Assembly (NCBI GenBank): GCA_963845085.1
Contig: CAWJQI010000005.1
Span: forward strand, 288,001 to 352,000
Reading direction: 5' to 3'
DNA length: 64,000 bases
From: Candidatus Fermentibacterota bacterium
GTDB lineage: Bacteria; Fermentibacterota; Fermentibacteria; Fermentibacterales; JCC-6
Part shown: piece after piece, positions 1 to 64,000 of the stretch
Layout of the letters: every line of letters starts with the position of its first letter
How positions within the stretch are numbered: position 1 is the first letter of the stretch
Made by a program: the position numbers and the translations under genes
The notes under the pieces: model-generated
The model's input: only the letters and a program-made list of their open reading frames with translations
Database searches by the model: none
What the model was told of the DNA's origin: nothing

Positions 1-44
1 GCGGCGACCGCAGCGATTACAAGAATTGAAAATGCCACCCTCAT
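1..44 (-). CDS. N-terminus of a secreted protein running off the window (MRVAFSILVIAAVAA...)
   Basis: ATG at 44-42 with GGAGG RBS upstream; signal-peptide-like sequence; partial. Confidence 0.55.
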   Translation of the reverse strand, partial: MRVAFSILVIAAVA

Positions 45-60
45 GGAATTGCCTCCCTGT

Positions 61-190
61 GTTTAGCAACGTTTGTTGCGTTGCTGAACACATATGAAAG
101 AGCGCCAGCGTTGTCAACAACCCAGACAAAAGGTTCTGTTACCGCTGTCTTTACATTCCACCACTTCTGAAGTATCGTTGCTGGCAACGA
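61..190. promoter_or_regulatory. Divergent promoter with GCAACG/CGTTGC inverted-repeat operators and a sigma70-like promoter
   Basis: GTTTAGCAACG-N7-CGTTGCTGAAC at 61-89; TCGTTGC-tg-GCAACGA at 175-190 overlapping the -10 of TTTACA-N17-TATCGT (150-178). Confidence 0.55.
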
Positions 191-200
191 AAGGAATTGC

Positions 201-977
201 ATGCAGCGGGAGAATCACTCCGAAAACCTTCCGGAATGCTTCACCTTCCTGCGGGAAGAGCTGTCAAAGGCCGACAGAGCCACCGGTTCCAGAAGAAAAC
301 TGGCAGCGGCCCTCGGTGTTTCAACGCACACCCTCCAGAGGCTGCTGACCGGCACAGACCTTCCCGACCTCGCAAGGGAAAGATCGTCCTATGTCCGGAG
401 CTCATGGACCAGAACCCTGACCAGGATGGCACTCGGGCTGGGGATAGACCCGGAAAGGCTCCTCAGGTCCGCCTGCATCGAGCCCGATGCACACAGCCTT
501 TCACTTGTGAACTCCGAAAAGGCAAAGTTCGGCATGCGGTCCCGAAAGCAGAGCGAGGCAGGAAGCATGCCCGACCTGGCGGGCTTCATAATGGCCCTCG
601 CAGGCTCCTGGCCGGGCGCAGGAAGCGCCCCTGGAAGCGAGGCCCTGCAGAGGCTTCAGGAAGCGATTGCGCAGTTCCTCGTTGCAACCGGATCGACTCC
701 TCCCGGGCTTGCCGACGGAAGCGATCTCTCCGGTGGAAGCTTCTGCCGGTCGTGCATGGCGTCGCTTACCGATACCGAGAACCGCGGCGCATCGGATCAC
801 TTCTGCAGATGGTGTTCCGACGACGACGGCAACCTTCGGTCAGCCGAAGAGGTGCACGGCATACTCACGAAATGGTTCATGCAATGGCAGAAGGGAATTA
901 CGGGAAGCCAGGCGGCCGAGAGGGCAAGACACTACATGCTTGCAATGCCCGCATGGACCCTAAACTCCGGGCTCTGA
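201..977 (+). CDS. N-terminal HTH regulator with C-terminal putative zinc-ribbon (Zn_ribbon_2-like) domain
   Basis: SRRKLAAALGVSTHTLQRLL HTH; FCRSCM...FCRWC...MPAW C-terminal motif. Confidence 0.65.
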   Translation: MQRENHSENLPECFTFLREELSKADRATGSRRKLAAALGVSTHTLQRLLTGTDLPDLARERSSYVRSSWTRTLTRMALGLGIDPERLLRSACIEPDAHSLSLVNSEKAKFGMRSRKQSEAGSMPDLAGFIMALAGSWPGAGSAPGSEALQRLQEAIAQFLVATGSTPPGLADGSDLSGGSFCRSCMASLTDTENRGASDHFCRWCSDDDGNLRSAEEVHGILTKWFMQWQKGITGSQAAERARHYMLAMPAWTLNSGL

Positions 978-1019
978 CCGCCCCGGGGCATTCCTTCAAC
1001 TCACCACTTATGCCGTCAT

Positions 1020-1562
1020 CTATTCGGTGATCAGGGTGATCACTGGAAGGTTCTCGGATGCCGTGCCGCGCGTCGCGCGAAGGTCCATCGAGGAGAGGTA
1101 TCTCCGCCCCGGTGCGGTCCAGCCGTACACGTAAAGGTAACCCGATACCGACCCGAAGCGAAGATCAAGAAGAAGGTCGCCACCCTCGTACTCCCACGGT
1201 GTGTCGAAGGTGAAGACCACCATGCCGTTCTCGTCGGCTTCTACCTCAAGGACGCTGCTCGTCAGAACCTGGGCCGATGACGTCATGTTCTCTTCGAAGT
1301 CGGGACCGATCTCGCTCCCGCCGCTCGACCCGATCCGAACGACGGCATTTCCGATCACCGCTGACTGGTCGCCCGAGGGCGCTCTGTGAAAGGCGAACCC
1401 GGAAATGGTCACGGGTCCGGGCATTTCTTCTTCAGGCACCGCCAACTGGCAGTGAATTGTCGAAGAGCCTCAACCGCCGCAGAGAGGCTCTCCCAGGGGA
1501 AAACCGTTTTCCCCGATCGTTATGGTGCCGGCCATCAGGGCCAGGGTGATAAGCTCGTGCAT
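1020..1562 (-). CDS. Putative secreted selenoprotein (CxxU motif), 180 aa, in-frame UGA at codon 31
   Basis: GGAGG-N4-ATG at 1562; MHELITLALMAGTITIGENGFPLGEPLCGG(TGA)GSSTIHCQL continues in frame into ORF 1020..1445; hairpin just 3' of the UGA. Confidence 0.7.
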
Positions 1563-1628
1563 TGTTCCTCCAGGGTGATTGGTTCAAGGCGTTGGAAAGT
1601 ATACAACTCCCGGTACTTCATCATTCCA

Positions 1629-3050
1629 TCATCCCCTGCCTGCGGGCTCCGCCACGGGCACAGCCACGCACGGCTGTTCCTCTGGCCTCTCCACCAGAAC
1701 CATGGTCCTCCACGGCCCCTTTCTGTATCTGATGAAGTATCCCGCGGCAAGCAGCGCAACGTAGAGGATCGTGAAGAGCCACAGGGAAACAACGGTCACT
1801 CCGGGGCGCCGGTAGATCAGGAAGATGCCAGGGACCCAGAACAGCCACCCCAGACACGAAGCGAGAATCATCACGAACCGTGTGTCACCGGACCCGCGAA
1901 GGGCGCCTCCGAGCATCAGGCTGACTGCGTCGAAGCCACCCCATAGGCAGAGTATGGCAAGCAGCGTGGTGCCCGTCGCCAGGAGCTGGTCGAAAGGCAC
2001 ATCAGACTCGGGGCTTCTGAAGATCGACATGTACATTCCAGGAAGAAGCAGGAAAGTTGACGCTATGGCGGCAAAATACAGAAGGGCCACGACAAGCGTT
2101 CTTCGCGTGACCCGTGCAGCCATCTCGTGGTTCCTCGCGCCCTGGTAGCGGCCGACGAGGATGGTCGTGGTGATGCCGAAACCCAGAAGGGGGTGAAAGG
2201 CCAGGTTGTTGACCCCGAACGCGATGTTGCTGGCCGTGAACTCAACGGGCGACATCTTCCCGGTGAGGAAGACGAAGACGGAGAAGCTGGCTACGTCCAT
2301 AAATACACTGACGGCCGACGGAAGGCCGTATCTGAGGGTCTTCCCCGCCTGGGCCCTGTCAAGTCGAAAGTGGCTTCGTATGGGATACTCCCGGGATATC
2401 TTTCCCCGAAGGGAAAGCGAAATAAGCACAGCGGCGGGAACGAACGAACTTATGGCTGTGGCGAGCCCGGCGCCCTCGATTCCCATCTCGGGAAAACCGA
2501 GCCTGCCGAAAATGAACAACCAGTCCAGAAGGATGTTCAGCGCTGCGCCCGCAATCCCCGCCGCCATGGTTACCGTGGTTCTTCCAAGGCCGCTCCAGAG
2601 GGATGCAGCTCCGGCGTTCAGAGTGGATCCCACCCCGGCAACCATCATCCAGCGGAAATACGCCGTCTCGAGGGAGAGAACCCGTGGAGTGTGGCCTCCC
2701 AGCCGCAGGATCAATTCCCCGGGGATGACCAGGGCCAGAAGCAGCGGCGCTGAGAGAAGGGCAAGCATGACGCCCTGTGCGTACGAGACCGCCACACCGC
2801 GGTCGTTCCCTGCCCCGTGGTTCTGGCTGACGAATGTTGATGCGTAGCCCGCCGCCCCCTGAAAGAGGCAGATCAGGGTGAAGGCGAGAATGCCTGCCGG
2901 AAGCGCAGCCTGCAGTTCCCACACGCTGTGTCTCGCAAGGAACATCCGGTCGCAGAACATCATCGTTGTCTGGGCCGCCATGCCGGTGATGACGGGCAGC
3001 GCTACTCCCAGTATCTCCCGGTAACTCCCCGGGCTCTGCAGTTTGCTCAT
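1629..3050 (-). CDS. MATE family efflux transporter
   Basis: About 12 TM segments; DRMFLAR, NILLDWLFIFG...MGIEGAGLAT and GALRGSGDTR motifs. Confidence 0.92.
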   Translation of the reverse strand: MSKLQSPGSYREILGVALPVITGMAAQTTMMFCDRMFLARHSVWELQAALPAGILAFTLICLFQGAAGYASTFVSQNHGAGNDRGVAVSYAQGVMLALLSAPLLLALVIPGELILRLGGHTPRVLSLETAYFRWMMVAGVGSTLNAGAASLWSGLGRTTVTMAAGIAGAALNILLDWLFIFGRLGFPEMGIEGAGLATAISSFVPAAVLISLSLRGKISREYPIRSHFRLDRAQAGKTLRYGLPSAVSVFMDVASFSVFVFLTGKMSPVEFTASNIAFGVNNLAFHPLLGFGITTTILVGRYQGARNHEMAARVTRRTLVVALLYFAAIASTFLLLPGMYMSIFRSPESDVPFDQLLATGTTLLAILCLWGGFDAVSLMLGGALRGSGDTRFVMILASCLGWLFWVPGIFLIYRRPGVTVVSLWLFTILYVALLAAGYFIRYRKGPWRTMVLVERPEEQPCVAVPVAEPAGRG

Positions 3051-3805
3051 TGCATCGGCACCCGAAGGATGCTGCCGGCGCCGTCGTCAGTCACAAGAAG
3101 GTCGCCGTCGGGCAGGAAGATGATGTCCTCTATCGATTCGAAGCCGGACGCGATGGTGGTTCTCTCACCGCCGGGGTCGACCGCCACGACCGACCCGAGC
3201 TCTTCGCACGCAACGAGCAGCAGGGTGCCATCGGGCGAGAAACGAAGCCCCTCGGCCGATGGGATGCCCCCCGAATACGGCACCCAGGCACCGGTTCCGA
3301 CACTCACCGCAACCACGCTCGAAAACAGGCCTGTAAGCGGCATTTCATTGCATGCAAACAAAAGGTCATCCGATTCGGCCGTAAGCCCGGAGAGCATGAA
3401 TCCCCTGGGAAGCGTGACGATGGAATCGGGCCCTTCCGGAGTCCACCTGCAGATGCCCGACGGCCCGCCTGTCAGGGTCCATGTGTAGTAGATCTCCCCG
3501 TCCGGTGTCACCGCAACGCCCTCGGGGTTGGGTATCCCCCTCTCGAGAACTCCGAGCACGGAAGAGACGAGCCTGCCGTGATGGATGTCTTCGACTGCGA
3601 CAACCCCGAGTTCGGGGTGCCATGCGACCCCTTCGGGACTTTCGAGACCGAGCATTGCAATGAATACAACGCCCTGCGGGTTTATGCCCTTCACTGTCCC
3701 GGTTGCTTCCTCAACCACGAACACCGTGCCGTCGGAAGCGAGAGCAAGGCCGTCCGGGCTCGACAGCCCTCCGAGGAACAGGCTGAAGGCAACCGCCGTT
3801 TCCAT
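3047..3805 (-). CDS. NHL/SMP-30-type beta-propeller protein
   Basis: Repeated PDGLAL/PEGVAW/PEGVAV/AEGLRF blades; start METAVAF overlaps the upstream stop codon. Confidence 0.75.
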   Translation of the reverse strand: METAVAFSLFLGGLSSPDGLALASDGTVFVVEEATGTVKGINPQGVVFIAMLGLESPEGVAWHPELGVVAVEDIHHGRLVSSVLGVLERGIPNPEGVAVTPDGEIYYTWTLTGGPSGICRWTPEGPDSIVTLPRGFMLSGLTAESDDLLFACNEMPLTGLFSSVVAVSVGTGAWVPYSGGIPSAEGLRFSPDGTLLLVACEELGSVVAVDPGGERTTIASGFESIEDIIFLPDGDLLVTDDGAGSILRVPMQ

Positions 3806-4608
3806 CAGTCGGAGAGCTTTGTGACCGAGTCGGCAACCGCCTCCATGGCTTTGGCCGATGGGGACTTGCCGTAGTTGTAAACGAAGGGCTTCCCCTGGTC
3901 GCCCGATTCCACGATTGCAGGGTCGAGAGGGATTTTGCCCAGGAAGGGAACCGAGTACGCCTTCGCTGTGTCCTCGCCCCCGGTACCGCGGAATACCTCC
4001 GTGACCTTTCCGCAGGCGGGGCATGCGAATCCGCTCATGTTCTCTACAACGCCCAGCACAGGGACGCCCGTTTTGAGGCAGAAGTCCACGGATTTCCTCA
4101 CGTCGGCTGCCGCTACTTTCTGCGGAGTGGTCACGATGATCGCTCCGTCAACGTTCCCAAGGAGCTGGACCACGGAGAGGGGCTCGTCACCCGTTCCCGG
4201 AGGACAGTCCACGATAAGGAAGTCGAGTTTCCCCCACAGCACCTGCTTCACGAACTGACTGATCAGGTTCATCTTCATCGGCCCACGCCAGATCAGTGCA
4301 TCGTCACTATTCCTGAGCATGAAACCCACGCTCATGACCTTCATGCCGGCGTGTTCAACGGGAATGAACACCTCATCCTGCGTGATCACGCCTTCGAGCC
4401 CCAGTCCGAGCATGATCGGAACGCTCGGGCCATGTATGTCAACGTCGAGCAGACCGACGCTCCTGCCCTGCATGGCAAGGGAAACCGCCAGATTGACGGC
4501 AATGGTGCTTTTCCCGACTCCGCCCTTTCCGGAAAGTACAAGCACCTTCCGGCCGACGGCATCGGTTCCCGGTGCTGCGACGGTGGATTCCGGCGTGTCT
4601 TTGCTCAT
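3805..4608 (-). CDS. mrp: Mrp/ApbC/NBP35 Fe-S cluster carrier ATPase
   Basis: SGKGGVGKS, DVDIHGPS, WRGP, DCPPGTGD and ENMS-CPAC motifs. Confidence 0.93.
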   Translation of the reverse strand: MSKDTPESTVAAPGTDAVGRKVLVLSGKGGVGKSTIAVNLAVSLAMQGRSVGLLDVDIHGPSVPIMLGLGLEGVITQDEVFIPVEHAGMKVMSVGFMLRNSDDALIWRGPMKMNLISQFVKQVLWGKLDFLIVDCPPGTGDEPLSVVQLLGNVDGAIIVTTPQKVAAADVRKSVDFCLKTGVPVLGVVENMSGFACPACGKVTEVFRGTGGEDTAKAYSVPFLGKIPLDPAIVESGDQGKPFVYNYGKSPSAKAMEAVADSVTKLSD

Positions 4609-4714
4609 GTGGATCTCCGTTTTCTTCTGTTGCATGCCGTGGAAGCCCGGCCGGCTGACCGGAGTAATATACTGCCGTGCCGCGGCACTTCGCTCAAAAG
4701 CGTATGTTTGAACC

Positions 4715-6112
4715 ATGAAGCACAAACGCAGCGAACTCAGGGAAACCTTCAGGATCTCGATCACGGAGGGTGTCTTCTCGCAGGTTTACGGCAGTCTTTC
4801 CGGGCCGGGTTCCGCATTCCTCACCAGGCTTCTTGTGTTCCTCGGCGCCGGCCCGCTGCATTTCAGCCTGATTTCCGCCATCGGGCAGGTTTCAATGCTT
4901 TTCCAGCCCCTCGGCATTCTGGCGGGACGGGGCAGCATCAGGAGAAAGGGACGTGTGATCGGCTGGGCTGCTGCCGGAAGGGCGCTCACTCCCCTTCTTG
5001 GGCTTGCCCCCCTATTGCTGCCGCGATCCCTTGCGCTTCCCGCGGTACTCGTGATCTTCTTCATTATCACATCCATCCTCGCAGTCTCGACGAACATGTG
5101 GATGGGGTGGATCGCCCACATGGTGCCGAAGAAGATCAGAGGCAGGTTCTTCGCCAAAAGGAACGCCGTCCTCATGACCTTCGGGCTGATAGTCAGCTTT
5201 GCTTTCGGCATGTGGCTGGATGCTTACGGCACCCCGCCGACCGGCGCCGGGGCGGTGGTGGCAAGGGTGTTCAACACGGCCCCCGACGGCCTGCCGCGAG
5301 CCCTTTTCTTCACGTTCACAACAGCCGGATTACTGGGTATCGCAGGCCTCGCCGTGCTGAAGAGACAGCCCGAGCGGGCGGAGGCCAAATCAGCCGAAAC
5401 ACTTCGAACAACCGTCCTTGAACCGCTCCGAAACCCCAACTTCCGCCGGCTGTGCTTTTTTGGAGCGTGGTGGATGATGGCGGTTGGGGTTGGCGCACCC
5501 TTCTGGCAGCCCTTCATGATCCAGATACTGGGCATGGGGCTCGTAGAAATGCTTCTTTATGGCGCCGTCAGCACGGCGGGTGCCGTTATCACCCTGTCCT
5601 ACTGGGGGCGGCTGATCGACAGGTACGGCAACAAGACGGCAATGAAGCTCGCAATAGTGGCGGGCACGTTCATCCCTCTCGTGTGGCTCTTCGTCACCAG
5701 GGAAACCAGGTGGCTGCTCGTATTCGAAGCGGCCGCATCGGGCAGCATGTGGGGCTGCGTCGGGGTTGTTACGGCAAACCTCGTGCTCGCGGTCGCCCCG
5801 CGCGGCAGGGAGCAGGAATACTCAGGGCTTTACAGCGCCGTGTGCGGCCTTGCGATGATTGTAACGATGCTTGCTTCCGGCATCTTCATGCCCGCGCCCC
5901 TCAGAATCATGGGTCTTTCGCTGCACCCCATGCAGGTGCTCTTTCTTGCCACCGCGGTGGCAAGGCTTTCAGCCGAGATTCCCCTGGCATTCGTCGAGGA
6001 GCCCGATTCGATAGGTGTTTCCGTGGTGCTGCGCCGACTGCTGTTCTGGAACAAGGTGCGCTTCCCGATGCCCAGGGTGTTCTTCAGATCAGGCAGGGGG
6101 CGTCGCCGCTGA
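4715..6112 (+). CDS. MFS transporter
   Basis: Multi-TM; WIAHMVPKKIRGRFFAKR and WGRLIDRYGNK MFS loops. Confidence 0.85.
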   Translation: MKHKRSELRETFRISITEGVFSQVYGSLSGPGSAFLTRLLVFLGAGPLHFSLISAIGQVSMLFQPLGILAGRGSIRRKGRVIGWAAAGRALTPLLGLAPLLLPRSLALPAVLVIFFIITSILAVSTNMWMGWIAHMVPKKIRGRFFAKRNAVLMTFGLIVSFAFGMWLDAYGTPPTGAGAVVARVFNTAPDGLPRALFFTFTTAGLLGIAGLAVLKRQPERAEAKSAETLRTTVLEPLRNPNFRRLCFFGAWWMMAVGVGAPFWQPFMIQILGMGLVEMLLYGAVSTAGAVITLSYWGRLIDRYGNKTAMKLAIVAGTFIPLVWLFVTRETRWLLVFEAAASGSMWGCVGVVTANLVLAVAPRGREQEYSGLYSAVCGLAMIVTMLASGIFMPAPLRIMGLSLHPMQVLFLATAVARLSAEIPLAFVEEPDSIGVSVVLRRLLFWNKVRFPMPRVFFRSGRGRRR

Positions 6113-6943
6113 CGACATCAGAAGCTGAGAAAGGGTTTTCTTATCGCCCTGCAGGGCGGTGAGTCTCCCGAGTTTCCCCAGTGTCCCGGAAAGCCCGTAG
6201 TAGTGCCTGAACCTGTGCCCCGGGTTTCGAATCACTGTTCTGGGCTGATCGGGATCAACCTCCCATGGGTGCATATAAAAAACGTACAGGCCGGTTCTTT
6301 CGAGGTGCTTCCTGACCAGCCGCTCGAAGAACCGGTAGGGGTACAGCCTGAAGTATCCGCCGCCCGACACCGGAAGCCCCATGCCCATAAACGATTCCAT
6401 CGTCATGGGGACCTCCATCATCCCGGATTGGTGCGTGAAGACGCCTGAGGATGGCGGCCGGCCCGATATTCTGCCGTAGCGGTCATGGATGCTGAAAGGG
6501 TTGAGGCTCGAATCGTAGCTGTAGCCTGTTTCGAAAAGGATCTCGAGAAGCCTGTCGGATACGGAAAAACACGGAGCCCGGTAACCGAGGACCGCAGACC
6601 CGGTGATGTCTTCAAGCGTTTTTTTCGAAACGGTCACATCCTGTCTGAGATCTGCCTCGGAGAGAGCGTAGTTGATGATGTGCCCCTGGCCGTGGGAGGC
6701 AACCTCATGCCCGGCTTCGCTGATCGCTCTGACCAGACCGGGCGCCCTGTCGGCCACCCATCCGAGAACGAAGAAAGTGGCAGAAATCCCCGCTTCGGCA
6801 AACACATCCATTATTCTGCGGGTGCTTGCCTCGACCCTTGACTCCCTGTCTCCCCATGTGTCGGGAGGGTGTGCAGAGCGAAGGTTCTCGGCCTGGAACC
6901 AGTCCTCCACATCCACGGTGAAGCAGATGGTCCCGCCCGTCAA
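6089..6943 (-). CDS. Polysaccharide deacetylase (XrtA-associated type, DUF3473 C-terminus)
   Basis: TVDVEDWFQ, ATFFVLGW, HEVASHG, GYRAP, YDSS, GGGYFR, YMHPWE; probable TTG start overlapping the upstream stop. Confidence 0.88.
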   Translation of the reverse strand: MTGGTICFTVDVEDWFQAENLRSAHPPDTWGDRESRVEASTRRIMDVFAEAGISATFFVLGWVADRAPGLVRAISEAGHEVASHGQGHIINYALSEADLRQDVTVSKKTLEDITGSAVLGYRAPCFSVSDRLLEILFETGYSYDSSLNPFSIHDRYGRISGRPPSSGVFTHQSGMMEVPMTMESFMGMGLPVSGGGYFRLYPYRFFERLVRKHLERTGLYVFYMHPWEVDPDQPRTVIRNPGHRFRHYYGLSGTLGKLGRLTALQGDKKTLSQLLMSSAATPPA

Positions 6944-7701
6944 AGCAGCTTCTTCCCCGTTGCGAGGAACTGCTTTGTTGACTCCCGGTCCGGGAAGGAG
7001 TAGTAGGTCGCCTCGCTCACATCGCACTCGGTCGGGTTTCTGAAATAGCCGTCAAAGTCGGTGAGAAAGTCCACCATCATCCTGGCGCCCTCCCTCTTGG
7101 TTTTCCTGATGGCCTGGTCGAGGCTTCTGCAGTCGCTGATGGAAACCTTGCGCTGCATGAGGATGTCTCCCGAGTCAAGCTTCTCGATCATCTTGTGTAT
7201 CGTGATTCCTATCTCTTCGTACCCGTCACGCATCTGCCAGTACACAGGCATCATCCCCTGATACTTCGGCAGAAGGCTGCTGTGGATGTTCACGCAACCG
7301 TGGGCCGGCGCTGCAAGAAGCCTCTCCTTGAATATCCGCGAGGCGGCGACGGAAATCACCACATCCTGGCTGCGGGCGAATTTTATGAATTCTCTGGAGT
7401 GAATGTTTTCAACGTAAAGAAACTCTGCCCCCATCATTTCGGCGAAACGCCTTGTTGTTCTGCGCATAATGATGGCGGAAGCATACTTGCACGCGATCCT
7501 GACGGTGCCGGCCATGCCGTAGAACCCGTGGATCCTGCTGACAAGCGCCGACATTGAATCCCGACCGAGAGGAACGAGGGAAACAAGCGCGTTGACCGAG
7601 ACGCCATTGCTCCGGAGAACATCCATGTGCCGGGCAAACTCCTCCCAGAACACGGATATGTAGATGGGATCCTCCTGGGTAATAAAAACCACATTGAGCA
7701 T
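6940..7701 (-). CDS. Formyltransferase family protein (sugar/polysaccharide N-formyltransferase-like)
   Basis: CVNIHSSLLPKYQGMMP...GITIHKM...LDSGDI motif. Confidence 0.85.
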   Translation of the reverse strand: MLNVVFITQEDPIYISVFWEEFARHMDVLRSNGVSVNALVSLVPLGRDSMSALVSRIHGFYGMAGTVRIACKYASAIIMRRTTRRFAEMMGAEFLYVENIHSREFIKFARSQDVVISVAASRIFKERLLAAPAHGCVNIHSSLLPKYQGMMPVYWQMRDGYEEIGITIHKMIEKLDSGDILMQRKVSISDCRSLDQAIRKTKREGARMMVDFLTDFDGYFRNPTECDVSEATYYSFPDRESTKQFLATGKKLL

Positions 7702-7853
7702 GCGGGCATTCCTCTCCGTTGGATCAAGGGGGAAGAATACCGAAGTATCCGGATCGAAGGCAATACCCGGCACCGCAACAGGGAACAAATGGGCCTGCAG
7801 GTTGTATACTCCTTTGTTTGCAACCATTTACGACTTCCCCGAAGGGAGCCTTG

Positions 7854-8426
7854 ATGAAGCATTGCCTTCATGCAACGACAGCTTTTGCCCTTTTATCACT
7901 TCTTCTTGCCGGGTGCATGAGCTCTTCTCAACTGGCTGGTCTCGGCATGCCGGCCAATTACGCAAAAAGCCCTGTTTTCGAGACCAGAACCCTGTGGCGC
8001 ACGGCCGTGCTTCCGCCGACAAGCAGCCTTCCCGGGCTGTCACAGGCCCAGGGTCTGTACGACTACGCCGGCATGGCGCTGCTGCGGACCGGCCGCTTCA
8101 CCGTGCTTGATCGGTCGGAGGTCGACCGGATACTGTCTGAACAGGAGTTCTCGTACTCGGGAATCGTTGACCAGACCACTGCCGTTCAGCTGGGCCGCCT
8201 GATGGGGGCCGAGGCCGTGATGACCATCACCGTGACAAGGGTGGCACATGACAGCTTCTGGTCCGACACACCGGAACAGAGGGACGCCGAGCTTCATGTT
8301 AAGATCATTTCCGTGGAGACCTCGGAAATCCTTTACTCGGCCGTCGGAGAAGGATCGGATTTCGAGGGCGCGGAAGGCGCCCTGCAGTCAGCTCTTGAAG
8401 TGGCCCTTATGGGCATAAACCGATAG
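7854..8426 (+). CDS. CsgG/HfaB-like lipoprotein
   Basis: LLAGC lipobox; TGRFTVLDRSEVDRILSEQ...AVQLGRLMGAEAV. Confidence 0.8.
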   Translation: MKHCLHATTAFALLSLLLAGCMSSSQLAGLGMPANYAKSPVFETRTLWRTAVLPPTSSLPGLSQAQGLYDYAGMALLRTGRFTVLDRSEVDRILSEQEFSYSGIVDQTTAVQLGRLMGAEAVMTITVTRVAHDSFWSDTPEQRDAELHVKIISVETSEILYSAVGEGSDFEGAEGALQSALEVALMGINR

Positions 8427-8435
8427 GGGTCTCAG

Positions 8436-9389
8436 ATGAAGTCGTACGTTGCCGCAACATCACTGGCGCTCCTTGTACCGGCCTGTGGCACAACCGTTGC
8501 CAGCCCTTCACTGAGCTCTGCTGCAGCCGAAACCCCCCCGTCCATGACAGCCCCGGTCCTCGAGGATATCATCTTTGCAGGCCCACCTCCCGTCGCGACC
8601 GTTCCCGGGGAGGTTGTTGAAACACGTGCAACAGGAGCGGTGGACTGGTCCGGCAACTCGGTCAGGGCCACCGGCACCGGCGTGGTCGACCCCGGCAACC
8701 CGAACACGGCGCAGGCGCGGCTCATGGCGGAGAGGGCCGCTGTCGTAGTCGCCCAGCGAAACCTTCTTGAGCTCGCAGAAGGCGTCAGGGTCGATTCGGA
8801 GACACGGGTAGAGAACTTCATGACCGATTACGACGTAGTCATGACAACCGTGCACGGGTTCGTGAGGAACGCAAGGCAGGTCGGGCCAGCGAGGTACGAC
8901 TCGGGGACGGGAACGGTCGAGGTCGAGCTTGAGATGCGTATTTACGGCGCAGAGGGACTTTCCGGCGCCATCAGCAATGCACTTGCGACCCCGCAGCTTT
9001 CTCCCGGAACCGTGTCGCCCGAAGTCAGGAGCTTCTTGGAGCAGTACTCCGGCCTTGTCATCGACGGTGCCCGAACCGGCCTCACGCCGTCGATGTTCCC
9101 CAGAATATTCGACGAGCAGGGCAACCTCCTGCTCGACACTAGCCAGTACGCATCCCTGCTCGGAACCGCCGAAGGCGCAGGCCTTCAATTCATCTCCGAC
9201 CTCGAGGGACTGCTCGGACAGCCCGGTCTTTCCGGTTCCCCGCTCGTGCTGAGGGCTGTTCAGGCCGCCGGAGCCTTCGGGAGCGACATCATTGTTTCGA
9301 CGGCAGGTGAAGACGGGGGAAATCTGCTAAAGCAGGCACTTCCCTATCTCCTCAGTGCCGGCAGATTTCTGTTGAGAGTGGTCCTGTGA
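8436..9389 (+). CDS. LPP20-like lipoprotein
   Basis: LVPAC lipobox; VDWSGNSVRATGTG...ARLMAERAAVVVAQRNLLE. Confidence 0.65.
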   Translation: MKSYVAATSLALLVPACGTTVASPSLSSAAAETPPSMTAPVLEDIIFAGPPPVATVPGEVVETRATGAVDWSGNSVRATGTGVVDPGNPNTAQARLMAERAAVVVAQRNLLELAEGVRVDSETRVENFMTDYDVVMTTVHGFVRNARQVGPARYDSGTGTVEVELEMRIYGAEGLSGAISNALATPQLSPGTVSPEVRSFLEQYSGLVIDGARTGLTPSMFPRIFDEQGNLLLDTSQYASLLGTAEGAGLQFISDLEGLLGQPGLSGSPLVLRAVQAAGAFGSDIIVSTAGEDGGNLLKQALPYLLSAGRFLLRVVL

Positions 9390-10558
9390 GCCGGGCGTTT
9401 ACGCTGGGGTGCATTGTTGCGCTCTGCGTCTCGTCAGGTTGCGGCCAGTCTGCCCTTGTACGGAACACACCGCCCGTCCAGCCGGTCTCCGAGCCCCCGG
9501 CGGGGGGAACCGAAGTTCTCGTGGAGGGGGTTTCATCCTTTACGGGAAGCTGGGACTCCGCCAGAGACCAGGCGCTCGGCGATGCCCTCAGAAAAGCTGT
9601 TGAACAGGGAGTAGGGGTCTTCATTGACGCCGGAAGCGTCGTCGAGAACTTCCAGCTAATCTCCGACCGCATCTACAGCCGCGCCGCCGGTTTCGTTTCA
9701 AGCTACAGGATAATCGCCGAGGAACGCACCGACGAGCTTTACAGGGTGGTCGTGCGTGCTGTGGTGAACACCGACGGCATCATGGAGGATCTTGCAGCGA
9801 CAGGCATCCTGGTGGCCGGGCAGGGACGACCGCGGGTAATGGTAGTCGTGCGCGAGGTCAGGGACTTCACCGCAGCCTCACTCGGGGATGCCGCAGCCAC
9901 GGGTTCGATGATCGAAACACTGATCATGGAAAGCTTCAGGCGCAGGGGTTTCCCCGTGGTCGACGCGGCAGCGGCTGCAGCTGTTCTCGAGCGCGACCAG
10001 CTGCTTCTGATCCTCGGGGGTGACGAACAAACCGCTGCATTGATCGGGCTCCAGGCCGGGGCCGAGATAATCGTATCCGGCACGGCGCTGCACGATGTTG
10101 AAACAAGGACGATAGCAGGCTCCCCCAGGGAGATTCACGTCTACAGGATGAACTGCCGGGCCGTCAACACGCGCACGGCAGCCGTTCTCGGCGCTTCCGC
10201 CACTTCGACCGAGGTTCCCTTCAGCGAAGACCAGGCACGTTCACAGGCTTCGTCCAAAACGGCTGATCAACTGATCGCGGCGATACTCGAAGGCTGGACC
10301 GTGAACGAGAACTCCACGGTCATTGTCGCAACGAACGCCGACTTTGACAAGCTTGCCGCGCTCAGGTCCCGGATCCGCACCGAAATACGGGGTGTCAGCG
10401 AGGTTCTGACCCGCGATTTCACCGGTTCAAGGGCAACCATCGAGGTTATTTCCGAGATACCGTCGCAGGAGGTGCTGGAACGCCTGGCCGAACTTGGCGG
10501 TGGCTTCTCGATAACGGGCGCTGCGGGCAACCGTGTTGAGATAAGGTTTTCGGACTGA
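9386..10558 (+). CDS. Lipoprotein with FlgT N-terminal-like domain
   Basis: VSSGC lipobox; ARDQALGDALRKAVEQGVGVFI; RPRVMVV central domain. Confidence 0.7.
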   Translation: MSRAFTLGCIVALCVSSGCGQSALVRNTPPVQPVSEPPAGGTEVLVEGVSSFTGSWDSARDQALGDALRKAVEQGVGVFIDAGSVVENFQLISDRIYSRAAGFVSSYRIIAEERTDELYRVVVRAVVNTDGIMEDLAATGILVAGQGRPRVMVVVREVRDFTAASLGDAAATGSMIETLIMESFRRRGFPVVDAAAAAAVLERDQLLLILGGDEQTAALIGLQAGAEIIVSGTALHDVETRTIAGSPREIHVYRMNCRAVNTRTAAVLGASATSTEVPFSEDQARSQASSKTADQLIAAILEGWTVNENSTVIVATNADFDKLAALRSRIRTEIRGVSEVLTRDFTGSRATIEVISEIPSQEVLERLAELGGGFSITGAAGNRVEIRFSD

Positions 10559-10592
10559 CCGCAACGCCCGTGAAAGAGGAAGGCAGCAGCGC

Positions 10593-11840
10593 CTAGAGCA
10601 CTCCCGCCGTGAAAGAGGTGAGCTGCCCGAGGCGGTGTGTGTAGCTGCCCATCTCGTTGTCGTACCAGCCGAAGATCTTGACGTGCGTGACAGGTATCCG
10701 GCAGACGCGGGCTTCCCCCTCGCACTGGTTCCGGCCCCCGTTGAAATCCGGGGGGATCTCCACATCGACGAAACCGGTCCGGGTATGGGTCTCGACCGCC
10801 TCGATCACAACGGCGGCGTCCTCGCCCTTCATATCAACCGAAACGTTCTGTTCCTCGCTGTATTTCACGAGCCCCGAAGCCTCGCCCTCGGCAGCCTGCC
10901 TGTAGATACCGTTTATGGAATCCCTGTCGATGAGGGGCTTTCCATCGGGCGTCATTCCCGACTGGAAGGTGACGTTCAGGATGATCAGGCTGACGGTTGC
11001 CGTCGGGATCCTGACCGACTCGGCCATGAACCCTATCCTGGAGACCTCCGGCATGACCTGTTCCAGCGCCTTTGCGGCCCCGGTCGAGGTCACGACCATG
11101 CTTGCAAGACCCGACCTGTTTTTCCTCAGGTCCTTCGCGCCGGAGCCTGGAACGCTGTCGAGCACCGGCTGGCTTGCGGTGACGGCGTGAATGGTGCTCA
11201 TTCCGGCGGTGATCATCCGCCTGGTGAGGTCACGGTCAAGCAGGGGGCGCATCATGTGGGCAAGCGCCGTGGTGGTGCAAGACCCGGCGGAGATCACCGA
11301 GTGCCGCCCCGGTTCGAAACGGTAATGGTTGATGCCGTAGATCATCATCAGGCTGTCTTCAGGGTCCGGGATGTTCTTCAGCTTGCTCTTGAAGGGCGCG
11401 CTGAGGAGCACTACACGCGCTCCGGCAGCCAGGTGCCCCCGGAGCGAGCCGCCCGGTGTGTCGGGATCATCGTGGGGGTCGACGAATGTGCCGGTGCAGT
11501 CCACAACCACCCCGACACCGTTGTCCCTCCAGCGGATATCCTTGGGGTTGCGCGCCTCGCGCAGCACCCTGACCTCACGGCCATGAAGGCTCAGAAGCCC
11601 TTCCTTCTCGCTGAGAACCCTGCAGTCGGGTTTTCCCCTGCTGCCGTGAAGCCAGCGGTGAAGGGTGCCGTAGGTGCTGTCGCGGGTCAGGTAATGAAGC
11701 AGGGAATCAAGGGAGGTGCCCACGGGTCTGCCTGTGTTCACTACGAACCTCTGAAAGTCGTCGTTGCCGAGATGATACCAGAGGGTCAGTTTTCCGATTC
11801 TGCCGAGGCCGTTGATCCCAAGAACACGCTGTGCGCCCAT
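10593..11840 (-). CDS. gap: Glyceraldehyde-3-phosphate dehydrogenase, divergent long type
   Basis: GINGLGRIG, DSTYG, SCTT catalytic Cys, TSTGAAKA, WYDNE. Confidence 0.85.
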   Translation of the reverse strand: MGAQRVLGINGLGRIGKLTLWYHLGNDDFQRFVVNTGRPVGTSLDSLLHYLTRDSTYGTLHRWLHGSRGKPDCRVLSEKEGLLSLHGREVRVLREARNPKDIRWRDNGVGVVVDCTGTFVDPHDDPDTPGGSLRGHLAAGARVVLLSAPFKSKLKNIPDPEDSLMMIYGINHYRFEPGRHSVISAGSCTTTALAHMMRPLLDRDLTRRMITAGMSTIHAVTASQPVLDSVPGSGAKDLRKNRSGLASMVVTSTGAAKALEQVMPEVSRIGFMAESVRIPTATVSLIILNVTFQSGMTPDGKPLIDRDSINGIYRQAAEGEASGLVKYSEEQNVSVDMKGEDAAVVIEAVETHTRTGFVDVEIPPDFNGGRNQCEGEARVCRIPVTHVKIFGWYDNEMGSYTHRLGQLTSFTAGVL

Positions 11841-11852
11841 TCCCTTTCCTCC

Positions 11853-14800
11853 TTACTGGATCAGTGTGGCTTGCTGAATGGTTTCAAGTCTTCCAAGGAA
11901 TATGTTGCCGGTCCGGCCGTCTATGCTGAGCCAGTCCCCGGTTCTGAGTTCATGGCCCGAGATCCTTGCCGTGCCCGTGACCTCCTCGACCTCCAGCTGG
12001 ACGCAATCCACGACCGCAGTCTTGCCGAGCCGTTTCGCCGTTACAGCGGCATGTGAAGTCGAGCCTCCGCGGGCTGTCAGTATCCCTTTGACCCTTATTA
12101 TCATGGCGATGTCTTCCGGCACCGTGTCGGGGCGAAGAAGGATCACGTTCTCCTCCGGGCTTTCCTCGATAAGATCCTCGATCTGTTCGGGGTTCACCGC
12201 GACCCTCCCGGTGTAAGCCCCCCCTGAGACACCTATTCCAACGGCAACGGGCTCGAGGGCTCCTTCAACGAGCCCCGTGAAGTACGGGGCGTCAGATGTC
12301 CCCTCCGACACCATGACCCTCTTCTGCAGGATGTAGAGGTCGTCTCCCGAAGGCGACTCGAAGGTGAACTCGATTTCCTGGGGGTCGTAGTCACGCGAGG
12401 CAAGTTCCTCCGCGACCGAGAGCAGCGCTTTGTAAACCCCGGGATAGTCGGTTTCGAGCGACGATTCCACACCGTCATATGTGGGGTTGCCCTTTCTCTG
12501 GGCCTCGGAAATCGGCAGCGGGAACACAAGCCCTCCCACGAGGTCCTCGCCCTGGCTGCACACCGTGAAATCCCCGAAAAGCCGGACCTGCCTGCTGTAG
12601 GGCTCCCTGGGGTTCCGTGTGAACGTGACGCCCGACCCGGAGCTGCGGCCCCGGTTGCCGAACACCATCCTCTGGACAACGACTGCGGTCCCCCACTCTT
12701 CGGCGATTCCCACGTAGCGCCGGAAGAAACCGGCATGCGTCGAGTTCCACGAGTCGAGAACCTTCTGAACGCAGGCAACAACCTGTCCGAACGGGTCCTC
12801 GACGAAGACAACACCGAGTTCCATGGCCTTGCTCTTGTACGCGAGGGCCATTTCACGCATCTGCTCGGGCGGAAAGTCGAGCTTCAGCTTCACCCCGTAC
12901 CTGCTCTTGAATAGGTTCATTATGCCGTCGAAGACTCCACGCTCAACGCCCGACGACATGGCCCAGGTCTGTATGAACCGGCGGTACGAGTCCCATACCG
13001 TCCATTCGTAGCCTTCGATCCGGGAAATCTCGCCTGCGAGCCGGTCGTTCAGCCCCACGTTCACGAACGTTGTCATCAGGCCGGGCATGGAGAATGCAGC
13101 CCCCGATCGGATCGCGAGCATCAGCGGACGGGACGGGTTGCCCAGCTCGAGCCCGGTTCTCTCCTCGAGCCTGTCCAGCGCACCGCGAATCCTTGCGAGA
13201 GTGTCTTCGTAAAGGGGCTTGTACGACATTGCCGGCATCGCCGCAAAGAGCTCGGTCGTGATTATGAAACAGTCCGGCACGTTGTGTCCGTACTGTGCAA
13301 GCTGCTTCAGCCCCAGACCCTTGTAGCCGAGCGTCATCTGGTCGTCTGTTTCCGGGTGATTCTCCCGAAGGTGCGAAATGAGGCCGTCGGAATCGTAGTT
13401 CATCATCCTGGTGAGGGCACTTGGGCTGAGCTGCCCTGTGAGTTCGGAGATCAGCCTGTACTTCGCGCCGACGTACCTGTCCAGCGTCTGGAGCCCCATG
13501 GCTGATACAAGAACTTCGCGCAGAACCATTTCCGACACGGCGTCAACGCACATCCCCCTCAGCCTGCACTGCCGCGGATCGTGTTCGAGGACCGTGCGCA
13601 GGATCCGTTCGTGGCTGAGGATCGAAAGCCTCGACAGCTCGGTCACGCTGTTGGAAAGGAAGAGGAAGATGTTCCGGTACTGGTTGAAAGTGACGTTGTG
13701 CCATGCGAAACTGGCCTCGAGCATGCCGATGTTCGATGAGAGGGACCTTGGATTGATGCCGTCAAGCGACAGGGCCCGTTCGAAGCGCCTGAGCTCTCCG
13801 GCCACCCTTTTGAGGGATGAGCGGTTCATGTACGGAACATCGGGGCCGGTGACCACATCCTCGAACAGGCGACTGACCAGCTGCTCCACCCTGAAGGACA
13901 GACCGAGCGCGTCGAACTTCGGCTCGGAATAGTCGCCGTACATCGACGGGATCCCGGCTGCAATGTGTCGTTTGTGGTAAATGTTCTCAACCCCCTCGGA
14001 GGGGGTCGGGTCGAGGATTATCCCCTTCAGCCATTCCAGAATGTCAAGGCAGCCATCAATAAGGGAATCCCGCTCGGCGGGGCCGGGGTGCTCCTTCCAT
14101 TTCTGAAGAGCTTTGGCAAAACGGCTTCTGAGTGCGCTGTCGAGTGAAAGGTAACCGGCAACGACCTCGTCAAGAGTATCGGCAGACGGGTGGTATTTCT
14201 GAAGAAGAAGAGTGTGAAGCCTTACCAGCAGGGCAACCCTGTCGCGGTTGAACGGCTCGTGACCGTCATCCTTCCCGAAGTCGGCCGGGCTCATCGCCAG
14301 TATCCGGGAGACGAGCTGGCCGGGCTCCTCCTCTGCACGGCCGAGAGAGGAGATGAACACATGGGGTCCCTCGGCCCACTGCCTTTCTATCTGAACCGCT
14401 GCCAATACGTTCGGTGACAGGAAGGGTTCGAGGTAGGATGAATCGAGCGTGGTCCAGTAGAGCAGCACCGCCCTGCTGAATTTCACGATGCGGTTCGAGG
14501 CCTCGGCATGGATCTGCTTCCTCAGGAAGTGCATCAGGGAATCATGCCTGCTGCACGCCTCGTCTATTCTGGTGGAGACGGAGCGCAGCTCACCCTCGGC
14601 CCCGACCTCGTTGAAGTAGACCGGGAATGTTCGCAGCAGCTGTTTGGCAACGAAGTATATGGGGCTGATGTCAGCGTTCAGGAAGCGCGTGATGTCCCTC
14701 TGGAACAGGTCGGTGTCGGCAATGTAGACCCCTCCGAGCCGGAGCTGCACGTTCAGCGCAGCGGCGAGCTTTTCGTAGATGGCCGGATTCGACTCGATGA

Positions 14801-15983
14801 TGTGCATCCAGCAGCGGATCTTCGGGAGGTGGTAGGGGTTGACCACCGTCTCCCAGTCGTCGGTTGCCCCCCTGATGTCAGGATACTGGAAGTTCCAGTA
14901 GAGGATGTCCTGCATGAGGTGATCGGCCGCCCTGGTATTTCCTGCGGTTCCGATAGCCGTTCCTATGGCTTCATAGCACTGAAGCCTGGTCAGGAGGAAA
15001 GTCTCCGCCCTGCCCTGGAAGAACCCGGTCAGCCTGCTCAGTATCCTCTCGATGTCGTGCCTGAGTTCGGGCTGCATCATTATCCGAACGACGCCAAGAA
15101 GATCCGACATAACCTCGTTCTGCCGGTTGCCGAGCGTGTCGTCCTTGAGGAAATACAGGCAGACCAGGAAGCGGTCCTCGAGGTTCTCGACCCTGAACAC
15201 CATGGATATGGCGCGGTCGATTATCTCGGAGTAGGTCGGAAAATCGTGGGAAAGCAGCCTGTCCGGTTCGGACGCATCCGCGGCACCGGAAAGCCTCTGC
15301 ATCTCGGGACAATCAAGAAACCCGAATCCCCGTGTAACCGGTTCCGGATCATTCAGCTCAGTGCCGGGCTGACGGCACCATTCCACGATGTTCAACCTGT
15401 CGGCGATGATTGTGTAGCCGGTGATCAGAACCTTCCGGTAAAGCGCAAGGCAGGCGGCGCCCAGCTCCGGCACCGAAGCAGCCTTCCTCACCATGTCACG
15501 AAGCAGGGTGTCCCTCTCGAGAAAAGGAACCGGTTCGCGTTCCAGGGTGTTCTCCAGGGAGCCGAGAAGGGCCAGCACCGGTTCGTGGTAGCACTCGGAA
15601 TGACGACCGGCAAGGCCGGTCGATATCCACATGAACACCTGCCTGAGAAGCGAGGAGGTCTGCTCCCTCGTAAGGGGTTGCCTCAGCAGTCCGTCCAGCA
15701 GTTCGGCAAGGAGGGAGAACAGCAGTTTTCTGTTCTCCGAGCCCTCGAAGTACGGCCAGTTTCGAAGCAGAACCGTCTGAAAGCCGTCGAGTATCGCATC
15801 GAAGTTCCTGAAATCGTGAAAGTACTCCTCAAGCGTTTCGACAAGACGGATCCGGACCCCGTACAACCCCTCCACGGCCTGGATGAGTGGAGCATAGCGC
15901 TCCGGTACAACGACCTTTCTCGCGGTGCCAGCGATGTTCGCCCTCAGCGCGTCGGAATCAACCGGAATATCTCTGGATGCCAC
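11853..15983 (-). CDS. Large PPDK-like protein: ~900 aa N-terminal region, ATP-grasp domain and phosphohistidine domain, with no PEP-binding barrel
   Basis: LGYKGLGL, IRSGAAFSMPGLM, VQRMVFGN, GVTFTRNP, QGEDLVGG, TARGGSTSHAAV; GTG start with RBS at 15983. Confidence 0.85.
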   Translation of the reverse strand: MASRDIPVDSDALRANIAGTARKVVVPERYAPLIQAVEGLYGVRIRLVETLEEYFHDFRNFDAILDGFQTVLLRNWPYFEGSENRKLLFSLLAELLDGLLRQPLTREQTSSLLRQVFMWISTGLAGRHSECYHEPVLALLGSLENTLEREPVPFLERDTLLRDMVRKAASVPELGAACLALYRKVLITGYTIIADRLNIVEWCRQPGTELNDPEPVTRGFGFLDCPEMQRLSGAADASEPDRLLSHDFPTYSEIIDRAISMVFRVENLEDRFLVCLYFLKDDTLGNRQNEVMSDLLGVVRIMMQPELRHDIERILSRLTGFFQGRAETFLLTRLQCYEAIGTAIGTAGNTRAADHLMQDILYWNFQYPDIRGATDDWETVVNPYHLPKIRCWMHIIESNPAIYEKLAAALNVQLRLGGVYIADTDLFQRDITRFLNADISPIYFVAKQLLRTFPVYFNEVGAEGELRSVSTRIDEACSRHDSLMHFLRKQIHAEASNRIVKFSRAVLLYWTTLDSSYLEPFLSPNVLAAVQIERQWAEGPHVFISSLGRAEEEPGQLVSRILAMSPADFGKDDGHEPFNRDRVALLVRLHTLLLQKYHPSADTLDEVVAGYLSLDSALRSRFAKALQKWKEHPGPAERDSLIDGCLDILEWLKGIILDPTPSEGVENIYHKRHIAAGIPSMYGDYSEPKFDALGLSFRVEQLVSRLFEDVVTGPDVPYMNRSSLKRVAGELRRFERALSLDGINPRSLSSNIGMLEASFAWHNVTFNQYRNIFLFLSNSVTELSRLSILSHERILRTVLEHDPRQCRLRGMCVDAVSEMVLREVLVSAMGLQTLDRYVGAKYRLISELTGQLSPSALTRMMNYDSDGLISHLRENHPETDDQMTLGYKGLGLKQLAQYGHNVPDCFIITTELFAAMPAMSYKPLYEDTLARIRGALDRLEERTGLELGNPSRPLMLAIRSGAAFSMPGLMTTFVNVGLNDRLAGEISRIEGYEWTVWDSYRRFIQTWAMSSGVERGVFDGIMNLFKSRYGVKLKLDFPPEQMREMALAYKSKAMELGVVFVEDPFGQVVACVQKVLDSWNSTHAGFFRRYVGIAEEWGTAVVVQRMVFGNRGRSSGSGVTFTRNPREPYSRQVRLFGDFTVCSQGEDLVGGLVFPLPISEAQRKGNPTYDGVESSLETDYPGVYKALLSVAEELASRDYDPQEIEFTFESPSGDDLYILQKRVMVSEGTSDAPYFTGLVEGALEPVAVGIGVSGGAYTGRVAVNPEQIEDLIEESPEENVILLRPDTVPEDIAMIIRVKGILTARGGSTSHAAVTAKRLGKTAVVDCVQLEVEEVTGTARISGHELRTGDWLSIDGRTGNIFLGRLETIQQATLIQ

Positions 15984-16233
15984 GATCCTCCCCCGCCGCC
16001 CGAAGCCCGGGCAGGAATAATCCATCCCTCTCCGAAAGCATGCATGCTTCGGACAACGAAAAGCGCCTTTCAATGGCATTTCCGAACATGATCCGAAGGT
16101 TCGAGGCCATCGGATATGATAAGCTCCGGGCTGCATCGAGGCAAACCGTCCGTGAAAATCAGGGGCTCCGTCAGTAACCCTTGTCAGGAGCGGACAGCAT
16201 GCCTCCGGGAATGGTGTTCATTGGAGGTTGCCA

Positions 16234-17049
16234 TCATCCCAGCGCCACGTCGAGCATCATCATCACGGCAAAGCCCGCCAGGGTGGTGATGGTTACCATG
16301 TCTATGTTCGCCGGGGTTCGCTGGGATTCAGGTATGAGTTCCTCGACAACGACAAAGATCATTGCGCCCGCTGCGAAACAAAGGGCGTAAGGGAGGATCT
16401 CCTGCATGTGAAGGACAAACGCGGCGCCGCAGACACCCGCCACCGGTTCCACGAGACCGGATGCCTGTCCCGCCAGAAAGCTTCTGCGCCTGCTCATGCC
16501 CTCCCGGCGCAACGGCAATGATACGGCCGCCCCTTCGGGAAAGTTCTGCAGGCCGATTCCAATGGCCAGGGCAACAGCCCCGCCCAGGGTGGCAGAAGGG
16601 AGACCGGCCGATACCGCACCGAAGGCGACGCCGACAGCAAGGCCCTCGGGGATGTTGTGAAGCGTAATGGCGAGAACCAGCAGCGTGCTTCTCCGCCATG
16701 ATGTCTTTATGCCCTCGCTGCTCTCCATTCCCATTCCCGGGTGAAGGTGCGGAAGGATGCGGTCGGTCAGCCTCATGAAAAGGCCGCCGGCCATGAATCC
16801 GATGACAGCGGTAAGCCAGGGAGTCTGCCCCATTTGCCCGGCCATTTCGATGCCGGGCGCCAGAAGCGACCAGAAACTGGCGGCTATCATTACGCCTGCC
16901 GCGAACCCCAGCATCGAATCGAGTACCCTTGGTTTTACGGTTCTGGAAAAGAAAACGAGCCCTGCACCGAGGGCCGTCACTCCCCAGGTGAAAAGCGTTG
17001 CCAGAAGCGCCTGAACTACGGGCCCGCTCCCGGGAAAGAACTCGATCAT
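16234..17049 (-). CDS. ZIP family metal transporter (ZupT/GufA)
   Basis: [24 protein letters not shown] motifs. Confidence 0.93.
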
Positions 17050-17852
17050 CTCTCCCCGTCTCCCGACTCTTCCAAAATGTCGGCCCAGTCTCTGAGCACG
17101 CGCGGAAAGAGCTCCACCTTCGCGATGTCCCTCCCGTCCATCAGGAAGGGCAGAACATCGGCGGCAAGCTCTCTCATGCTGTAACGGGAAAGCCGGGAAA
17201 TTATCGAATCGGCGATCTTCCCCCTGTCATCGGTTCCCTGCTTCGAAAGCAAGTATGCCATGTCGGGTGAGGTTCTTCCGAAAAGGAACACCGCGTCGTA
17301 GAGGTCGCGACCCAGAATCCGTCTGCGCTGAAGGGTGGCGTGAAGCTTCTGGGCAAGGATGAGGCTATCGGGAGCCACGGATACCGTCGCGGTGACATCC
17401 AGACGATTCAAAACCTTTATTGCGGGGGAATAGTGGTAGTGCTGTGGCTCACCGTCGATCTTCAGCTTCAGCACCTGGTCCTTGTGGCCCGTAAGCCCCC
17501 ATGCCTGAAGGATTCTCTGGAAACGGACCACAGCGCTCAACTTTTCGGTGTTCCTTAGGGTAACATGGCACTCAACACCTTCCAGAAGGAAACCTCTTTC
17601 GATCCGTCTGGCTATTTCCGGCACATGCCCGGAGGAAAGCCGGCCGGTATCGAAGTCAAGGTCTTCGGAGAACCTCCTTGTGCCGTAAAAGATTCTCAGG
17701 GCCGTTCCCCCCATGAAGACAAGGCCGCTGGAAGCCCCGGTGCCGTAGATAAACCCCAGCGTCTTGTACTGAAGGTATTCGGTGAGCATCGCCCTCCTAA
17801 AACCCGGGGGAATACCCGCATAACCCGACCAGACAAGTTCGGGATCAAGCAT
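17046..17852 (-). CDS. abiEii: AbiEii nucleotidyltransferase toxin (type IV TA)
   Basis: FMGGTALR...[12 protein letters not shown]...GRDLYD. Confidence 0.88.
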
Positions 17853-18459
17853 CTTCCATAACCCTGGTCAGCATTGCACACTTCTCCATTATCCTTCTGC
17901 TTCCAAACCTGAGGGCCATTCCCGCAAGTTTTCCGGCGACGGCTCCGAATGCTTCCCGGTCCAGTCTAAGTTCCCGAAGTGATTCCGGGGTATTCAGCTC
18001 CTTCCGCAGATATAGCATATCAAGCAACGCCCTCTCGGGAAGGGCCATCAAGAAGGGATGTCTGGGACCCTGAACAACAGAGTAGCCGAACCAGTACCCG
18101 GGCTTCACGGTTCTGTAGATGAATCCGGCCGCTGGCGATAGAACGGATCTGGTCTTCCTGGTGGAAACCGAAGTCACGGAGAATGCCGTTTCTGGGATCA
18201 GCCCGTGATATGAGAGGGCTGATTCGAGGGAAACGAACGAAGGCCGGTAGATCAGGTTCGCGACTGCAAAAAGGTCCTGCTCGCCAAGAATCGAACCACT
18301 TGGAATGTAGTACCCGGGAGCGATCATCTGGACCAACCCGGCAGACCGCCACCTGTAAACCGTTTCCCTGCGCAGCCCCGGAAGGGCTGCGGCCATGTCC
18401 ACCATGGATACCACCGGCAGCTTGTCCGAAAGCTTCAGGAACTCGATAAAACGGGCCAT
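17845..18459 (-). CDS. abiEi: AbiEi antitoxin (type IV TA)
   Basis: PSFVSLESALSYHGLIPE, ALPERALLDMLY; overlaps the AbiEii gene. Confidence 0.85.
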   Translation of the reverse strand: MARFIEFLKLSDKLPVVSMVDMAAALPGLRRETVYRWRSAGLVQMIAPGYYIPSGSILGEQDLFAVANLIYRPSFVSLESALSYHGLIPETAFSVTSVSTRKTRSVLSPAAGFIYRTVKPGYWFGYSVVQGPRHPFLMALPERALLDMLYLRKELNTPESLRELRLDREAFGAVAGKLAGMALRFGSRRIMEKCAMLTRVMEDA

Positions 18460-18612
18460 TCTGTTTCCATTCTGTTACACTTATGCCATACTATAGAAAT
18501 GAATCAAAAAAAGCAAGTGCATCAAGGGTTTGGAATCCGACGATCTGGATTATTGTGCACGCCATGTTATACTTCTGCTTGGAATCGATTCACGGGCCGA
18601 AAGGGGAATGAA

Positions 18613-20061
18613 ATGATCGTTCTTCTCCTTGCCATCATCTCCAGCCCCCAGGAAATCCTCTGGACAGCGTTTCCCGACGGTGGCTTCACCGCCGTCCAAT
18701 GTGCGGGAGACGTGAACGGCGACGGCACGGAGGACATCTTCGCAGCATCCCTCGAAAACACGGGGTTTGGGATACACTGCCTCAACGGCCTTACCGGAGC
18801 CGTGATCTGGAGCAATCAAGCGGCAATGGGGGTTGCCGGACCGGGTTGTCTGCGAGAGGTTGGCGATGTCAACCTCGACGGTGTGCCAGAACTGGCCGCC
18901 GGCTGGTCGGGCTCTCCCAGCGTGTTTCTCCTGTGCGGGGCAACAGGCACGCAGTTATGGAACCTGCCCCAGGACAAACCGGTGGAGTACGTTGAGGGTG
19001 TTGTGGGTCCGGAGCCCGGAGACATAGTGGTTATCGCACTGAAAGATCCCGTTAACTACGGCTGCTTCTTTGCTATTGACGGCCAGTCCGGTCAGGAACT
19101 GTGGTATAAGTGGACCGGTTACACCCAGGATCACTGGATCAAGGTGACCGAAACGGATATAAGCGGCAACGGCTGGTCAGAGATGGGTCACTCCACCGAC
19201 CTCGGTAGTGTCATGAGCGGGTATGTTGCGATCAGGGACGGTTATACCGGAGAACTGCTCTGCAGCCAGAGCACCTGCTACTTCGGAACCATGGATGTCT
19301 GCGATTCCCCGGTCCCGAGTCTCGCCGTCTCCCACTTCGGGAACCTGCCCAGCACATGGATGGTGGACATTCCCGGGGAGGAGCCTGTCTGGGCTATCGA
19401 CGAAGTAGAATTCTGCTTCCCTTACCTTGATTTCATCGGGAATGTTACAGGGACATACACACCCCGGGCCGACCTGCTGGGCTACGGCAGCTCAAGTATC
19501 TATCTGATAAGTGGAGACAATGGCTATTACGATGATGGCTATTCGCTTTCAGCGGTTGCGACGGACTGCTTCCACGACGGCAGCCAGTGGCGTCTTGCGG
19601 CCCTGACAGCGGGCACGTTCAACTCCCCTCCCCTTGTTTTCTCCTCACCTGTAATAACTCCCCAGACCCAGTTGCCCAACTCTCCCGGCGCGTCCATGTG
19701 CCTTTTGGAATCGGACCAGTACCCCACTCCCCTTGTCGCCGTTGCCATGGAGGGCGCTTCCGGCCCCGGTATTTGTGTCATTCACACCTCATGGCCGGTT
19801 GCAACGGGCGAAACTGGCAGCTCACCCATACCCGCCCAGGTCCCGGTCAGCCTCGTGGAATGCCCCGGGACAGGGTTCCTCACTGCACAAGGAATCGCCG
19901 GCGGAGAGGCCGTAATACTCGACTCGGCAGGAAGGGTTGTAGGGACGGTCAGGCTGAGGCCAGGCGAAAGGGAGGCATTTCATCTTCCTCCCGGTGTGTA
20001 CCACCTTGTGGATTCCGCAACCGGTCTGCTTCTCCAGCGGGGAGTGGTCCTGGCCCCCTGA
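18613..20061 (+). CDS. Secreted FG-GAP/PQQ-like beta-propeller protein with C-terminal sorting-like domain
   Basis: GDVNGDGTED and GDVNLDGVPE repeats; tail ILDSAGRVV...LPPGVYHL. Confidence 0.7.
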   Translation: MIVLLLAIISSPQEILWTAFPDGGFTAVQCAGDVNGDGTEDIFAASLENTGFGIHCLNGLTGAVIWSNQAAMGVAGPGCLREVGDVNLDGVPELAAGWSGSPSVFLLCGATGTQLWNLPQDKPVEYVEGVVGPEPGDIVVIALKDPVNYGCFFAIDGQSGQELWYKWTGYTQDHWIKVTETDISGNGWSEMGHSTDLGSVMSGYVAIRDGYTGELLCSQSTCYFGTMDVCDSPVPSLAVSHFGNLPSTWMVDIPGEEPVWAIDEVEFCFPYLDFIGNVTGTYTPRADLLGYGSSSIYLISGDNGYYDDGYSLSAVATDCFHDGSQWRLAALTAGTFNSPPLVFSSPVITPQTQLPNSPGASMCLLESDQYPTPLVAVAMEGASGPGICVIHTSWPVATGETGSSPIPAQVPVSLVECPGTGFLTAQGIAGGEAVILDSAGRVVGTVRLRPGEREAFHLPPGVYHLVDSATGLLLQRGVVLAP

Positions 20062-20070
20062 CCCTTCGCA

Positions 20071-20574
20071 TCAGGGCAGGAAGCCCACCCATCCGTCAGC
20101 ATCGGACGCTTCGAGAAGTTTCCAGCCCTCACCAGGCCCGCGCGAGACCGTGAGGCTCCAGCTTCCCCCGCTGCTGACATTATCGGGGCCGGTTCCGATG
20201 TAATCGAGCTGGAAGTCGAACGACAGAAGAGCCTCATCGGACGAAAGGTACTGGACAGAGGCGTTCTCCTCATCGATGGAAAGGCAGATCTCCGAACACT
20301 CCTGGAAGAAGGCATCGATCAACTCTGTCTGGAGTTCGGCGTTCCATCCCGAATCAACGACCCCGTCGCCGTCGTAATCGTCCCAGCAGGACTCGGGAAT
20401 GGTGTGGAAATACCCTTCCTGAAGTACACTTGTGAACATGCCCGTGTCACGGTTGCTGAACGCGTCTTCAAGCGTGGTCAGCACATCGAGAGGGGTTCCC
20501 TGCTCACCCGGGCCCGTGGTACTGTTGCCGCACCCGACGGCAAGCACCGCTGCAGCTACTGCCAGCACTTTCAT
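20071..20574 (-). CDS. Lipoprotein, NTF2/SnoaL-like fold
   Basis: LAVGC lipobox; acidic DYDGDG loop; ends with GWKL. Confidence 0.6.
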   Translation of the reverse strand: MKVLAVAAAVLAVGCGNSTTGPGEQGTPLDVLTTLEDAFSNRDTGMFTSVLQEGYFHTIPESCWDDYDGDGVVDSGWNAELQTELIDAFFQECSEICLSIDEENASVQYLSSDEALLSFDFQLDYIGTGPDNVSSGGSWSLTVSRGPGEGWKLLEASDADGWVGFLP

Positions 20575-20755
20575 GGTTCACTCTCCTTCCGGCAAGAATA
20601 GTAAAATGATCCCTCTTTCCCGAAAGGTCAAGTCACATTTTCGTAAACTCTATGTTTCCCTTGGAATGACATTCGCAGGTTTCCCTGTATTGAGGACAAT
20701 TGCTGGAGTGAGCCTTTCCCGAAACAGCAGACACCTGCAGGTTTTGGGATCGTTG

Positions 20756-20830
20756 TGAACCGCCCCTGGTTTTCCAGAGGGTTGTGTTATGTGATTCCGA
20801 CCACCATGGCCGGGATCTCCTGCCGCAGAA
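20756..20830 (-). mobile_element. IS3-family (IS51/IS629-like) right-end remnant
   Basis: TGAACCGCCCCTGGTTTTCCAGAG resembles the IS629-type terminal IR; preceded on the minus strand by QEIPAMVVGIT*, like an IS3 OrfB end. Confidence 0.5.
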
Positions 20831-20913
20831 GCTCGATCAACGCCGGCAATGGGCAACGTCATCGCCGGCAGCAGAAGGGTGATTCTCATGAGTCAATCTC
20901 TATACGAATCTGA

Positions 20914-22113
20914 TCAATTCCGAAAATGGGAATCGAATCGACCTACACTGCCCGGCAGTTCCGTCCCGTGACTCATGATCTCGATATAGCCCGTGTAACT
21001 GAACAGTCGGTTGCGTTTCCGGGCGGTCAGCTCCTTGACGATACCGAGCTGTTCCAGATGGCCGAGTGCCTTGTTGACCGTGGCCGGGGTTATGCCGGTC
21101 TTCTGCACCAGCGAGCCCGAGGTGGCGATGGGATGCTCCATCAGTGCCCGGTGGACCTGCAGGGTGGATGCAGCCGCCCGGCCGAGACCGCTGATCTTGT
21201 CGTGGTCGCGGTTTGACAGGTCGAGGAGTTGCTGCGCCGTTTCCACTGCCTGGGTGGCGGTGACGATGACCGCCTCGGCGAAGAAATCGAGCCAGGCTTC
21301 CCAGTCGCCTGTAATACGCACGTTGTTGAGCAGCTCGTAGTAATACTGACGATGCGTTTTGAAATAGAGGCTGAGGTAGAGCATCGGCTCCCGCAGCACC
21401 TTCTGCTCGCACAGCAGCAGAGTGATCAGCAGACGTCCCAAACGGCCATTACCGTCGAGGAAAGGGTGGATCGTCTCGAACTGCACGTGAGCCAACGCCG
21501 CCTTGAGCAGCACCGGGGACGGCTCCGGCTGGTCGTGGAGGAAGAGTTCCAGCTTGCTCATGCACTCCAGCACCTCTTCGGCCGGAGGCGGAACGAAGGC
21601 TGCGTTGCCCGGCCGAGTGCCGCCGATCCAGTTCTGGCTGCGCCGAAATTCCCCCGGAGTCTGATTGCTGCCACGACCCTTGGTCAGCAGCACGCCATGA
21701 ATCTCGCGGAACAGCCGCAGCGACAGCGGCAGCCCTTCCTCCAGCAGGCGCAGACCATGGTCGAGGGCCGCAACATAGTTGCTGACCTCCCGTACATCAT
21801 CAAGCGGCACGCCGGGTTCCTGATCCAGCTCGAACAGCAGCAGGTCGGACAGCGACGATTGAGTCCCCTCGATCATGGAGGAGAGTACCGCTTCCTTACG
21901 AATGTACATGTAGAGGAACAGCGAGCTTTCCGGCAGCAAGGTCGAAACGCTGTCCAGACGTCCAAGCGCCAGTAATGCCAGGTCGAACTTGCTGCGCAGC
22001 TCCGGCGTCCAGTCGATGGACGGACGTGGCGGCAGCGGCGCGGGCACGAAGGCCTGGGCCTTCTGGCCCTCCGCCGATATGGTCACATATCTGCCTTGGA
22101 GTTCCCGCTTCAT
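20914..22113 (-). CDS. Fic family adenylyltransferase (class II, C-terminal wHTH)
   Basis: HPFLDGNGRLGR catalytic motif; SSMIEGT inhibitory motif. Confidence 0.92.
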   Translation of the reverse strand: MKRELQGRYVTISAEGQKAQAFVPAPLPPRPSIDWTPELRSKFDLALLALGRLDSVSTLLPESSLFLYMYIRKEAVLSSMIEGTQSSLSDLLLFELDQEPGVPLDDVREVSNYVAALDHGLRLLEEGLPLSLRLFREIHGVLLTKGRGSNQTPGEFRRSQNWIGGTRPGNAAFVPPPAEEVLECMSKLELFLHDQPEPSPVLLKAALAHVQFETIHPFLDGNGRLGRLLITLLLCEQKVLREPMLYLSLYFKTHRQYYYELLNNVRITGDWEAWLDFFAEAVIVTATQAVETAQQLLDLSNRDHDKISGLGRAAASTLQVHRALMEHPIATSGSLVQKTGITPATVNKALGHLEQLGIVKELTARKRNRLFSYTGYIEIMSHGTELPGSVGRFDSHFRN

Positions 22114-22385
22114 CCTGCCTGCCTCGAACCTAAAATAAGATTTGTCTTTATTTTATCTTTACCGAGCATCCTAAAATAAAGAATCGGGAAGCAAGAATCA
22201 AGCGGATTCTCTGCGCGGCCACTTCGACGTCCTCAGACATGAGTTCGACGTTGTGGCGCATATGCGAAAGCAAACAAGAATGTTTGAGGATGGATTGCGC
22301 TCAGCAACTCTTCCTCGGCTGTTAAACTTGTATGAGTCTTAACACACTTGTAGACAGACTCTTAGCACATATGCCACAACATAGC

Positions 22386-22465
22386 GTGCAGTATGCGTGC
22401 AGAAGTCAGATGAGGAGGGGATGGCGATGATGACATCTCCCTCCCTGGCAATATCTTAGACGCTG
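22386..22465 (+). pseudogene. 3' remnant of a sister tmRNA-targeting integrase (att arm of an older tandem island)
   Basis: AVCVQ.../GDGDDDISLPGNILDAVEDWW resembles the integrase segment AICVH...GEEDDIQLPVNHLGPIEDWW. Confidence 0.65.
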
Positions 22466-22496
22466 TTGAGGACTGGTGGAGGCGGCGGGATTCGAA
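22466..22496. repeat. att core (tmRNA 3'-end duplication), left island boundary
   Basis: TTGAGGACTGGTGGAGGCGGCGGGATTCGAA, identical to 45535-45565. Confidence 0.93.
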
Positions 22497-22797
22497 ACCG
22501 TTGTTATGCAATTACTTGCATGATACAGAACCGCTACACTTCCCTGACAGAAACGATACAATTCCCAACACTATCAAACACTTGCTTCGAGAAGCAAATC
22601 GAAGAAAAGAACAGATTCAGACAGAACCTGAACAGAAACCAGACACTCCATTGCACTCCAAGTGTGCTATATGCGTGCACCAGGCTGAAACACCTGAGGA
22701 CCTGTTGCTGGTGGTGAAAGCATGGGGTGAACTTTCGGATTTCACCAAGGGGATTATCCTGGGGCTGGTAGCTTCAGAGGAAGGCAAGTATGAGTAA
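22495..22797 (+). CDS. attP-side C-terminal exon of the integrase (joined in the excised circle)
   Basis: In frame with core-encoded EDWWRRRDS; ends PEDLLLVVKAWGELSDFTKGIILGLV. Confidence 0.7.
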   Translation, partial: KPLLCNYLHDTEPLHFPDRNDTIPNTIKHLLREANRRKEQIQTEPEQKPDTPLHSKCAICVHQAETPEDLLLVVKAWGELSDFTKGIILGLVASEEGKYE

Positions 22798-23050
22798 AGC
22801 ACTCTGACAGAATTGACAGAATTGACAAAGCAATACGAAACAAGTGAAGGCAGTTCTTCTATTTCGGAAGCCGCTGCAGCCGTGTGTTCCCCTTTTAGGA
22901 GAGAAAAGACCCATGCCCTATTGCCGACCTTGTGGGTAAACGTCAAAGCACATGAGTGCTTGTCATGAGGACCGATATAGCATGATATTAATGAGCTTAG
23001 CATCGTGTCCGCAGTAGCAGGAGGCTTGAGAATTGTCAGGATCTCACGCA

Positions 23051-23935
23051 ATGATCTTGCATATCGACAATTGGGAACATATAAAGCTCATATCACCAGG
23101 GTTTAAAGGGTTTTATTTCAGAGGTATGAGCGAATCATCAATGGACCTTAAGTCTCCGTTGGAAAGGTCGAGCACAAGGTGGGGTGTTCCCCGTGATATC
23201 TTACCCATTGCTGAAGAGCGTATCCTTTTTGATTTCAAGAGAAGAGCGAGTAATTACTACCATCCCGTTCCCTCAGATGGCTCAGTCCTTGAATGGTGGG
23301 CCTTGCTTAGGCATTTTGAGGGACCTGCTCGCTTTCTTGATTTCACTAAATCTTTCTTCATTGCAGCATACTTTGCTCTTGCAAACTCAACTACGGAAGC
23401 TGCTATATGGGCTGTTTCCAAACGGAGTTTAGATACCTTTGAAGAAATAGCGTTTCCAGAGCTTAGGAAACTGGGCACATTTCACGAAAGAGTAACATTC
23501 AAGGAAAAAGAAGTTTACCCTTATGTTTTTAGTAGGAATTATAAGTATAGAGGTGTAGTAGCTAGTGAGCCGTTTGTTTTAAATAATCGCATGCGCGTAC
23601 AACAGGGACTTTTTTTGATTCCATTCAGTTTAGCGGAACCATTTGAGCATCACTTCTTCGCTGCATTGGAATTGCCACCATCATCATTTCGGGAGGATTC
23701 CACAATATCATATACCTATAGAAATATCCTTGATAATAGTATAAGTCTAAGCGATTTTTCTCTCATTAAGATCATTCTTCCACCGTCCATTCATTCTAAG
23801 GCCGTATGCGAGTTAAATGATATGAATATAACAGCGGAGTCCCTCTTCCCTGGACTTGATGGACTTGCAAAGACTCTTGAGATACCATTTGCCATGTACA
23901 GTAGCTGGTTCCAAGACAGCAGCAAAGTAGATTAG
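23051..23935 (+). CDS. FRG domain protein
   Basis: YFRG, RHFEGPARFLDFT, AYFA, RMRVQQGLFL, ESLFPGLDG. Confidence 0.88.
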   Translation: MILHIDNWEHIKLISPGFKGFYFRGMSESSMDLKSPLERSSTRWGVPRDILPIAEERILFDFKRRASNYYHPVPSDGSVLEWWALLRHFEGPARFLDFTKSFFIAAYFALANSTTEAAIWAVSKRSLDTFEEIAFPELRKLGTFHERVTFKEKEVYPYVFSRNYKYRGVVASEPFVLNNRMRVQQGLFLIPFSLAEPFEHHFFAALELPPSSFREDSTISYTYRNILDNSISLSDFSLIKIILPPSIHSKAVCELNDMNITAESLFPGLDGLAKTLEIPFAMYSSWFQDSSKVD

Positions 23936-23985
23936 TGTATTATGGGTCATTTTTATGTATACAGTGTTATTAAGGGGGAACAGAG

Positions 23986-24672
23986 ATGATATCTAACTTT
24001 CTTGGTCAAGGTCTTTACACCATCTCTCAAGTTTCTCGTTACACAAGGATTAATAAAAGTTCGATAAAAAGATGGGTCAAAGTCGTTGAAGGAGATCACT
24101 ACTATGGCTCGATGTTTGCTGTGTACACTGGAGATTATCAAGCGAAAGAGAGCACTATCTCTCTTAGCTTCAATGATCTGTTAGAGATTAGGTTCATTCA
24201 TGAGTTTAGAAAGCTTGGTGTCTCCCTTCAGACAATACGGAAGGCTCTGGTAAAAGCGCAAACGCTTCTGAATGAGAACCACCCTTTCTCGACGAAAAAG
24301 TTTCTAACTGATGGGAAAGAAATACTCTATGAGCTTTCCAAGGAGGACTCCTCTGTTGATCTTATGAACATTCTCACAGAGCAGTATGAGTTCCAGCAGA
24401 TTCTTGATAAGTTTCTGCATAATACTGGTTTGGAATTTTCCCCTGAAGACACTGTGTGCAGATGGTGGCCAAATGGAAAAGCAAACCATGTAGTTCTTGA
24501 TCCGCAAAGGGCTTTTGGACAGTCAATCATTGGTGCTAATGGCGTACCAACTGCAGTCCTTCATGCCGCGTATCGGACAGAACTGAGCATTGGTGTTGTA
24601 GCTGATTGGTATGAAATAGACCAGGAGTATGTTTCTGCTGCAGTCAAGTACGAGGAGTCACTAACAGCATGA
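23986..24672 (+). CDS. HTH + DUF433 antitoxin (VapB45-like)
   Basis: GLYTISQVSRY HTH; SFNDLLEIRF; LDPQRAFGQ...GVPT...AAVKYE. Confidence 0.8.
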   Translation: MISNFLGQGLYTISQVSRYTRINKSSIKRWVKVVEGDHYYGSMFAVYTGDYQAKESTISLSFNDLLEIRFIHEFRKLGVSLQTIRKALVKAQTLLNENHPFSTKKFLTDGKEILYELSKEDSSVDLMNILTEQYEFQQILDKFLHNTGLEFSPEDTVCRWWPNGKANHVVLDPQRAFGQSIIGANGVPTAVLHAAYRTELSIGVVADWYEIDQEYVSAAVKYEESLTA

Positions 24673-25058
24673 GGTTTTTTCTCGACAACAACATTGCTCC
24701 AAAAATCGCAAAAGCTCTTCACGAGCTGTGTAGAGAGCATAATCACGTTGTTTGCCTTAGAGATATGTTTGACCCAGCAACACCTGATGTTGAATGGATT
24801 AAAACCTTGTCTGAGGAAATTGAGAGTGGTTGGATTGTTGTAACCTGCGATAGTAAAATCCGTCGGAACCCACATGAGACACAAGTATGGCGCGAAGCAG
24901 GACTACCTACTTACTTTCTTACAAAGAGTTGGACAACTCTGCAATTCTGGGATCAGGCAAGAAACTTTGTTAAGCTATGGCCCTGCTTGCTTGAGCATGC
25001 TTCAAAAGCAAAAGAAGGAACTTCATTCAGAATCAAACATAATTGTGTTATTGAATAG
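24669..25058 (+). CDS. PIN-like toxin (VapC45-like)
   Basis: MRFFLDNNI, DVEWI, VVTCDSKIRRNPHE; overlaps the antitoxin stop. Confidence 0.82.
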   Translation: MRFFLDNNIAPKIAKALHELCREHNHVVCLRDMFDPATPDVEWIKTLSEEIESGWIVVTCDSKIRRNPHETQVWREAGLPTYFLTKSWTTLQFWDQARNFVKLWPCLLEHASKAKEGTSFRIKHNCVIE

Positions 25059-25457
25059 TATTCATATTACACTAGTATCTATTGTTGTGGCAGCAGCATT
25101 ACTTCAGGTTTCTATCTCTTGTTTAGTGTTAACAGGAAGTCTCACTCTAAAAAATGTCCCCTAAACGGGGAAGCCTACGCACAAAGCGACCCAAGGAGCG
25201 AGCACTAACGTTTCTGGAACTTCCGGCAACCCAGGGGTAAGGATATACAAGTTACCGGATTCGTTTACGTTTTCAGGGTCGTGCTTTGACATTGTTTTCC
25301 TGCGCGGAAACTACTCCGTGAAGCACAGAGTAATGTCGTTGTCCGATATTCTCGCAGAAGAATAGTCCGCAGGTTACCCATAGTCAATCAGGATATTAGT
25401 TGTTGGTGATCAGCAAGCCTAAGAGCGCTCCTCGGACAAGGGGGCCCTCACGGCCCC

Positions 25458-26120
25458 CTACCTCTTCACCATCCCCCGCACCGTCGCCGGGTGCCACTGC
25501 CCGCCGTTCTTCGTGGGAATGCCCCGGCCAGTCAGGTAACTGGCGATCCAGGCATAGCTCCGGCCCTGGCTTCTGAAGGACCGCATCAGTTCAAGTATCC
25601 TCAGTTCATCTTTCACCGGAACCAGGGTGTCCCCCTGCCTCTCGTAGCCGTAGGGCACCGGGGAGTACACAAGACCCTGCGCTTTTTTGTGCTGTAGAGC
25701 TGCTGATGTTCTCTCTGCGACCTGGTCCCTCTCGAACTCATTGAGAACCGCCATAAGCCGAAAGATCATCTTCCCCGCTGCACAGGTGGTGTCGATCCTC
25801 TCTGAGAGACTTACCAGGTCAGCGCCGGCCTTGTCCAGCCTCTCGGCAATCTGCAGCGTGTCTTTCGTTGACCGTGACAGTCGGGACAGGGAGTAGACGA
25901 CAAGCACCGCCTTCCTGTCACAGGCGAGTTTCAGGGCTTCCTGCAGCCCCGGTCGTTGTCTTATCCCCGTCCCGCTTATCCCGGCATCCTCGATGATTTT
26001 CAGCAGGGTGATGTTCAGGCTTTGAGCCCACGCCTTGATCGAGGCGGTCTGCGCATCGAGGCTCACTCCGTTTCTGACCTGTTCGTCCGTGCTGACCCTG
26101 ATGTACCCCACCGCCTCCAT
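25458..26120 (-). CDS. Serine recombinase (resolvase + recombinase domain)
   Basis: GYIRVSTDEQ, EDAGISG, RPGL, YSLSRLSR, PYGY. Confidence 0.92.
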   Translation of the reverse strand: MEAVGYIRVSTDEQVRNGVSLDAQTASIKAWAQSLNITLLKIIEDAGISGTGIRQRPGLQEALKLACDRKAVLVVYSLSRLSRSTKDTLQIAERLDKAGADLVSLSERIDTTCAAGKMIFRLMAVLNEFERDQVAERTSAALQHKKAQGLVYSPVPYGYERQGDTLVPVKDELRILELMRSFRSQGRSYAWIASYLTGRGIPTKNGGQWHPATVRGMVKR

Positions 26121-26624
26121 CAGATCAGCCCTTTCGCCCTCAGAGAGGTCCACCTGGGTTTCTCACCGGGACGCCCGGCGCTGTAGATCAGGTGATCCAG
26201 CAACCGAACCTCGAGGGGCTCCATGACCTTCTGGAGATGCTTCGTCAGGGCGATGTCCTGTGGGCTGGCTTCCTCCCGGCCGCCGGGGTGGTTGTGGCAA
26301 AGAATCAGTCCCGTTGAGTTTGTTTCATGAAGGAGAAAGCTGACCAGCTCCCGTGGATAGACAGTTGCCCGGTCCACAGTGCCGTTGGAGAGCAGGATCA
26401 GCCCCAAGAAGTCGTTGCAGGTGTTCAGGGCGATTGCGTACAGGGCTTCTGTGGGCCTGTACTCGAACAGGTCGGACAGGAACTCCATTGCTCTTTCCTG
26501 ACAGTCGATGGTGTGGGGTGACGACTTCCAGGGTGAGACGCCGGACGGTCTTGAAGGTAATGGCTTTCTCGGCGAGAATCAGCTTCCGGTTCCTCTGAAA
26601 AGCATGGATCATCTCCGGGGTCAT
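26120..26624 (-). pseudogene. radC: RadC/JAB domain protein with one apparent frameshift near 26510
   Basis: GTVDRATVYPRE, CHNHPGG...SPQD, LLDHLI; AGGAGG RBS before the ATG at 26624. Confidence 0.8.
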
Positions 26625-26626
26625 GA

Positions 26627-26687
26627 TCGACCTCCTTCTGGTCATGGATTGGATGGGAAGACTCCGCCGGGATCCGGCGTGTCAGTC
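26627..26687 (-). repeat. Conserved 5' leader, copy A (hairpin + RBS)
   Basis: About 61 bp, near-identical to 27433-27493. Confidence 0.8.
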
Positions 26688-26993
26688 AGTCTCAAGTGGG
26701 GATAGGGGCGTATACAAGGGTGCCTGCATATGCAACCGTGCGGTTGTATACGGAAAGACGGCATTCCAATGAGCGAAACAACTCAGAACTACGAAGTATC
26801 GAGCCCGTCATTAAGAATCAAAACGACTTCAGCAAGTGCTCCGAAGTTCCTCATGCAGAGTCCTTAGAAATCAATCCCTTCGGACTCATTTCAGGTGTTT
26901 AAGGGGTCAAGGGAACCATTTCAGATTGGACAAAAGACAGCTTCAAACAGAGTCCATCCAGCATATGAAAATGACCCTCAAAACTAGTCTTTT

Positions 26994-27431
26994 TCACGAA
27001 GCGGAGTCCCTTGTAGACGCCATTACTGACATAACTTTAACGAAGAAGTGTGCAAAACCGGAGCCCATTTCGAGTTTGGCCGTCTCAAAGAGGGAAAATC
27101 CGCTGTTCGGCTTCAAGTTCCTTTCTCTGTTAATTGTTGTTCCCCTTGTACATAAAAGGTTGGTGGATTTTTCGCACGTTTCTGCAAATCGTTGCCGCAT
27201 GCGCAGGAAAGGTGCCGCAACTCTCCGAAAAGAGGCTCTGATCATCCTGCAGAGTGACTCGAATTCTCTCTGATTTTCACTGCCTTTGGCGGGTTGATTC
27301 AGGTAGCGTTTCGAGGTGCCAGTGGCGTAGTCAGACAGGGTAAGGACGACTTCTCGAAGAATGGAATCGGAAAGCGTAGGCTTGCCCGAGAATCGCAGCG
27401 ATTTCTGTTCGGTGAATCTGAATTGATTCAC
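26994..27431 (-). CDS. Hypothetical protein
   Basis: GTG start after the AGGAGG of leader copy B; no recognisable domain. Confidence 0.4.
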   Translation of the reverse strand: MNQFRFTEQKSLRFSGKPTLSDSILREVVLTLSDYATGTSKRYLNQPAKGSENQREFESLCRMIRASFRRVAAPFLRMRQRFAETCEKSTNLLCTRGTTINRERNLKPNSGFSLFETAKLEMGSGFAHFFVKVMSVMASTRDSAS

Positions 27432-27432
27432 C

Positions 27433-27493
27433 TCGACCTCCTTCTGGTCTGGATTGAATGGGAAGGCTCCGCCGGAAGCCGGCGGGATCAGTC
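27433..27493 (-). repeat. Conserved 5' leader, copy B
   Basis: tcgacctccttctggtc...gggaag.ctccgccgg...ccggcg...tcagtc. Confidence 0.8.
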
Positions 27494-27539
27494 GCTTCTC
27501 AGAAAGGTAACGGGATATCGTAAAGGCGTCTGAGCAGGA

Positions 27540-27568
27540 TTGACATTCTTCCAGAACAAGTATATATT
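27540..27568 (+). promoter_or_regulatory. Sigma70 promoter
   Basis: TTGACA-N17-TATATT upstream of the ORF at 27612. Confidence 0.6.
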
Positions 27569-27611
27569 TATAGAGGAAATAGCGATATATATTGCACATA
27601 AGGAGGGGAAA

Positions 27612-27842
27612 ATGGATACTGATGAGAAAGTCAGGGAAAACCGAGTACGTCGAAGACTGAAACGGCTTGAGTGTCGACTTTTCAAATCGAGGGTTCGTGA
27701 CCCTCGTAGGCTCGAGTATGGCGGATACTTGGTCCAGGACGATTGCAATAGGATTGTGTTCGGAGGAGCACATCACTTCTATTCGGCCACTCTTCAAGAT
27801 GTTGAGGAGTGGTTAGATACACTTGAAGAAGAAAACCGCTAG
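27612..27842 (+). CDS. Small basic mobile-element hypothetical protein
   Basis: AGGAGG RBS; KVRENRVRR...KSRVRDPRRLEYGGY...LQDVEEWL. Confidence 0.65.
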   Translation: MDTDEKVRENRVRRRLKRLECRLFKSRVRDPRRLEYGGYLVQDDCNRIVFGGAHHFYSATLQDVEEWLDTLEEENR

Positions 27843-28121
27843 ACAAATCTTGATCGACACTCATGCTTCGATGTGATGATTGTTGCCCTCTGTGTCACGG
27901 AAGTGGATATGAGATTTCCGGCGGGATGACTCATATGAGGAGAGGGCGTACAAAAAGGCCACCCCCGAGAAGGGCGGACAAAACGGACCGGTTTAGTACG
28001 GGATGATGAGTAAGTTTCGAATACTGCACTGAATACCGTTCTTATCTGGCACCGCTGTATCACGAAGAAGGTTCTCGAGAAGCTCCCTGGGAGTTCAAGA
28101 GAGTCAATACGGTGTTTGCAT

Positions 28122-28553
28122 TCATATTGTGTGCCCGTTCATAACCAGTGGAGGATTTCCTTGGGTCCAACCCACGACGACGAGAGTATTCTGATAGTAT
28201 GATCTCGCGTAGACACTTCCGTCCGGCGTTGATACTTCGATTTCGTAGGTGAACTGCATGCCATCTGCAAGCGCGATCATGTCATCGCTATCAAGACATA
28301 AACTGATTTGCTGGAGAGCGCCGGATTCTATCCTGGCTGATCGCTCCCAAGGAGTCGTAATGGTTGTGCTTTGCTCATTATTCGCTGTGCCATACCGAAT
28401 TGGGAGTCTGTAAGATACCTGGTCATCCCTCGTCCAGTAGACTCTGTAAGTTACATCAGCCATCTCCGACGATGAGGTGGATTCGGATGAATCGCTACAA
28501 CTAAGGACGAATGAAATGGTAGCAAATGAGATAATCACGAGAAACCGATGCAT
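28122..28553 (-). CDS. Lipoprotein, unknown function
   Basis: FVLSC lipobox; Ser-rich linker. Confidence 0.65.
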   Translation of the reverse strand: MHRFLVIISFATISFVLSCSDSSESTSSSEMADVTYRVYWTRDDQVSYRLPIRYGTANNEQSTTITTPWERSARIESGALQQISLCLDSDDMIALADGMQFTYEIEVSTPDGSVYARSYYQNTLVVVGWTQGNPPLVMNGHTI

Positions 28554-28607
28554 TGCACGCTCCTCTCATTCAGTTGTAGTAACAGGTGATTATGCTATAT
28601 GAATCGC

Positions 28608-28949
28608 TCAGTTATCCGTCCACTGCTCGTCAACATGGTTATCCCATGTAATTGACCATGAGTATCCTTCTGATTCCAGGTTCACATTCTGAACGAAGTA
28701 ATCTCCGAAGAAACCCATGGCCTTCAACTCATAGGATCCACAATCAAGCTCTATGCTCGCTTCTTGTCCAGACTCTAAGGCCAACATCCAAATCCACTCT
28801 TCAACATCGGAATCGAGGGGTTGTATGCAGATTCCCACAATAGGCCATCCAAGGTCGTTACGTACGTGTAGCTCTCCTTTGCCACAGGATATCGTGAAGC
28901 AGAATGCGACAGCTATGAGCGGAATCGGATTTCTATAGGTTAAAACCAT
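28608..28949 (-). CDS. Lipoprotein, small beta-sandwich
   Basis: FTISC lipobox; LHVRNDLG...LESGQE...GSYELKA. Confidence 0.6.
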   Translation of the reverse strand: MVLTYRNPIPLIAVAFCFTISCGKGELHVRNDLGWPIVGICIQPLDSDVEEWIWMLALESGQEASIELDCGSYELKAMGFFGDYFVQNVNLESEGYSWSITWDNHVDEQWTDN

Positions 28950-28950
28950 T

Positions 28951-29649
28951 TCAGTTTTCCTTATCACTTTCAGATTGCGCACTCTCGTTCATCAGTCGTT
29001 CTGTCTCATGCAGATCGCTTTCAGAGGATATGTATTCCGGATAGAGCTCGCTGTACATCCTGACAAGGTACTCGTTGTCCACGGCAGCGAGTTTCTGGCC
29101 GCACTTCGGACAGAAGTTCAGAGTCTTTTCAAGGAAGTTATCGCAGGCAGCGCAGTACAGCATACCCTGAGCCATCGACCGGAACTGCGCGATCTCTCTA
29201 CCGATGAGGATCCTCTGCCTTGTGGTCTTGTCTGGAGAAATCAGCCAATCCGCATGGGATACGATCTCTCTGGATCCGCAGGTTGTGCAAAACTGGCTGC
29301 CATGCTCAACGCGGTTCTTGCAGGCTTGGCAGTGCGGTCTTGACTCGAGGTGCTGTTGTGCGGCCGATTCAGCCCTTTGTCTCTCCTGCAGTACCGCCTG
29401 ATCTGCGCGATGCTTCTCCTCAAGCTGAGCCTTGACGACAGTCATCTGTGTCCAGTTCGCCGAGCCGCACTTCGCACAGACCAGCTTCTGTTGTACCGTG
29501 CCCGGAATATCCATGTGGTGCTTCGCAGGAACCACTTCGCCGATGTATCCACAGTCGTTGCACCTGACCTGTCCTTTGCTCTTGCCCACCAGCTTCGCGA
29601 TGATCCAGATTACAGCACATACCAAGATCACAACCTGTAACGCTGTCAT
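28951..29649 (-). CDS. Membrane-anchored multi-zinc-ribbon protein
   Basis: N-terminal TM; six CxxC motifs (e.g. FCTTCG, FCPKCG). Confidence 0.75.
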   Translation of the reverse strand: MTALQVVILVCAVIWIIAKLVGKSKGQVRCNDCGYIGEVVPAKHHMDIPGTVQQKLVCAKCGSANWTQMTVVKAQLEEKHRADQAVLQERQRAESAAQQHLESRPHCQACKNRVEHGSQFCTTCGSREIVSHADWLISPDKTTRQRILIGREIAQFRSMAQGMLYCAACDNFLEKTLNFCPKCGQKLAAVDNEYLVRMYSELYPEYISSESDLHETERLMNESAQSESDKEN

Positions 29650-29710
29650 GCCGACACCTCAGACTCCCTGTTACTTTTGGTAATGATGATTGCCCTGTTG
29701 AGTCCCTTGA

Positions 29711-29938
29711 TCACGTAAGCTTTGCGAGGAGGTCGCTCATGGTCATCTCAAGGCCCGAAGCCACGCGCTCAAGAACAATCAGCGTTGGATTTCTGGTTCC
29801 TCTTTCAAGGCCTGAGATATAGGTCCGATCAACCCTGATCTTCAGTGCAAGGCTCTCCTGGGTCAGGCCAAGTTCCTGCCTGCGAGTACGGAGCCTAACA
29901 CCAAATCTATCAAGAATATCCGATTCTCTCGGTTTCAT
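29711..29938 (-). CDS. XRE HTH regulator of the restriction-modification controller (C-protein) type
   Basis: TQESLA...DRTYISGLERGTRNPT; C-box directly upstream. Confidence 0.8.
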   Translation of the reverse strand: MKPRESDILDRFGVRLRTRRQELGLTQESLALKIRVDRTYISGLERGTRNPTLIVLERVASGLEMTMSDLLAKLT

Positions 29939-29955
29939 GGTATGAGTATCGATTC

Positions 29956-29990
29956 ATGGATACTGCGAGTCTACGGACTATGAGTCACAT
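29956..29990 (-). promoter_or_regulatory. C-box double operator
   Basis: ATGT-GACTCATAGTC-CGTA-GACTCGCAGTA-TCCAT on the minus strand, 17 nt before the ATG. Confidence 0.75.
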
Positions 29991-30192
29991 CCGTAGAGCA
30001 GTTCCTTCTGTGATAAGCCTGAGGGGAGTGTTGTCAGGAGGTTGGACTAGTGGAGCTTCTCCACTGCTTCTCCATTACCAACGGGCATCCAAGTCCCGAG
30101 TTGGCGATTACTGCACCTGGATAGGTAAGAACGGTTGTATACGATCTGCATGAGCTTATCTTGCTGTATACCTTATCACAGAAGCGCAAAGA

Positions 30193-30224
30193 AGAAGGCC
30201 GCTGCCCTGAGACAACGGCCTTCT
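30193..30224 (-). terminator. Rho-independent terminator
   Basis: AGAAGGCCG...CGGCCTTCT stem downstream of the gene ending at 30239. Confidence 0.55.
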
Positions 30225-30238
30225 CATTCAGGGCAGGT

Positions 30239-32043
30239 CTACCTGGCGATAACAAGCCTTTCAGCAGAATTCACACCAGATCCTGCAACCCGAACGAAGT
30301 ACACCCCCGAAGGAACTGAGGAGACATCCCACTGGAAGGAACTCTCCCCGGCGGGAATGGAACCGTCGTTAAGCCTCTCCACAAGGCGGCCGTCCAGTCC
30401 GTATACCGAGACCGTGCAGTCAACGGGTTCCGGAAGGCTCAGGCGAATGACTGCTGTTGTGGTTGCTGGGCTGGGGCTGACACTGAGCCGGAGTGCAGGC
30501 TCCTCCTCTATCCCCAGTGGATCGTAGGTTACAGTAACCGTGTTGATCTGGGGGGAGACGGCGGGATTGTCACTGAGCATGGTTACCCGGTACTGAAAAT
30601 AGCTCTCGCCGTCTGAAAGGTAAGCTGACAGATCAGCAGGGGCGTAGAGCAATACACTCCACTCCCCGAGGTTCCCTGGATCATCGGAACCCCTGACTTG
30701 GAAGCAGAGCTGGGTCTCGGCGGGAACCGAAGCATCCCAGGTAAGGTCTCCCCACGAAGCGTCGTTCACGTACAGAATGTCGCTGTTGAGCCAGCCCGAA
30801 GAGCAGTAGTCCTCACCAAGACGCCACCAGTAAAGGTCGGGAGTGCTTGTTCCGTAGAAGCTGCACACGAAGTCTTCCACCCCATTGCCATCGAAGTCGC
30901 CTGGAGCGACAAGGCCGCCGGCGCTTTCAGAATCGAGACCATTTGAGAACGGGTACTCCATGAGAATCCTTTGAACGAACCTCTCCTGTGGGCTCCGTGT
31001 ATTCTCGAACATCCCCAAACTGCTCTCTCCCCGGTAGATGATGTCCATGTCGCCGTCGCTGTCGTAGTCGATGGATGCAAGACCGTAGACGTTGTCATCC
31101 GTCTCGAGGTTGTAGTAGGGGTAGAACTCGGGTCCCTTGTACCAGCTGATGCGGCCGTAATCAAAGCTCTTGCCTCCGACCATCAGATCGGCGATTCCAT
31201 CGTTATCAAGATCAACGAAGTTGGGAAAGACTCGTGAGTGTTTGAATATGGTTGAGAAACGATTTTGTACTCGAACCAACCAGATGATCCTTCCCTAAGG
31301 ATGTAGATCATTGGAGCAGGGAACTGGCCAATCAAAAGAGCAGCCGTAAGGTAACCATCGCCTGTTATCTCGGCTGCAGCAAACTCGGAACCTGTTGCTG
31401 TTCCAGCCTTCCTGTAAAGAAGATTTGGCTCCATGCAAGTCCCTCTCCAATGTTCTTGTAGAACAGAAGACTAGCGCTATTATTTATATAGTCATTAAGC
31501 ATGCAAATAATATCATTTTTACCGTCTCCATCCAAGTCCAAAACAACACCCGAAACTGGATCAATCGTCCACCATCCTTTTCTGCCACTCTCCGCCGGGA
31601 TAGCCTGGGTTTTCCCACCAGAGAGGGAATCGGCTCCTCCAATGTCATCATCAAGCCGTCTCCATTCAGATCGCCTGAGAAGATCGTCACTAGGCTGTCC
31701 GCGAAACCAACGGTCTGATGTGACCATTGGTTCTGGTTGCCTGTTGAGAGGATTGCGCCTATTGATGATGATGAGCATTTGAAAAGGTCTGTATAAGCGT
31801 CGCTGTTGACTGTGGCAGCCTAAGAAGGAAACTTCCATTATCATACACTCTCGACCACTTCATGGCTGTGCCAAGAGTCAGCGATCCTGAAGCCTGCCAT
31901 CCCATGCCGTAGCAGGAGCCGAGGTCCGATCCCCAGTCTGTCGTGGTAACTTCTCCCGTAGGGCCACTGCTCCAGTCGGTCTGAACCATTGATGCCCCAA
32001 GAACAATGCCTGTTGTCAGGAGAACGAGTGCCGCGCTTTTCAT
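30239..32043 (-). pseudogene. Secreted FG-GAP repeat protein with FlgD/T9SS-like C-terminal domain, frameshifted (island copy)
   Basis: Signal peptide + QTDWSSGP; DLNGDG, DLDGDG, DLDNDG, DFDGNG repeats; VYGLDGRLV...SGVYFVR tail; split over 4-5 ORFs. Confidence 0.8.
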
Positions 32044-32047
32044 GCCG

Positions 32048-35000
32048 CTACCTCCCTCCGTCCAGAAGAACGAGCTTCTCTATGTACAATGGTGTGTCTT
32101 CCTCCGAAAGTACAGCGAAGTAAACTCCTGCGGGATGAATGCAGGACGAAAACTCGATGGTTTCACCCTGCTCAATTCTCTCGACCACCCTCCCGGAAAG
32201 GTCGTATACCATTGCCTCAGCTCCTTGGCTTCCACCAGAACCGAGGGTCCGGTGTTCCTGCTGACGGAAGTGACCTGGGCTGCTCAATGATCGTTGAGGT
32301 GGTTCTGCCCTGGTGATCAATGCCGGAGCGGGATACGGATCAAGGCGAACCAGTTTAGAATCTGTGGCAAAGTAATACCCGTCTGGATCATAAAGGTGTA
32401 CTACATAATCCGCCACCAATATTAGTAACACCTTCCCCAATAAGAACTTCAGGCTCACCATAGTCGCTGTACTCCAACCAGGAACAATCAGGGAACACGA
32501 TACAGTCCGATTCTGTCCAACTCTCTCCATCGGTTGACACGAGAACAAGGATGTCGCCATCAGGTTCCTTCAGTGCAAGGAAGTTGAGATATGGTTCATT
32601 AGGGGCAAGGGTTACTTCACCTGCACCAAAAGATATGGTAGCATTAACAGCTTCAGTGGAGTCCATAACCTCGTAAGCCGGATTTACCAGAACTTCAAGC
32701 AGGTTGAAGTCGTATTCTTGCCTTCGTCAACACAAGTGAAGGTCTGAACCGCTTCGTGAACTCGGGTCACCATGTCGACATCGTTCGGGCCGTCCACGCT
32801 TGCTCCCCAGTAGAGCAGTTCGGGAGGGAAACGATATGCGGTTGGATTGGCCGGACCACCGGACAGGGCAGAACAGCCCATACAGATTGAATCCTCTGAT
32901 CCCGTGTACCAAAGCCGCACCCATGGTGTACATCAGCTCGTCGTAGCCCATGACTCCATCACCGGGGAAGAATGTGCCGTTGAAGAAGCTGCCCCTCCCA
33001 TGGCATTGAACTGTGAGGAAGAGGCATTCGGCCGTAGCCGGGTTGACTCCGTACTCGAGCATGATGTCCAGTGCGCCCAGTTCCTGTGAATTGCAGATGT
33101 TGGCCGCGAGTACATGTTTTCGAACAGGATTTCCGGAATCTCCGTTACCGTCTGCCCGACCACAGGAAATCCCGGGATTTTTGTCCGTGAGCACATCGGA
33201 TTCGCTGAACCTAGTGTGGCGGCTGCGGATTTCACAAAGGGTTCTCCAGTCATTAGAACCGGAAACAATGGGGAATTGAACATCTTCAGTAAACGGAAAT
33301 GCCACATCATCAGTGTACCTTGTTCTTACTCCGTGGTTGTTCGGTGAGTCATCATTGACATAGAGCTTGATTTTGTGACCATACCCGTAGTTCTGGATGC
33401 TGAGCGAGGAAAGATGCTCGGCACGAGGCAACGGGGGAGTTTCAGATGAAGTGTTTCTGACTCCACCGGGATTGTCTGCTGGTTATAGGCGATACTGCTC
33501 CATGTAATCTTGGTGATACCCTGAGATGGTGTCACCGGGCTGACCATGGCGATGAACCTGTCGTGTGTCCGAAACATCCGATTGTACCCTGAAACATTGA
33601 TGTCCCTGGTGACGGTTACCGGCCCAACCATCATATCTTCCCCCCAGAGGTCGTTGTAGACCTGGGAGCACTGCCATGATTCTGAGTACATCGGAGTTGT
33701 TTTGATCGCCACATACTGGCCTTCGGTTGTGTAGAGAATGAAACCGCTTCGCAAGTGTGGATTCTCATCTGACTGACGCCAGAAGTAACCCCAGATCGCA
33801 CCATCCGGGTAGAACCCTTCAGGAATGTGATGCTGCGCAGGCCTTCCTGAGTTGGACAGGCATAGAATCCCGGAAGAATCCCTGCCAAAGATTCTTGCCC
33901 TCCATTGCGAATCAGTGGGCTGGTTCTGCTGGGGGCTTCCCACCCACAGAATACGCATCTCATCACTTCCAATTGCACCTGTGCAGTTAGTACTTGCGCT
34001 CCACCCGGAACGGTAATCAAGCTCCCCAACGCAGAAGACTTCCGAGTCATAGCCGGTATTGCTGGAAAAGATTTCGAAACAATTCCATTTGAGTGCCAAT
34101 ACACGGCCCTGGCGCAATCTGTGGGTTCGCCTTTCCGCCAGAGGACCAGTCCTCCATTTAGCTCCGATACAGGACCCGACCTCGGACCGATGTCAGCCGA
34201 ACGATTGTCGCTGGCCGTCAATGAATAGCTCTGTCCTGCAAGGGAAATCCCAATACTGGTTGTGCTGTGAAGTTGAAAACTTGGTTCTCCAAGTTCATCC
34301 GATCCTTCGATTGTGTAGACCGAAAGGTTGCCATTGCTTCTCAGAGCAAAGTACTCGTCCCTGTCGCAGTATGCTGTTCTGAATGCACCGTCGCTCGGGA
34401 CGAGGTCTGCAGCTCCCCTGAAAAGAACAATTGCATCGTCAGTAGGGTTATCCTCTGGGTATGTGCTCTGACTGAACAATACACCCGTAATGAGCGCAGG
34501 GTAGTAGTTCAGAGAGATGTAGTCAAGCGGATGGCCAAAGACGAAGGGTGTGGATTTCCAGTTCCTTCGAGTTCAGCCATAAAAGTATCAGTTCGTACAT
34601 TTCCAACCGTTAAATGAAGACTCCCACCTTCGCAAGCGCGGCGCCCAATGGGAGATCAAGTCCTGTAGTACTAGGTACGCCGCCCGAGCCGGCAAGGCGT
34701 AATGCGATTGAAGAGAGTTCAGCATAGTGGTCGTAGTCTTGATTGTCCGGCTCGTCATGTGCGAACACTCCGCAAAAGTCGCCTCGAAAAGGCAAACTGG
34801 CGTATTGTAGTCATAGTCTTCCCAGTTGCCGAAAACTGTGGGATTGTGAGGTTTCACCTACCTCCAGCGTTTCTCCACCACTGTCATACCGCCAAGAATG
34901 ACGTTAATTCCGATACCTCTCGCCTGGTTCGCCCGTGCGATTGTGTATGAATCGTTTTCCATCTGGAGTTCGCTTCTGATAATCAGAGTATTCACCCCGG

Positions 35001-35262
35001 CCAGCTTTGCCTCATTGAGCACTCCATCGATTAATGACGCAGCATTGCTGACTGCCTCATCTTCAGGGAAGCCTTGGTAACGCTGATAGTAGTTTCTGAG
35101 TTCGTAGAAAGTCCCCTGGAGATCCCATACCACGGGGAAGAAGGTTACCTCTTCGTTTGAGGGGTCTGTATAGGTGTAGTTGTGGCCGTGGGTATAGGCC
35201 ATGTTACGTCCAAACAGAGGAAATGCTATAAGCAAGCATGACAGAATGAACACATTTTTCAT
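32048..35262 (-). pseudogene. Large secreted protein (glycoside-hydrolase-like TIM barrel with insert, sorting tail), multiply frameshifted
   Basis: Signal peptide; AKLAGVNTLIIR, FAHDEP, AALVHGIRGFNLY; tail VYDLSGRVV...AGVYFA. Confidence 0.55.
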
Positions 35263-35463
35263 TTATGATCTCCTGGAATGAGAATAGATTGTGTGATGAT
35301 GCCAAAAGTATGTTCTGGTGTTGTCAATGTCAAGTAATATCTCGTATAAAGTAAATGATACTGGTTCTCGATATTGATATTTCATTTCATATTCATTGGA
35401 TACATCAGTTAGGGCCGCCATTCCCACAGCGGCCCCTGCTCCTGTTCGTGTCTGACTGTCGGC

Positions 35464-35816
35464 TCAGCTCGCTTCCTTCATCTCCACCCGGATGCAGTCC
35501 ACGATCTCTCCGAAGGCTTCGCAGGTCGTGGGATTGAGGATGATCCTCTCCCCGGGCCAGTTGATGGCCTTGGGCTCACGAAGGACGCTCGAGATGGCAC
35601 GGGCATTGGTCCGATTCAAAACCAGTAGCTTCGGGGTTTCCTTGAACCTGACAAGGTACTTCTCAACCTTGCTACCGTCACCATCCGCAGCTTGTCCCGT
35701 AGTACTTCGCTGATTGTCAGAGTGACGGGCTCTCCGTCAAAGTCCGCTGCTTTCAAGTAGTTTGATGGGAACATCAAGGCTACATCGAGATGAGGGTTAT
35801 CCTGCTTGCCGAGCAT
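35464..35816 (-). pseudogene. Phage-type ssDNA-binding/annealing candidate, frameshifted
   Basis: MFPSNYLKAADF...VTLTI / YLVRFKETPKLLVLNRTNA / NWPG.RIIL...DCIRV when frames are joined. Confidence 0.6.
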
Positions 35817-36670
35817 TTTCTTCCTCCACTCCGCCGAAGTCGACGGCTTCGTTGTCTGTTACAGCCCATGCCGGGGCTGCGAGTTCTGATTCAACAGGGC
35901 CGGGTCCGGGCCATGTGCCGGATGCGGTGCACTCCTTCACCTGCCTGAGCCAACCGATGTATTCCTCCCGCGCCCTGTCCAGGGAGTCTCTCGAGCCAGT
36001 ACAGACGGCAGGCGTAGGAGGATCCTTCTCCAGGGCGATGACCCCTGCAGCGGAGGAGGAGACCCTTGCCTGAGGTGACGGCATAGGCCTCCTGGTACAG
36101 GGAGGCCTGGTGGAAGTAACGCATGGTCCATGCATGTGCCGAGAAGGTTCGGGGATCAATGGAGCTTGTTGTCTTCAGGTCAAGTATGGCGCCCTCTGTC
36201 GAGATCCGGTCAAGCCGTCCCTTGCAGGCCAGTCCCGTCGGAGGATTGGTCCAGAACAGGCTGACCTCTGGAAAACCCTTCTCAAGCAGAGCGGCCACTT
36301 CAGGCGTTCCCCTGACGGAGTTCCTGATGGCCAGGGCTGTGTTGTACTCGGACTCCCTCAGGATGGAACGCCCCTGCATGGTGGCCTCGTCGGCGAACTG
36401 CTGATAGGCATTGCCCCTGCGGTCTCCCGGCCACAGAGCGTAATCGAGCTGAAATCTCTCAGGCTCAAAGACAGCAGTATGGGTCGCCCGGCCCAGAAGC
36501 ATGGCCGGGGTTTCAGCCGGCGGGTTCTGTATAGCGTACTGGTAATGAAGCGGGCTCTTCGCCATGTGCTTCAGTGTGGAGAAGTTGATCCCTACGGCAG
36601 CGGCGTAATCGGCGAACCGCATCTGCAGTCCCGGTCTCTTCGTCCGGGGTACTAGTGTTCGTGTCGCCAC
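35797..36670 (-). pseudogene. RecE/exonuclease VIII-like PD-(D/E)XK nuclease (DUF3799), frameshifted near the 3' end
   Basis: INFSTLK..SPLHY, LGRATHTAVFEP, EVSLFW, CKGRLD, LDLKTT, YFHQASLY. Confidence 0.82.
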
Positions 36671-36870
36671 GGGGCGATCTCCCTTCCGATCATGTCTGTA
36701 TCGAGCTCTTCCGCTGTGAAGGCTCCGACCTCGGGTCTCATGCCGTCTGGTACGAGGAGCCAGAACACACCGTCAGCCCTGTGAATGACCCCTTCAGCGA
36801 TGAGCCGGATGGCCTTGATCTGAGCTGCTTCCCAGGAATCAAGGGGACCTCCGATGATCTCGGGGTCCAC
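36652..36870 (-). CDS. Hypothetical protein
   Basis: Short ORF within the operon, overlapping the RecE-like gene start. Confidence 0.45.
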   Translation of the reverse strand: MDPEIIGGPLDSWEAAQIKAIRLIAEGVIHRADGVFWLLVPDGMRPEVGAFTAEELDTDMIGREIAPWRHEH

Positions 36871-36898
36871 CCCCCTCTGGCCAGGAGCAGGTAGTAGT

Positions 36899-37260
36899 TC
36901 ATCTCGTTAGCCTTCCCTTCTTCCTCCACTTGGAGAACCTTTCCAGATCACGGGCACACATGCTGGCTGCTGTTGATATCACAGCGATATCATCGAGGTA
37001 GCCGGCGACTGGAATGAAGTCTGGGATCAAATCCATCACCCATAGCAGATATAGGACTGCCGCAACGATGGTCACGATCACTTCCACCGAGGCCCTGTAC
37101 TCCCCATGAGATGTGGCAGCGATGTACTCCAGAAACTCGAGGATCTGAACAACCACAGGATCCAGTGCAGGACTGCGGAGTGTCTCAAGTACTTCTTTGG
37201 TTTCTTTCCTGGTAAGGTGGCTTCTGCCCTTTGCCAGAATCTTCTTGAACTTGTTCCCAT
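36899..37260 (-). pseudogene. DUF1232 (YkvA) family membrane protein, frameshifted
   Basis: AAVLYLLWVMDLIPDFIPVAGYLDD. Confidence 0.75.
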
Positions 37261-37475
37261 GCTTGCTTCATGGACACCTCCGGGCAAATGCTTCGCCCGG
37301 GCTCACTGCCCGCACCCGCGTAAGGGTTCCCCCTGAGCCCGATTGCAGGTAGAAACCCACATCAGGCCCTCAAGAGGGTTTCTCAGGTCATGTGCTGAGT
37401 TCTATTGGCCTTGGAGAAACGGGCAGTATAAGTGAGCCCGGACGGACGTGAAGGCTTGAGAAGCCTGTTTGGGAC

Positions 37476-38286
37476 TCAGGCGGCGAGCTTGTCCACCAGG
37501 TTGCCGAGGAAGTAGTCGCCGACCTGCTCGGAAGTGGTGATCATGGCACGGCCCCTGCCGTTGTAGGTGAGGCGGTGGGTCAGTTCCTGATACAAGTCCC
37601 AAAGGGAGTGGGCGTTACCGAGGTTCTGAACCACGGGACCCCAGTCCCTGTTGGGAAGGCTGACGTTCTTTGCCACGGCGGCAAGGGTCTTGAGATTCAG
37701 GCGGGTTTTGGATAGGATGGCGATACGGGGAGCAATCTCTTCAAGGATGCTCACACCGCCCTGAATGACGGAGACAGCTTCCTTCAGATCGAAGCCTTGG
37801 GCAGCGGTATGCTTCAGGGCATAGGTCGAGAAGTAGCGGGGGCTCATCAGGCCATTGGTGCAGGAAAGCACGAACGCCATCAGGACGATCCTGAACTTGG
37901 CGGAACCGTCGTAGCTGTTCTCTATGCGAAGGCCGACAGAGACGGCATCCCCGACATCCGGGAGCTCTACGATCTGGTCGGAACGGTAGAGTGTCGACAG
38001 AAACCGTCCCGTCCATATCGTTTTCTCCTCTACCCATCTCCAGCGGGAGAGCGACGTGATTTCTCGGGCAGTCTGCTGCGCGAGACTGTTCGATGAGCTG
38101 GTAGCCCTGGCTGTGGATGTTGATGCACTCCCAGATGCCGTTGTCGTTCAGGATCTCGACGCCAACCTGCGGGACAGCTTCCCCATTAACGGAAACGGGA
38201 GCCAAGCGAACATGCGCAAAGGGATCCATGACGCTCACGGTGTTCCGAAGTGGAGCGAGCTTGGTACCGGTCACGGTAACCTCCAT
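37476..38286 (-). pseudogene. DUF932 family protein, frameshifted
   Basis: GYQLI; ENSYDGS...SCTNGLM...KHT; SLWDLYQELT. Confidence 0.75.
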
Positions 38287-38615
38287 TCTCAGCGCCTGCG
38301 GCGCTGGGTCAGGGATTTGGCAGATTCAGCGGTATCGGCCAGGAAACGAAAGACATTGGCGAGCTTCTTCAGGGGGATGGACATGAAAGGGCTCCTTCCT
38401 ATACTGAGTGTTTACCTACTTTTTTATAGCTTAATACTATATGTTTTAGCCCTTTTCACCCATCTGCTCTAACATGTTCATCACTGCTTCAATACTATTC
38501 TTTCATTTCTTATACATACATTTGCATATTCTATGACTTCCTTATCTTTTATTATTTTTTTTACTTATTTAATATGATCATTTATTTGAACATTTTCTTG
38601 TCTTGACTACTGCCA

Positions 38616-40052
38616 TTGCAAATAATAGTGTTCGTATATTCATTCTGCTACATCATTACAGTTAGGATAGAGAACCTCATGCTCGAGAAAGCACTCGGGT
38701 CGACGCTTGCTAACAAAGCAAGCAAACTGTACGGGCACTATGACTACTTTGGCTACATAATACCGGCATTTTGGCTTGTATTCTGCTTGCTTTTTTCCTC
38801 AATTATGATTTTCGATCTCACTGGTTCAGAAAGTGTTATGCGATGTATGAAGTCTGTTAAGGCCTTCTACCGCTCGCTTAATGCAGGTGGTATTCTTCTA
38901 GTTGGTGTTGGTATTTTTGCTATATTGTATAATATTCTTTACTTAATTGGACATATTATTAGCAGTTTTTCTGCTATCATTGTTGACAGAGGACTTGTAC
39001 GAAAACTTCTAGGCTATCCTTTTTATATTTATGGCGCTGTTATTGAATACTACAATACACATATTAATGATTATACAGATAGTGCTATTTGGGTCTTTGC
39101 ATACTGAGATCAGAACAGATATAAATGCCATCTATGTTATATATATGCAAGCAAAACTCTTGCTCACATTATATTGTTGTTGGATTGATTAACTTTAACA
39201 CGTATTCGGGTATTGTTGGTAACAGTGCATCCGTATAGCGTTGGCTATAATATCATTAACAATACGGGTTAGTATTCGGATATCCTTGGTTTGTACTACG
39301 CAATAATACAACTATAGTTTCAATTAATGCCTTTGATGTTAAGAATAGCATTTCCATTGCGCATAAGAATAGGTTGTCATTCATTGTTCATTTGTGCTTG
39401 CAATAGCTTTATTAATATTTTATTTTTATACAGTGAGAATTTTATATATGCCTTTAATTGATTGGCTGTTGTACCAACTTATCGTTATGCTTGAAAGAGC
39501 AACTGGTCATAATAATAGGAAGATGTCTTCTCTTGTTAGAGTGTATTACTCCATTACAGTCATTCATTACCATGTATAAATAATTCATAGCCTGTGAAAT
39601 AAATTATTTAGATGTCCGTCTCGTAAGTTCTGTTAAGGGATCACACGAAAAGTTCACATCAGAAAACTCTTCGGATGTACTGGTTGATTAATATTGCCTC
39701 CGATATAACGCATAATGAATCACACTCATCCATTAGTCATTTTCGATCCATGTATTCAATGAATAGAAACATGTCAACTGCAACAGCTTTTATACTAGCC
39801 GTAATTCTGGGGTTGTGTTCTATTCACTCCGTACAACACGCAAGACAGCTACTTGTTTTCACACTCTTTCTTGGGTTTGCAGGCACTGTGTTTTATGCAC
39901 GGTATCTGTATTTGTATTCATCATACTATTGTAAATATTTGGTAAGATATCGATATATAATGAATACTGGTACATCTCATGTGAGTGCAAGAAAAAGTAA
40001 TCGTTTGTCTACGGCTTTCTGTAGAAATGTACCTTCAAGAAATCCATTTTAA
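38616..40052 (+). pseudogene. AT-rich multi-TM membrane protein, broken into fragments
   Basis: Three hydrophobic ORF pieces (YDYFGYIIPA...YLIGHII...YSMNRNM); very low GC. Confidence 0.5.
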
Positions 40053-40149
40053 CCTGAGCGCAGTAGCATTATAGTCTCACGAATTTGGATATAACGGTTA
40101 TTTTGATATAAGCATATATTAATCATGTCTGATATTTGACATTTGGTCA

Positions 40150-40790
40150 TCCCCTCGTTCTTGGTCTGATTCGGGTGTTCCTTCTTCTCCCATTCATTCA
40201 GGATTTCAATCTTCAGATAGACTCTTCCGGTAATCCAACTCTTGTGGATGTCTTCCCACAGGGCTGTCAGCATCCTTAGCGCACCCTCCCTGCTCGGGAA
40301 GATGCGGAGAGGTTCCGTCCTACGGCGGATCTCCTCGTTCATCCGATCGATGCCGTCGGTGGTGCGAGACCTTCTACGATGTGATGGCGGCTGCTCGAAT
40401 ACAGCAAGACAATCCTCTAAGTTCTCCTCGAACCACTCATCAAAGCCCTTGTAATGACGGTAATCCTCAAGAAGCCTGGAAATCAGGATGTCACTGGTTG
40501 CCCTATCAGGAGCTTCCCAGATCGACCTCGGACGACCACTGATCTCCCCATGCAGACGCCGGGGAAGATAGCCTCCTTACATTCTTGCCGAAGTGGTACT
40601 GACAACGCTGCCAGGTACAACCCTGGAAGCACAACCTGGCAGCAGTCACAAGACCAACATGATCATCGCTGATCACCATCCTGACACCCTTGAGAACACG
40701 TTCTTCAGTGACAGAAAGAACTCCCGCCAAGAGTGTTCGTTCTCGCTATCACTCATTGCATGTCCCAATACTTCCTCTAGGAAAACTTCG
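40150..40790 (-). mobile_element. IS256-family transposase remnant
   Basis: GVRMVISDDHVGL...WQRCQYHF; RTTDGIDRMNEEIRRRT..IFPS. Confidence 0.82.
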
Positions 40791-40855
40791 AGATTGCGAG
40801 GGATTGACATCCAACAAGAATACAGTAAATATTGTCAGCATATTCATGGGAGGTT

Positions 40856-41414
40856 ATGATGAACGCTGAAAGCCTAGGTTTCTACTGTGACTCTTTTTCT
40901 GATCTTCTCCGGTTTAGGCGACGCAATCTTGGACTTACACAGCGGGAGGTTGAGGAAAGAACAGCTCTTTATGGGCCAAGGGAAGTGAATCGCGGTGCAT
41001 ACGGCCGCGCCGAAGGAGGTTACTGGATTCCAAGAGACATAGGTGTTCTCCAGGCAATTGCAAGGGCTTTGGAACTCCCAGACAGTGTGGTAATTGAGTT
41101 TGCGAAGCGAACGCTTGAAGGCCCAAAGTTACTTAAGACTGTTCACTCGGGTACAGGAGTTGATTCATGCGATGATTTATGTGATGGATGAGACAGATAA
41201 AGCTCTAACAATACGAACTTTGGAACAAAAAATCGGCCTCTTTAAAGAGCCAATACACGAAATGGCAAGAAACTTCGTCGACCTATGGAGAGGAAACATC
41301 GGCATCGACGATGCCCCAAGAAATGGTCTTCGACCTCTAAGGCATTACATGCGACCATTTTGTCAGGAGGACATGATGCCATGGCGAAAGGAGAATAGCA
41401 GAAGTGATTCATAA
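40856..41414 (+). CDS. XRE-type HTH regulator, probably frameshifted
   Basis: LLRFRRRNLGLTQREV...LQAIARALEL; continues in ORF 41094..41414. Confidence 0.55.
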
Positions 41415-41470
41415 CGGAGAACCCGCCGGGTGCCAGCCCGGCGGGCAATAGGCAGTAACCCCAACACGTA

Positions 41471-43936
41471 ATGCAAAGGATTACCATGGATGAATCTAAC
41501 GTTTTCTCAACTCGAAGGGAAGGCCATTCGGTCATTCCTGAAACCAATTTTCCCCAGATTTCACTTTGCGCTCCAGGCAGCGAAGATCCAGTTCAGAAAC
41601 TACTTAGCAGGTTAAACGGTGTAAAGCAGCTTCCATCTGGCAGTTGGCAAGCACTCTGCCCAGCTCATGATGATCATACGCCCAGTCTATGCGTTCGCCA
41701 GGGAGATGATGGTCGCGCATTAGTCAAGTGCCACACCGGATGCTCCACACCCGATGTACTTCATGTTCTTGGTCTTACGGTCAAGGATCTGTTTCCGCAA
41801 AGGAAAAAAACAGGCTTATCCATCTCAGAGCAAGGCTTTCACATCGATCGTGTTTACGATTACCGAGATTTCTCTGGAACGCTTTGCTACCAAGTTGTAC
41901 GCCTCATCCCGAAGGACTTCCGTATTAGGCGACCTGATGGAAAGGGTGGTTGGATTTGGAACAAGCATGGGGTTCAGCTCATCCTTTACCGTCTACCCGA
42001 GCTGCTTGCATCCGACCAGTCTGATTTGGTTTTCATCTGTGAGGGCGAGAAAGACGCTGACGCCATGTTGGAAATCGGTCTGATCGCTTTACGACAAACT
42101 CATGTGGCGCATCTGGATGGGAGGCAATTTCAGATTTCTCAGCACTCAAAGACAGACGGGTTGTTGTCATCCCTGACCGTGACGAGGCTGGTAAAAAACG
42201 GGCTGATAGAGTCGCTACAAGGCTGTTCGGTATCACTGCCGAGAGATTCGCGTCCTGGATCTTGGCCAGTGGAAAGACTTCACAGGAAAGGACGTCTTCG
42301 ACTGGCTCGAAAGCCATAGTGACAAGGGACCTTCTGAGCTTGCACTGATCCTGCGTACAACGCTGCCGAAACTTCCCCCCCTTTGGAATAGTAGGGAATG
42401 GCAGGATAAATCCGTTGTGAGATATGGCAACATGGGTACATCTCTACCTGCATTTCCTGTTGATGTTTTCCCGGATTGGCTTGGCAAAATGGTTTCTGGG
42501 TTAGCCATCTCCATGCAGACCCAGAAGATCTTCCAGCCACAGTTGCTCTTGGCATACTGTCCCTCATGTGTGGCGGTGGGAGGGTGGAGATCAGGGAAGG
42601 CTGGAGTGAACCTCTGAGCTTGTATGCTGCCTGTGTACTTCCAGTTGCCTGCAGAAAAACTCCATGCTTCGATGCCATGTTGAAGCCAGTGCGGAGTTTC
42701 GAGAAGTCCCTTCAAGCTGAGGTCGCTCCTCTGATCTCCAAGGCAAAGGCCAATCGTGACATTCTCGAGGGGCGACTCAAAAACCTCAAGAAATCAGCTT
42801 CTTCCAGCGATCAAGACTCTCAAGCCCAAGAGGAAGTCCTTGATTTAGCTGCTGTAGTCGACAGCATGGAGATACCCGCTCAGCCAATCCTTTTCACTTC
42901 AGACGTCACACCGGAGGGCATTGTCCGTATGCTTGAGGAGCAAAAGGGTCGTGCGGCTGTCTTCTCTGACGAAGGAGGTGAGCTGATCGCCAATATCTCG
43001 GGCCGTTACTCCAAGGATGGTCAAGGCAACATGGAGGTCATTCTTAAGGCTCATGCGGGGACATCGATTAGAGTGTTCCGGGCAGACAGATGCCGTACTC
43101 CTGTTTCGGTAGACAACCCTGCCATTTCGATTGTTTTATGCCTGCAACCATCGGTGATGGAAAGAGTGTGGCAGCGTGATGACCTGAACGAAAGAGGCAT
43201 GATCGCCCGTTTCCTCTGGTCAGTCCCTCCGAGCCCTCTTGGACACCGTATGTCACGACCACCAGGTTGTGATCACAGCGTTGCTGATTCATATCACCGC
43301 ATCGTCACAGAAGTTCTTGGGACCAGGTTTCCTAGCAGTGGAAATACGACAAAAAGCGTTCTTAAGGTTTCTCCAGAGGCCCTAGACATTGTTCTGGATC
43401 TGCTTGATGACCTTGAACCTGAACTGGACGAAAATGGACGGTTCTCTTGCATGTCTGGTTGGGTAGGGAAACTCGCGGGTGCTGTCGTACGAATAGCAGG
43501 CATTCTTCATGTTGCATCACGCCGTGGACCTAACAGTGGTTCAGACCCGAATCTTATTGACGAAGAGACGATGCTGAATGCCGTAAAGATTGGTCGGTAT
43601 TTCCTGGCTCACGCAGAACATGCATATGCCTTCTTCGGGAGAACGGATGAAACAGAAATCCAGAACAGAATCCAGCGTTGGATTCACAAAAATGGTTTTG
43701 AAAGCTTTACGGAACGCGATCTCATAAGAAATCTCGGTGTTCAGAAAAAGTGGATCACTGAACCGCTGAGGAGCCTGCAGGATAAAGGCTGTATTGAAGA
43801 AGCACCTGAGAGCCATCGTACAAAGGCTGGAAAACCCGGACGGAAACCGAGTAAGAAATGGACGGTTCTACCGCAGGCTATGTCAGGTTCAGGTGATTCT
43901 GTCAATTCTGTCAATGGAGTGCGAAATGAAAAATAA
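41471..43936 (+). pseudogene. Primase (zinc finger + TOPRIM) fused to a DUF3987/YfjI helicase-like domain, frameshifted
   Basis: CPAHDDHTPSL...KCHTGC, FICEGEKDA, IPDRDEAG; WSEPLSLY, TSDVTPE, FSDEGG, GMIARFL. Confidence 0.85.
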
Positions 43937-44225
43937 TGACGATATCAACCAAGACAACACCGACTACGATGGAATCATCCGTGAGCTCGGGGCAATGAAT
44001 TCAAAGGACTTAGTGAGCGAGAAGGCTCTTGCCAGGATCTTTCACCGTGGACCAGTCAGCATAAAACGAGCGGTTCAGCGCAAGGAGCTCCCACCTTCGG
44101 TAAAAGTGCTTGGTAAGCCTGTCTGGACTGCAGGCGCCATCATAGAGTTCATTGAAAAACGGCTGGCTCACGCCTGCTCGGAAGCTGAAAAGGATGATGG
44201 ACGAATTGCTCGACTGCATCGATAG
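43926..44225 (+). CDS. AlpA/excisionase-like HTH protein
   Basis: EKALARIF...SIKRAVQRKELPPSVKVLGKPVW; lies between the primase and the integrase. Confidence 0.7.
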   Translation: MKNNDDINQDNTDYDGIIRELGAMNSKDLVSEKALARIFHRGPVSIKRAVQRKELPPSVKVLGKPVWTAGAIIEFIEKRLAHACSEAEKDDGRIARLHR

Positions 44226-44282
44226 GCTGTTAGAGAGATACGATTAAGATGGAAAAATATAAACACGAAAGAGGAAATCAAC

Positions 44283-45785
44283 ATGGCTGGCGTAAGAAAC
44301 AAGCCTAAGAATAACGGCAAGTACCAGGGCTGGTTCGTGAACTTTGAAGGTAAGCGAGTCTTCTTCACAGGTACACACAGGAGGGCTGAAACGAGACAGA
44401 TGGCGGAGAGCCTTGAGGACGAGCATCGGCAAATCAGACTTGGGTACAGACAGGCTCCTTCCTCTGCTGTCAGAAACCTCAAGGTTCCATTCCGGGATGT
44501 CGCTGACGAGTACCTGGCTTGGGGCAATTCGCAGGGTGGAAGGGGTGGCAGGCCCTGGGGAAAGACTCATGCAAAAGAGCGCAAGAACAAACTGGCATGG
44601 TGGGAGGACCGTCTTGGCCTCAGGCTGATGGAAGACCTCACTGGCATTCTTGCCAGAGTCGAATCAGCGCTTCGAGATGTCCAGAATGGCGGATACAACG
44701 GCAAGGGAACAGAACGTGCAGGAAAGACCTTGGAGAACTACGCGGATTGCCTGCGGGGCTTCTGCAACTGGGCAAAACAACATGGTTACCTTGAAGTCGA
44801 TCCTCTCACCGAGATGAAATCGTTCAACGCGGAGCCCAAAACACATCGAAGGGCATTATCGGTTGACGAGATCCAGAGGGTTCTCGATATAGCACCAGAA
44901 CATCGAAGGCTTCTGTATCAAGTAGCCTTCACCACTGGACTCAGAGCCGGCGAACTTCGATCACTTACCCCGGAACATGTTGACCTTGATGAAAGCGAGC
45001 TGATCCTTGATCCATCATGGACAAAGAACAGAAAGCCAGGGAATCAACCAATCCCAAGAGCTATCGCTGAACAGCTTGTTGAGTACGGTAGAAGCGGTAA
45101 AGCGAAAAGACTGTACAAATCGCGATATGGGCGATCCGACGCCAGACTGAAGGATGTCCCCGAGAACCCACTGCTGTTCGTACCCACGCATACTGCAAGA
45201 GAGTTTCAGAAGGACCTTGAAGCTGCTGGCATTGCTGTGTCCATACCCGGCGAGGGAAAAGCCGATTTTCACTCGTGGAGGGTTACCTTTGTCACCTTCA
45301 TCATGGATGCCGGAGCAACTGTGAAGGAAGGGCAAACTCTGGCTCGTCATTCGACACCTGAGCTTACGATGAACGTCTATGCAAGAACAAGGGACGAAAG
45401 GCTGTCATCACTGGTCGACACTATTGGGAACACCGTTCTTGTGCACAGAAACCGTGCTATATGTGTGCACTCGGATGATGATTCGGAAGGAGAGGAGGAT
45501 GATATCCAATTACCCGTCAATCACTTAGGTCCCATTGAGGACTGGTGGAGGCGGCGGGATTCGAACCCGCGTCCGCGCACGGGGGTTGAGCAGGCAGCTA
45601 CATGCATAGTCCGTACTCGTTCTCGTCCGGAGGTGGGCAACGGACGGCGCTCCCCGGACATGCCTTCCATTGATCTCGCCTCTTCACCCCGGAAGGTGGG
45701 GGGATGGAGGCCAGCCTTCATTGCGTCGCCCTGTTCAGTCCCGAAGGCGAGGGCTGAGAGGACGGCCACCCTTACAAGAGGGTGA
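44283..45785 (+). CDS. int: Tyrosine integrase; ORF reads through att and into the antisense strand of tmRNA
   Basis: TGLRAGEL, TKNRK, FHSWR, LARHS, MNVYA catalytic set. Confidence 0.93.
   Translation: MAGVRNKPKNNGKYQGWFVNFEGKRVFFTGTHRRAETRQMAESLEDEHRQIRLGYRQAPSSAVRNLKVPFRDVADEYLAWGNSQGGRGGRPWGKTHAKERKNKLAWWEDRLGLRLMEDLTGILARVESALRDVQNGGYNGKGTERAGKTLENYADCLRGFCNWAKQHGYLEVDPLTEMKSFNAEPKTHRRALSVDEIQRVLDIAPEHRRLLYQVAFTTGLRAGELRSLTPEHVDLDESELILDPSWTKNRKPGNQPIPRAIAEQLVEYGRSGKAKRLYKSRYGRSDARLKDVPENPLLFVPTHTAREFQKDLEAAGIAVSIPGEGKADFHSWRVTFVTFIMDAGATVKEGQTLARHSTPELTMNVYARTRDERLSSLVDTIGNTVLVHRNRAICVHSDDDSEGEEDDIQLPVNHLGPIEDWWRRRDSNPRPRTGVEQAATCIVRTRSRPEVGNGRRSPDMPSIDLASSPRKVGGWRPAFIASPCSVPKARAERTATLTRG
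45535..45565. repeat. att core, right island boundary
   Basis: Identical to 22466-22496; overlaps the tmRNA 3' end. Confidence 0.93.
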
Positions 45786-45897
45786 CGGGTTGTCGCTTAC
45801 GCGGCAGTTGTTTGTTCCCGCCTTTTTAACGAGGCCGGCGGAACCTCGGCATGCTCCCGCAAAACCGCATCCGTACCCGTCGAGACCTGTCGCCCCC
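45543..45897 (-). ncRNA. ssrA: tmRNA (355 nt)
   Basis: 5' GGGGGCG..TCTCGACGGG; 3' GGGTTCGAATCCCGCCGCCTCCACCA; G3.U acceptor wobble; pk1 (GAGG/CCTC, TTCCGCC/GGCGGGA). Confidence 0.95.
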
Positions 45898-45975
45898 ACG
45901 AATAGGATTGAAACATAATGTTTTCCGGCGCATTGTTCAACCTGCGCATCGCAGCTGCGCCGGTTCGCCCAAAGT

Positions 45976-46452
45976 TCAGACCGACTTTTCGAACATGTCG
46001 TACCAGCTCATTCCGCTGACCTTATCTTCGGTTATCTCCCCGTTCATGTTCATCGTAACCCTAAGGTAGCGGGGCTTTGCCTTCCGTTTGAGGTAAGCCG
46101 TAATGCCGGTGGTTCCTGGTTGAGCCTCGTTGGGTTCCTGCTGTGTTCCGTTGGCATCCCAGATGAAACGGTGGTGAATCTTGTAGGTCTCGTCATCAAT
46201 CGGCTCACCGGTGTCCACCAACTGGTGTCGCTCCTGGATCATTGCCAGGAAGCCGGGCCAGCGCTGATCCGTTCTGACTCTGTCCGAGTATTCGAACATC
46301 TTCCTGTAGTGTTCGGAGTATATCTTGTTGCTCTCTTCAACGTACTTCCCGGTCCTCTTCCACTTCAGAAGCAGGTAGACAATGATGATGATCGCACTGA
46401 CTACGATGACCAAAGGTCGATTGGATAAGATACCAGAGGAGTAATCGTTCAT
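45976..46452 (-). CDS. Single-TM hypothetical protein
   Basis: RBS + MNDYSS start; hydrophobic LVIVVSAIIIIVYLLL. Confidence 0.6.
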   Translation of the reverse strand: MNDYSSGILSNRPLVIVVSAIIIIVYLLLKWKRTGKYVEESNKIYSEHYRKMFEYSDRVRTDQRWPGFLAMIQERHQLVDTGEPIDDETYKIHHRFIWDANGTQQEPNEAQPGTTGITAYLKRKAKPRYLRVTMNMNGEITEDKVSGMSWYDMFEKSV

Positions 46453-46620
46453 CTTGCACTCTCCAAGGTTGTTGGCAAATTCCCGACGCTTGCACAAGAG
46501 CGGATTTATATGGAGAGGAACGATTCGTGTCAAAAAGAAAAGACTATCTCCGGGGTTGATTTCCCCGGGTGTTTCCTGTATATATTGCCTTCATTTGCGC
46601 AGACACACAAGGAGACCGTC

Positions 46621-46809
46621 ATGTCCTGGAAATGCGATATATGCGGAAAGAAGCCTTCGGTGGGCTACCGGGTCAGCCACTCCACCAGGCACACAAAGCA
46701 CATCTGGAAGCCCAATCTTCAGGCCGCCAGGGTTCTGATCAACGGCGTAGCCACCAAGATCCGCGCCTGCACAACCTGCATCAAAAGCGGCAGGGTGAAG
46801 AAGGCCTGA
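46621..46809 (+). CDS. rpmB: 50S ribosomal protein L28 (Zn-binding form)
   Basis: MSWKCDICGKKP..G..VSHS...WKPNLQ...CTTCIKSG. Confidence 0.95.
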   Translation: MSWKCDICGKKPSVGYRVSHSTRHTKHIWKPNLQAARVLINGVATKIRACTTCIKSGRVKKA

Positions 46810-46821
46810 TCCCTTTCACTC

Positions 46822-46852
46822 CGGGGGCGCTTTCCAAATGGATGCGCCCCCG
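46822..46852. terminator. Hairpin terminator between convergent genes
   Basis: CGGGGGCGC...GCGCCCCCG. Confidence 0.55.
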
Positions 46853-46863
46853 TGGTGTATTCC

Positions 46864-48672
46864 CTACCTGACCACAACAACTCTGGTGCCGGTATCGAAA
46901 CCCTCTCCTGTCGCCTTCATGATAGTACACTCCCGGGGCAACTCCTGAGGCATCCCACTGCAGCGTGCTCTCCCCCGCGGGAAGTGCTTCATCGCATACA
47001 GTTTCAACGAGCCTGCCATCGAGGCCGTAAACGGAAACAGTGCATACAGCTGGTTCCGGAAGGGTCAGCAAAACAGAGGCAACAGCCCTCACCGGGCTCG
47101 GGAACGCACGAAGGACAAGGGCAGGTTCCTCCTCTATCCCCAGTGGATCGTAGGTCACAGTGACCGAGTTGAGCTGGGGGGAGAACGAGGGGCTCCCGCT
47201 GAGCATCGTCACCCGGTACTGCATGTAGCTCTCGCCGTCTGCAAGATAAGTGGACAGATCAGCAGGGGCGTAGATGCAATGCGCTCCACTCCCCGAGGTT
47301 ACCGGGATCATCCGAACCCCTCACCTGGAAACAGAGCTGTGTCTCGACGGGTACAAAGCATCCCAGCTCAACTCCCCCCACGAGGCGTCGTTCACGTACA
47401 GGATGTCGCTTTTGAGCCAGCCCGAACTGCGAGAAGTAGCCCTCCCAAGGCGCCACCAGTAGAGGTCATAGTATTCAGCCGTGGAAGCTGCACACAAAAT
47501 CTTCCACCCCATTGCCATCGAAGTCGCCGGGGGCGACAAGGCCACCAGCGCTCTCAGAGTCGAGACCGCCCTCGGGTGGGTACTCCTCGAGAACCCTTTG
47601 GACGAATCTCTCAGACGGGCTCCGGGTGTTCTCGAACACCCCAAGGCTGTTTGGTGCTGCGGTAGACAACGTCCATGTCGCCGTCGCTGTCAAAGTCAAT
47701 AGGTGAGACCGTGTATGCTTCGATTGCTTCAAGGCTGAAGAACTGATTGAATTCGGGCCCTCTGTGACCAGCGGATTCTGCCGTCTGCAAAGGGGTGCCA
47801 GCACCCATGTAATCCTTTATTCCGTCGTTGTCCAGATCAACAAACATGGGAAACCCGGAGTATTCACAGTAGGTCGGATTATAACCTCATGACTCCAGCC
47901 TGAAGGTCTATCCCTCATCAGACCTACTCCCATATAGGGTGACGTAGACGAAAATCGTGGCAGTAAGGTACCCGTCGCTTCAATGTACCTGAGGTGTAAA
48001 CACGTCCGCCACCGAACGCATTGCTGATCAGGAACAGAACGATTCGGTCCCAGACCAGGCTAATCCATCACCAAGATTCTTGTAGAGAGAAGACTCAATA
48101 CATGTCATCCCGTAGTCGGGTCAGACATATGATATCGTTATTGCCGTCCTCGTCGTAGTCCACGCGACGCCACCCGCGGTGCCAATATCTCAACAAACCT
48201 CATCTGCCAGTTACCGTAGGGATCTTCGGGATTCTCCCACCAGAACAGGGAGTCGCTTCCTCCCAGGATGTCGTCACGTCCATCTCCGTTCAGGTCTCCG
48301 GGGAAAAAGGTGTAGACGCTGTCAGTCGAGCCCACAACCAACTCCCACCAGGGATTTTGGCCTCCGAAGGCAAATATGAGCGTCGACACAAGAGGATGGA
48401 CACCGAAATAGATCCGAGTATTCGTCGTTATTTGCATTTGCCGTCCGCAGATAGTGCGCATGTCCGTCGTCCCACACCCTCCACCAGGTCAGTTCCGTTC
48501 CCAGTGTGAGCACACCTGAAGCCTGCCATTCCATCCCGAAGCAAGAACCGAAGTCCGATCCCCAGTCTGTCGTGGTGACCTCTCCCGAAGGGCCGCCGCT
48601 CCAGTCGGTCTGAACCATTGATGCCGCAAGAACAATGCCGGTTGTCATGAGAACGAGTATCGGGCTTTTCAT
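46864..48672 (-). pseudogene. Secreted FG-GAP repeat protein with FlgD/T9SS-like tail, frameshifted (paralog of 30239-32043)
   Basis: MKSPILVLMTTGIVLAASMVQTDWSGGP; same repeat order and C-terminus as the island copy. Confidence 0.8.
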
Positions 48673-48849
48673 GCAATTACTCCCTTCGTCCGGCAGACCG
48701 GCTTCTACGTGTACGATGTTATTTTATCATAAAATTGTACAGCCATGTAAAGCTGCCCGGGAGAAAATTGACGGAATGATAAAACACTGATGCCCGCGGA
48801 TGAAAGGCTTTGTGGATGATCGATTGGAACAGAGAACCGGGGCTGTGCT

Positions 48850-50472
48850 TCAGCGTTCTTCGTTCAACGCCGCTGCAGCCTGGTATTCACGCGCAAGCCT
48901 TGTATAGCCGAAGCCCATGTTCAGGAAATCCCAGCCGAACGGGCTTCCAACCTCGATCTGCTCGAGAACCCAGTTGATGTCTATGCCGGCCTTCTCGAAG
49001 GCGGTGTTCCATCCCACTCCGGTCAGCCTGGCCTCGAGGGCGGCTGCGGTTTTCCTGTCGCCCCTGGAAAGAAGGGCGTAGATGTGTGCGTCGCGGGGTG
49101 AAATGCCCAGGATATCGGTGATACCGAGTTGTTCGGCGCCCTTGTGGAACTGGTCGATGAGGATCCTGAGCCTTGTCGGATTCTGCATGGGTGACCACTG
49201 GAAGGCAGTCCAGGGGCGCGGGATGAAGGGGTCGATTCTCAGGGTGACGGGAAGTTTGGTGAGGCCGAGAACCATCTCCACGAACTTCAGGTTCTCCTCG
49301 CGATCCTCGTCGGTTTCGAAGGGGAAGCCCACCTGGAAGTTAATCCTCACCCTCTTCACCCTTGGGTCAATGTTCATGAGTATGTTGCGGTAGTCCTTGT
49401 TGGTGCGCCCCTTCCCGAGAACCCTGCGAAGGCTGTCGGATCCGGTCTCGGGGGCCATGAGAAGAGTTTCGACATCGTATGTGGAGGGTATTTCCTCAAC
49501 CATTTCCGGAGTGTCGCGTCGGTGCGAGCTGGCATGGGCCTCAAGACCGCAGCTGATGGCAAAGTCGGTGATCTCCTTCAGCTGGAAGTGCCCGGAGGGG
49601 GTGCAGGCGGTGAGGACGACACGCTCGTTCCTCGGGATGCTTCGAATGGTCTCTTCGAGTTCCTCGAGGTGCTGCTCGCGGTAGGGAAGGTAAAGGTAGC
49701 CTGGCATGCAGAACCGACAGTTGAACGGGCATCCCCTTGCGATCTCGACTATCCAGGTGTCAGGGATGACGGAGCGAGCCGAGATAGTACCGGTGAGTGC
49801 GCCGACGCTTTCAGTGCTTGCCCACTGCCGCATTATGCCGAACCTTGGCGACACGCCGTGCACCCTGGGCACGAACATGCCGGGCAGGTCGGCCACCTGC
49901 TGAAGGATGGTGTCCTTCGAGGCTGCACATCTTCCCATGCTTTTTATGGTGTCGAGCACGGGGCCGAGTATCGGTTCGCTCTCGCCGACCAGGAATGCGT
50001 CAAAGAACGGCATCAGGGGCATGGGATTCGCAGTGACGCTGAGGCCAGTGGCGAAGACGAGGGGCCACTTGTCGCGCCGCTGCGCAGCCCTGAGGGTAAT
50101 CCCGGACATCTCCATCATCTCGAGTGCCGGAAGGAAGTCGGTCTCACCGGGGATGATGAACAGAAGAAGGTCGCACTGCGAGATGGGCTTGCCCGAATCC
50201 ATCGTTACCGCGGGGGCGTTTGCACGCCTTCGCCAGTTGTACTCGTCAAGATCGGGATAGAAAGCCCGTGAGCAAATGGTGTCGGACCAGGTGGACAGCT
50301 GCCTGTGTATCCTGTGGAAGGCAAGGTGAGCCATCGCCTGGTTGTACGGCCTTGGAAAAGCGAACACAGTCTCGAACATGCCCCGGGAATTCCCCTGGGC
50401 AAGGCTTTTCTCTGTCGACAAAAGAGCTTTTCTGCGCTCTTCGTAACGATCGCCGGCGGATTTTCTGCTCAT
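48850..50472 (-). CDS. Radical SAM protein (TIGR03960-like)
   Basis: EIARGCPFNCRFC CxxxCxxC; APETGSDSLR; FIPRPWTAFQW. Confidence 0.85.
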   Translation of the reverse strand: MSRKSAGDRYEERRKALLSTEKSLAQGNSRGMFETVFAFPRPYNQAMAHLAFHRIHRQLSTWSDTICSRAFYPDLDEYNWRRRANAPAVTMDSGKPISQCDLLLFIIPGETDFLPALEMMEMSGITLRAAQRRDKWPLVFATGLSVTANPMPLMPFFDAFLVGESEPILGPVLDTIKSMGRCAASKDTILQQVADLPGMFVPRVHGVSPRFGIMRQWASTESVGALTGTISARSVIPDTWIVEIARGCPFNCRFCMPGYLYLPYREQHLEELEETIRSIPRNERVVLTACTPSGHFQLKEITDFAISCGLEAHASSHRRDTPEMVEEIPSTYDVETLLMAPETGSDSLRRVLGKGRTNKDYRNILMNIDPRVKRVRINFQVGFPFETDEDREENLKFVEMVLGLTKLPVTLRIDPFIPRPWTAFQWSPMQNPTRLRILIDQFHKGAEQLGITDILGISPRDAHIYALLSRGDRKTAAALEARLTGVGWNTAFEKAGIDINWVLEQIEVGSPFGWDFLNMGFGYTRLAREYQAAAALNEER

Positions 50473-50562
50473 CCAGTGATTCCTCTTCTTACGAAAATGC
50501 ACTTGGGGAGAGGAATATACACAAGGCAGCGCTTTGTTCAAAACAACGCTATTTTATTTGCA

Positions 50563-51711
50563 TCAATCGAAGTCTCTCTGCAGGAAACAGGGCAAAGAAG
50601 CATCCCTCGTGTTGACATTTCCCGAGCCGTGGGCAACCACAGGGAAGGGAATGTGCTCAGTGCCCCTTCTTCCGCCCTCGAAGGGACCCCTGGCGACCCT
50701 TGCCGGAAGGTCCATCTCGATGGGGTCGGTTTCTATCCTGTCCCCGAAACCCGTGGCAATGACCGTCACCTTTATCTCAGCGTCCACATCGTCTCCGTAG
50801 CTGTGCCCGATGAAGACCTGGGCGCTTCTCCCGACTACATCGGAAATCGTCTTCTGGGCAATCATTGCTTCCCGGAACTTGACATCCCTCGATGAATGGA
50901 CGTTGACGAGCACCGCCCGCGCTCCTTCGATCGAAATGCTGTCGAGAAGCGGGTTGGAGATGGCCTGCCTCGCCGCCTCCTCGGCCCTGTTGGGCCCCGT
51001 GGCTACCCCGGTTCCCATCATCGCTCCGCCGCCGCTCGTTATAACCCTGCGAACATCCTCGAAGTCAAGGTTGATGGTCCCGGGAACGGAGATGATCCGG
51101 TTGATTCCCTCCACGGCATTGGCAAGCACGTCGTTCGCCATCGCCAGCGCATCCTCCAGCGTGGCATCCTCATCCACCACGGACAGAAGCCTGTCGTTCG
51201 GGATGATGATCAGGCTGTCCAGCACCTTGCGAAGGTTCTGGATGCCTTCCTCGGCCCTCTGCTGCTTCATGACGCCTTCGTGCTCGAAAGGCCTCGATAC
51301 CACTCCGACCGTTATGGCGCCCTGTTCCCTTGCCACCTGGGCGATGACCGGCGCGGCGCCGGTTCCGGTGCCCCCGCCCATGCCCGCCGCGATGAATACC
51401 ATGTCGCAGCCGGAAAGCATGTCTTCGATGTCGGTAAGGTTCTCCTCGGCCGCCTGACGACCGAGTTCATGGTTGCCGCCGGTACCCCTGCCGCGTGTGA
51501 CCCTTGATCCAATTATCAGCTTCTCGTCGTAGAGGCAGTTCTCGAAATCCTGCACATCGGTGTTGATCGCGATGTACGTGACGCCCTTGATCTTCCTTTG
51601 AACCATCCTGGTGATGGCGTTGCAGCCGCAACCGCCAATCCCGACCACCTTCAGGCTGATCCTGCCTCCGGAGTCTTCCCCGAGCTCCATCAGATCGTAT
51701 ACAGCCGGCAT
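50563..51711 (-). CDS. ftsZ: Cell division protein FtsZ
   Basis: AGMGGGTGTGAAP, INTD, INLDFEDV, VIATGF, C-terminal LPCFLQ. Confidence 0.97.
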   Translation of the reverse strand: MPAVYDLMELGEDSGGRISLKVVGIGGCGCNAITRMVQRKIKGVTYIAINTDVQDFENCLYDEKLIIGSRVTRGRGTGGNHELGRQAAEENLTDIEDMLSGCDMVFIAAGMGGGTGTGAAPVIAQVAREQGAITVGVVSRPFEHEGVMKQQRAEEGIQNLRKVLDSLIIIPNDRLLSVVDEDATLEDALAMANDVLANAVEGINRIISVPGTINLDFEDVRRVITSGGGAMMGTGVATGPNRAEEAARQAISNPLLDSISIEGARAVLVNVHSSRDVKFREAMIAQKTISDVVGRSAQVFIGHSYGDDVDAEIKVTVIATGFGDRIETDPIEMDLPARVARGPFEGGRRGTEHIPFPVVAHGSGNVNTRDASLPCFLQRDFD

Positions 51712-51724
51712 CTCACCCTCCCTG

Positions 51725-52963
51725 CTATTTCAACGTGTCCAGAAAATTCTTCATCCTTCGAAACATCCCTTTTCTGGGGCCGGAAGCCGCACTCTTCCCG
51801 TGCTTCCTTCCCCTTCCGCACCCCAGAACCGCAAGCCCTGCGGCCACGGAAAACTCCGGGGTCCTCAATACTTCGGTGGGCACTTCGTTCGCCCTTGGAA
51901 ATCCGGTTTCAACGGGAAGCCCGATGACTGCGCCCGCAGTCTCGATGAGCCCCCTGGTGCGGGATCCGCCACCCGTAAAGATCAGCCCCGCGGGAAGGTC
52001 GCCCGCCTCGAGACCGCAGCGCCTTATCTCCTGCGCTATGCTCTCGCAGATGGCTTCCGTTCTTTGAGTTACGACCTGTGTGACAAGCGGGTGCGATATC
52101 TGAAGCACTCCCCTGTCACCGACACGGGGTACGTTCATGACGAGGTTCGGGCTGCTCATACGGTCGTTGGCCGCAGCTTTCTCGACCTTCAACCGCTCCG
52201 CCTGGACCCATGAAAGCCTGAGCCGCTGCAAATCCCTCGTGATGTGGTCGGACGCCATCGAGAATGCCGCAAGGTGCATGGGACCGCCGCCCCTGTAGAC
52301 CACCATGTTGGTCAGGCTGCTGCCCATGTCCACCAGCACCACCCCGAGTTCCGTCTCATCCGCACTCAGCACGGCTGCTCCGGATGCGAGGGCCGAAGGG
52401 ATCAGCGACTCGACCTTTCTGCCGGTGTGCTCCACAAGTGCAACAAGGTTCTCGACCGGCACCTTGTCGGAATAGACAGTGAAGACCCGCGCTGTGACCG
52501 ACGACGCCTGGAGGCCGACCGGAGCCTTGGCAAGCCCCGTGAAGCGGTCAAAGGCGAAGTCACGTGTTATCCTGTCCAAAGCAATGCACCCCGGCGGAAG
52601 GTCGATGTCGCCTGCGGCGTCGAGGGCCGCAGAAACATCCTTCTCCGTAATCACACCGGGATCGTCGAGCGTACCGGTCCCAATGGTGCCCGTTCCCATG
52701 AGGCCCCTGACATGGGCGCCCCCTATTCCGAGGCTGACCTTCTCGATTCGAAAGCCGCAAAGCTCCTCGGCCTCTTCCATGGCCCGAAGCGCAGCAGCAG
52801 CGGCGCCCTCCATGTCAACCAGTATTCCGTCCCTCACGCTGTTGCGGCACTCCGAGGCACCCAGCCCGGCGAAGATCGGCTCGCCGTTCTCGCCGGTCAC
52901 CGCAACAACGCATTTGACCGAGGAGGCACCAATGTCCAGCCCGGCATGATATTCGGCGCTCAT
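51725..52963 (-). CDS. ftsA: Cell division protein FtsA
   Basis: GLDIGASSVK, LVDMGS, FTGGGS; lies before ftsZ. Confidence 0.93.
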   Translation of the reverse strand: MSAEYHAGLDIGASSVKCVVAVTGENGEPIFAGLGASECRNSVRDGILVDMEGAAAAALRAMEEAEELCGFRIEKVSLGIGGAHVRGLMGTGTIGTGTLDDPGVITEKDVSAALDAAGDIDLPPGCIALDRITRDFAFDRFTGLAKAPVGLQASSVTARVFTVYSDKVPVENLVALVEHTGRKVESLIPSALASGAAVLSADETELGVVLVDMGSSLTNMVVYRGGGPMHLAAFSMASDHITRDLQRLRLSWVQAERLKVEKAAANDRMSSPNLVMNVPRVGDRGVLQISHPLVTQVVTQRTEAICESIAQEIRRCGLEAGDLPAGLIFTGGGSRTRGLIETAGAVIGLPVETGFPRANEVPTEVLRTPEFSVAAGLAVLGCGRGRKHGKSAASGPRKGMFRRMKNFLDTLK

Positions 52964-53622
52964 GAACTCCTCCTGAAAACCGCCTGGCCCCGGAACCTGA
53001 GGTCAACCGTTGCGGCACCCGCCGCAAGAGGTCTGACCTGCCCCCAGGAAAGCCATCTTTCCTCGAGCCGTTCAGAGCCGAGCAGAATGCGCATTTCGTT
53101 TTCCATGACATTTACACCAGTCGAATCGAGCAGAACGAGGGTTCTGTCCCTCTGACTCCCGAGCCACTGCGTGAAGGCGACGGCCTCGACGAGTTCTGCT
53201 GAGTCAGGTTCACAGGTGTAGCGGATGACCGGCAGCTCTCCCGACAGCCATGCCTGGGGAAGCCTGCTGCACTCCATGTTCACGGGGACCGGACCCGCGG
53301 GGGTTTCCAGCACGACGGCCGCATCTTCCAGCGTGATATCGAGGTGAGCGGACGAAGGCCAGATCAGCGTGATGTTGACGGCCCTCACGCCCGGCACGCC
53401 GCAGAGCAGCTGTGCCAGGGAATCTGCATCGATGCGGTGAAGCGGCATTCCGAACGCCCTCTGAACAACTTCGGCCACCGCTGTGGTGTCACCGCACCCG
53501 AGGCCTGTCACATAGATTTTTTCAAGGTTGAACCTGCCGTCCCGCTCCGCCCATCTGAAAATGAGAACTGCGGCAAGAAGCACAACGGCCACCATCGTCA
53601 CCCAGAGCGCTCTTGTTCTCAT
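52960..53622 (-). CDS. ftsQ: FtsQ/DivIB
   Basis: TM + POTRA domain (IWPS), VDLRF end; dcw position. Confidence 0.8.
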   Translation of the reverse strand: MRTRALWVTMVAVVLLAAVLIFRWAERDGRFNLEKIYVTGLGCGDTTAVAEVVQRAFGMPLHRIDADSLAQLLCGVPGVRAVNITLIWPSSAHLDITLEDAAVVLETPAGPVPVNMECSRLPQAWLSGELPVIRYTCEPDSAELVEAVAFTQWLGSQRDRTLVLLDSTGVNVMENEMRILLGSERLEERWLSWGQVRPLAAGAATVDLRFRGQAVFRRSS

Positions 53623-54929
53623 GACAGCCCCCTCAGCGCCGCCCGGACCCAGCCATCGACGCTGCCGGCCCCCATGAACAGAAGTGCGGCTGCGTCGGTG
53701 GCTTCAATGATCCCGGCGATGTTATCCTGCCCGGCGGACCTGTACCGTCCGCCGGATGCCCCGATGATCAGCTCCGAGCTCACACCCGGAATGGGCTGTT
53801 CGCGCGACGGATAGACAGGCAGTATCCAGACGTTGCGCGCACGGGAGAGAGCGCCGGCCATCTCCTTGAACAGCATGGCGGTGCGGCTGTACAGATGCGG
53901 CTGGAAAACGGCGTCGACCGGGCCCTTCACGGCCCCGAGCACAGCCCCGAGCGCTGCTTCCATCTCATTCGGATGGTGAGCGTAATCACTTATCAGAAGA
54001 GTGTTTCTTGTGTTACCCAAGCGTTCCAGACGCCTGCTCACGCCAGGCCAGGATTCAAGAGCTGCGAGCGCCTCGCGGGGGGGTGCTCCCGCAGCTTCGG
54101 CGAGGGCGACTGCGGTTGCTGCGTTCCTGAGATTGTGAACCCCCGGCACCGGCAGGTGACCCGCAGCGCCTCTGAACGAGTACTCCATGCCCCAGCCGGA
54201 CTGTTTTCCAGGCTCAAGGTGGTAATCCCCGGACGGCCCGCAGGTGACGACCCGGCGCCCTATCCTCGCGGCCTGTTTCCCCAGGGAGGGTTTTTCGACG
54301 GGAACAGCAACGGTGCCTCCCGGCAGCGTGAGTTCCAGGAACATCTCGAATGCCCATTCGAGGGCCTGAGCCGAACCGTAGCACTCCAGGTGCTCAAGAT
54401 CGAAGGTAGTCACCGCGGCGTGGGAGGCGCTCAACCTGAGGAACGCGCGGTCGTACTCGTCCGCCTCGACAACTGCAAGACGGCCTCCCGGCCTGAAGTT
54501 GCCGCCCCAGGCCGTCATCCCGCCCCCGAGGAATACCGTCGGGTTCATGCCGGTCTCCTGCAGGATCCAGCCTGTCATGGAGGTTGTACTTGTTTTTCCG
54601 TGGGCGCCTGCAACTGCAAGTGTCGTGCACTCCCTGGTCAGGGCGGCAAGCGCCTCGCTTCGCCGCAGCACAGGAATACCCCTGCGCCTCGCCTCGGCAA
54701 GTTCCGGGGTGTCCTCCGGCATCGCGGCGGTGAAGACAACGGCATCCTGCCCCTCAAGGTGCGAGGGGGAGTGCCCGTGGAACACGGTCATGCCTTTGAG
54801 CCCCGCCTCGTCGGCCGAATCCCTGTCGCAGCCGGAGACCTCCCATCCGAGGGAGGAATACCAGCCTGCAAGAGCGCTCATGCCAGCCCCGCGGATTCCG
54901 ACAAGGTGGATCCTTTTTTTCACCGGCAC
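53619..54929 (-). CDS. murC: UDP-N-acetylmuramate-L-alanine ligase
   Basis: GIRGAGMSALA, GAHGKTSTT, EADEYD, DYAHHP, FQPHLYSRT. Confidence 0.95.
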   Translation of the reverse strand: MPVKKRIHLVGIRGAGMSALAGWYSSLGWEVSGCDRDSADEAGLKGMTVFHGHSPSHLEGQDAVVFTAAMPEDTPELAEARRRGIPVLRRSEALAALTRECTTLAVAGAHGKTSTTSMTGWILQETGMNPTVFLGGGMTAWGGNFRPGGRLAVVEADEYDRAFLRLSASHAAVTTFDLEHLECYGSAQALEWAFEMFLELTLPGGTVAVPVEKPSLGKQAARIGRRVVTCGPSGDYHLEPGKQSGWGMEYSFRGAAGHLPVPGVHNLRNAATAVALAEAAGAPPREALAALESWPGVSRRLERLGNTRNTLLISDYAHHPNEMEAALGAVLGAVKGPVDAVFQPHLYSRTAMLFKEMAGALSRARNVWILPVYPSREQPIPGVSSELIIGASGGRYRSAGQDNIAGIIEATDAAALLFMGAGSVDGWVRAALRGLS

Positions 54930-55966
54930 AACCTTCCGAGCTGTTGGGAAACCTTCTCCGCGGAATCGGTCGGAAGAAGGCCCTTCATTGCGGCCGACAT
55001 CGAAGAAAGCCTTTGCCTGTCATCAAGAAGCGCGGTAATCTCGTTCCAGAAGCCCGCGCTTTCGATTGAATCCTGCCTTTTCATGAGGGCTCCGCCTGCA
55101 TTTGCGGCAACCATTGCATTTGCTGCCTGGTGGTCATCGGCGGCGTGCGGATACGGAACGAAGAGAGCCGGAACGCCGAACGAGCAAAGTTCGGCGAGCG
55201 ACTGCGCTCCAGCCCGGGCAACTGCAAGGTCCGCTGCGGAGTACCAGTCGGCAAGGTCGTCGACAAAGCCCCTGACGATGAAGCCCGTCCGGGTACCGAG
55301 CCTGTCCGCCACCCTTTTCTCGTCGGCTTCGCCGCACTGCAGCAGAATCCGGATGCCCCCGGGGCACGCCAGCGCAAGGTCGTTAAGGGTCCGCGCCCCC
55401 TGGCTCCCGCCTATGAAAAGCACCACTCTTTCGTCTTCGGAAATGCCCATCCGGCCCCTTGCTCCGGGCGTGCTCAGCCTTTCCTGAAGCGGGATGCCCA
55501 CGGCGCTTACCGGGCAGTGGAAATAACCTTCCTGCCCGGAAAAGGCGGTGAAGGCCAGTTTGCTGAACCTCGAGGCGAGGCGGTTGCTGCGGCCCGGAAC
55601 GGCGTTCGTGTCGAGCACGGCCGACGGTATTCCCGAGAGCCGTGCCGCTACAACGCTGTAGAACGAAGAGTAGCCTCCCGTGCCGAGAACCGCATCGACG
55701 CCAAGCCTTCGAAGAAGGTTTCGCGCCCGCATGAGCGCAAACAATCCGGTCACCGGAAGAAGTATCCTGGACCACTTGTCGGCCCTCGGGCTGCGAAGGA
55801 CGTGGACCCTTGTACCCTCCGATCGGTACATCGCCCGGTCGACTGGCCTCTCGGTGCAGGCGTAGGAGACCCTGGCCCAGCCTTCCCGCTCGATCAGCCT
55901 TCCAACGGCGAGAGCCGGAGCAATGTGCCCCCCTGTTCCCCCTCCCGCCAGCAGGATGTGTTTCAT
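54920..55966 (-). CDS. murG: MurG glycosyltransferase
   Basis: GGGTGGHIAP, GGSQGA, RAGA, HQAANA. Confidence 0.96.
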   Translation of the reverse strand: MKHILLAGGGTGGHIAPALAVGRLIEREGWARVSYACTERPVDRAMYRSEGTRVHVLRSPRADKWSRILLPVTGLFALMRARNLLRRLGVDAVLGTGGYSSFYSVVAARLSGIPSAVLDTNAVPGRSNRLASRFSKLAFTAFSGQEGYFHCPVSAVGIPLQERLSTPGARGRMGISEDERVVLFIGGSQGARTLNDLALACPGGIRILLQCGEADEKRVADRLGTRTGFIVRGFVDDLADWYSAADLAVARAGAQSLAELCSFGVPALFVPYPHAADDHQAANAMVAANAGGALMKRQDSIESAGFWNEITALLDDRQRLSSMSAAMKGLLPTDSAEKVSQQLGRLCR

Positions 55967-57069
55967 GTTTCAGCCCTCCCAGCCGTGCCCGCGAGAAATC
56001 CGAGCGCGCCGAGGGTCATTACGATGCTGGTGCCCCCCCAGCTCACCAGCGGGAGGGGAATGCCGGTCGGAGGGAGCAGCTTTGTAACCACCCCGGCATG
56101 AATCAGTATCCCCATCGCAATTATCGAGATGAAACCGCCGGAAGCCATCGAGCAGAACGGCGTGTCCGCACCGGCGGCTATCCGGAAGCCGGCGGTGCAG
56201 ATGGTCAACAACCCGCCGAGAACAAGAAGGACCCCAACGAACCCGGCCTCCTCGCCTATCACCGCGAGGATGTAGTCGCTGAAAGCCTCGGGCAGAAAGC
56301 CGCGCTGCTGCCTTCCCCTGCCGAGTCCCCGGCCGAGAAGTCCCCCGCTCCCGAGGGCGATGCACGCCTGATGGGGCTGGTAACTCCCTCCCGAGAGCTC
56401 CGTTTCGTTCATCCCCGAGGTGATTCTGCTCATTCTGTAGGGGGACGAGACGACTGCAGCCGTGGCAAGCAGAAGAGCGATAAGGCCGAGTATCGCCATG
56501 TGGGCGAACCTGGCTCCGGAAAGCAGGAGCATTACCATCATCACGGCGCCCATGAATGCGGCGCCCGAAAAATCGGGCTGAAGGAGCATGATCACCATCG
56601 GCGCCACGGCGGTGCCCAGAAGGGCGAGCATGTGTACGGGCCGCCTTACGTCCCACCTTCCTCTTGAAACCATGAACGAGGAAAGAATCACGAATGCGTA
56701 GCGCATCAGTTCTGAAGGAAGAAGCCGGATCGGGCCGAGAAAGAGCCAGCGGCTGCTCCCGTTTATGACAGGGGCAATCTGGCTTCCGGAGGCGATCACC
56801 GTGAGGAGGAGCAGCGCCAATGCAACGAAATAGAGCGGAACGGCAAAGTACTGGATCACTGAAGGCCTGATCCTCCAGGCGGCAAAACCCAGAAGAAGGC
56901 CCACGAGTACCCTTCCAAGGTGCCCCTTGAGGTAATGGAGGCTGTCGCCCGTCGGGCTGACCCTCATCGCGGAGAACGCGCTGGCCGTCCAGACCGCAAG
57001 CACGCCCAGAACGATCATCACCGCAGTCGCGGAAAGAAGGATCCTTCGGTCCCTCGAAAGTGCGTTCAC
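55963..57069 (-). CDS. ftsW: FtsW SEDS protein
   Basis: INGSSRW, LQPDF, GSGGLLGRG, IGEEAG, PLVSWGG. Confidence 0.93.
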   Translation of the reverse strand: MNALSRDRRILLSATAVMIVLGVLAVWTASAFSAMRVSPTGDSLHYLKGHLGRVLVGLLLGFAAWRIRPSVIQYFAVPLYFVALALLLLTVIASGSQIAPVINGSSRWLFLGPIRLLPSELMRYAFVILSSFMVSRGRWDVRRPVHMLALLGTAVAPMVIMLLQPDFSGAAFMGAVMMVMLLLSGARFAHMAILGLIALLLATAAVVSSPYRMSRITSGMNETELSGGSYQPHQACIALGSGGLLGRGLGRGRQQRGFLPEAFSDYILAVIGEEAGFVGVLLVLGGLLTICTAGFRIAAGADTPFCSMASGGFISIIAMGILIHAGVVTKLLPPTGIPLPLVSWGGTSIVMTLGALGFLAGTAGRAET

Positions 57070-58409
57070 CGCATTTCCTCCACGAGTCTTCTGAAATGGT
57101 CGCCGCGTTCCTCGAAATTGTTGTACTGGTCGAAGCTTGCGCAGCCCGGAGACAAGAGGACGGTCTCCCCCGATACCGCGGCGTTCCTCGCCGCCCTGAC
57201 CGCGCCCGGCAGGTCAGGAACCAGAACCGGGGCCGGGATGCCCCGCCAGGACTCTGCAAGAAGCCCGGCAGCCTCGCCGAACAGAATGACAACCCGTGTC
57301 TTCTCCCTGACCAGCTGCGCAAGAAGCGAGTAATCGGTTTCTTTGGCCCTTCCTCCGGCAAGGAGCACAACGGGCTTTCCCGCTGCTTCGAGGGCAACCC
57401 TCAGCGAATCAGGGTTTGTCGACTTCGAGTCGTTGACCCAGGTTACGCTGTCGATCTCTGCGACGGTCTCGATACGGTGGGGAACACCGGTAAACTCGAC
57501 CAGCCCGGGGATCATTTCTCCGGGGGTAAGCCCGGCCCCGTAGGCGAGACACACAACTGCAAGCGCGTTGTAAAGGTTGTGCCTGCCGGGAAGGTTCAAA
57601 AGCCTGGAATCAAGCACGGGCTGCGTCTCCCCGTCCATCCGCACGACGATCATTCCGTTTTCATCAACCCACGCACCGCGGTTCTGCGGCCTGTCCAGGC
57701 TGAAGACCATCTCCGTCCCCCGGCTTCTTCCGAACAGGTCGGCCAGGTTCATGTCGTCGCCGTTGAGGACCGTGATGTCCTCCGAGTGCTGATTCAGGAA
57801 TATCCTTGCCTTTGCCGAGGCGTATCCGTCCATCGATCCGTGCCTGGCCAGATGGTCGGGGGTGATGTTCAGTATCGCGGCGCCTCTCGGACGGAACCGT
57901 TCGACGGTTTCGAGCTGGTAGCTCGATACTTCCACAACGAAGGTGTCCGAGGAGGGGTTCTCAAGAACGGCGCGGCTGAACGCATATCCCGTATTGCCGC
58001 ATACCACGGCCTTGTAGCCCGCACGGTTGAGCATGAACCCGAGCCATTCCGTTGTTGTCGTCTTTCCGTTCGAGCCGGTCACGGCGTAAATGCCCGCCGA
58101 GGTGTTTGCAGCGGCCAGTTCAATCTCGCCGATGATCGGGATGCCCATCTTCCTTGCCTCGTCCGGGAACACCGACCTCGGGTTGACGCCGGGGCTGAGA
58201 ACAAGGCCGTCCAACTTCTCTATCTCTTCGGGAACGAACGGGCATGTGAGCATTTCGTCCACGGAATCGGGCTGCTTCACGGACGGGGAGCAATCGAATC
58301 CCATCACCCGGAAGCCGCGGGATTTAAGAAGTGCCGCCGCGGCAACGCCGCTGATCCCAAGGCCGATGACACCGATCCTTCTTCCGCCGCCCTCGTTCCA
58401 GTACGCCAT
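57066..58409 (-). CDS. murD: UDP-MurNAc-L-Ala-D-Glu ligase
   Basis: TGSNGKTTT, EVSSYQL, DHLARH, NDSKSTN, LSPGCASFD. Confidence 0.96.
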   Translation of the reverse strand: MAYWNEGGGRRIGVIGLGISGVAAAALLKSRGFRVMGFDCSPSVKQPDSVDEMLTCPFVPEEIEKLDGLVLSPGVNPRSVFPDEARKMGIPIIGEIELAAANTSAGIYAVTGSNGKTTTTEWLGFMLNRAGYKAVVCGNTGYAFSRAVLENPSSDTFVVEVSSYQLETVERFRPRGAAILNITPDHLARHGSMDGYASAKARIFLNQHSEDITVLNGDDMNLADLFGRSRGTEMVFSLDRPQNRGAWVDENGMIVVRMDGETQPVLDSRLLNLPGRHNLYNALAVVCLAYGAGLTPGEMIPGLVEFTGVPHRIETVAEIDSVTWVNDSKSTNPDSLRVALEAAGKPVVLLAGGRAKETDYSLLAQLVREKTRVVILFGEAAGLLAESWRGIPAPVLVPDLPGAVRAARNAAVSGETVLLSPGCASFDQYNNFEERGDHFRRLVEEMR

Positions 58410-58426
58410 CCCGCTCACCCCCGCTT

Positions 58427-59584
58427 CTACCTGATCTTGAAGGTGCTGAGCCCGAGCAGCCCGAGAATCGCCGCTATGATCCAGAAACGGACCACGACCT
58501 TGCTCTCCGCCCACCCCAAAAGCTCGAAATGGTGATGAATCGGCGCCATTCGGAAGAACCTTTTACCGGTCCTCTTGAAATGGAACACCTGGATCATCAC
58601 ACTGAGGGTCTCAGCAACGAACACACCCCCCACGAGAAAGAGAAGCAGTTCGTTCCTCGTCACCACGGCCATCGACCCGATGGCGCCCCCGAGTGCGAGG
58701 GAACCCGTGTCGCCCATGAACACCTGTGCTGGGGGGGCGTTGTACCAGAGAAAGACGAGGCAGGCGCCCGCCAGCGCTCCACTGAAAACCATAAGCTCGC
58801 CCACACCGGGAAGGTGGGAGAACTGGAGGTATCGGGCGAAGTTCGCGTGGCCCAGAAAGTATGCCAGTGCGCCGAATGTCAGAACCGAGATGAGGCTGAC
58901 CCCTGTCGCCAGGCCGTCAAGCCCGTCCGTCAGGTTCACCGCGTTGGTTGTGCCGGCGAGGACTATCGTAACGAGGAGGAGGTAGAGTATCCCGAAATCA
59001 ACGCGGACGCCCTTGAAGAATGGAACAGTCGTCTCGGTCGAGTAGATGGTTATCTCCTCACTGTCGAGGTCAACCGTTCTGACTGCCGGCGTGATCGACG
59101 GAACATGCGGCGCGTTCTGTGGCTGCGGGGGCGTGAAGAAAAGCCAGATGCCCACTCCAAGCCCGAGAGTGCACTGCCCGAGCAGTTTGTACCTGCCGAC
59201 AAGCCCCTTGGATGATTTTCGGACAACCTTGAGATAGTCGTCAAAGAGGCCGATGAACCCCATCCACAGTGTGCTCGTGATCACCACAAGAAGCGATGTG
59301 CTGTCGAGTCTTCCCCAGAGAAGCACCGGGATGAGCACCGATACGAGAATGATGATGCCTCCCATCGTGGGAGTACCCTTTTTGCTGATATGGCTTTTCG
59401 GGCCGTCGTCACGGACCTCCTGGCCTATCTGCTTCTTCGTGAGCAGCCTGATGATCCCGGGTGCGATCAGAAAACCGGTAATGAGCGCTGTAAGTGTTGC
59501 CCCCGCTGCGCGTACCGTAATGTAGCCGAACAGGTTGAAAAAGCCTGTCCCGTCCCTGAGAGGGTAGAGCAGCCAGTACAGCAT
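58427..59584 (-). CDS. mraY: Phospho-MurNAc-pentapeptide transferase
   Basis: KKGTPTMGG, NAVNLTDGLDGL, FMGDTGS, MAPIHHHFE. Confidence 0.97.
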   Translation of the reverse strand: MLYWLLYPLRDGTGFFNLFGYITVRAAGATLTALITGFLIAPGIIRLLTKKQIGQEVRDDGPKSHISKKGTPTMGGIIILVSVLIPVLLWGRLDSTSLLVVITSTLWMGFIGLFDDYLKVVRKSSKGLVGRYKLLGQCTLGLGVGIWLFFTPPQPQNAPHVPSITPAVRTVDLDSEEITIYSTETTVPFFKGVRVDFGILYLLLVTIVLAGTTNAVNLTDGLDGLATGVSLISVLTFGALAYFLGHANFARYLQFSHLPGVGELMVFSGALAGACLVFLWYNAPPAQVFMGDTGSLALGGAIGSMAVVTRNELLLFLVGGVFVAETLSVMIQVFHFKRTGKRFFRMAPIHHHFELLGWAESKVVVRFWIIAAILGLLGLSTFKIR

Positions 59585-60870
59585 CAGTCTCCCTCCTCCA
59601 CAAGCCCGTCTACAACGGCCTCGAGCCCGAGTGAGTGGCTTCCCTTCACGAGGATCCTGTCCCCGCTTTTCATGCTTTCCCTTACCAGTTCAAGCGCCGC
59701 GCGCGCATCGGGTACCCAGGTGAGCCCTTCCCCCCCCGAAAACACCTGCTCGAACTCGGCACCCACCAGCACGACAAGCCGAAGCCCCATCCCGGCAACC
59801 TTTCCAAGGATCGTCCGATGGGCTTCCTCCGAATGGTCGCCAAGCTCCAGCATATCACCCAGAACCGCAATCCCGTGCTTCCCGGAATCCCCGAGGAGCT
59901 CGAGACACGCAAGCATGGAATCGGGGTTGGCGTTATAGCTCTCGTCGAGAATGGTGGCTCCCCCCGAGGACAGAACCCTGCCGCGGCCCGGCATCCCCGT
60001 GTAGCCTTCCATCGCCGCGACTGCGATGCCGGGATCGACGCCGAGAATTGAGGCTGCGGCAACCGCTGTAAGGGCGTTTTCAAGGTTATGGGCTCCCTGG
60101 ACGCCGAGCCTGGGCCGGATGCCCCATGGCATGAGGAGCCCGTCCTCGACCCAGACATCCCCGCCGGGTCCGGTGGTGAGCACGTTCAGCCTTCTTTCAA
60201 GGGCGGCATCGATCAGCACCCGCTCGCCCGCGGGGACAACGGCCGTCCCGCCCTCCCTTGTGGTCGTGAGAAGCTCGGCCTTCGCGCATGCGATCCCCTC
60301 GCGCGAACCGAAGTACTCAATGTGAGCCGATCCGATGTTCGTTATGACCGTGATGTCGGGGGCGGCAACGGTTCCCAGTTCAAGGAGTTCGCCGGCATGG
60401 TTCATGCCCAGCTCCAGGACGAGGGCTGAGGCGGCAGGCGACGAATTGAGAAGAGTCAGCGGCAGCCCCAGCCTGTTGTTCAGGTTGCCCCGCGTTCCCT
60501 CGGCCCTCATCGAGGACCCGAGCGCCAGCAGGAGCAGTTCACGCGTGGTTGTCTTGCCGCTGCTTCCGGTGACTGCGATGACGGGGCACGAAAAGCGGGC
60601 CCTCGCCCACCGTCCCGCTTCGAGCAGGGCGCAGCCGGTGTCGTGCACCACTATCACCGGCCCCGAAAACCCCTTTCGTGAAACAACGGCGGCCGATCCC
60701 CGCGCAATTGCCTCCTCAACAAAGCTGTGACCATGGGTCCTGCTTCCCGGCAGGGCGAAGAACAGGCTTCCGGGTCCGCTGCTTCTGGAATCGATGAAGG
60801 CCCTGTCGAAGCTGTAGTCGGTGTCACAGGGAACGCCAAGGTAGCCGGCAAGGGAGTCAAGCCGCATCAT
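59584..60870 (-). CDS. murF: UDP-MurNAc-tripeptide-D-Ala-D-Ala ligase
   Basis: TGSSGKTTT, ELGMNHAGE, DESYNANP, GDMLELG. Confidence 0.95.
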   Translation of the reverse strand: MMRLDSLAGYLGVPCDTDYSFDRAFIDSRSSGPGSLFFALPGSRTHGHSFVEEAIARGSAAVVSRKGFSGPVIVVHDTGCALLEAGRWARARFSCPVIAVTGSSGKTTTRELLLLALGSSMRAEGTRGNLNNRLGLPLTLLNSSPAASALVLELGMNHAGELLELGTVAAPDITVITNIGSAHIEYFGSREGIACAKAELLTTTREGGTAVVPAGERVLIDAALERRLNVLTTGPGGDVWVEDGLLMPWGIRPRLGVQGAHNLENALTAVAAASILGVDPGIAVAAMEGYTGMPGRGRVLSSGGATILDESYNANPDSMLACLELLGDSGKHGIAVLGDMLELGDHSEEAHRTILGKVAGMGLRLVVLVGAEFEQVFSGGEGLTWVPDARAALELVRESMKSGDRILVKGSHSLGLEAVVDGLVEEGD

Positions 60871-62306
60871 GAGAGCTCCCTGAGAACGGCGGATGCCTCT
60901 TCCCTGTCATCGAAGTGCACCTTCACTGTGCCCAGGATCTGGTAGTCTTCGTGGCCCTTTCCGGCAATGATCACCACATCGCCCGGACGGGCGGTTGTGA
61001 GGGCGGTTCTAATTGCACTGCGCCGGTCCGGCTCCACAGTCACGCCGTTCATGTCGTCAATTCCTGAGAGAATTCCCTTTATGATCGCACCGGGTTCCTC
61101 GGTTCTCGGATTGTCGCTTGTGATGATGGATACATGTGCAAGCCTTCGGGATATGGCGCCCATCAGCGGCCTTTTCCCGGGGTCTCTGTCTCCTCCGCAG
61201 CCGAATACGGAGATAAGCCTTCCCCTGGCCAGCTCCCTCCCCTGGGTGAGCACCCTTTCAAGGGCGTCGGGCGTGTGCGCATAATCGACGGCCACAAGGA
61301 ACCCGACCGCACCGGGCACCCTCTCCATCCTTCCCGGAACTCCGGGAAAGGCTGCAAGCGCCCCGACCGCAGTATCGATCGGGATGCCGAGCTGGGCCGC
61401 GGACGCGATGGCCCCCGCCGAGTTCACGATGCTGAAGGTGCCGGGAGCGCGAAGCAGAACTTCCTTCACCGCACCCCCCGGGACCCTCAGGGAGTAGCTT
61501 GAGCCTTCGATGCCCGTGACGGCACCGCTTATCATGAAATCGTCGCCGGGAAGAACACCGAATGTCACCGCGCCCGGCACTGCCGGCCACTCCGGTGAGA
61601 CGCTTCCCATGACAGCCCTTCCCCCGGGCTTGAGCAGGCCGAGCAGCCTGAGCTTCGCCTGCAGGTATTCCTCCATCGTGCCGTGGAAATCGAGATGGTC
61701 CTGGCTGATGTTGGTGAAGACCGCGACATTGAACCTCACCGAATCGACCCTTGCAAGGGACAGCGCATGACTCGACACTTCCATCACGCATGCTCCGTCG
61801 CCCCCGTCCGCCATGGCACGCATAAGCCTTGTTGTCTCAAGCGAGTCGGGGGTGGTCACATCAGCCGGAAGATGCCGGCCCGCAACTACATGGCCGACTG
61901 TTCCCATGATGCCCGTGGGAACGCCCGCTTCGGAAAGTATCCAGGCCAGCATGTGCGCGGTGCTTGTCTTGCCGTTGGTTCCCGTTATGCCTACGCACCT
62001 TATCCCGCTCCAGGGTTCACGGTAGAACCTCGCCGCAAGCCGGGCAAGGATCGCGCGATTGTCGCCCGTCGGATTCAGGAAAACCTCACTCCTTGGCGAA
62101 GTCGGGGCCGTCTCGGAGAGCACGGCTGCGGCGCCTGCGGCAAGAGCCTCTTCAATGTGAAGATGACCGTCGGTCCTGAAACCGCTGATCGCCACAAAGA
62201 GGGCGCCGGAAGTCACATTCCGCGAGTCGCACGTAATGCCTTCGATCTCGGGATCGTACCCGGCAACTTCGATTCCGAACCCCAGGAGGAGCGATGAAAG
62301 CCTCAC
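60867..62306 (-). CDS. murE: UDP-MurNAc-tripeptide synthetase (mDAP-type DNPR motif)
   Basis: TGTNGKTS, MEVSSH, DYAHTPD, SDNPR, AGKGHE; GTG start overlaps the PBP stop. Confidence 0.95.
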   Translation of the reverse strand: MRLSSLLLGFGIEVAGYDPEIEGITCDSRNVTSGALFVAISGFRTDGHLHIEEALAAGAAAVLSETAPTSPRSEVFLNPTGDNRAILARLAARFYREPWSGIRCVGITGTNGKTSTAHMLAWILSEAGVPTGIMGTVGHVVAGRHLPADVTTPDSLETTRLMRAMADGGDGACVMEVSSHALSLARVDSVRFNVAVFTNISQDHLDFHGTMEEYLQAKLRLLGLLKPGGRAVMGSVSPEWPAVPGAVTFGVLPGDDFMISGAVTGIEGSSYSLRVPGGAVKEVLLRAPGTFSIVNSAGAIASAAQLGIPIDTAVGALAAFPGVPGRMERVPGAVGFLVAVDYAHTPDALERVLTQGRELARGRLISVFGCGGDRDPGKRPLMGAISRRLAHVSIITSDNPRTEEPGAIIKGILSGIDDMNGVTVEPDRRSAIRTALTTARPGDVVIIAGKGHEDYQILGTVKVHFDDREEASAVLRELS

Positions 62307-64000
62307 TGCGCGCCTCCCGATGCAAGAAGCCCGTCGCTGCTGCCCTGAGGTGTGAGCGCTACATCGGGCTCCGACGAGAGGATCCGCGAAACGATCGCCT
62401 GGAAGGCCGGTGCGGCCAGCGTGCTTCCCCAGCGGTAGTAATGCGCGGGCTGATCGATCACAACAACTGCCACCAGCTCGGGGCATTCCGCGGGAACCAT
62501 TCCCGCAAAGGCTGAGAGGTATGCGTTGTTTCCAAGTGCAAGCCTCTCCGCCGTACCGGTCTTGCCGGCAATTCTCACACCCGGGATCATCGCGGAGCGG
62601 CCGGTTCCCTCTTCAACAGCAGCGGTCAGAATGGTCCGGATCAGCGCCGCTGTTTCCGGGGAGATGACCCTGCCGCGTTCGAACACGTTCCAGTGCCGCC
62701 ACACACCGTCCGTGCCGGTGGCACTGACAAGCCTGGGGCCGTAAAGGATGCCTCCGTTGGCGATGGCGCTGTACGCCATGGCAAGTTGAAGGGGGGTGAC
62801 GCAGATTTCCTGGCCGATCGCCAGGTTCGCGCGGCTGACCCCCGACCACATCGAAACCGGGTAAAGGATACCGTCAAGTTCGCCCGGCAGCTCCACGCCA
62901 GTGGCGCGGCCGAATCCGAACCCGCGGCAGTATTCGTAAAGGATCGAATCTGGGATCGACCTCGCCATCATGACGGTTCCCACGTTGCTGCTCTGCGAGA
63001 TGACATCGGACAGGCAGAGCACGCTGTCGATAAGGTGGCTGTCGTGTATCCTCGTGCCCGCCACCTCGAGCCAGCCCTGGGATACGTCGAAGCTGTCGGA
63101 AAGGGAAACGAGATCCTCCTCGAGCGCGGCGGCAAGTGCGAAGGTCTTGAATGTGCTGCCTGGCTCGTGGTTGCTCTGAACGCAGTTGTTCCTTGCCGGC
63201 ACCCCGAGCGAGTCCCTGACGGGATAGCTTGCCATCGCCAGTATGTCGCCGTTCGACGGGTCGACGACCACAACAGCACCCCATGCGGCCCCAGCAAGCT
63301 GAACAGCTTTTTCGAGCTCCTCCTGTGCTATGGCCTGAAAGCGGGCGTCTATCGTGAGGATCACATCAAGGCCGTCCTGCGCCGGTTCGCTCTCCGAATC
63401 GATGTCCCTCAGGCTGTAGTCGTTCCAGGCGCTTCTCTCGAGCGAGGTGTGGCCGGGGATGCCCTGCAGGATCGAATTGAGCTGAAGCTCGAGCCCTTCC
63501 GTGTGATCGGGCGTGCAACGGCCGAGAATGGGGGCCATCGCATCACCCATTGGGTAGGTTCTCCGGTTCAGAACGGTGCAGTTCACCATTCGGGAGCCGT
63601 GGCTCATCACATCAAGCGCCACCGGATAGGGTACATTGTCGGCCAGGACCTGATAACCGGGTTTTCTGTCCAGCGGGACCGGGAAACCGGCCTCGGAGAG
63701 AAGGCCTGCTACCCTGTCGACCTCCGACGCCTGATCCGCGGGCACCCCGGGCCAGTACACACTGAAGCGTGCGAAAGACTCGTTGCCTGCAACCAGGTAG
63801 CCGTTCCTGTCGAAGATCCGCCCGCGACCGGGCTCGACGACCACCTCCACGGTGTTCTGATCGTCGGCAAGCTCGCGCCACCTCCCGTGGTCGATGATCT
63901 GTATTCGGAATAGTGATGCAGCAATGAGAAGAAAGAAAGCCATATTCAGAAGCAGGCACAGCTTCAGCCTGGCTCCAAGCCTCTCGTTGATCCCGTCCCT
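62303..64000 (-). CDS. ftsI: Penicillin-binding protein FtsI (5' end outside the window)
   Basis: EPGSTFK, SSN, KTGT motifs; frame open to the window end. Confidence 0.93.
   Translation of the reverse strand, partial: RDGINERLGARLKLCLLLNMAFFLLIAASLFRIQIIDHGRWRELADDQNTVEVVVEPGRGRIFDRNGYLVAGNESFARFSVYWPGVPADQASEVDRVAGLLSEAGFPVPLDRKPGYQVLADNVPYPVALDVMSHGSRMVNCTVLNRRTYPMGDAMAPILGRCTPDHTEGLELQLNSILQGIPGHTSLERSAWNDYSLRDIDSESEPAQDGLDVILTIDARFQAIAQEELEKAVQLAGAAWGAVVVVDPSNGDILAMASYPVRDSLGVPARNNCVQSNHEPGSTFKTFALAAALEEDLVSLSDSFDVSQGWLEVAGTRIHDSHLIDSVLCLSDVISQSSNVGTVMMARSIPDSILYEYCRGFGFGRATGVELPGELDGILYPVSMWSGVSRANLAIGQEICVTPLQLAMAYSAIANGGILYGPRLVSATGTDGVWRHWNVFERGRVISPETAALIRTILTAAVEEGTGRSAMIPGVRIAGKTGTAERLALGNNAYLSAFAGMVPAECPELVAVVVIDQPAHYYRWGSTLAAPAFQAIVSRILSSEPDVALTPQGSSDGLLASGGAQ

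Follow-up and report, generated by a model that had tools for sequence, protein, structure and literature searches.

A candidate exported selenoprotein family with a CxxU motif on a predicted jelly-roll fold in Fermentibacterota

Results

The window, a 64,000-nucleotide stretch of a 2.45-Mb genome that is 88% complete, contains a minus-strand gene of 180 codons plus a TAG stop codon (1020..1562, TAG at 1022-1020), in which codon 31 is a TGA. The frame starts at an ATG at 1562, which follows the Shine-Dalgarno sequence GGAGG (1567..1571, minus strand) and the spacer AACA; the aligned ATG is also the start in same-genus orthologs, where ribosome-binding site matches of 4-6 nt are found. From this ATG, the frame encodes MHELITLALMAGTITIGENGFPLGEPLCGG, passes through the TGA (1472-1470) and runs for 149 further codons to the TAG. 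Reading the TGA as selenocysteine (U) yields a 180-residue protein with the motif C28-G-G-U31. The residues P-L-C-G-G precede the TGA (U31; 1470..1472, minus strand), and Cys28 (1479..1481, minus strand) is a cysteine in 98% of the 127 aligned family members. A preliminary description of this DNA had placed GGAGG-N4-ATG, PLCGG-TGA and the continuation of the frame into a 141-residue ORF correctly. That ORF (1020..1445, minus strand, in the ORF list) is what gene callers report; its TTG start at 1445 is false and lies inside the SECIS element. All 13 database matches to the window protein are C-terminal pieces of 104-148 residues.

The extent of the full gene, with Sec at codon 31, is supported by conservation on both sides of the TGA and by Sec/Cys exchange in the family. 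Compared with four gap-free orthologs, codons 1-30 differ at 32 first, 14 second and 61 third codon positions, with third positions prevailing, and codons 32-180 follow a like pattern (153/134/352). Judged from these comparisons, conservation of codons 1-30 exceeds chance, and the similarity up- and downstream of the TGA had been anticipated in the preliminary description. Across the TGA, contigs of two other studies show no differing letter, at a depth of only 2.5-3.2; together with the same TGA in related genomes, they speak against an assembly error.

A MATE transporter gene (1629..3050, minus strand) lies 66 nt upstream of the ATG and is itself preceded by an NHL-repeat gene (3047-~3910) and a Mrp/NUBPL ATPase gene (3805-4764). 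The order Mrp/NUBPL ATPase, NHL-repeat, MATE and window gene recurs in all six same-genus genomes that have an ortholog. Within a sister genus, the ortholog is found within about 2 kb of the MATE gene on the same strand in 10 genomes, and a GH18 gene stands between the two in seven of eight loci. Two further genera contributed 15 MATE orthologs, with none of these neighbours found within 1.5 kb. The proposal that the gene closes a Mrp-NHL-MATE operon comes down to a gene order that is conserved in just two genera, and a functional operon link beyond these was not supported. As far as gene order tells, the association is synteny only; co-transcription with the MATE gene is plausible, given the 66-nt gap. 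Scans that performed at chance level found neither a sigma-70 promoter-like site in 800-5000 nor a terminator-like site between the MATE and window genes. On the plus strand, a gene at 201-977, whose 258-residue HTH product matches a zinc ribbon weakly, and the selenoprotein gene are convergent with 42 nt between them; it was not found in the ortholog neighbourhoods. Farther along the window (7719-10558, plus strand), genes for a CsgG/LpoB-like lipoprotein, an unmatched 317-residue lipoprotein-like ORF and a FlgT_N protein stand in a row.

Searches with tblastn and phmmer identified seven paralogs of the window gene in the genome, giving eight copies in all. The preliminary description did not note this multiplicity, nor that the window copy is an atypical one without the family's tail. 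Six of the seven have a TGA at the aligned codon, which makes seven Sec copies with the window gene included. The remaining paralog reads G-C-C (G000 C5:6721-7332, minus strand) and has neither the TGA nor the SECIS stem. As a single query, the window protein has a match in 35 of 41 related genomes, and a 34-sequence profile gave 333 matches in 68 of 70 phylum genomes (Fermentibacterota by named homologs), with 1-10 per genome. We counted motifs in 130 unique members drawn from the listed best matches, which leaves 203 of the 333 profile matches outside the counted set. The Sec site reads CxxU in 107 of them, CxxC in 17, SxxU in one (G000 C5:144976-145620), GxxU in one (L153), S-C-U in two and C-C in one, and is cut off by a contig end in one; because TGA-free members were deliberately taken in, the Cys share is no population estimate. 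The two members with adjacent Cys-Sec (S-C-U), L109 (G021:C31) and L108 (G010:C103), keep the SECIS. Neither Trp, Arg nor Gly ever occupies the Sec position among the 130 members, as expected beforehand for homologs carrying TGA or Cys at position 31.

The 109 Sec members that align at the Sec column have a median identity of 34%; family members are kin, and counts of them overstate independence. CxxC paralogs share genomes with CxxU paralogs. The tree places Cys forms at three or more separate points, with 13 of the 17 Cys genes in one clade; it is a quick build with SH-aLRT support only and a midpoint root, and it gives no direction of Sec/Cys change. A DNA pattern combining SECIS and motif, which fits only this family's SECIS type, returned 122 loci from GTDB genomes (48 of 64 parts). 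Family members account for 85, whose titles in every case name Fermentibacterota taxa or an 'uncultured bacterium'; the other 37 loci are without a family match. Sec-type members outside the phylum were found neither in these 48 of 64 parts nor in six out-of-phylum genomes. A match on a viral contig was rejected as a chance match, and a protein-pattern scan of genome contigs for the family gave no match.

The upper SECIS stem-loop, CACTGCC-AGTT-GGCGGTG (1437..1454, minus strand), was identified by folding and family comparison. Its loop (1447-1444) starts 22 nt past the UGA and has G as its second base, at 1446, all as first described. A bacterial SECIS has a loop of 3-9 nt with G among the first two bases, a distance of 16-37 nt from the UGA, a stem of 4-16 bp and a minimum free energy of at most -7.5 (section 5 of PMC13188914). 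With its 4-nt loop AGUU, 7-bp stem, 22-nt spacing and -17.7 kcal/mol for 45 nt, the window hairpin falls within these bounds for loop, spacing, stem and energy. Fold z-scores range from -2.1 to -3.8 in four windows. The lower stem TCTTC/GAAGA that had also been proposed is present in the minimum-energy fold of this copy but is not kept among seven same-genus orthologs; we rejected it as a conserved element, as only the upper stem-loop is conserved there.

Across the family, the hairpin tracks the UGA. Counting a hairpin where a stem of at least 5 bp closes a loop of 4 nt whose second base is G, we found it in 109 of 111 Sec genes versus none of 17 Cys genes; these 128 members leave out the C-C paralog and one unscorable row. 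In one of the two misses the stem forms with a shifted loop. Resampling of synonymous codons produced a mean of 5.3 hairpins (sd 2.2, maximum 13 in 2000) against the 109 observed; the protein motif does not by itself account for the hairpin. Distances from the UGA to the loop are 19 nt in 89 genes and 22 nt in 22, and the loop reads AGGT in 87, AGTT in 12, AGGC in eight and otherwise in four. Stem pair 2 covaries, being C-G in 88 genes and T-A in 22. For the Arg codon ahead of the stem, 80 Sec genes use CGC and the Cys genes mostly AGA or AGG. These family-wide features, too, lie within the bacterial SECIS bounds of PMC13188914.

The genome encodes SelA, SelB and SelD, all above cut-off, together with tRNA-Sec (selC), so that the machinery called for in the preliminary description is at hand; selA and selB lie side by side. 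The SelD gene has an in-frame TGA of its own, and the hairpin that comes after it shares the CAGGT core. selA was detected in 67 of 70 phylum genomes, including all 46 of high quality. A strict genome-wide hairpin scan recovered six of the seven Sec paralogs; it missed SelD and therefore does not enumerate the selenoproteome. A TGA directly after the tail ends 15 of 48 ORFs with a T9SS-like tail, and outside selenoprotein genes, TGA is an ordinary stop in this genome.

These results bear on other explanations for the TGA, namely a genuine stop, a lesion in a pseudogene, a fault of assembly or a genome-wide reassignment to Trp or Gly. In their favour, databases annotate only the piece downstream of the TGA, but the same TGA stands in more than 100 diverged genes, exchanges only with Cys, is accompanied by the hairpin and recurs in the contigs of other studies. 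Reassignment is countered by the TGA-terminated ORFs mentioned above and by tRNA-Sec being the sole tRNA with a UCA anticodon found in the genome. We consider this set of explanations extremely improbable. From the sequence comparisons, the UGA is almost certainly decoded as selenocysteine via SelB, and the original proposal of a selenoprotein is supported, with none of the findings that would have spoken against it having come to light.

To characterize the protein, we used an AlphaFold2 model predicted from the family alignment (pLDDT 92.9, pTM 0.87). The mature domain (1023..1526, minus strand) is predicted, from this model and fold searches, to be a jelly-roll β-sandwich that ends without the C-terminal tail of the family. 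The model is all-β apart from one 4-residue helix, in agreement with the earlier suggestion of a β-sandwich in place of a thioredoxin fold. A CxxU oxidoreductase of the thioredoxin fold was rejected, as the predicted model does not have the α/β fold with the motif before a helix. Fold searches returned nine chains at Z>=8 that cover the whole domain, the best being the N-terminal domain of the acetyl xylan esterase PbeAcXE (7tog; Z 10.7, rmsd 3.1, 147 aligned). A phage tail-tip domain (Z 10.6), the Cwp84 lectin-like domain (4ci7; Z 9.9), PHR domains (3no8, 3gbw; Z 8.9) and CBM32 (Z about 6) follow without a clear winner, at about 10% identity and rmsd values of 3-5 Å. The window protein is thus predicted to have a galactose-binding-like jelly-roll fold (CBM32/PHR-like). 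We know of no Cys/Sec loop in the matched domains of this type.

A profile search reached 5609 clusters at E<=0.001. Among the 150 matches listed, 114 are long proteins with the domain in repeats, several of which also carry CBM96, PKD or Big domains. Within the matches listed, two of 384 distant domains have CxxC in the loop, and a single Cys at position 28 is present in 14% of the 100 distant domains that align there. Because the distant domains mostly lack the Cys pair, we infer that the scaffold itself is a surface module of wide occurrence, and that the CxxU pair is a speciality of this lineage. P0040, P0041, P0045, P0053 and about 60 similar matches are lipoprotein-like proteins of ~560 residues with three copies of the jelly-roll domain; the four named ones were scanned against Pfam and have no match.

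The C-terminal tail L-x-x-x-T-F-G-x-I-K-x-x-F is present in 108 of 130 members and missing in the window gene, which belongs to a tail-less clade of 15 members from two genera (SH-aLRT 98; tail missing in 15 of 15). A second tail-less clade of five stands separately on the tree. Family alignment reveals a third cysteine, C38 (1449..1451, minus strand), which is encoded inside the SECIS stem and is a Tyr in tail-bearing members. All 14 C38 members are tail-less (nine in the window gene's clade, five in the other), and C38 occurs in none of 106 tail-bearing members; eight tail-less members, two of them with aberrant ends, do not have it. In L048 (G033:C171) and L121 (G025:C335), the C-termini are out of frame at the tail site, possibly owing to frameshifts or assembly errors.

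A tail regular expression retrieved 30 of 10056 stop-to-stop segments of the genome, of which 23 are unrelated to the family, mostly with signal-type leaders. The occurrence of the tail on unrelated proteins with such leaders suggests that it is a sorting signal. In the form L..[ST][WF][GA].IK..F, the tail is found at the C-terminus of 30 or more small proteins from unrelated families, most of them signal-bearing; examples are the gene starting at position 62 of the window (1-62, minus strand) and a five-gene array (C5:541581-545966). This candidate signal is distinct from the T9SS tail, and the paralogs scanned gave no NCBIfam match for it. TIGR04183-type tails have 87 matches in the genome. 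For Por_Secre_tail (TIGR04183), NCBIfam gave no match in the window protein, which ends at its last strand.

At its N-terminus, the window protein has a short hydrophobic leader, MHELITLALMAG (1527..1562, minus strand), which is likely a signal peptide, judged from the alignment and the model. The leader comprises 11-12 residues and has no basic n-region. It aligns with longer signal-type leaders of the paralogs, and pLDDT is low before strand 1. For comparison, 11 of 26 T9SS-tail-like ORFs of the genome (a rough regex set) have no K or R in residues 2-6. The extracytoplasmic location proposed in the preliminary description is plausible, given a short leader without basic residues. On balance, these features indicate that the protein is probably exported via the short leader.

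Discussion

We propose the following mechanism. Its first step has an observed basis in the intact frame, the Sec machinery and the covarying hairpin, which accompanies UGA but not Cys. By established SelB/SECIS biology, SelB with Sec-tRNA would then bind the AG(G/U)U loop and insert Sec at the UGA. The product would be exported by the Sec translocon through its short leader; since it lacks the C-terminal tail, the window protein would probably stay in the periplasm, and tail-bearing paralogs would be sorted onward. Outside the cytoplasm, the β-sandwich would hold a target whose disulfide, polysulfide or peroxide the selenolate attacks. Cys28 would resolve the intermediate, yielding a selenenyl-sulfide for an envelope thioredoxin/CcdA route to re-reduce.

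Whether the Cys28-x-x-Sec31 loop is a redox site outside the cytoplasm that works by this attack, resolution and re-reduction is evenly balanced in our judgement. We favour a redox site because the two positions hardly vary, Se and S replace each other, and Sec is kept without Cys28. The SxxU and GxxU members in particular imply that Sec is the reactive residue and not half of a fixed bridge. Retention of Sec with loss of Cys is the pattern of catalytic selenolates, as the motifs in Table 1 of PMC13188914 illustrate. Against a redox role, the structural matches are carbohydrate-binding or interaction domains, not redox enzymes. A possible electron source is an exported thioredoxin paired with CcdA: a lipoprotein-type thioredoxin gene adjoins a CcdA/DsbD-TM gene in the genome, beside an ArsP permease gene and not beside any family gene. 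This cluster (L306, G000 C5:370649-372790) consists of the ArsP permease, a small ORF, the lipoprotein-type thioredoxin (CTPC) and the CcdA/DsbD-TM gene, and holds the only DsbD-type match of the genome.

Se-S bonds are harder to reduce than S-S bonds, and an ordinary disulfide would open in a reducing habitat. Where the habitat is reducing and rich in sulfide, the motif might form a structural Se-S bond that keeps a binding loop locked in a domain of lectin or adhesin type. Both the fold and every distant homolog resemble binding modules, the homologs as tandem repeats in large surface proteins, and neither DsbB nor VKOR was found in this genome, although at 88% completeness their absence weighs little. 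The phylum is described as fermentative and from oxygen-depleted, sulfur-associated habitats, which also fit a structural bond, and extracellular proteases and possible sulfur reduction are attributed to it (PMC5030696, in its available text). A fixed bridge is difficult to reconcile with the SxxU and GxxU members, which keep Sec without Cys28, and with the presence of CxxC and CxxU paralogs together in the same genomes. We regard it as unlikely.

Alternatively, the Cys/Sec loop might serve to scavenge, deliver or detoxify a soft metal by binding it, be it Cu, Hg, Ni, Zn or an Fe-S unit, and in the window gene's clade H37 and C38 could serve as added ligands. The CxxU, CU and CC variants resemble those of metal-handling selenoproteins in Table 1 of PMC13188914, the clade lies downstream of a Mrp/NUBPL ATPase gene in two genera, and C38 arose in two tail-less clades. 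Yet most members offer only two chalcogen ligands at the site, and the Mrp-NHL-MATE link is confined to the tail-less clade, with the 15 MATE orthologs elsewhere having no such neighbours. Metal binding therefore appears rather unlikely to us. A selenium sink or store without catalysis, or a UGA that tunes expression to selenium supply, would be in line with the many copies per genome (up to 10). Each protein contains just one Sec, however, and the exchange with Cys at the same position beside a near-invariant Cys28 implies a chemistry common to S and Se, which makes such a role very unlikely.

Returning to the redox reading, we tentatively suggest a wider, possible scenario that we hold with low confidence. 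Fermentibacterota may have grafted a Cys-x-x-Sec motif onto the loop of an adhesin/lectin-type jelly-roll and amplified it across the phylum as exported selenoenzymes sorted by a short, undescribed tail. The tail-less three-cysteine branches, which would have arisen twice, might then be periplasmic partners that relay electrons to the surface forms. If true, selenium redox chemistry would have an extracytoplasmic system built on a scaffold other than thioredoxin.

The family adds to the known selenoproteins one on a fold without an earlier tie to Sec chemistry, and offers a case of a redox-type motif arising in the loop of a widespread Cys-free binding domain. The seven Sec copies here and the 333 matches in 68 genomes suggest that selenium use in this anaerobic phylum is much larger and more extracytoplasmic than homology-based catalogues indicate. 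Database proteins cut at the UGA number in the hundreds. For SelB recognition rules, the 111 natural SECIS copies and their matched Cys controls make up a data set.

Comparison with known systems

Searches of Pfam gave no match to the window protein at E<=0.1, and NCBIfam gave none to it or to two truncated homologs at E<=1; eight paralogs scanned against NCBIfam had only two weak matches below cut-off. PDB sequence and Rfam searches were without a match. The family is also not among the 119 prokaryotic selenoprotein families in Table 1 of the 2026 catalogue (PMC13188914), whose rows with CDD or PANTHER identifiers were compared by name only. These negatives are in line with the earlier view of an undescribed family. 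The main texts of PMC12013277 and PMC13326102 do not mention the phylum; its genomes were among the input of the latter (BSepDB), in which the search was limited to known families. The string 'selen' does not occur in the available text of PMC5030696. Outside subscription literature, we found no publication linking the phylum to selenoproteins or selenocysteine, nor any linking Fermentibacter to type IX secretion.

Galactose-binding-like jelly-roll domains resemble the window protein in predicted fold, which does not in itself imply sugar binding. An unnamed repeated surface-protein domain (P-F...R-x-Q...F-x-x-N...P-F-x-Y) is homologous, with G17, P26, Q39, N92, Y125 and R154 in common. It occurs in 2-14 copies in proteins of 500-6700 residues, whereas the Fermentibacterota family consists of a stand-alone single domain with CxxU. 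DUF1573 is Ig-like. Its selenoprotein form (PF07610) is likewise small and β-rich and is listed in the catalogue (PMC13188914), but it has a UGC motif in place of CxxU, PF07610 does not match the window protein, and the window model resembles jelly-roll CBM and PHR domains.

The CxxU selenoproteins in Table 1 of PMC13188914 include SELENOW-like, GrdA, AhpD/CMD-like, BtuF and a TonB-dependent receptor with FCYXU (NF049945). They share with the window family the CxxU motif and the Cys/Sec exchange, and NF049945 likewise is an envelope protein with an aromatic residue before the cysteine. The window family differs from them in its all-β jelly-roll model and in having up to 10 paralogs per genome.

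In its decoding, the window gene does not differ from the bacterial genes that use an in-ORF SECIS and SelB. Escherichia coli fdhF is the prototype of the in-ORF SECIS. The in-frame UGA and the 4-nt loop, in which G or U comes after a G at position 2, are common to the window gene and these genes (section 5 of PMC13188914), as are the spacing of 19-22 nt, a complete selABCD set and the existence of Cys homologs. What sets the window gene apart is the encoded protein family, which is new: decoding is ordinary, and the protein family, its fold and its multiplicity are not.
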